Shown: positions 1 to 38,198 of the stretch, one piece after another
Numbering within the stretch: position 1 is the first letter of the stretch
How the letters are laid out: each line of letters starts with the position of its first letter
DNA from: Dimargaris cristalligena
Taxonomy: Eukaryota
Direction of reading: 5' to 3'
DNA: 38,198 bases
Assembly (NCBI GenBank): GCA_003614675.1
Contig: ML002362.1
Location: 1-38,198, forward strand
Translations under genes and position numbers: made by a program
Notes under the pieces: model-generated
Seen by the model: only the letters and a program-made list of their open reading frames with translations
What the model was told of the DNA's origin: nothing
The model's database searches: none

Positions 1-513
1 AGTGACAAACCAGTTCACCTGGAGAAGCCACCCTGCCCTTTTGATATATTTTTGTTGTTCATTTTAGTAGCCTGATACCACCACACTGTGACACCGTCTC
101 CTGAATAATGGACATCTCAGATAGTCTGACCAGCATTGTTTAAATATTGCCAACTTTGTCAAAGTGACAGTGGTCTGAGCTCAATGGAAGTTTTATGTGA
201 ATATCAGTCTACTATAAATGGATTGGATCATTCAAGAGAAACACCAAACCTAGTGGGATACTGGGATCGGCATTATTAGAATAATGATTGACCTGGTTCA
301 ATATAGACATAGCAATTCAATGCCTTGCCATGAGATGATATATTGGTTTGTCAGCTAATATTTAAAGTGCAGCAAATACCACACCTGGTTAAATAATATT
401 ATTGCTTCTATCCGCTTTTCACAGCCTCCTTAAGATAGCACTATTATATGCTACATCCACACCCCTACTATTCCTCTTTCATATACCATAACCGTATACC
501 ACTTTGCACCAGC

Positions 514-750
514 ATGTAACTGCCATTGTCCCTCTACGCATTGCTGATTTTTGTCCCTGTTGCCTTTATGGCTCTGCTGGCATATGTTACTGTCATTGGC
601 ACAAAGAATACTCCGGCTAAGGGTTGCCCCGGCAGCGGCCTGGTAAAAAAGGCAATAGGCTACAGCAAAAGGATTGTCAACTCCAACTTCGGGGCCACAG
701 TTGGTGGAAGTGTTGTTGGAGCGGTCACTGAAAAGGTCTTAAGTGGCTAA
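514..750 (+). pseudogene. Small secreted or membrane-anchored cationic peptide ORF (78 codons) interrupted by TAA at codon 2
   Basis: ATG at 514 (A at -3) is in frame with track ORF 526-750. It reads M-*-LPLSLYALLIFVPVAFMALLAYVTV (signal-peptide-like), then KNTPAKGCPGSGLVKKAIGYSKRIVNSNFGATVGGSVVGAVTEKVLSG-TAA. Confidence 0.5.
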
Positions 751-2676
751 GGGTGCGACACAATGAGCACCCTGGCTACACTATTTATATGCCCCGTTTG
801 GTTGTGTTTTTTACTAATCTGCAACCTATGGGTCCAAATATATGACTGATCCTAGTAAATAAATGGCCGTACTTACTTGTGCATGAAGAATGACCCGCTA
901 GCCAACTCCAATACCCTATACTCTGAGATTGGGTGGTAATTGAAAATTAGCTAATAATGTACATAGTCAGGTGTACGACCTGGCTGTTTCAAATGAAAAT
1001 ACTAATTGATTTCAAAAAAGGAGCTGATCTGACGGTACCCGTGGCACTGGAAACAACTGAGCTTAATAAGAAATATCACACTCATATTGTATTGAAGTGA
1101 ACCGCATGGGATATGGTGCTATCGGTTTGTCTCGAATATGCATATTTAAAGAGACTACTGGCCTATCTGTTGGATTTTTATTATTTAAGGGATATCTCAA
1201 TTTTGGGTATGATTGGGCCGATACAGCAACCACTGCCGCTAAATACTAACCTACTAACCACCAGGGTTCCTGAAAATGGGTTTCTAAACTCAAATAAAAT
1301 TGAGATTGTGTAATTTACCTAATCTAATACAAATAATACGGTCAACTAGTATGCAAGCACCCATTATTAGGTACGACTTTTAGAAGTAATTCGTAGCCAC
1401 TGCCTTTCAGTGCAAACACGGTGACAATCAAATAACAGTAAAGAATGATCTCTAAGTCTTTAAATGCACAGCGTAGCAATCCAGTGGAACGATCAGGAAC
1501 AGCCATGTGACACCTACAAAAATACTGAGCCGACACCAGGTTACACTAAAAGCGAGTCTAATGGGAATTCGAATAGCGGTACTTATCGCGAATAACTCGG
1601 GCATTGCCCTTACTTTGTCGTTAGTCTTTCCCCGCATTTGCTACTGCAGCATCAGGGGGTTGGACTTATGAAGGTCAAGCCTTCCAAAGTGGGCCGCGAT
1701 ATTGTAAGTAAACATGGAAACTGTGTGGATATTAAACCCAGGCAGTTACTAAATCCGAAAAGATGGTTTACTATTACATTCCGATGCGCATTGTTCATGA
1801 GCGCCAAGCCAAGTAGATATATAATTGCTGGGGAATAAGAATGGATGACAAGGGAGTAGTCCCTTTGAAATACAGTAGTTTAAATGCGTAGTATTACGAC
1901 CCGGTGATATGCAGGGGTATATAATATACAGTAGGGCGTGATAGTAGGGTTGTCCGTATATGTTTCATTTGAAAGTGGGGATGGCGGAAATGGCACCTCC
2001 TCAATCCAACAAAAAAGACCTAAATGTATATTTAAAAAACTATTATTATTGATAAATATAAAAGCTACTACTCTGGTCAGGACTAATTTGACCTAATGCA
2101 ATGATTGATGCAACGAATTGGGGCTAAAAATGAGTTGGAATCGACAATTGGATGATAATTAGATGGGAGGGAAGGGGAAGAATTATGCAAATTCCAGGCC
2201 AGCTTGGTTCAGTATATACGGATGGTGTTGTGAGGGGTGGTGATTTCCGATCAAAAAAAACCCCCCGAATTCGCGTTGGTTTCCCGACCTACTAAGGTCA
2301 GTACTTCGCCTATAAAACAGCTAAACATAAAAAATATATATATAAAGATATCAAGACCTTGACCAATAGCAATTAAGCCGGTTCGGTGTGTAAGGCCGGT
2401 TAACCAGTCTACATCTGGCCATGGTTGCCGTATGTCAAATCGAAGGGATGAAACCCCAATCGGAACAGGAGCCCAATTAATAATACTGCTCGCTGCTTAC
2501 GATCCTAAATACGACACATCCTGGACGAGGTACCGACCCAGGCAGGCACTGCGATGGGGGTATTACATAATCTAGCAGTTTAGGCCATGCGCCTCACTGA
2601 GTCCGATGAATTACTGGGCTCCCGAAAGAGGGGGGGAGGGAGAAAGAAGAATGCCTAAAAGCACAGTGACTTGACT

Positions 2677-3537
2677 TCACGGCAGCGAATCCGGGTGTTG
2701 GAATTGACAGGCAATTAGATGGTCTAAAAACATGATTTTTTCGGGGAATATGACTTTACAGCGAATACACACCAAGTTTTCGGCCACTTGGCATTCCCAC
2801 TCGTGCTGGTATAAGGCCCAAAGGAAAGTGCATTTAAAACTACAATTGGCGCAGCGAAACGGGTTGTCTTTGGGCCGGAATTTATAATCATTTGGATTAT
2901 AGGCTGGGTTGGGGTAGGGATGGGACAGTGTGGAGGTAAAAGGCGTTGGGTACATTGAGGTGGGGGGATACTGGAGCGGGAATATCGAACCGGAGGGCAA
3001 CGGATTTCGATATATGGGAAGGGAAGGAGCGTTAGGGATGGAGCTCGGATTGGGGTTGCGATTGGCGTATACTGGAAGGGGGTTTTGGTATATGGGAAGG
3101 GAAGGAGCGAAATTGGGGTTTTGGTGCATTGGAAGGGAAGGAACGGAGGGATGGTATACCGGAAGCGAGGCAGGGGGAATCTGATAAACCGGGGCAAAGG
3201 AATATGAATTGGGGTAGGTCGAGATTGAAGCAGCTGGACTCAGATAAACGGGGGGGGTTGGGTTCTGGTATACCGGCGTGGGAGGATAGAGCGGCATTTG
3301 GAACGTGATTTGTTGGGTCGGCACCGTTAAATACGATTCGGTGGTGTCGTTGTCGTTGTCGTTGTCGCCGTCAGATTCATCAGATGGTGCTGATGATTCG
3401 TCTTGACTAGGTTGGGATTTTTGGTCCCCCGCCGACAAAGATGCGGGAATAGAGGAGGGGTCGGTGGTTGGCCAGACTAATGCAATGGGGGTCTGAGGGT
3501 GGTGGGCGTTCGGGTGGCAGGTATTAGACTCATCCAT
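2677..3537 (-). CDS. 286-aa protein with an acidic N-terminal patch, (A)PSLP[IV]Y[QR]NP repeats and two C-terminal C-X2-C-X12-H-X3-C zinc fingers
   Basis: Intact ORF. Fingers are CANC-x12-HEWEC and CIRC-x12-HLIAC at about 2707-2853. An exact 21-nt repeat occurs at 3011-3031 and 3089-3109. Confidence 0.8.
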   Translation of the reverse strand: MDESNTCHPNAHHPQTPIALVWPTTDPSSIPASLSAGDQKSQPSQDESSAPSDESDGDNDNDNDTTESYLTVPTQQITFQMPLYPPTPVYQNPTPPVYLSPAASISTYPNSYSFAPVYQIPPASLPVYHPSVPSLPMHQNPNFAPSLPIYQNPLPVYANRNPNPSSIPNAPSLPIYRNPLPSGSIFPLQYPPTSMYPTPFTSTLSHPYPNPAYNPNDYKFRPKDNPFRCANCSFKCTFLWALYQHEWECQVAENLVCIRCKVIFPEKIMFLDHLIACQFQHPDSLP

Positions 3538-3772
3538 AATGAAACGAGAATTACGGGCGAATCAATCTAATTAGGAACGCGGGTTTCTTGGTAGACTAAA
3601 AAGAAAAAATGTATTTATTGATGCGCTAGGTGGCCTTGGCACTCCAATAAAAGGGGGGGTTGGGGGGCAAAAAGTGGATTTTTGGTGCAAAATGAAAAAA
3701 GCAAAGCATTCGGAAACGATGGATTGGAAAGGTGGTAAATCTCGAATGAGGGAGGGGGCGGCTCTCGTCTAT

Positions 3773-3792
3773 TATATATATATATATATATA
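3773..3792. repeat. (TA)n microsatellite
   Basis: Read directly. Similar tracts at about 4397-4417, 8692-8714 and 27981-28001. Confidence 0.95.
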
Positions 3793-5153
3793 TGCCACAC
3801 TATGGAATTACCAGGGAGGGGAGGGGGGGCGTTATCCCCAACCCAAGCAAATAAATATCCAGGAATGAGGGAGTGGTCAACGAGTGAATCCTTCCCGGCC
3901 ACTGGTGCATCATGTTTGCTGACCATAGGCTTTTGGGTGAACAAGGGGAGGGCGCAACAAGGCCAAGTGAGAGTCAGTCGTGCATTCTGCACCAGTCCAG
4001 TACCCCGGTCGGCCCAGGTCAAACAGCCAACACAAAAAGGACCAGGGCGATAATCTAGGAGAGGTAGAAGATTAAGGAGGGAAGGAGAAGGAACATGCGC
4101 ATCATGAATGAAAGACTATTCCCAAACAGAACACGCAAGGCGTAGCAGGTTGGAAGAATGGAAAACTGTGAAAATCAGGAGACATGCAGCGCCGTTGCTA
4201 GAGCCGGCCTGAATCAAACTACCGTTGCCTGTATGAAAGATGGAAAGAAAGCAAGAGAAGAAACCAACCAACGGGAAAATCTATTAACAATGGAGCTACC
4301 CGATGAAGCCACTGATAGATTAAAAGGGGGCACCGGTGATGTGACGCGTTACTCCGCCCCTGACACGAACATAATCATAATTATTGGATATTATATTATA
4401 TATATATATATATATATCTCGCGTGGAATTACCAACCCATCACTTGGTAGAATTCCACTCCCATGGCGAAGTATTCAACTGACCCATGAACCGGGCCAAG
4501 GCACCTATACAATTGATGCAACAATTTAAGATAGTTAAGCGAAAGTCATTGTGCGCAAAACCCTAAAGCGGAAGGGTGACGTATGTGTGGGCGCACTGAT
4601 GCTCCATGAATATAGGGGCAGGTTAATACGATTCTCCGCCCCATTTTTGACCCGAAATAGCAGGAGGGAGAAAGATACTTCTCTCCATTCCAAGTATGGT
4701 ATGTTCACCTGGGCACAGCCGACTGCATAGAATGGGAATGAGGCTTTAGTGTCGAAAAACTGGTTGGCACTTGTAGAAGCCGATGCCCCCTTTGAAGCAT
4801 GTTGCCAATTCCAACAGTCCGTCCAACTGATCAGCTGAAAGTGGATATCCATCAAAGATTGCCCATCATATGAGCAAGAGATAACGGTATAAATGGTTTT
4901 ATCCTGGATTTACTAATTCTAGAACCATTAAAAACATAAGTATGACTTCTATATATGTAATTTTTTTACGGGAAAACCTACATAAATCGCATGAAATGGG
5001 TAGTGTTAGGGGGGTGGGCGAAAGATAGATATAGGTGTGATCGAACGGGCATCATTAAAAAATGAGATAAAATAAAAAGTATATATAGCGGTGGCCCATA
5101 CATAAATCAAGTGATACGAAAAACAACAACCTTCAGTATAAATGGAGGGTTGC

Positions 5154-7214
5154 TTATTTCTTGCCGTTCTTCGTTGACTGTTGCTGCGTCGCCTCAATCG
5201 TATTGGAAATCTTCTTGAATTTAGCCACGAAGAACCCGTCCATATTATGGGTATGGGGGTAGTACCGTTTAGTCAAGTTCAGGGTAGGGAGGAAAGTTTG
5301 CCCTTTGAAAGCCGTGAACCCAGCTTGGCCAAAATCCAGACCCGTGTCGACTAATTTGACGTTGGGCCGTTTACGCAGGGCGTAGTCCACCACGGCCTCG
5401 TTTTCGTCCACAGTCACGGAACAAGTGGAGTAAACGAGGTATCCGCCGCCGGTGGTCGATTTGGCATTGGTGGAGTCAATGGCGGCCAGAATGAGTTCCT
5501 TCTGGAGTCGGGTCAGCATCCGGAAATCCTGTTCGGATTTGTTGACTTTAACCGAAGGGTCCTTTGAAATGACCCCGGTACCACTGCAGGGTGCGTCGAG
5601 GAGCACCCGGTCGAAACTGCCCATGACTTTGGGGTATTCACGGCCGTCGTAGTTGGCCACGGCGGTGTTATGGATACCCAGGCGGTGGATATTGGCGACC
5701 AGGGCCTTTTGGCGGTCCTTGTTGGCGTCATTGGCCAGGACGAATCCGGTGTTCTTCATCAACGAGGCGAGATACGTGGTTTTACCACCCGGGGCGGCGC
5801 ACATATCTAGGACTTTTTCGTGTTCGCTGGGGGCCAGGGCCATGACCGGTAGGAAAGAGGAGGCGGCCTGGATCATGTAGTGACCGGCCAGGTATTCGGG
5901 CGTAGCCCCCACGGGAACGGGCGATTCGAAAATCTGCAGACCCACTTTGGACCATTTGCCCACGGGTTCCAAATTGACCCCGCGCGCAATAAGGGCCTGG
6001 GCCAACTCCCGTTTCCGGGTACGCAGCGTGTTGGTCCGGATAATGACGGGGCGCTGGATCTCGTTGGCTTCGAAGAATTCCACGGCTTCGGACACGGGGA
6101 ATAGTTCGAACAGCTTCTCGATCATGTAGTCGTTGTAGCCGTAGTAGAGGGCCATATCCTTCAACAGACGGGCCACATAGTCGGCCCGGGACCGCTGGGG
6201 GTCACGCATGGCCTTGAAGTTATCCAGGATCTGCACCACGTCGCGGATCCGGGCGTTCACAGTAGCCAGGTCGGCGCCTTCGCTTTCCTCGTCGTTTTCA
6301 GCGTCGTCGAGGAAGAGGTGCGGGTCACCGTCGGCATCCTCGATATTCGTCTGCATGGCCGACTCCTCCAATTCGGCCTGCGACATGGCAGCTTCCTTGA
6401 GCAGCCGTTTGGTTTCACGGCGGGCCCGGGTCACGAAATCGCCCTTGTCGGCATCCTCGTCGTCGTCCCCACTCGATATATCACCATCGCTATCCTCCAG
6501 CTCGCTATCCGAGGCTCCGTCGAATTCGTCGGCACCCACGGAATCAGCATCGGAGTCGACATCATCCCAGAGCAGTTGCTTGCCGCCGGTTTGCTCAGCT
6601 TCGCTACCGGACAGGTATTCATCATCGGAAGGCAACAGCGAGTCGTCATCGCTAACCTCGCTTTCGGGTTCGGGAGGCGGGGCATTCTTGGTCGCCCGGC
6701 CCTTGGACTTGGACGGGCCTTGTGTGGGGGTAGGGGCGGCAGCCTTGACGGGCTTTGCCTCTTGGACGGACTTTTTGGCCTGGGTGGGTGTGGGCTTAGC
6801 AGTTTTGCCCTTGGGGGCCGATTTAGTGGGGGTGGGGGTGGGGACCGGAGCCGGAGTTGGGACGGCCTTGACCTTCTTACCGGCCTTGCTGGTATTTTTC
6901 TGGGAATCGGTGGCCGGCTGTTTCCGGACAGTTTCGGCCTCGGCGACAGCAGGGGCAGGGGCGGTGATCTTGGCCCTTTTTACAGTTTTGTTCTTGTTTT
7001 GCAAGGGATCGTTGGCCTGCCGTTTCCGGACTATTTCGATATCCGCGACGGCGGGAGCGGTGGGGATGGATGCGGCCTTGCCCTCGTCACCCGTCTTGGA
7101 CCGGTTACGCTTCTGAGTGGCGGCGGTAGTGACCCGACTCACATTTTTGCCCGTCCGGACTTCGGTGGCGAGGTCCTGGGGGACGCCCTGCTTGTTGTTG
7201 GATTTACGACCCAT
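5154..7214 (-). CDS. NOP2: 25S rRNA m5C methyltransferase Nop2 (NOL1/NSUN1)
   Basis: 686 aa. Motifs VLDMCAAPGGKT (SAM binding), LLDAPCSGTG (motif IV Cys), LVYSTCS (motif VI Cys), GATPEYLAGHY and HNMDGFFVAK. Basic then acidic disordered N-terminus. Confidence 0.98.
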   Translation of the reverse strand: MGRKSNNKQGVPQDLATEVRTGKNVSRVTTAATQKRNRSKTGDEGKAASIPTAPAVADIEIVRKRQANDPLQNKNKTVKRAKITAPAPAVAEAETVRKQPATDSQKNTSKAGKKVKAVPTPAPVPTPTPTKSAPKGKTAKPTPTQAKKSVQEAKPVKAAAPTPTQGPSKSKGRATKNAPPPEPESEVSDDDSLLPSDDEYLSGSEAEQTGGKQLLWDDVDSDADSVGADEFDGASDSELEDSDGDISSGDDDEDADKGDFVTRARRETKRLLKEAAMSQAELEESAMQTNIEDADGDPHLFLDDAENDEESEGADLATVNARIRDVVQILDNFKAMRDPQRSRADYVARLLKDMALYYGYNDYMIEKLFELFPVSEAVEFFEANEIQRPVIIRTNTLRTRKRELAQALIARGVNLEPVGKWSKVGLQIFESPVPVGATPEYLAGHYMIQAASSFLPVMALAPSEHEKVLDMCAAPGGKTTYLASLMKNTGFVLANDANKDRQKALVANIHRLGIHNTAVANYDGREYPKVMGSFDRVLLDAPCSGTGVISKDPSVKVNKSEQDFRMLTRLQKELILAAIDSTNAKSTTGGGYLVYSTCSVTVDENEAVVDYALRKRPNVKLVDTGLDFGQAGFTAFKGQTFLPTLNLTKRYYPHTHNMDGFFVAKFKKISNTIEATQQQSTKNGKK

Positions 7215-7299
7215 GGCGGCGATGGAGAGTGCAATTGGCTAGAGACGAGACTGGTGAAGAAAACCCCGAGGGAGACCGAAGGTACGAATAATATAGTAC

Positions 7300-7501
7300 C
7301 TGTAAATTGATTAAATAGACCAATCAAAGTAAACGACCAAGGATATGTGTGTTAAAATACGTTACAAAACGGTATTTGGTGGGCTTCGACGCCAATGGAG
7401 TTCGGATAGAAATGGTTCACTAGGGTACTGGTAAAACCGGGGGGTTGGATAGGCTGATAAAGGCTACAAGGGTCCTGTCGATAAAGGAATACCCCACTTA
7501 C
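7300..7501 (-). other. Predicted 5'UTR intron of NOP2
   Basis: Minus strand CAA|GTAAGT donor at 7501 and TTTACAG| acceptor at 7300, 85 nt upstream of the ATG. Confidence 0.6.
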
Positions 7502-7621
7502 TTGGAGGGATCGCGCTGGAGTTGGTCCAAACTAAGAGAGAGCTCCGGGAATTCAAAGGGTCGGTAATTCAGTGAAGAAAACTACGGAATGGAGAGGCCG
7601 GACGCAAAGGGAATATAAGGT

Positions 7622-7622
<1 letters not shown>

Positions 7623-7655
<33 letters not shown>
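7623..7655. repeat. (ACT)11 microsatellite
   Basis: Read directly, in the NOP2/ECO1 divergent intergenic region. Confidence 0.95.
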
Positions 7656-7656
<1 letters not shown>

Positions 7657-7826
7657 TATCCAATGGCAAATGGGAGCAAGTGAGAATGACTAACAGCAAA
7701 AACCAAGTGAATCGAGCAATATTGAACCTTCGAAATCTATCTATCGCTATACTTGCTATTAGATACTGTCTCTCTGCTACAGCCGAGGCTTAATTTACTT
7801 TTCTTTCATTTTTTTGACTTACCCGC

Positions 7827-7837
7827 TTTTCGCGCGT
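7827..7837. promoter_or_regulatory. Putative E2F / SCB-type G1-S element (TTTTCGCGCGT)
   Basis: Plus strand matches the E2F consensus TTTSSCGC. Minus strand reads ACGCGCGAAAA, which contains the SCB consensus CRCGAAA. It lies upstream of the S-phase gene ECO1. Confidence 0.45.
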
Positions 7838-7943
7838 AATAAAGTTGCCCTGCACTTTTTTTTCTGGTCCTGCCTGGAGGATGTGCTTGCTTCATTGGCA
7901 GTGTCCTCCTTAGACACACCCAAATCGGAATCAGGGGATTAGA

Positions 7944-7952
7944 GTCACGTGA
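7944..7952. promoter_or_regulatory. Putative bHLH (Cbf1/USF-type) E-box GTCACGTGA
   Basis: Exact GTCACGTGA in the NOP2/ECO1 divergent promoter. Confidence 0.45.
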
Positions 7953-8415
7953 TGAACTAAACCAATGATGTCTGCCATCCAGGCTGGTGTATGTGTTTAT
8001 AGGATGTGTGAGTGAGAGTATACACGTAGGAGACACCCAGGCGCTGAGAAGCTCGGCCAATGTTTATTGATGGTATAATCTATGCGCATATACCTGGCCA
8101 TGTCGGAGTTTGGACAATTGTATCATCCAGCTGAAGCAGACTCCCCGCCTATGTGAGACCCCCTTCCTCTTCCACTTCACCCTTGCTTCTATACCACTTT
8201 ACTTTACTCTACTTTACTTAGCCTTAACTGTAGCTGTACTTGTGGTTGTGTGTTCTATTTTCTCCCTTTAGTTTGCTATTGTTTTGACCATACCTTATAG
8301 CTCCCCGACTAACAAGTAGTGCCCCCTTGCCATTCCACCCCAGCCTATTAAGCCCTCGAAATACTCCACAACTTGTACCTTACCCAGGGCCTCCTAATAA
8401 TACACGTAGTATACC

Positions 8416-10306
8416 ATGATATCAACCAGCGAGCTGACTCCGACCAGGTAAGTAATATTAAAACAAACAACAACAGCCCTACTGGTTGCATCGACCAACC
8501 AGTCCCAAGGCATTTCAAGTAGCCTAACACCCAGCACTCCGCAGCACAGCCGAGACCCCCCACCCAACTAGCGACTTTACAATAAGACCCTAGTTAGCCC
8601 ATAGCGATACCCCCCCTGTCACCACGATATACTCTCAGCCCTTGGATAGTCGGGCGACTAGGTGCAATACTGACCAAATCATTATTTATCCATATATATA
8701 TATATATATATATATTGCAATGACTACATTCTTAGGCACCCGCCTGTCCGGGTGACCTACCAGCGCAGAAAACGCCGGCATTCGGTCGAGGATCCATCGG
8801 CCGATAACCTCATGGCATCCATCCTGTCGCTCAAGCGCCAACTGAACTCGCATACCGAGGTCATCAAGACCGTCGCTTCGTGCCCCTCCACACCGCTGCG
8901 CAAACGAACCCGTGCCGGGCTGCCCAAAACGCCCAGCAGCAACCACACGACTAATTTTAAACAAATGTACCTGCAGTTTGGCCAGAAGAACCTCGGACCC
9001 ACCCTATGCAGTGAGTGCGGCTTGTCTTACCAGCGGGGCCAGTCGGAGGATGAATTGTTACATGACAAATACCACCAATCCATTGTGCGGGGCGTCAAGT
9101 ATCTGGTAAGTAAAACCACCCCTCCCAGGACGGCGCTCTAGCCTTACTGCGCGGATAGTTGGGTTTTAGACGCCCAGTGAGTCAGCTGACTGGATGGCTA
9201 CTAGGCGACTCTACTAACTTACGCGACACTATGTCTCATTGATTATTCGACTCGGAATTTTAAACAGGGGTACAAATCCGAAACCGTGCTGCGGACCTTT
9301 GTACCCACCGCCGGCAAACCCGAATTTAAAAATCAGCTAGATATTCCCAAGCGGGCAGCCAAGCCAGAATCTGCCAATAACACCGCCACCCCACTGACAT
9401 CTGTGGTTCGAGTAACCCCCTCTACGTCCGCCTCCTTTGCCCGCATTGTGGTAATCACGGATAAATCCACTACCTCGGAAAAGAACAAGGTAAATAAAAC
9501 CACGTTTATGTATCTATCCCAGTACCATATTAACCCGTACTGTCTACCCCGGTCCTCTTCCATTTATAAGATACCAAATCAGTGCACTCTTCCCTAATAA
9601 CCACTAGGTATCATAACTGTATCCTTGCCTCTAGGCTAAGGAGGTCATGGAGGTTACCAATACCAACCTAGGTTCGGCCGCATTCACCGACGACATGTGG
9701 TCCAAGTACAAGGTATTCCTGTGTATTTCCGCCACTCAGTATGTGATGGGCTGTGCTGTCGTGGAACGCATTAAAACAGCGTATGCTACGACAACCCGAT
9801 CCAGTACGGATGGTGTAGTGGATAAATGCAGTCCCATTAAGGGTGAAAAGGATGATAGCCAACCAGGCACTGTTTCAGTTGATATCCAATTAAGGTAAAT
9901 TTCCCGTAAATGGCCCATAGGAACAAACCTATCCGTTTATATATATATAAAAATATGCTTTTGGTAACTGTATGACAGTTCTAAACATTGGGCGTAGCAG
10001 CCACTCCCCTCCCACTCCACGCACACCTTAGATACTAACCTACTCTTCTACCACCCGACATTCCACCACTCTACTCCCAGCGAAAACATTGAGCCAGCCT
10101 CGTGTGGCATTAGTCGGGTTTGGGTTTCCCCGAGATTCCGGCGCCAGAGTGTTGCCACCGAATTACTGGAAGCCGTTCGCGAGAACTTCATTTACGGTCT
10201 GACCATCGCTCGGACCGAGATTGCCTTCTCCCAGCCTACTGCAATGGGCGCCGCTCTGGCCCGCCACTTCACTGGACGTTTTGATTTCCTGGTCTACATT
10301 GAATAA
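8416..10306 (+). CDS. ECO1: Cohesin acetyltransferase Eco1/Ctf7, 5 exons, 369 aa
   Basis: Exons 8416-8447, 8736-9105, 9268-9489, 9635-9894 and 10081-10306. All introns are GT-AG and frames are consistent (1110 nt). PIP-type QMYLQFGQ, zinc finger CSECGLSY..HDKYH, acetyltransferase GISRVWVS..RRQSVA..AFSQPT..G. Confidence 0.95.
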
Positions 10307-11077
10307 GTAGTTACTTGGCTTGTTGGGCGGGGGTCTTGGTGAGGAGACCACTTCCAGTTTGGACAGATCTGATTGTATTAATAAACACACACACACACAC
10401 CCCTTCAATTAGCTAACCTTTGTTTACCCAATGGTAAATTGTTGATGGATTGGCAGATTTTGATTAATTCAACCTATTTACACCTCATTAGTAAATAGCA
10501 CCAAGCTCAATTAGATGCGAAATTATTCATCCTGCTGTTGTATCGCATCCGTTTGTTCTAACATGATAATAGTATGCGAAACTATAGTTTCTAACCAACA
10601 AATATTGCCATAAACCACGAAATGACGACAAGTCTTACAAGTCGAAGAGGAGTGTTGTATGGATAAACCCCATACATGCGCTCAGCCTTCATTGACTACC
10701 ACTATATAAATCCAATAATAAATAACAACCAGAAGACGGTTCAACTGTGAAAATCAATTGAATTTGATCAAAACCTACAATTTAATAATGGCATTTTATA
10801 GAAATTTAACCCTATAACCACATGGATCAATCCTCCTCTTAAATTCAGCAAAGATACGAGTATCTAGAAAATTCAATACTCAATAAACACGTACATAGGG
10901 GGAAGAGGGAGGGGGGTCATTCGAATGCCGAATACGTTAAGAAGAGGGTAAATGATAACATGTGTTTATGGGGGGGGGGGAGAATTCATAATGGTAGACC
11001 TATATGAAGAAGTGAGGAGGCTAGGGGTTCTCTCTTTCAAAGCGCGAAAGTAAATTAATTCGAGGTTGGAATGGAAT

Positions 11078-11404
11078 TTAATCGGCCTTGATGATATCGG
11101 AGTCACCGGGGTTGGTAATGGACAGACAGCCGACACGGAAGTATTTACCGCAAGCGGTACCCAAATCGGTGTTGTTACCGTTGTAGTGGTGGACGTTAGT
11201 CTTGGACAACATGGCGTAGTACTCGAGCTCGGACTTGCGCAGAGGGGGGCAGTTACCGGAGATGAGGATCAGCTTGGCCTTGCCGGAACGCACGGACTTG
11301 AGGGTGCTCTTGTAGCCCAGCACGTATTTACCGCTCTTGGTGACCAGGGCCAGGCGGGAGTTGATGGTGTCCATCGACTTCTTGGACTTCTTGACGGGAG
11401 CCAT
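11078..11404 (-). CDS. RPL30: 60S ribosomal protein eL30 (L30)
   Basis: 108 aa with [44 protein letters not shown] and PGDSDII. Strongly biased codon usage. Confidence 0.99.
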
Positions 11405-11440
11405 TGTAAGTTATGATGTGTGTTTTCGCTTTCGGTTAAC

Positions 11441-11971
11441 CTGGAGAACGGTGAGAATAGGAGGGAAGGAAACCATGCAGGGGGTATGAGATTAGCGGGA
11501 CGTGGGACAGTGAGGGGAGGGGGAGGTGAATGTTTGGGACAATTGAATCCTAGTAGAAATGGAATGCATTTTGCCATTGAATGCACATGAATCTCGCCGC
11601 ACACGCGCCCGTTGAATGTTGAGTTTTGGATAAACGCGAAACGGCCTGGCTACCGTCGACCCAGTGGATGGATGGATATATAGATATCGAAGCGTGCATC
11701 GTCGATTACAAGCACTATCAAATCCGTTGAGACATCAACCGGGTGCACCGTAACCCATGACTATCGCGCATCATCGATACCGGTGAGCAAGACGGATGGT
11801 GTAAGAGGCCGATGGATGGATGGATAGTCGTCCGGGTGGTCGATGGCCCGCCATATCCACCGATACCGATGACGAAGGGCGAGCGAGTGTGTTTGTGGTT
11901 CGGGTGGGCGGACGAGTGGGCTTTGGGGCAGGAAAAAACTATACGAGACGATCTATTCCACTCGGACGTAC
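11441..11971 (-). other. Predicted 531-nt 5'UTR intron of RPL30
   Basis: CAG|GTACGT donor at 11971, GCTAAT branch-like site at about 11491-11496, pyrimidine tract and CTCCAG| acceptor at 11441, 36 nt before the ATG. Confidence 0.7.
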
Positions 11972-12998
11972 CTGGGCTAGACCAGCGTAAATTGATTCCG
12001 AATAGTAATCGAAAGTGAAGAAGAGGAAGCTAATGGAGGTTCCGGTAGTCAAAGTATTTTGTAGGCTTAGAGATTCGCGCCATCCAATCCTACACCTGTA
12101 CCTATACAATTATTAGTAGAGGTGATTTTATTATAGGCAGGCTAACCGTACTCACGCTATCGCATACAAACCGCACACACACATACATCTCCACACACCA
12201 GCTTAACTTCATGCTTGCCTTAGGCTCGCTATAGACCCCCGGATGGGATATAATATATGGCTGGTTCCACATATTATGTCCCATGGGGGTGGCTGTTGTC
12301 ACAAACTTCTTTCATTTGATACTCTTGGTCGCAGCCAATTTAAGAGGGGATATAGTGGTATGGTGGTAGTGTTTATTATGCATTCGACAGTATTGTTATA
12401 TTCGAACCCCAGCCGAATAAAAACCTTCAGCCAGAAAACGGACTCAGCGCCGACCTGGGGTGGGGCACTATTAAAGTATATATATGCGCGAAGTCGTATA
12501 TATCTAGGGGAATGGGGTCAGCTGAGAGGGGGTTTAGCAAGAAACGCACAATACCTTCCCTCCTCTAATTACTGCTACTTTGACTATTGCCAGAGGTGGC
12601 TTACATTCGGTCTATTGGGTTTTCGCCACTAAACTAACCTACACAGCAGCTAGACCAGCAAGCCGTAGGAGTAGCGTGAATTTTGGCCACAAGGAAAGAC
12701 TGAGTAAAAAAGAGACGTATACAATTCCTTGTTTACAAAAGCTATCTTATGTTTGATTACTTGACCTTTCGCGTTTGTATGCGCTGACCACCTTTTTATA
12801 TATTCCTGAACTTCGCGGCATAGCATTCCTCCCCAACCTCTTTTTATTACTTACCCTCTTCGGCCATAGTTCTATTTCGTCATCTTTTCACCCAAAATCC
12901 GGGACATTCCCTTATCGCGTGTTCCCCCCCCCCCTCTCAATTATTGTCGCGGCTGTTGTATATCCCTCCCCCTAACCCCCGACACCTCCTAAGCTCGA

Positions 12999-14924
12999 AT
13001 GGGCTACAATCCCAGCCCCCGACAATCCACGACGTCTGGTGCTCCCGGCAAACTCTTAAACGAACCCACGACGGTCCCCCGCGGGCCCGTGGCGGCCACG
13101 GCTATCATGTCCCCACACCAAGCCCCCGCCGCTGCCTACCCTCCGCATGTACCGTATTATTACCACCCAACCACCAGGACCAAGGAGACTACCCATGCCC
13201 TACCACCTCCACCACCCGCTCCACCGGCCTACGTATCACCCCCATCCCCACAACCACAACACATGCCACAACCTCCTCCTTCGCATTGGCCCCCGACCCA
13301 GCCCACCGGTTCGCCCGGTCAGGTCGCTCGTCGAACCCATTGGACTCCCGCTTACCATAGTCCCATTCGTCTATCACCCATGGGCGCTCAGCCGACCCCA
13401 CTGCAGCAGCAGCACCACCAACAGCCACCACCACCACCGCTTCCTTCACGGCAACTGTACACATTCCGACCACCCATGGTCTCTCCCGTGGTACCTGCCA
13501 AACGACGACCGGCCGAATCGCCCCCCACACCGCACCACCACCACCAACCCACCCCCGAACCAGTCTACCGCCGGGCGGCCTTGAATCTACCTGACCCCGT
13601 GTCCATGCCCATGCCTGTCCCTACCGGTGGGAAAGGGTTAGGTTCTAAAAGGCCATTGCAACTGGCGCCAGCCCAGACTGCGAACCAGGGAGGAATTCAC
13701 GCACCCTATAGGTCCGTGCGGCCTAAACCGCGTCCGTCCCCGCCCGTCGCTTCGCCAACCGTCACCACTATTACCACTACTACTGCCCCTACCGCGATCG
13801 CTAGGTCGGGTAGTTCCATACCACCCCGGACTATTGCGGCCCGACCATTGAAACCGGTCCCAGCAACCCGAACGGCGCCTGCCCATACCCCCAACCCCCC
13901 TCCCTCCACCGCACCTTGGCCTGCCGCCGTTTCGTCGCTGAAAACAACAGCCACTACTACTACAACCGCCCCCGTCGGGTCCGCCACCAGCAGCGCCCGA
14001 CCCCGATCCAATAAATTCTCAATTGATTTTTTACTCCGTAAGGAAGTGGCGGTGCCCGCGGATTCGTTTCGGGCCCGGCCTCGACCACCGCCACCACCAC
14101 CAGCAGCAGCACCAATAATGTCATCCTTGTCTTCCACGGCGGTGGCCCCTGCGGTTCCAGCATCTTCCCGGACACAGCGATCGCCCCCTCCGCCATCCCC
14201 TACCTCTTCCTCTTTCCCCCAACGCCCACCCAGCCTACTTCCGGTGGCTGTGTCCGCAACATTGCAGAAAGTGGACCCATTGATTCCTACTAAATTAGCT
14301 ACGGCCCAGGTTCCCCCACCGGCATCATCATCCGGAGTTCCTACACCAACACCACCTACCCCGCGCATCACCCTTCAGTTTGACTCGTCGACCGCGGTGC
14401 CGAACCCCGCCACCGCCCCAACCACGTCTTCATCAAATACCTTCAAATCATTCGCCGATATTTCATCATCTTCTAACGCTTCCTTTCACTTTAGTATCCA
14501 ATCCACTTTCAAAGTCCCTCCGCAACCCTCAGCCCTGCGGCCACCAACATTGGCATTGGAATCTACATCACCATCGACACCAACATTGGTATCAACTTAT
14601 ACACCCTCCATCCCTCAGACCCACGCCCAGTCACCCATTTCCAGGGGTGATCCAGTCGCCTCCCGTCTCATCGGATTAACGGGATCACGGTGGTCCAACC
14701 CCATGACTCCATCATCCCCAATCACAACATTTCAGCCGTCTTTTTCGTTGTCGGCATCGTCATCATCATCACTATCGGCAAAACGCGTCAAGCTGGATAT
14801 TACTAATTCAAGCCCGGAAACCGATCGGTTCGGTGATTTTAATATTGACCAACAGTTAGAAGATATTGCCGATTTCCTCGAAAAAGATGTCGATTTGTTA
14901 TCTTCGGTGCGAACTTCAAAGTGA
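12999..14924 (+). CDS. 641-aa Pro/Ser/Thr-rich disordered protein with short linear motifs, NLS-like KRVKL and an acidic amphipathic C-terminal helix
   Basis: Long uninterrupted ORF with no recognisable globular domain. C-terminus contains FNIDQQLEDIADFLEKDVDLL. Confidence 0.85.
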   Translation: MGYNPSPRQSTTSGAPGKLLNEPTTVPRGPVAATAIMSPHQAPAAAYPPHVPYYYHPTTRTKETTHALPPPPPAPPAYVSPPSPQPQHMPQPPPSHWPPTQPTGSPGQVARRTHWTPAYHSPIRLSPMGAQPTPLQQQHHQQPPPPPLPSRQLYTFRPPMVSPVVPAKRRPAESPPTPHHHHQPTPEPVYRRAALNLPDPVSMPMPVPTGGKGLGSKRPLQLAPAQTANQGGIHAPYRSVRPKPRPSPPVASPTVTTITTTTAPTAIARSGSSIPPRTIAARPLKPVPATRTAPAHTPNPPPSTAPWPAAVSSLKTTATTTTTAPVGSATSSARPRSNKFSIDFLLRKEVAVPADSFRARPRPPPPPPAAAPIMSSLSSTAVAPAVPASSRTQRSPPPPSPTSSSFPQRPPSLLPVAVSATLQKVDPLIPTKLATAQVPPPASSSGVPTPTPPTPRITLQFDSSTAVPNPATAPTTSSSNTFKSFADISSSSNASFHFSIQSTFKVPPQPSALRPPTLALESTSPSTPTLVSTYTPSIPQTHAQSPISRGDPVASRLIGLTGSRWSNPMTPSSPITTFQPSFSLSASSSSSLSAKRVKLDITNSSPETDRFGDFNIDQQLEDIADFLEKDVDLLSSVRTSK

Positions 14925-16444
14925 TTACTCCCACTCCTACCACCACCACTCGATGATATCATATACATATGGGTGAAATTCAGCTCGGTTGTATAAGGTT
15001 TTAACCGATATGTGTATGGGGAAATCGGTGGGATGTTTATTTTCAACCAATAGTATTTGCCTCATCAAATGGATTTTTTGTTATACAGCCTTGTTGAACT
15101 ACTCCCATATATATATTGCCCTAAAATGGCCCAAAAAAATACATGTGGTTTGACATCCGTTTATCATCTGCTGTTATTATTACCGCATTGTAACTTAGTA
15201 TTCACACATTGTTAGAGGAAATATTCATTCTCCCCCCCCTTCATAATGTATTTCACGGTAGTTCATTAGCGTACTCATAAGGAACTCACACATTTCCTAT
15301 GACTCCTCCTCCCCCTCCCTTTAATCTATTAGTTTGCGATTGATCCACCCCCTCCCAAGCACCCTGCGCACGGCCTTTCTGCCCGATGTTATTAACTACT
15401 ATTCGCCAGAGCCCACCCTCTTTATTGATTAGTATTATGGTGTTATGTTATGTAAAATCTGTACAGTAAATTATGAATAATGATGGTTCGAATCCAACCC
15501 ACTTGCTTCATCGGCTATATTGCAACCAATAGTCTATTCATCCTAACCACGACAAGAAAAAGGGGAGTATAAGCACATGTTGATACTATCGTGTGGCACA
15601 TAACCTTACAAGCAGGTCTTAACTAGATGGGCACTCTCGGTTTACGAAGTATAAGCTAAACATGGGTTATTTATAGTTCCATTGTGGAAAAATTGTAATT
15701 GGACTGTCCTAGAACCTATCGATGTGACGAAAAGGGTTCATATAGTGTAAAAAACTGATATCATGAAAATAAAGCAATCTATACAAGGATGGATAAATAA
15801 AAATGGAATGTAGTCGGGCATCAAGTAGAATATGGGAGATATAAGGTTCCGCAATCGTCAACTGGTGCATTCAAACCCCACCAATTCCCCTAATAATTAC
15901 TCTTTGACTGGCCGACCACATGCCATCCCCACAGACAAGGCGGGAAGGCTTGGAGTAGTGCGTAAGGGAGAGGGGGAAGGAATAGAGCAAAGGGTGCGAG
16001 GTGGATAAAATAAATAAGGATAGTAATATAAAAAAAACGGATGAGGTTGTATAAGTACAGTGGTAACAGCAAATTCAACCCGCACCAGAGCAGAATATAT
16101 AGGAAACCTGAAGCCCCATTCCAAAATGATAATCGCGATACAAATAAAACGAATAATAAGATAAATGTTAGTAAGCCAGCTGCAAAGGTGTAATTTTGGA
16201 GCCAGTTCGGTATTAAGGATAAAGAGAGTGGATTGGGGGGAATTAGATGGAAAGCGAAATAAGAGAACTATATGGCCATTAGGTATATAAAATGAGAGGT
16301 TACATAATCCGGCTAAACAGATCCACAAGGCCCATTGCCGAATTCCGGGAGGGGGCACTGACCTCTTTCCCCACCTCCGACCGGAATATATCAGACCTGT
16401 CTCAACGGCTCCAAGCATTGTTTTTGATTCAGATGGTCAGCCGA

Positions 16445-18964
16445 TTAGTTCGTTGAGTGATCATGATTGGGAGGTTTCCCACCCATCGGCAACATGGAGG
16501 TGGAAGTGGGAATACTAGGTCGATCACCAGATGAAACAACAGTTGGTGAAGCCGGGTGAGATTTCGCCCCTACTTCCGAAAACATCATATTGGAGGGGTG
16601 TGTGGACTTTCGAGACAATGGGGCATTGGGGTAAAAAGGTGGGCGGGATGTCGAATAATCAGGTCTGTGGTCGTACGGTCCCGGATGACCAGAGGCGTGG
16701 GGATGATTAATACCATCACCTCGTCCTGGTCCCGCGGGACCGGACGGGTATACGGGAAAAGGGGCGGTAGTGGGGTGAGGGGGTCGGTGTGAACGAGCTG
16801 CTGGGTCAGGATAGGATGGTATAGAGGCAAAACCCCCTGGTATGGACGTCGTGGTGGTGGGTGAGGTAAAACCCATGGGGCTCCATTGCGAGGGCCGCTC
16901 CGATGAATCCGGCAAGTATCGCGGAAGGGAAGAGTCAGAGGGACCTTCAAGAGTCGGCAGGGGTCCAAACCGATACATATGGGTACCGGATAAGCGGGGG
17001 GACTTCATGGCGTAACGATCTTTCTCTCCGCCAGCCGAGCGTGGGTCATCCCCCGTCTCACCCATCGCCGAGGGGTCGGTAGTGATGTCGGGCAGGGGCC
17101 GTTTTGGAGCGCTGCCCCTACGGGGTCGAGTGACATCCAGTTGTAATCGAAGATCAGCCACTTCTTTCTGGAGCGCTTCGTTTTTCCGTTCCAATTCCAG
17201 AATATAGGCTGCAGACCCGGGGGATCGGTTCGTTGCAGATGGCGCTGGGGCTGGGGCTTGATTAATACCGCCGCCACTACTGCCTTGGCGAGTGGGCTCG
17301 TATGTGCCATGCCAGCTCCGCGTGAAGGGGCCCTCGTTGGGACCCGCCGAATTTGGAGTGGAGGGTTCGCCCCCAAAGCTTCGACCGGGCGACATGGCCG
17401 GTCCCTTGCCTTTAGGGTCAGCTAGTGAGGAGTGGCCGTGAATGGGAGGGGGGCCCGCGTAGGACAGTCGTCGTTCGTGTGAAGGCCAATTCTCGCTCCC
17501 CGATGCCGGCAGGGGTGGGAAAGTAGTACTGATAGGTCGATTCCACGTGGCACTAAACCCCGGCGAGCGAATATTGGTTTGGGGTTCGGGAAGATGAAGC
17601 TCATTAATATGACTAGGGTCGCCGGGGTTTGGTCCAGCATGGGCCACTAGATTTTCGGTGACCATTGTGGGATAGGAAATTCGGCGTGGCAACGACGAGC
17701 TATAGCTGGTACCTGCTGAGTCGGGTGAAAAAGGCAGGGGCTGGGTGGGTGGAACCCGTGCCGACACGGGACGTTGATCTGGATAGGGAGGGTGGTCCTC
17801 AGCCGGTCGATAAACGGGGGCATCGGATGGTCTTCGATGGGGGGACGACAACAGTTCAGGCTCACGGCCGTACCGCATCCCACTGGTATAGGGCGGGGGT
17901 GCTCCTACCAACTTAGCCTCTAAATAGGGATCAGTAGGGTGCCGTTTCAAATTCTGCGGGGGAGACTGGGGCACAGGGGCGGACCAGTAGCCCTGATTAC
18001 CACCCGGTCGGGCCGGATGGCGGTGTTCACTCTCGGAACCGGGGTCTTTCGTAGTGATGGACAAAGGATGGGCTTTACCCAACGAGGATGATGAGCCTGG
18101 AGGTTGACCAGACGGGGGAGGGGCTTCTTTCATAATAGGTAGGGAGGTCATGATAGACCTCGGTGGTGACCGGGATTCCTCCATTAGGGGATGCGAGCTG
18201 GATGGGCTGGCAGTAGGTACATTGCCCTGGCGACTGACTTTTTGGTTCATGTTACAGGCGTGCCCATTCTCGGCCCGGAGATGGCGACTAAGCGCGTCCA
18301 TTCGAGCAAAGGGTCGCTGACATTTCGGGCAAATAAATGGTTTTTCCCCCGTGTGGCCCTTCATATGACGTTTAAGATCGTGTTGGCGCCGAAATTGGTG
18401 CGAGCAAGTGGTGCAAATAAAGGGTTTGTCATGACTATGGACCATGGCGTGGGACTTCAGATTATGTCGGCGGGGGAAGACGGATTGGCAATCGTCGCAC
18501 TGGAATTGGGGAGACTTATCAGATCCAGAAGTGGGTTGTTGGTCGCCCGTAGAGGTTTGCAGTCGGGTCGGGTGGGACACGCGACGGGGACTAGGGAAGT
18601 GGTCCTCGGCCCCTGCGATCCCAGCGCTGCTTGGGGGCGGCCAGCCGGAATACCCGTCAGAGTGGGGATCGTCTGAGTCGTGGGGAGCGCCTACAGGGGC
18701 GCTATGCGGGCCGGAATGGGGCAGATGGTAGATGGAGACTTGGGTATGCAGACGAGGGGCTGGGTGGTCCACAGTCGACCCAGGGGGGCTCGTGGGATAG
18801 CCCGAGGTGGGCGACCGGGCCTCTGAGTAAGAGACTCCGGCAGAGGTCTGCAGCGGGGGCAAATAGGTATTAGGAGTCGGTCCCGGGATAGAGGCGGGTT
18901 GTGAAGAGACCGACTTGGGCGGATCCCGGGAACGATCACTTTCCCTTTTATCGGTGGGGTTCAT
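16445..18964 (-). CDS. C2H2 zinc-finger transcription factor (3 fingers, Crz1-like recognition helices) with a C-terminal coiled coil, 839 aa
   Basis: Fingers FQCDDC..RRHNLKSH, FICTTC..RQHDLKRH and TGEKP-FICPKC..ARMDALSRH. Zipper-like segment YILELERKNEALQKEVADLRLQL. Confidence 0.93.
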   Translation of the reverse strand: MNPTDKRESDRSRDPPKSVSSQPASIPGPTPNTYLPPLQTSAGVSYSEARSPTSGYPTSPPGSTVDHPAPRLHTQVSIYHLPHSGPHSAPVGAPHDSDDPHSDGYSGWPPPSSAGIAGAEDHFPSPRRVSHPTRLQTSTGDQQPTSGSDKSPQFQCDDCQSVFPRRHNLKSHAMVHSHDKPFICTTCSHQFRRQHDLKRHMKGHTGEKPFICPKCQRPFARMDALSRHLRAENGHACNMNQKVSRQGNVPTASPSSSHPLMEESRSPPRSIMTSLPIMKEAPPPSGQPPGSSSSLGKAHPLSITTKDPGSESEHRHPARPGGNQGYWSAPVPQSPPQNLKRHPTDPYLEAKLVGAPPPYTSGMRYGREPELLSSPHRRPSDAPVYRPAEDHPPYPDQRPVSARVPPTQPLPFSPDSAGTSYSSSLPRRISYPTMVTENLVAHAGPNPGDPSHINELHLPEPQTNIRSPGFSATWNRPISTTFPPLPASGSENWPSHERRLSYAGPPPIHGHSSLADPKGKGPAMSPGRSFGGEPSTPNSAGPNEGPFTRSWHGTYEPTRQGSSGGGINQAPAPAPSATNRSPGSAAYILELERKNEALQKEVADLRLQLDVTRPRRGSAPKRPLPDITTDPSAMGETGDDPRSAGGEKDRYAMKSPRLSGTHMYRFGPLPTLEGPSDSSLPRYLPDSSERPSQWSPMGFTSPTTTTSIPGGFASIPSYPDPAARSHRPPHPTTAPFPVYPSGPAGPGRGDGINHPHASGHPGPYDHRPDYSTSRPPFYPNAPLSRKSTHPSNMMFSEVGAKSHPASPTVVSSGDRPSIPTSTSMLPMGGKPPNHDHSTN

Positions 18965-18970
18965 TCAATC

Positions 18971-19236
18971 CTGAAATGGCTAAGGGGTAATACGGTTAAT
19001 GCGGGGGTGAAGCGGCCTGGCGCGGGGAGGGCTTGAATTGTGCGACAGCTAGATGTACGAAGACACGGTGGTGGTGGTGAGGTGAATAGTGATCGGAGAC
19101 CATACAGTGGGTCACAGTATGCCAGTAGAGAATTATTAAATCTGTCCAGCGGTAGATATGTCCTCTTGGCACGGAGAGAAACACGATTGATAAGGATAGG
19201 GGGAATCATCTTGATTGAAAGATAAGTGCTACTTAC
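18971..19236 (-). other. Predicted 5'UTR intron of the C2H2 factor
   Basis: GG|GTAAGT donor at 19236, ATTAAC branch-like site, and TTTCAG| acceptor at 18971, 6 nt before the ATG. Confidence 0.7.
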
Positions 19237-20639
19237 CCGATAATAGGAGGGACTGATGGGCTACGGCAGGGACAAAAGGTGTCGGAGAAAAGGGATACCG
19301 CTGGAATCGCAATATCGATTGGAGTCTACTGGCGCGTAGTGGAACAGTCAATAAGGTAATCAATTAGTAATTGGAATGCTGGTCACTCTCTTCCTGAATG
19401 TACCGCACAGGTGTCCCTCTCATTGAAGTAATGGAATAGGATTATCCAATCGAAACACCAAACACGAAAACGGCCTGACACCACTAATTATTGGGGACTG
19501 AGGCGGCGGAAGAGGGTTAGTGTGGGTAGCTGGAGACGTTGGAAAAAAATCACCACCCTCGAGACATTAATGTAGGGGGAAGGGAGAGGGGGAAAACAAA
19601 GACGCCACACCCGAGGGGGTTCTGAATACAGAAGGGGGGAAAGGGCCAGTGTGATTTCCCGCGCGGAAGAAGAGGTGGTGGGGTGTGGCCACAACAATTA
19701 CCTTTACGGTGGCACGGCAAGCGGGAAAAGAGGGGGGACCGGAGGGAAAGCGGTGGAGAATAATAGAAGTGATAAAAATGACGACAATGAAGTAGAATAA
19801 GAAAGGTAGACATGGACAGGAACCGCATAGAACGGTGGAAAGGCGAAGGATATTCCGATTTAAGAAGAGCTTAGAAGGTACTTCTGACTCCACTGGTAGT
19901 AGGCGGCTGAAAGGTGAAGGGCCGGGGAAGAAAGGGACCACGACAACTGACGACGAGCAATAAGCTAGAACGCGATACGGCGGCCAGTGTTGCAGGACAG
20001 AGCTGAAGGGAATAGGGGCAGTAGTAGTACAAGAAGCAAGTTGGGGAATATCGAGCGGACTGGAAGATAAGAACCGGGGGCAACGTAGCCTAGACTCGGG
20101 TATGGGGGAATACGCCACTACAGTAGCACCCAACAAACACGCAAAATAAAGACAATAAGGTTAGCACCTGGAAGGTATTAGCAGCGAGGCCTACTGGGAC
20201 GGTGAAAAATGTCAAGCAGAATATGGCGGGACTACCCACCCCGGTCGGCGGAGCACCAAGGGGCGACAGGCGACTGGTTAAAGAGAGAAGTGGAGAAGAA
20301 ACGCACAGTAAAACAAAAGGAGCGAGGCGAAAGAATAGGCGCAGGGTTGACCGCGGACATGGTCAAGAGTGCAAGTAGAAAGAAGGTAGAGGCATTCCAC
20401 AATGTAGGGTGTACAAAAGTAAACCGACTGGGCAAAGAAGCTGGGAGGGAGTTGGCGGGAAGCGAGACAGATATACAACGGGAACGAGGAACGATAGCAA
20501 GGAATAGTCGAACCGAAAGGGAAAGTGAAGGCAACGAAAGCAGGTTCGTCAATACGAATAGGCACGCCAGGTAAAGAAGTTAAACAAGTAGGATATTGGA
20601 CCCGGTGAACAGACAAGGACAACAAAGATAGGCACACGC

Positions 20640-20710
20640 AACGCACACACATATACACGCACACGCACACACACACACACAAGCAAGAAGGAAGGAAGGA
20701 AGGACGGAAG
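20640..20710. repeat. Compound (CA)n / (GGAA)n microsatellite
   Basis: Read directly, imperfect. Confidence 0.85.
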
Positions 20711-22662
20711 GAGAAGAGTTAAGAAAGAGAAAAGGAGAGTGAGAAATAAAAGAAAGGAAGTAATAATGGATTGGAGAAGGAAGGCAGGCAGGGAAGGAAA
20801 AGGCAGAACAGTAGACACCCACCTGGAAGCCGGGGCGCGAGGATCCAGCAAATAGGTTAGGGGAGGATGGAAAGGAAGGTGGCGGAAAAGCAGGTGGTAG
20901 CGGAGGCGGCCTCAGTCCGGGCAGCGGGCTTGGGCATTCCTTTATTAAGACTGGGCATGGGCTAAGGGGTTAGGGTGAAGGCAACTTAACCCGGCCCAAA
21001 GCGGGCGGAGAGAAACAGGAGGTGAGGAGGGTACATTACCTTGGAGCTACGGCGGAGGAGTGGTGGTGGTATGTTAAGAAGGAAAGGGGGTGGTAGTGGT
21101 AAGGCAGATATTGATTACTAGTATTAAATGAAGAAATGTCGATTGGGAATAGCTATTATTAATATTGCTGAAGGAATAGAAGGAGAAGTGTAAGTGAACG
21201 GTGGCAACTCGGCGAAAACCCCCCCCAGATTGGCATTGGTTCGGGTGCAGAACGGGGTGGGGATTCAATTATTACTATTAGTTTGGAAAAAGCCGCTCGG
21301 TTGATGTGGCCTTAAGGAGTGGGAATGGGTGTGAATTGGGGCCAAACCTTAAATGGGACAGAGAGTGGCTGATAAGTGTGGGTTCACAATGGGAAGGAGG
21401 GAGTTAATAGTGTGAAAGAAAAGGGAGAGAAGTGGCGGACCTGATAAGCAGCAGAAGAGGCGGGTGACGTAGGAGAGGACCTGGCCTAGAATGGAGGGTC
21501 TAAATTTTTGGAGGCGAGCGTGGGCGTCCAAGTTGGAGTCGGAGGGGGGACAGTCAGTAGACCCAACAGCCGGGTCAGGCGGGGGGTGGTAGGATAGTAG
21601 TATATTATATATATACCTAAGGCGGATGAAGTAAATTAGACCCGATAGTGATAAAATCACCTTGGCTAAAAACTACCTCTTCTCTTATATGCAGAAACAC
21701 ACGTCGGCGATTTTTGAAGCAGGGTAATAAAACAGGAAATAGAACAGAAGAACACCAAACGATTACAGACTACGAAGACACTCGGACCATATTGAGAAGT
21801 AATGCCGGTGCAAGGGCGAAATTACATAGTAATGAATAATAAATTTATAATTATAATAGAAATAGAAATAGAAATTAATAAAGCCAGGAAAAAGAAAGGC
21901 AGCCGGACAGCTGAAACGCCGAGAACCTCTTTAAAGGCGAGGTGAGTGGCTGATGTGATGCACGCGCATATAGCATATAGTATATAACACCTAGCATATA
22001 GCATATAGTCGCTCGGAAGTATACCCAAGCCGAGCCAGGTACCACCACCCCCACCAAGCCCAAGGCCAATGGCAGTCAAACGGAAGTTGGCCATACAATA
22101 AAGCGTATATGCACGGAAGCCCAGGCTCAGCTTCAACTTCAGGTGGAGCGGTGGCCCTAAATAGAGCGATGGACCTTGGGCATATACTGGATCCATTGAA
22201 CTCACACAACCACCTATCCACACACCCGTACACACACACCCACACACACCCGTCTACGACATACACACCACCCCAGGACGGGAGCGGTAGTGGTAGTGGT
22301 GTAGTTAGATAGGGTATTGTTGGAGTGGGTAGTCCAATCGCAACGGCCTCCCCCCCTATTTGGCAATTCCCGCCGAGGGCAGAGTGGCGGTGGTACCAGT
22401 TAACAACCCCATCATCATCATTATCAGCAGCCCCCCCCCTCCTTCTCGCAATAGTGACTGTCTTGTATTAATAGGTGCTAAACCAATCAACGGCACCGCC
22501 GTTGATTAATCACCGCTGCTCGTCGAGTTGGATGGCGTTTTGTTCGCGTACAAAAGAGGGTCCGTAAAGATGTTTTATTCCGAAAGATGGGGGGAGTTCT
22601 ACCTATGTGTGTGGGGTGAAGGATCCAACAACAAGAAAACTGGTAATGGGAAGGGGGGAACA

Positions 22663-22692
22663 GTAGTAGTAGTAGTGGTAGTAGTAGTAGTA
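22663..22692. repeat. (GTA)n microsatellite, imperfect
   Basis: Read directly. Confidence 0.9.
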
Positions 22693-25600
22693 GCACACTG
22701 GTAAAGAAATGAAACGTAGAATGCCCTGTGCAACGCACCGCGGCGGTACCAGCCCCAGTGGCCGGATGAGGCCCGCGGCGTTGATCACGCGGTGGGTGTG
22801 AATCCGGTGGTGGCACTGGCCATGCACCCTGCGGGTGGGAGGGGCAGGCAGAGAATCCTATGCGTAAGGTGGGAACAACAACAACACATACACACACACA
22901 CACACGCGTATATATACACCTTTCCACAGGCCCAAAGGCTGGCGCGGTGGAAGGAAAATATACTTATCAAAGAAATACAACTATAGTGTATTCCCGACTG
23001 GTTGTGCGGTAGAATAGAGTGGGGTGGGATACTTGTTTGGCCTTTAATGATACAACCCATCACCATCGCCATTTAAAATCAAAATTATCATCAGCTCTTC
23101 CGCGTGTCATTGCGGAGGTGGCGAACAAGTGATAAATGAGTGTGAGAGAATGGCCGGATAATGCTAGAAAAAACACCCCCCCCCCATATAGTGAATGACG
23201 CTAGACCGCGTTTGGGATGCGGGTACATCATTTTATTACATCGCAGTGGGGCTGTGGAGGGAGAAACATAGTGAGTGAGAGCTATAGGCGAAAATATTCT
23301 ATTTTTGAGGCTGTGGCTGATGGAGAGACTATACTACCACACCCGCGACGCACGCGAGGATTGCTGCCTCTTCATTTTGAATGATCCATACCCTTTTATT
23401 CATTCATTACCACCACTTATACCATATAATGCCACAGCTGCTTAACTCCCCGGTGGTGGAAGCTTACAAGTTTTTGTGGGCTAGTCATAGAATAAAAATC
23501 GGGTTGAAGCCCTAATGTGTATGTGTGTGTGTTGTATACCAAGACTAAGTAAGTAGATTAGGCTGGCCAATAGCGGGAAATCAAATCAGGAAGGGTCTCT
23601 TCTCTCTCCTCCTCTCTCGGCCATTTACTAGCAAATTATCACGTTCCCCCTAATCCCTCTTCTCAGCCATAACCATTGGTGGAAAACGATTGGACTGGTT
23701 GGACGCCCGAAACATTGGGACATACACATGTCATTACAAGAAATCGCCATCATTCAATAAAATAATACCCCTACCGTTGGGGTAAACCCACCTTGGCCAT
23801 TCTCCTGAGTATCAAGTGCCATCCCCCCAATAAACCATACTTTAAAAATTATATATATATACTAATAATGAAAACATACTCTTCAATTCACTCGGCAGCC
23901 ATGTTTCAGAACATCGTTCAGGGCGATCGAGTAGGCAGTGTAGGCCACGACGGTTGGCACTTGTGATCGTAACTAGTTTTCCTCCCGAGTCTCCTTGTTA
24001 TTCCCCCGACTAGCGGATGAACAGCACTAAAATGAAAAGAGAATAGAAAACTACCCAGCGCCCAGAAACAGTGCAGATTGCCACAAGTGCCGACAATATA
24101 GAGAGCGAACTTTCATATTACAATGTGATTAAAAAAGACCTGAACATCAAATACCCAGACGTTCATCCATTCCCGTGCACCATTAGTTCATAAACGAGGG
24201 TATGGAATAGATTAGTGGGTAAGCAGCATGTGGGATGGATTACCCAATTTCCCGTCGCCTCGATCTTCGCTCCATACTAGGCCGTTAATCGGTTGGTTAA
24301 TAAAATACCTTCGTCCCGGCTAGATCCGAACAAATGGCCAAGCAGACGAGAGCAGTCCGCTGCTGACCCCCGGCTCTAATTATTAGTATATACGGCCGGC
24401 CCTTTATTTATTTTAATTATTAGGTCACAAGCCAACTGACTATCGGGACCTCCTATCTACTAAAAGCCACCGCCAGTTTTATTTTATTTAAAATATTGAA
24501 AGAACCCATTGGATTGGATAAGGGGTTTTCAAAAAACGAGTCACTAACTCTTTGCTAATTTGTTACCCTCTCATCCTGCTCCCCTCGCCAAGGAATTTAA
24601 AGGAGAGGGGCGCTTGTTGGTTGGACAAGCGCTCGAACTTCCCACACTGGACACACACGCACACACTCTCTCTCCTATTTCTCCTTCTATCCCTTTCGGT
24701 CGTTTTGGGCCAACAACAGGGTCACGCGCTGTCAAGTTTAGTTCCCTCGCTCTTGGCATCCCACCAGCCACACTGCCCCCCAAACACATATCCATACACA
24801 CCTTCCGATCCGTAGGGCTTGCGTATCGTTCCCTCCCTCCCTCCCCTACTACACTCCGCCATTAAACCCATTTGGGGTGGCATTATAGCTCACATCTTGC
24901 ATTAGCATCCCTTCGCTTTGGGTTAAGGTTGACCTGAAGCTCCAGTTGACTAAATCCTGTTTTAACCCCAACCCAGCCCACTCATTTCTGGCGCGCTGCA
25001 CTGATTTAAAATGATACAGTGTCACTCTCCTCTATATACACACATACGCACACGCACCCCACTCGTCCGGGCTTAGTTGCCTTAAATAGCCAACATGTGG
25101 TCACTGCTTCTATAATAGCCCACACTCTCCGGCGATCGTGAATACTTCTTTATTCCACCTCTGGCATTGTCTTCAACCCCCCCCCCCAGATACTGTTGAC
25201 ATATTCGCGTGTTTCATTATGAACATATATATGTTCATATTAAATCTACTCTGTCCTGCTAACTAACTAACCAACCAACTGGCCGGTTAGGTGGTCTTCA
25301 CTGGAACAAACGGGCTGCGGTAACACATACCAATGGCGGGGTGTCTGGCCCTGGCCTAGAAATGAAACAGTAGATCAAGAAGCACATTGTTGTTAAGTAG
25401 TGCCGTTCCATAGTAAAATGGCTATAACCATTCTGGGCCTCTGTTGTTCACACAACCAATCGGTTACTTGGCTATTTTTATCCTAAAAGGATGGGAGTAT
25501 ATACAACACCCGGGGCAATGTTCTTAATACGTTTCACCTGCGAATCGCCCGCCTTCCCCCACCCTTCGCTGACCATCGAACTGACACATGGAAATGAAGA

Positions 25601-25894
25601 AACATATTAAACAATATCCATTTAGGTTCGGAATGAGATGCCCGCCGTTATACCCATGGCCAAATTATCTACTTGGGCGGTCCTGAGAAAGTTCCTTTTA
25701 AACCGCCCTATCCGGTTAGGCATTCACATGAGTCATAGTTCTGAATTACGTACAATCCCACCAAGCAAAAATGGCGACACGTTTGCCAAAGAGGCGGTTT
25801 GAAAGGGCTGCCTCCCAAGCACATTCCAATAAAAACCCACCCGACACTATCTGCTAGTGGGGCAGGATATATACCTCTGGGGATGGGCGTGTAA

Positions 25895-25912
25895 AGAGAG
25901 AGAGAGAGAGAG
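25895..25912. repeat. (AG)9 microsatellite
   Basis: Read directly. Confidence 0.9.
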
Positions 25913-27576
25913 ATTGATGAATAAGAGGCAGCAATCTGATCATTGACTGACTAGGCTAATTACATGCCAAGTAACTGTATGGTGTCGACTGGTGCGGCCC
26001 AGCCATATGCAATTAGCCTGTGTTCCGCTGGAGACCGAGAAAGGGGGAGGGGGCTGTCACCAAATGGTGAATAGATAGATATGGCAGAAGTTCATCTGGG
26101 CTGTATAACGAATAATCCATTTGATGAGGTAAATATTACTGGTCAAAAGTTATTCTCCCACATATTATCCCACACATATATTGTGTAAAATCTTATACAG
26201 TTGGGTTGAAGTTCACCCATATTTACTAAACCTCAGACAAAGTGATATAGGCTGCCACTAGTGTGATTAAGAGACATACGCTGACGTGGCTTACCAACAG
26301 ACAATAGAAGCGGATAATCCAAGCAGCGTGTGACTTGAACGCCAAGTTAAGTTGGGTCGAGTCGGAGATTGTGATGGATCTGGTGACTGAATATAACGGA
26401 GTGTTCCATGGTCGGCTTTTCTCATAATAGCGGCGTATCCGGCGGATTTAATATAGAGTAACTCCAGCAGGAGGGAGGGACGACATGGGAAGAGTGGCGG
26501 ATGAACTCATATCAGCGGTTAACTGTGGGGTAGACCAAGACTGGACTTTAATACAATATAATCCATCGAGTCCCATGCGGCGTAGTATGCTGAATGAGAG
26601 GTGACAGGACGGCCTCGTCATTAAGTGAGGTTTTTACTGAGATGAGGTCGAATTTCGGGTGGGGGAGACTAATCCGGTAAAGCCCGAGTTTTAGCGGACC
26701 ACACGCTAGTCGAAGTGCGCAAGAAAGGGATGCATCGGCTATTTTAGATTATAATGCATGGAATTCACAGTGGTTAGAGATAGTTTACCTAAATGAACCC
26801 CATCTCTATTAAATAATAAACGCAGGCATTCTGCGCTATGGTCAAAAGACAATCACATTAACAGCTTACCCACAAGTATAATGATGTCATGTGTACTCCG
26901 CCATTTTTCTATAATTCTCCACCAGGCCTTTACGTTCAAGTATTCCCCGCTCCCCGCCTTAAAGGTATTTCTTAAAGTATGGTTGTAGTTATTTTCCAAC
27001 AGGCCATCCCTTAACTGTTCTTAAGCCAACTCACCGTTGACATAGCCCTGCCTTATTTTCAATAAAGGATCCAATATAATATATATATATATTGCAATAT
27101 TCCCTGAATAGGGTTCATACTCACCCAGTTAGAGAATTCAATATTTAAAATTAAAATCTAGGCCTTCATCACTGACACCCCTTCTATTTATTTTTTTCTA
27201 TATCAGATAAGCAACTCCGAAATTATGAAAAGGGAGACCGCCGAATGAAAATCCTTTTCGGCAGTTGGCTTACAAGGATGGTGAGAAATTTAACCATTAT
27301 GGCGGTTCATTATACCGCCTGCCAAAAAGACCCATCTGTCCTTTGAATCCCGAAACCCTACATTCCCAGCGTTTCTTTTATCCATTCAGTCAGGTGTATC
27401 ACCTTCATACTACTACTACCCTCTCGGTCATATTCGCATAAGGAATTAGGAACCCTTTTCAGCCCAGTTAGTTTCACATCCCTTGTACTTTTGCGACTCT
27501 AATTGGTCACATCTTATTATATATATATATATATTTAGCTAGCCCATCTAGTCGCCCATTTCCGCCTCTATCCGAC

Positions 27577-29251
27577 ATGAACCCTCCCGGTGTCTTAGCG
27601 GACAGCCGCATTCCCACCGTTAATGCCGCCGAATTTAAGTTTCAGGCTCCGACGAAATCCATTCGCGTTCCCGAGGACATTCCCGTATGGCTGCGATCCC
27701 GGGCATTCGACCTTATCATGACCTATCTGACGGAACTGAACGATAGTGTCAAGGGAACCCCCAACTCCACTCCCTGCCCCTCTTCCAAGGTAAGTCCCCC
27801 CTGAATCCGTTCAGCAGGGCAAACTCTACTCTACTCTTTTACTTTATTTCCAGTTCCGTGAAATGCAGGGTTAATCCTGGTCTTTCATGTAAGAGCGGTT
27901 CTTGATACGGAGTATTGTATACCCGGGGTTGAATATGCCGAGAAACGGTTTCGATGAATGGGCCACTGACAACTCGCTATTATATATATATATATATATA
28001 TTCACCCCACTATATATTTTACACTGGAACCTATCTCCTCTACCTTGGCATCAACCCCGCCTCCTACCCCCCTCCCGATAGTCAATTGACCGGGTCCTTG
28101 AACTGCTCGACACAATCGACGACTACATCACCCTTATCCCACCTGACCAGTCGGCTCAATCCCGCTACGGTAACCCCGCCTTTCGCCAGTTTATCAAACA
28201 TCTTCAGCAAAACGCCGCCGCAATCCACCGCCCCCTACTAAACGAGTCCCCCGCTATCACCACCCCCGCCTCAAAAACAACAACAACAACCACAGAAACA
28301 ACTGCTACTACTACTACTACTACCACTGCCGACGAGCATCCCGCCCTGGTCGAACTCGTACCCTATCTTACGGGTAGTTTCGGCAATGAAACCCGGATTG
28401 ACTACGGGAGCGGCCACGAATTATCTTTTTTTGTTTGGTTACTCTGTCTCCAACGCCTGGGGTACTTTCCCCCGTCCGACCGGGTAGCTCTGGTGGTCCG
28501 TGTATTCAGTCGGTACTTGGACATTGCCCGGCGGCTTCAACTCACGTACCGTTTGGAACCCGCCGGTAGTCACGGCGTGTGGGGATTAGACGACTACCAA
28601 TTTATTCCGTATATTTTCGGGAGTGCCCAGTTTATCGGTAAGTAAATGGTGGTGGTGGTTCGGCTGGGTTGGGTTGGATCCCGCGTTGGCTCATTGTGGG
28701 TCTATAGCTTGATTTTTTTTATGGGTTATCACCCCCCTACTATCAGTGTATCATATTATTTTCGTATTAACCAAGCCCTAGGTATTATTTTTGGGATAAT
28801 TTTATCCTCTTCCGACCTCCCTCCCTTTTCTTCTTCTCACGACAACGACAATAATCTATTTCCTATCCATTTTTAATTTCTGTTTACAGGTTCAACTAGA
28901 TACACTCCCGCCATTATCTCCGAAAACGAACAGGCCGCTTCCCTCGCCCCGGATTATATGCTCATGCGCTGTATCCAGTTTATCAAGGATATCAAACAGG
29001 GTCCGTTTTTTGAACATTCCCCGGTCCTCCATGATATTTCGGGAGTTCCCTACTGGACTAAAGTGAACAAGGGGCTCCAGAAGATGTACGTTGGTGATGT
29101 ACTATCCAAATTTCCCGTGGTCCAGCATTTGCCTTTCGGTAATTTGATCAAGTTCGAACCGTACCTACCCGGTTTGGCAGTGGAATCCAGTGAGCCCAAG
29201 GTTTTATCAACGACCGGTAGTTTGTCGGTGAATTGTCCCAGGCCATGCTAA
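27577..29251 (+). CDS. PTPA: PP2A phosphatase activator PTPA (Rrd1/Ypa family), 3 exons, 376 aa
   Basis: Exons 27577-27789, 28082-28637 and 28890-29251 (GT-AG, 1131 nt). Motifs SRYGNPAFR, GSFGNETRIDYGSGHEL, LEPAGSHGVWGLDDY, GPFFEHSP and VLSKFPVVQH. RRD1 versus RRD2 not resolved. Confidence 0.96.
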
Positions 29252-29865
29252 ATACATTCACATATATCTAACCATTAAAGACCACACAGGCAAATCAATG
29301 TTTGCCATAGTTTATATAGACCAATATTTCTGGACATCTCAGATATTCACTTTATTATTTGAACTGCTGTATAGTTAGGGCCATCACATAAACGAGTTAC
29401 CAACATAATGTTGGTAAGAAAGTAAACCTTTAGAATGGAGCACGGCTAGGTACAGTAGATACCATATTTAATTGGATTCATAACAGTATTGCCGAAAGGT
29501 CATGTCGGGGGATCTTGTAGAGCAGACTATCATTGCAATTGGAGCAAACAAAAAACAGGACAATCGGTGTCAAACGTATATAGATACATATCAGCCTATT
29601 TATATGCGTAAAACTCAATGTATGTGTATATGTATAAATGAACAGCCGTAATCGGGAAAAATAGCGAGTTGGCCTAGTAGGTAACGAGGGATCACGGAGA
29701 TTGGAGCAAATTGAGTAAAGAACACCGCCTAATAGCAAACATTAACCTTGGTTGCTGAGGAGCAGCACCTAGTCGACATGAAATTGTAAGGGTGGAGAAG
29801 GTGATGGGGAGAGGATAGAGCGAGCGAGAGAAGGATATCATTGGTTCAGCAAGATTGACCTGTAC

Positions 29866-32222
29866 TTAAGGGTAGCCATACCCGCCGTAACCCGGGGGAT
29901 GGTAATAGTAAGTGCCATCGGGTCCCTGGTAGGGAATATTTCCGGTATAAAGCGGGGGCGGGGGGATTTTAGGGCCGTAGTAAGGGGATGCGCCTCGGGG
30001 CGGCGGAGGGACACTCGGCGGAAGGGGGTACGCGTGCGGATGGTGGCCGTGGTTCATGTAGCCATGATTATTACCGCCTTTGGCAGCCGACGGGTCTACG
30101 GATGCTGACTGAGCACCCATAGAGGCGTTTGCTTCCGATTGGGGGTTGGGTGTCGCAGCTTGGGGGCCCTGAAAATTATACCCACCACCACTGCCCGTTT
30201 GCGGAGCCGACGAGCTGGCTGCGGCATTCCGGGTCGGCTTGGCCGCTCCTACATTAGAGGTATTATCGGCACCCGTGGTTTTGTTAGCATTGTTGGTAGT
30301 CGCGGCGGCGGCGGTGGGTTTGCCATTCCCAACATTGGCGGGTCGCTGGGGCACCGGCGGGGGTACTTTGGACTGGATGACAAAGTTCGGGTTGTTTTCG
30401 GGGCCCATCTGGGATTGGCTGTCACCATTGTCGGGGCTGGTTGCCATGTAGTTATCGCTGGCATTAGTAGTAAAGGCCGAGGAGCTATTGCGTACCGTCC
30501 GTTGCTTCCCAGCGACGGTGCGGTAATTACCACCCGTGTGACCAGGGTCCTGGGAAGCCCCATCCCGTGGGTCGTATTTAAGGCCAGCCGTCGAAGTCTG
30601 ACCGTAGGTGGACGTGTTCGGGTACACCAAAGAGGCCGCGGAACCATGCTGCTGTTGTTGCTGTTGCTGTTGGGGTTGATTCTGATAACGGTTCTTCGGC
30701 GGTTCCGGGGTAGGTGGGTTTTGCGAATAGGCCTCGTTGGCTGCTTGGGCCCCAGCTTGGGACTGACGGTCGGATTCGCTGTTGTTTGCGGTTTGGGTTT
30801 TATAGGCTGCGAAGTTGGGGTCTGCCGAAGGGTAGTCGGAGGTAGACTGGCGTTGGGCGGGCGGTTGCTCTCCGTCTTCCGACTGGGTTGGCGCATAGGA
30901 TTGGTTGGATGAGCGTTGCTGTTGCTGTTGCTGCGCGCCCCCCGCTCGACCACCGTAGCCCTCACTGGAATGGGTGCCATTTTGGACAGGCGGTGTCTGG
31001 GCTGGGTTGTAAACGGGTGAAGCCACGTCGGGGGAATTGTAGGAGTGGTAGGTGGTTGGGGCACCCACTTCGGGAGGAGCAAGCTGGCTGGGGGATGCTG
31101 TTGCGCGTCGCGGGGGTCGGTTGGCCTGATTGGCTGGGGTATAGTCCTCGGTGGCTTGGTAGGGTTCGGACGGAACAGTGTGGTTCTGGTTCCCGGGACG
31201 TTGAGTAGGCTGTTGCGACTGATATGCCGCGCCGTTGCTATAACGACGCGGTTGCTTTTGCTGCTGCTGCTGTTGTTGTCGCTGCAGCAACTGGGAATCA
31301 ACAGCAGTACGGTCGGGGTCGATACTAGTCGGAGGATTAGCATACATGGACGATCCGTCTTTGAACATAGCACTGGTGCCAGTTACACGGCGACTGTTGG
31401 CGGGGGTATCGAACAAATCCCCAACGTCGGAGACTTGGTGGGGACGGTTATTGAGTGGGCCGCCTGCCGCGGGGGCCGGAGGGGCGACGGTGCCAAGCTG
31501 GCCCGTCTTGGTATCTCCCCCACCGGGTCTGGGGAATTCATCCAGCAGCATATCCAGACGACGCTGGGTCAGACTCAGGTAACTGCGCATCAACTCCAGG
31601 GCGTGGTCACTAATCTGCAGATGCTTGGCGTGGGATACGGCTTGCTCAAATTCGTCCCCTTCGAAGCCGGGCAGGGGACACCGCAACGTGTCGTAAATCT
31701 GCAGCTTCAGGTAATGCGTGTTGGCCAAGGCCCGGCGGAGGTCAGTGTCACTTTCCATGCATACGGGGTCACCTTCATAGTCCAGGTAATGTATGATTAG
31801 GTTGGTCGAGTCCGGGCTAAGCCGGTTCCGGAAACGCTGGTGGATGACCTGGCGAAGTTTAGTGTAGTCCGTGTCAGCATTAAGGGACATGCGCCGAGTT
31901 TCGGTGCGGATATTACCTAGAGGGGGAGGGTATTCAGGGGGTAAGATAAGGAGGAGTTCGGGTTAAGGAATAGCCGGAATGAGAACGTGGTCGGGATGAG
32001 GCAGGGGTGTCGGAGTTCGAACCACAAAAAAAGGTAGGTATTAATAAGCGTCAGTGGGCAGAGTGGTTGCCCACCGGTATGGTGGAATTCGCGGATTGGT
32101 GGAAAGGAACGCGCCCATAGGCTTAGACTCCCCGGGCCGTACTTACATTTGACTTCAATGTAGCGTACGGGAGCCGCTGTGTAAGGGCTGGCCCGTGGGA
32201 CCGCTGAATGAGCTGGATTCAT
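29866..32222 (-). CDS. TFG-like protein: N-terminal PB1 domain, short coiled coil, long Q/P/Y-rich disordered tail; 2 exons, 708 aa
   Basis: Exons 32222-32147 and 31916-29866, intron GTAAGT..CTAG. The spliced N-terminus IEVKCNIRTETRRMSL..IHYLDYEGDPVCMESDTDLRRAL has both the PB1 Lys and the OPCA acidic motif. Confidence 0.88.
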
Positions 32223-33225
32223 GGGAGGGCGGTAGGGGATGGATTCGAAACAGAAACCAATAAAACGCGGTTAAGAAATACGAAGTAATAGAGGAGGATA
32301 AGGAGACGATATGAGTGGTCTCTGTGACCTCGAGTAGGGATAGTAGTAATAGGAATAGTAGCAAGCCTGGAAAGCGGCTGAACACGAGGACTTCCAATTG
32401 ACGCGGAAAGAGTTGGGGAAACACAATAGCAATAGCGAAGGACGGTAACGACGAGGTCTGCCGATACGGAGAAGAAGGGGGGAGAGTTAAGGAATAGTAA
32501 ACGGGAGTGAAGAAAGAAACAAAGTCACCGGGCCAGTCAGGGTGAAGCATAAGTAAGGGCCCCGTTGAACAGCCCAGGCAAGGGAAATAAGAGGGAAACC
32601 ACTCCGCTGCTTTAATGCCCGCTTGGAATCCCGACCACTACAAAAGAGTGAGTGTATCAATGGGAGTGTATATACGCACACTACGCTATTCACACTGTGG
32701 GGTCTGCTTTATACCTGCCTAAAAAACACTCTTCCGCGCTTGTGACCAACTCCGCGCACTCTTCTCAAAACAGCTCAATTGGTCCCCAACAGCATCTCCC
32801 ACTCCTGCCAAAAAATAATATATATATATATCCATCAACTTAACGCGTATTGTGACCAAGCGGACGTCCAACAGCAGTATATAGATATTCCGATTGAGTT
32901 GTCGATTAATAAATAACAACCATAACAATATTACAGTGAGGGAGGCCAAATCGGTGTTTAACATGCCACGCGTCATCCCGACCGCCATACATCTGGGGGA
33001 GGCTAGGTCGGCTTAACGTCACCCGACAACTCAGTGCAGTAGTCACCATCCTTCCGGCCATAACCCGCTACCCCACAGCCAACCCCCCACCCGTCTTCTC
33101 CCTTAAAAATGAAGCTACATCTATGCAAATAATACAAACAATAGATAAATGTGCGTGGTTCTATTTATTTTAGCTTACATTAAAAGGATTTTTTTTAAAA
33201 AAAGGTAGGTAGATAAATGGGCTAT

Positions 33226-35226
33226 TTAATCGTCCAGTATAATAAATTCATCAGTTAGCGGAGGAGTTACCCGGGATTTCTCGGCATTCCGGTCTGCATC
33301 GAGTACAATGGTCCGGAAATCCCCCGTTGACAACGACCGGGAGCGTGCTGCCGCCGCCTCCTCCTCCTTCTCCTGCGCCTTGGCTATTTTGGTTTGGTCG
33401 GGAACCAGTTCTGTGTCCGCCTTGCGTTTCGCTGCCGCTGCAATCGCCAGTTGGGTGGGGTGGGGTGGAGACTCGGGAGAGTTGGCCAGGGCGGAGTGGG
33501 CAGCTGCCACCCCGGGGGACATTTCCAACCGACTGGGGTCCGTCAGGACCAGGGGCGGCAGCTGGTCGTTATCCTCAGGGGTAGGGGTGGTGGTAGTGGT
33601 CGCCACCAGCCAGAAGCTCACGGGCCAGATGTAGGGGGGCAGGGTATCCTCCGATGTCAGCGACACCGTCTGGTTAGTACCTAGACCAAGGTCCGCAAAA
33701 GTCCGGTCCAGATTATCGTCAAAGTCGGGGTCATATAAAATACGCCCGCCCTCCTCGATAATGAGGTCGTCCCCGAGTAGCAATTGGGTGGCGTACTTTT
33801 GGGCCAATTTTAAAAAATCGCCTAAAGTAGCCCGCGTGGGATCGACTTCCAGAACCGCATACCGACGTCGACAAGTCGCGCAAGTCGGGGAGGGAGCGGC
33901 CAATTTTTCGTTGTACAGCAGTCGGGGTCGAGTGGTGTCCTGGACCAAATAGGTGGTTTGGCAGCTCGGCGGTAGATGATTGGCGTTTCCGAAGCCACAC
34001 CGGCGGAGGGTATTAGCCTGGAGGGCGATGAGACCGGCAATCACGGCATTGGTCGTGGCAATCGCCGGGATAATATTGCCGGCCATCGCCTTAACGTCAA
34101 ACTGGGACTGCGGGGCAATATGGAACACGAGGGAACGGAGATTGGCCGTGGCCGTGACAAAGTCTAGCATATCGGGGTCATCCTTATCGAACGACATGCC
34201 CGTTTCCGACAGGGCCGCTTCGGGCAAGGTGCCATCGTCAGTAGTGGGGTCAAGGCGGCCCGTTAACTTGGCGAAGCGCCGCGCGAGTCGGGCAATACTG
34301 TCGCTGAACACCCGGATTGTCTCGGCTTGGTCCCACACCCGCTGGGCCGCCAGTCCCGTGGCCCCTCCTCCCCTCCCTTCGGCCGCAGGATCCCCCGTGG
34401 CCGGGGCAGTCCCGGTGGGAAAGGTCATGGGGGTGGGTTTCGTGCGAGTGGCCCACATGTCCTCCATGGACAGCAGCCGCCGGATATCGTGATCAAATAC
34501 CTTTTGGAATACCTCCCGGGCGAACGTATCCTTAAGCATGTGGAGTCGGAGCCGCTTAAGGGCCGTGGCCTCGAGTTGCAGGTTCCGGATTTCCTCGGCA
34601 TTGTCACTCCCGCCTTCGGTGGTTTGGGTCATGGTGGTGGTGCTGTCCTCATCCCCATCCCCAGCGAACCCAAATAACTGACTAAAGAGATAGTCCTTGG
34701 CCCACACGATGCAGTGGATCGGGGTGCTGGGGGTACTCCGAATAGTACAGATGGGAAACGTGACGGGGACCGGTTAAGGCTGGCAATCGAAACATTCGGT
34801 GCGCCCGCCGTGGATTACGGTGACTTGGCCCTGGTAGCCCGCGGTGCCAGACTCCAAAAGAGGTCGGTTAGTCACCAGACAGAGCCGGTTCACGTAACGC
34901 CGGGCCTCGAGATTATCCAGGGCATTCAGCACCAGATCAAAGCGGGCGAACCACCGGGCATCGAACTTGGGGTGCATGATATTATCGTGGTAGGGGGTGA
35001 CGCGAGCATTCGGATTGAACCGGCGTACGGCGGCGGCGGCGACCTGGGCCTTGGACTGACCGATATGGCAGCGCTGGAAGAGGAACTGGCGGTTGAGGTT
35101 CGATAGGTCAATGGTGTCGAGATCTACCACGTGGATGTCTAGAAAGCCGCTCAGGACGAGGTTTTTCAGCAGCTCGCAGCCGATACCGCCGGCACCGACC
35201 ACCAGAACACGCGTTTCGGCGGACAT
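33226..35226 (-). CDS. UBA2: SUMO-activating enzyme E1 catalytic subunit Uba2/SAE2 with one in-frame TAA at 34774-34776
   Basis: Track ORFs 34774-35226 and 33226-34707 share one frame. Motifs [59 protein letters not shown] (catalytic Cys), [14 protein letters not shown], second CxxC (CATC), NLS KRKA and C-terminal SIM-like FIILDD. Confidence 0.95.
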
Positions 35227-35868
35227 GAGGAAATGGGACGAGACGTGCGGGGGGAGAAGGTGGAGAAATAAAGAAAAGGTATTATAAAGGTAAGGACGAG
35301 GCTAGCGAGGCCGGTTGGGAAGTTGGGAAGATTACGCAAGGGAATGTGAATGGACTTGGAAGACTAGCCTAGGCTTGGTGAAAGGTGGGGGGGGGGTCCC
35401 AAACTAGCAGCAGTCAGAGGAAAGGGTGTATAGGGGCGTGCGCGTGTAAGTTAGAAGCAATGTGAAGGTCATTCCATTGAGAGCAGCGGCATGCATCAGT
35501 TATCCAATAAGGTCTGGTCGATTATTGCGGGTTTCGCTTGCAAGAAGCGGCTATGTACCGCTGCGGTTACTTGCTTGAGGAGGATTTAGAGAAAAAAAGG
35601 GGGGAGAGAAGAAACTACAGGGGGGACCAATGAACCACTATTTCCAAACACCTAATACAAGCTGTCGTTTGTAGGCCCAGGGTGCGTTTCAATCGCTGCC
35701 CTTCTCCCTTACCACTCTACTGCTCGTTATTGCTTTGTTTATTTACCTTTATATTGAGCAGTTTTGGTATTTGAAGCTCCGTTCGTCGGTCTATTTGAGA
35801 CCCCGCTGAATTGGTGGACCTTCCCGATCCACTATAACCTCACCCTCCCCATCACTTGGGCTAGGCCA

Positions 35869-38198
35869 ATGTCCATTATTCGTCTAGGCCGCTCTTCGTG
35901 TAAACCCCTTCGTTTTAACCAGCCCGTCCGCGCTTTGTCCCGACGACTTGCTACTACGCTCTATACTGCCCCCGGCCAGCCATTCTCTGTCAACTCCCCT
36001 GTCGTAGGCCCAAACCATATACACCCACTATTGGCCCAAAAGCGCACATTAATTAGTCCCGGCTGTTCAATCGATGGTTCCGTAGAAACCCTCGAGGCTG
36101 CTCTCCAACGGCAAAATGGCGAATTTGCCCGACGTATCTACCAGCAGCTGCGCCTTAAGGGCCATGTAGGCCTGTTGACCCATAGCCACTTTCGCGCCTT
36201 ACACCGGGGTTTGGAGGGGGACTCTGACCCGTCTCCATCGGAACTTATCGAGGACAATGGTCCCACTTTGTTAACGGTGACCTTGGACTGGGCGTGGTCC
36301 AGTCTAGCCGTGGGGATTCCTTCGGGATGTGTGGGTGATAGCCACCACTACTACTACTACTCGCCCCCTACCGACCTGTGGCAAAATCGGATCAGCACAA
36401 AAGCTACGGGTGATAGATCGTCGAGATTAAATCGATCTACTTCGCGATCGGGCGGTCCTATCGCATCGATAACGTGGTGCCCTCCAGCCCTATCGGTTCA
36501 TCCCACTAGCCATCTGTGCCGCCGGGCCCCTTCCACGAATCACTTGACGGTTATAATCCAGACCCTACTAAACCTGGGCCAAACCTCCTATGTAGTCCAG
36601 CTGATCCACTGGCTGCTCTGCCACCATCACCATTTACGACGACCTTTACTGAGTCGGGCCGTGGCGGCCTTCCACGACCGGAACGACGCTGATGCCATCC
36701 ACCAGCTACTCACCCTAGCGGAGCGCCACCGTACCATACCCCAGAAACTGGCCTTTGACCGAGCTTTGGCCACTTATATACGGGCCGGCTGGCACGACCG
36801 GGCCTGGCTCCTATGGCAACACTGGCTAGCGACCTACGTTCCCCTGACTACCTTTGCGGCCAGCCGACTCCTGGAATCCCTGGGCACCCGGCGGGCCCGA
36901 ACCCCGATCTTGGCCGTCTATGCCGCCTGGCCCACGTTGCGGATGCGTCCGGACCGCCGGGTCTACCATTGCTTGATAGCGGCCCTGGGCGCCGTACGGT
37001 GTGCCCGACAGGCCTGGGCCGTCTATCGTACTATGGTGGCCACGGGGGTGCGGCCCGATAGGGCGACTTATAGTACGTTACTCAACGCGCTCCTGCCGGC
37101 CGCTCAGGTTCGTTGGATCCAAACGTGCCATGGTTACCTGATCCGGACGGCCGGACTGGTCTGGGATGCCGCCATTTATATTGACCTGATTTGCGCCTAC
37201 GCCCGGTGTAGGGCGGCCGGTCCGGTCCGCCGCTTATACATCCATTTACAGGCGTCCGGTTTACCCATTACTGCCGAAGGCTACACTCGGTTGTTAGGGG
37301 CCTTGGGCTACCTCCAGGATATGCCCGGGGTACTGGGTCTATTCCATCGACTCGTGGCTCACCAACGTCTTCCTACTAGCCCTAAGGAAATCCAGGACCA
37401 TCCATCTGCCAACGTCTATCATGTCGGGGCCACTCTCACCGCCTGCTTAGTCAATCGCCAGTATGATACCGTAGCTACCATTCTGCGCCAATTTGACCTT
37501 CTCCAACTTCCCGTATCCACCCCACTGCTCAACCTTTTGCTCCGCTACGCGCTCGAAACCCGGCAATTAGCAATGGTATCGGTCGTCTGGGACCGATTCG
37601 CTTCCGACCATTTGTACCCCGATACGACAAGCTACCGCCATTTGGTATCAGTTCATTGCACCCAGGGCCAATTCAACCGGGCCCTAGGTTGCTTGGTTGA
37701 AATGGACCGAACCCAGATTACCCCACGCACACCGGCCCTGGACAATCTGATTTATCAGTTTATCCATAATGGGAAACAGTCCATACCCCATTTGGAAGCC
37801 TTATGCCAGTACCTAAAACCTCACTTCGCCGAGCTGGCCGAGTCTACCGTCAGCCTGTTTCTTAATCTATGCCTCCGGCTAGGGGCCGGTCGGCGGTGCC
37901 TTCCCCTGATCACACATATGGAACAGCACCCGCGGTCCGACGACTGGGACACCCCGGCGTTGGGTCTGGTCATGTTGCAATTGGGGACTAAATTGGGGGA
38001 CTCGGCCCTGATGGCCCGGTGGGTGGCCCGGGCGGTCAAACGGGGCTGGTACCAGCGACATTTCCGGCTGGCCACTTGGGTTCTCCGCTTCGATATCCAA
38101 TGTGGTCGGATAGACCTGGAGCGGCTCGACATAATGTACCAGCGGGTAATGACAATGGGGATATCCGCAGGTAATCACCCCGCTAAACCGGGCCTTCT
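35869..38198 (+). CDS. Pentatricopeptide-repeat (PPR) protein, probably mitochondrial, truncated by the window edge (missing from the ORF track)
   Basis: ATG at 35869 and open for about 776 codons to the window end. Arg/Ser-rich, acid-free N-terminus MSIIRLGRSSCKPLRFNQPVRALSRRLA. Repeats of about 35 aa such as PDRRVYHCLIAALG..AWAVYRTMVATGVRPDRATYSTLLNAL and PDTTSYRHLVSVHCTQGQFNRALGCLVEM. Confidence 0.9.
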   Translation, partial: MSIIRLGRSSCKPLRFNQPVRALSRRLATTLYTAPGQPFSVNSPVVGPNHIHPLLAQKRTLISPGCSIDGSVETLEAALQRQNGEFARRIYQQLRLKGHVGLLTHSHFRALHRGLEGDSDPSPSELIEDNGPTLLTVTLDWAWSSLAVGIPSGCVGDSHHYYYYSPPTDLWQNRISTKATGDRSSRLNRSTSRSGGPIASITWCPPALSVHPTSHLCRRAPSTNHLTVIIQTLLNLGQTSYVVQLIHWLLCHHHHLRRPLLSRAVAAFHDRNDADAIHQLLTLAERHRTIPQKLAFDRALATYIRAGWHDRAWLLWQHWLATYVPLTTFAASRLLESLGTRRARTPILAVYAAWPTLRMRPDRRVYHCLIAALGAVRCARQAWAVYRTMVATGVRPDRATYSTLLNALLPAAQVRWIQTCHGYLIRTAGLVWDAAIYIDLICAYARCRAAGPVRRLYIHLQASGLPITAEGYTRLLGALGYLQDMPGVLGLFHRLVAHQRLPTSPKEIQDHPSANVYHVGATLTACLVNRQYDTVATILRQFDLLQLPVSTPLLNLLLRYALETRQLAMVSVVWDRFASDHLYPDTTSYRHLVSVHCTQGQFNRALGCLVEMDRTQITPRTPALDNLIYQFIHNGKQSIPHLEALCQYLKPHFAELAESTVSLFLNLCLRLGAGRRCLPLITHMEQHPRSDDWDTPALGLVMLQLGTKLGDSALMARWVARAVKRGWYQRHFRLATWVLRFDIQCGRIDLERLDIMYQRVMTMGISAGNHPAKPGL

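What the first reader, a model, noticed from the sequence alone, without database searches (positions are those of the whole stretch)
34774..34776. Single in-frame UAA in an otherwise pristine UBA2, 9 codons before the catalytic cysteine
Seen: the minus strand reads TGC CAG CCT TAA CCG GTC CCC GTC ACG TTT CCC ATC TGT ([12 protein letters not shown]). It is exactly colinear with the family motif (human SAE2 CHPKPTQRTFPGC, from memory), so TAA stands at a Lys position. No indel or GT-AG microintron removes it, and the other 665 codons show no decay. Established: a 150-aa product would lack the catalytic Cys and could not activate SUMO; yeast UAA readthrough inserts Gln, Tyr or Lys, and +4 C is the leakiest context. 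Inference: an assembly error or recent AAA>TAA allele is most parsimonious; otherwise recoding (readthrough or RNA editing) gates SUMOylation.
Basis: partly seen in the sequence, partly recalled or inferred. Interest (0 to 1): 0.75.

Follow-up and report, generated by a model that had tools for sequence, protein, structure and literature searches.

The report
False stop codon in fungal UBA2
The stop codon that seems to break this fungus's SUMO-activating enzyme gene is a one-letter error in the genome assembly, most likely copied from a DNA-amplification artefact, and the real gene is intact and ordinary.

Summary
The TAA at 34774-34776 (minus strand, codon 151 of 666) is in the window as described, nine codons before the catalytic Cys160 of the only UBA2 found in the assembly. 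It is not in the organism's DNA: 4 of 4 DNA runs laid (3 samples, 2 studies) read T at + strand 34776, giving AAA (Lys), and a second Dimargaris cristalligena record, P0002, is full length with Lys151. The window's wrong base appears only on a 57-nt junction piece in run X4. Its length, matched span, flanking contig breaks and depth fit an inverted chimera joining 34775 (+) to 32844 (-) through 3 shared bases, the typical artefact of whole-genome amplification (PMC1855051). How that base won in the consensus is inferred, and pooled depth does not explain it simply. The public gene model P0003 skips the false stop with a 123-nt intron that deletes the active site. Readthrough and editing are not needed; no RNA run was listed. 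An unchecked scan note reports another inverted assembly error in this genome. Verdict: artefact.

The parts
33226..35226 (-). UBA2 (SUMO E1 catalytic subunit) coding sequence, single exon, 666 codons plus terminal TAA
   Evidence: Translation; Pfam ThiF 7.9e-59 and UBA_E1_SCCH 3.2e-11 over cut-off, UAE_UbL under cut-off; P0002 (665 of 666 identical) has SAE2 as best PDB match, 6.3e-113 against 3.3e-58 for UBA1
34774..34776 (-). Codon 151: TAA in the assembly, AAA (Lys) in the runs' DNA; equals human SAE2 K164
   Evidence: (table 3)
34776..34776 (+). The erroneous base: A in the window, T in X1, X3, X4 and X5
   Evidence: table 3: depths 53.7 of 53.7, 51.8 of 51.8, 21.3 of 21.3, 195.9 of 195.9; the only listed substitution against the window in X1, X3 and X4
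34747..34749 (-). Catalytic Cys160 (human SAE2 C173)
   Evidence: Alignment; Cys in 119 of 120 rows, gap only in P0003; role of C173 from passages of PMC12489036
34783..34794 (-). First CxxC pair (Cys145, Cys148); zinc-binding role recalled, not tested
   Evidence: Cys in 119 of 120 rows at both columns
34746..34778 (+). First arm of the 57-nt junction piece in run X4 (record 21, depth 85.9): 33 letters on the window with no other letter, so it carries the window's A
   Evidence: table 8; predicted length 57 and matched span 34746-34778 both reproduced from coordinates
32815..32844 (-). Inferred second (inverted) arm of the junction; shares 3 bases with the first arm's end and supplies the wrong base
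   Evidence: X4 contigs break exactly here (record 15 ends 32844, record 19 starts 32815); 24.3 letters at depth 85.9 are unexplained in bin 32684-32990, and 0.0 in four other bins; the letters themselves were not shown
34696..34818 (-). 123-nt GT-AG intron implied by public model P0003; almost certainly false, it deletes residues 137-177 including Cys145, Cys148 and Cys160
   Evidence: P0003 equals the Lys-read protein over the first 136 and last 489 residues and lacks the 41 between; all other 119 rows keep these columns

Best explanation
The gene is a normal, intact, single-exon UBA2 with Lys151 (AAA). The TAA is a one-base consensus error (shown). The wrong base most likely comes from an inverted chimera made during whole-genome amplification of one sample: a strand ending at 34775 re-primed through 3 shared bases on the opposite strand at 32844, 1.9 kb away, and was amplified to high depth (strongly constrained, but the junction letters were not seen). 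The chimera's first three bases past the joint differ from the true sequence only at the first one. The assembly kept the true path but took that one base from chimeric reads (inferred). A gene predictor then hid the false stop inside an invented 123-nt intron (P0003; the skip is shown, its cause inferred).
For: 4 of 4 runs laid read T at + 34776; X1 bridges the site in one piece over 29000-35926, X3 and X5 over the whole 9199 bases, with no allele branch listed. P0002, a 666-aa conspecific record, has Lys151. The window's base occurs only on X4 record 21, which is 57 nt with 33 letters on the window; a true SNP branch would lie wholly on the window. The junction predicted from coordinates gives length 57, a match over 33 nt ending at 34778 and 24 letters left. 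Only 4 of 18398 strand-positions of the laid stretch fit the constraint, and one is exactly X4's other contig break. The depth table holds 24.3 (23.9-24.7) unexplained letters at depth 85.9 in the bin of the second arm. X1 has a second fold-back joint nearby, 522 bases apart with 5 shared bases, and depth in X1 and X4 is very uneven. PMC1855051 reports 85% of MDA chimeras inverted, mostly under 10 kb apart, primed on 2-21 shared bases.
Against: The library type of the runs is not on record, so amplification is inferred. The 24 other letters of record 21 were not displayed (tables 7 and 8 were cut) and the joint is not listed in table 5. The chimeric base is 80% of depth at the branch in X4, but pooled over the three laid runs of study P1 it is the minority (85.9 against 126.8). 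The window also holds sequence that X4's contigs do not cover (37302-38198), so a plain majority vote does not explain why it won. Contigs drop rare variants, so a rare real allele is not excluded. X1 and X3 are one sample; P0002 shares X5's Leu419 and may come from the same DNA, so it should not be counted as a further independent source.
Confidence: 0.97

Rival explanations
1. A real, rare or nucleus-specific AAA>TAA null allele, masked by wild-type nuclei, which the assembler happened to keep.
Against: That piece leaves the window after 34778, so it is not an allele branch. X1, X3 and X5 bridge the site with T at their full listed depth.
Confidence: 0.01
2. The X4 junction is a real inverted rearrangement in some nuclei or spores of sample S2 (a fold-back of the 3' two thirds of UBA2), and the TAA is a consensus blend of it with the intact gene. 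The TAA itself would still be an artefact.
For: The junction has high depth (85.9), and 32815-34775 is deeper (71.5) than either flank (43.5, 21.3) in X4.
Against: Seen in 1 of 4 runs laid; its form (inverted, 1.9 kb, 3 shared bases) is the commonest MDA chimera type; X1 has a different fold-back nearby.
Confidence: 0.015
3. Recoding: the genomic TAA is read through or edited, and this gates SUMO activation.
For: Only the window's own letter, the conservation downstream, and the single copy.
Against: The DNA has AAA in 4 of 4 runs laid. The closest relatives listed (Dispira, Tieghemiomyces, two other Dimargaris species) have Lys. The gene's own terminator is TAA, at the point where P0002 ends, and 4 of 5 long window ORFs checked end in TAA, so TAA is not reassigned.
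Confidence: 0.003
4. The stop lies in a real intron, as public model P0003 has it.
For: A GT-AG pair at 34818-34696 keeps the frame.
Against: It deletes Cys145, Cys148 and Cys160, kept in all other 119 rows. 33 of 33 candidate introns remove Cys160. P0002 holds the region as coding.
Confidence: 0.002

Closest known systems
UBA2/SAE2, catalytic subunit of the SUMO-activating enzyme (human SAE2, PDB 9dqb_B, 6xog_B, 1y8q_B)
   Same: Colinear over residues 5-501 of P0002; ThiF and SCCH domains; Lys151 = K164 and Cys160 = C173
   Different: Nothing of note once the base is corrected. The C-terminal ubiquitin-fold domain scores under Pfam's cut-off (22.7 against 30.8 bits), and P0004-P0007 also lack that precomputed hit.
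Inverted chimeras of multiple displacement amplification (Lasken and Stockwell 2007, PMC1855051; abstract, Background and first part of Results read)
   Same: Inverted joint, arms under 10 kb apart (1931 bases), 3 shared bases at the joint, present in one library
   Different: Here the chimera did not rearrange the contig; it seems to have left only a single wrong base. That the runs were MDA libraries is inferred, not on record.
Programmed stop-codon readthrough or RNA editing of premature stops in fungi (recalled, not looked up)
   Same: Superficially, an in-frame stop in a conserved gene
   Different: There is no genomic stop in the runs' DNA and none in relatives.

Membership tests
UBA2/SAE2 | Best match to SAE2 rather than UBA1, UBA3 or UBA4 | tested here: met
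   P0002: E 6.3e-113 to SAE2, 3.3e-58 to UBA1, 7.5e-46 to the NEDD8 E1 subunit; nearest homologs are named uba2
UBA2/SAE2 | Catalytic cysteine at the C173 position in an open frame | tested here: met
   Cys160; frame open with AAA in 4 of 4 runs laid
UBA2/SAE2 | C-terminal ubiquitin-fold domain | tested here: inconclusive
   UAE_UbL E 1.5e-4, 22.7 bits, under the 30.8 cut-off
UBA2/SAE2 | Partner SUMO in the genome | tested here: met
   An exon at G000:C1087 matches SUMO, E down to 5.2e-24
UBA2/SAE2 | Partners AOS1/SAE1 and UBC9 in the genome | not tested
   No AOS1-specific search; the ThiF family search listed 7 matches (a lower bound), none of which I identified as AOS1; UBC9 not searched
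UBA2/SAE2 | SUMO thioester formation | not testable with these tools
   Needs a bench assay
Stop-codon recoding site | Stop codon present in the genomic DNA | tested here: not met
   AAA in 4 of 4 runs laid
Stop-codon recoding site | Stop conserved in relatives | tested here: not met
   Lys in 118 of 120 rows, Arg in 1, gap in 1; these are protein records, so a stop would show only as a gap
Stop-codon recoding site | RNA or peptide evidence across the codon | not testable with these tools
   No RNA holder listed
MDA-type inverted chimera | Inverted joint of arms under 10 kb apart with 2-21 shared bases | tested here: met
   1931 bases apart, 3 shared bases; length, span, contig breaks and depth agree. 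The second arm is inferred, its letters were not displayed.
MDA-type inverted chimera | Library made by whole-genome amplification | tested here: inconclusive
   Library not on record; uneven depth and a second fold-back in X1 point that way
MDA-type inverted chimera | Absent from other libraries and from unamplified DNA | tested here: inconclusive
   No such branch in X1, X3 or X5, which bridge both ends; whether any of them is unamplified is not on record

The most novel reading that the evidence does not exclude
Some nuclei or spores of this fungus really carry a damaged UBA2, either as a rare TAA allele or as the inverted fold-back seen in run X4, and survive beside wild-type nuclei.
Probability: 0.025. 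Interest if true: 0.3.

Novelty: not a real feature. Interest (0 to 1): 0.05.

Why it matters
Biologically it does not: the gene is an ordinary UBA2. There are two practical points. First, the public model P0003 lacks the active site because of this error, so anyone using it could wrongly conclude that the fungus has a dead SUMO E1; P0002 is the sound sequence. Second, it is a worked case of an amplification chimera leaving a single false base in a contig whose layout is correct, so lone in-frame stops in this assembly should be checked against reads before they are interpreted.

Tried and rejected
Second UBA2 copy: none found. A protein search of G000 gave 8 matches from 8 candidates, of which only the window's is UBA2-like. 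The others are UBA1 (C758) and UBA4 (C288) by Pfam architecture, a UBA3-like gene (C467, judged by eye) and a ThiF-only protein (C204). A DNA search gave 1 match, the window itself; these searches are lower bounds. A second 'TAA inside' hit (C467) briefly suggested a reassigned code, but it is the alignment running into an intron donor. TAA reassignment rejected. Microintron rejected, 33 of 33 candidates. No RNA holder listed: no evidence either way on expression. A paper search on false stops and spurious introns (listing only) gave nothing I used; I make no claim about what is or is not in print. A word search of the scan's notes for chimera-made stops found 0. No fold or complex job was run, as none could change the verdict. 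Readthrough context rules were not looked up.

Full report
1. Observation. The minus strand of 33226-35226 translates to 150 residues, a stop, 515 residues and a final TAA. The internal stop is codon 151 at 34774-34776, and Cys160 lies nine codons on. Read with Lys at the stop (P0001), the protein has ThiF and SCCH domains over Pfam's cut-offs. The near-identical P0002 matches human SAE2 best among solved structures (E 6.3e-113). The offset to human numbering is 13, so the stop stands at K164 and Cys160 is C173, the cysteine that forms the SUMO thioester (passages of PMC12489036). Among the 120 best-listed of 6094 homologs, this column holds Lys in 118, Arg in 1 and a gap in 1. All 33 frame-keeping GT-AG or GC-AG introns of up to 200 nt that span the stop also remove Cys160. 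No second UBA2 was found in G000 by protein, DNA or family search (lower bounds).

2. The DNA does not have the stop. Five public DNA runs hold the stretch; I laid four of them (X1, X3, X4, X5: at most 3 samples, 2 studies) on 29000-38198. All four read T at + strand 34776, at depths 53.7, 51.8, 21.3 and 195.9, which makes codon 151 AAA, Lys. It is the only listed substitution against the window in X1, X3 and X4. X1 bridges the site in one piece over 29000-35926; X3 and X5 bridge the whole stretch. X1 and X3 are one sample and may be the source of the window, which makes their disagreement with it the more telling. X5 differs at 14 further places and looks like another isolate; within UBA2 these are two silent changes and Pro419Leu. 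A second public record of Dimargaris cristalligena, P0002, is 666 residues long, has Lys151, and differs from P0001 only by Leu419. It may therefore derive from the same DNA as X5, and I count the two once.

3. Where the wrong base comes from. One piece does carry the window's base: X4 record 21, 57 nt long, depth 85.9, with only 33 letters on the window (34746-34778) and no other letter (table 8). An allele branch would lie wholly on the window, so this is a junction. With 30-base overlaps at both ends (the overlap seen between neighbouring X4 records), a 57-nt piece implies 3 shared bases at the joint and fixes the first six bases of the second arm. Four of 18398 strand-positions in the laid stretch fit. 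One starts at 32844 on the minus strand, exactly where X4's contigs break a second time (record 15 ends at 32844, record 19 spans 32815-34775). The junction computed from these coordinates has length 57, matches the window for 33 nt up to 34778 and leaves 24 letters, as observed. The depth table gives an independent check: the listed pieces explain four X4 bins to within rounding, while bin 32684-32990 holds 24.3 (23.9-24.7) unexplained letters at depth 85.9. So record 21 is very probably an inverted joint between points 1931 bases apart. Past the joint, its first base differs from the true strand and the next two agree by chance, which is why it can pass as a single substitution. Lasken and Stockwell (PMC1855051; abstract, Background and first part of Results read) found 85% of MDA chimeras inverted, mostly under 10 kb apart, primed on 2-21 shared bases. 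X1 shows a different fold-back nearby (36448 to 35926, 5 shared bases), and depth in X1 and X4 falls more than tenfold within the stretch. An earlier, unchecked note of this scan (e1-7199279) calls an inverted piece in another gene of this genome an assembly error.

4. What is not shown. The library type is not on record. Record 21's other 24 letters were not displayed, and the joint is not in table 5. The chimeric base is 80% of depth at the branch in X4 but the minority when the three laid P1 runs are pooled (85.9 against 126.8). The window also holds sequence that X4's contigs lack, and its G run at 35386 equals X1's, not X4's. The assembly step that picked the base is therefore unknown. 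No RNA run was listed, which says nothing about expression.

5. Knock-on error. P0003, a 625-residue public model on a contig of the same length as the window, equals P0001 over the first 136 and last 489 residues and lacks the 41 between. This corresponds to a GT-AG intron at 34818-34696. It removes Cys145, Cys148 and Cys160, which the other 119 rows all keep. It is best read as a predictor's way round the false stop.

6. Rivals. Recoding needs a genomic stop, which the runs do not have; relatives have Lys; TAA ends this gene and 4 of 5 long window ORFs checked. The other 'TAA inside' hit in G000 (C467) is an alignment running into an intron donor. A SUMO gene is present; AOS1 and UBC9 were not checked. 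A real fold-back in some nuclei of sample S2 cannot be excluded without unamplified DNA, but it has the commonest form of an amplification artefact and occurs in 1 of 4 runs laid.

7. Verdict. Not a real feature: an intact, ordinary UBA2 with a one-base assembly error (confidence 0.97; that the base comes from the X4 chimera, about 0.9). Interest 0.05. The most novel reading left, a damaged UBA2 in a minority of nuclei, has probability about 0.025 and would deserve about 0.3. Supplementary files were not consulted and bear on no claim here.

Noticed in passing
window 35897-36448: Run X1 record 5 folds back from 36448 (+) to 35926 (-) with 5 shared bases, and X1's depth falls from 53.7 to 12.2 and then 4.2 there; a second inverted chimera that left the consensus unchanged.
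   Followed up: partly
window 35386-35387: The G run upstream of UBA2 has a different length in each run: as the window in X1, one more in X3, two more in X4, one fewer in X5.
   Followed up: no
window 29000-38198: X5 differs from the window at 14 places besides 34776. Of the 9 that fall in the three long ORFs, 6 are...: silent at 30226, 31201, 33562, 34849, 36045 and 37839; missense at 33971 (UBA2 Pro419Leu) and at 37894, 37949 and 38158, three changes clustered at the end of the PPR gene (10 in ORFs in all: 6 silent, 4 missense).
   Followed up: partly
window 34774-34776: The true Lys151 corresponds to human SAE2 K164, reported as an acetylation site that biases SUMO paralog use (PMC12489036, abstract start and passages seen); it is Lys in 118 of 120 mostly fungal homologs.
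   Followed up: no
window 5154-7238 (-), 16445-18964 (-), 28082-28645 (+), 29866-31962 (-), 35758-38196 (+): Neighbours by Pfam: RsmB/F-type rRNA methyltransferase (NOP2-like, name recalled), C2H2 zinc-finger protein, one exon of a PTPA phosphatase activator, PB1-domain protein, and a PPR protein that runs off the contig end.
   Followed up: partly
window 12993-14924 (+) and 2677-3561 (-): Two long proline-rich ORFs (643 and 294 codons stop to stop) with no Pfam match.
   Followed up: no
L003 around 1500 (G000:C467): The 'TAA inside' flagged in the UBA3-like match is the alignment running into a GTAAGT intron donor, not a second in-frame stop.
   Followed up: yes
L022 (G000:C1087:1300-2700): Multi-exon SUMO gene. 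No AOS1- or ULA1-like subunit was recognised among the 7 ThiF matches listed for G000 (a lower bound).
   Followed up: partly
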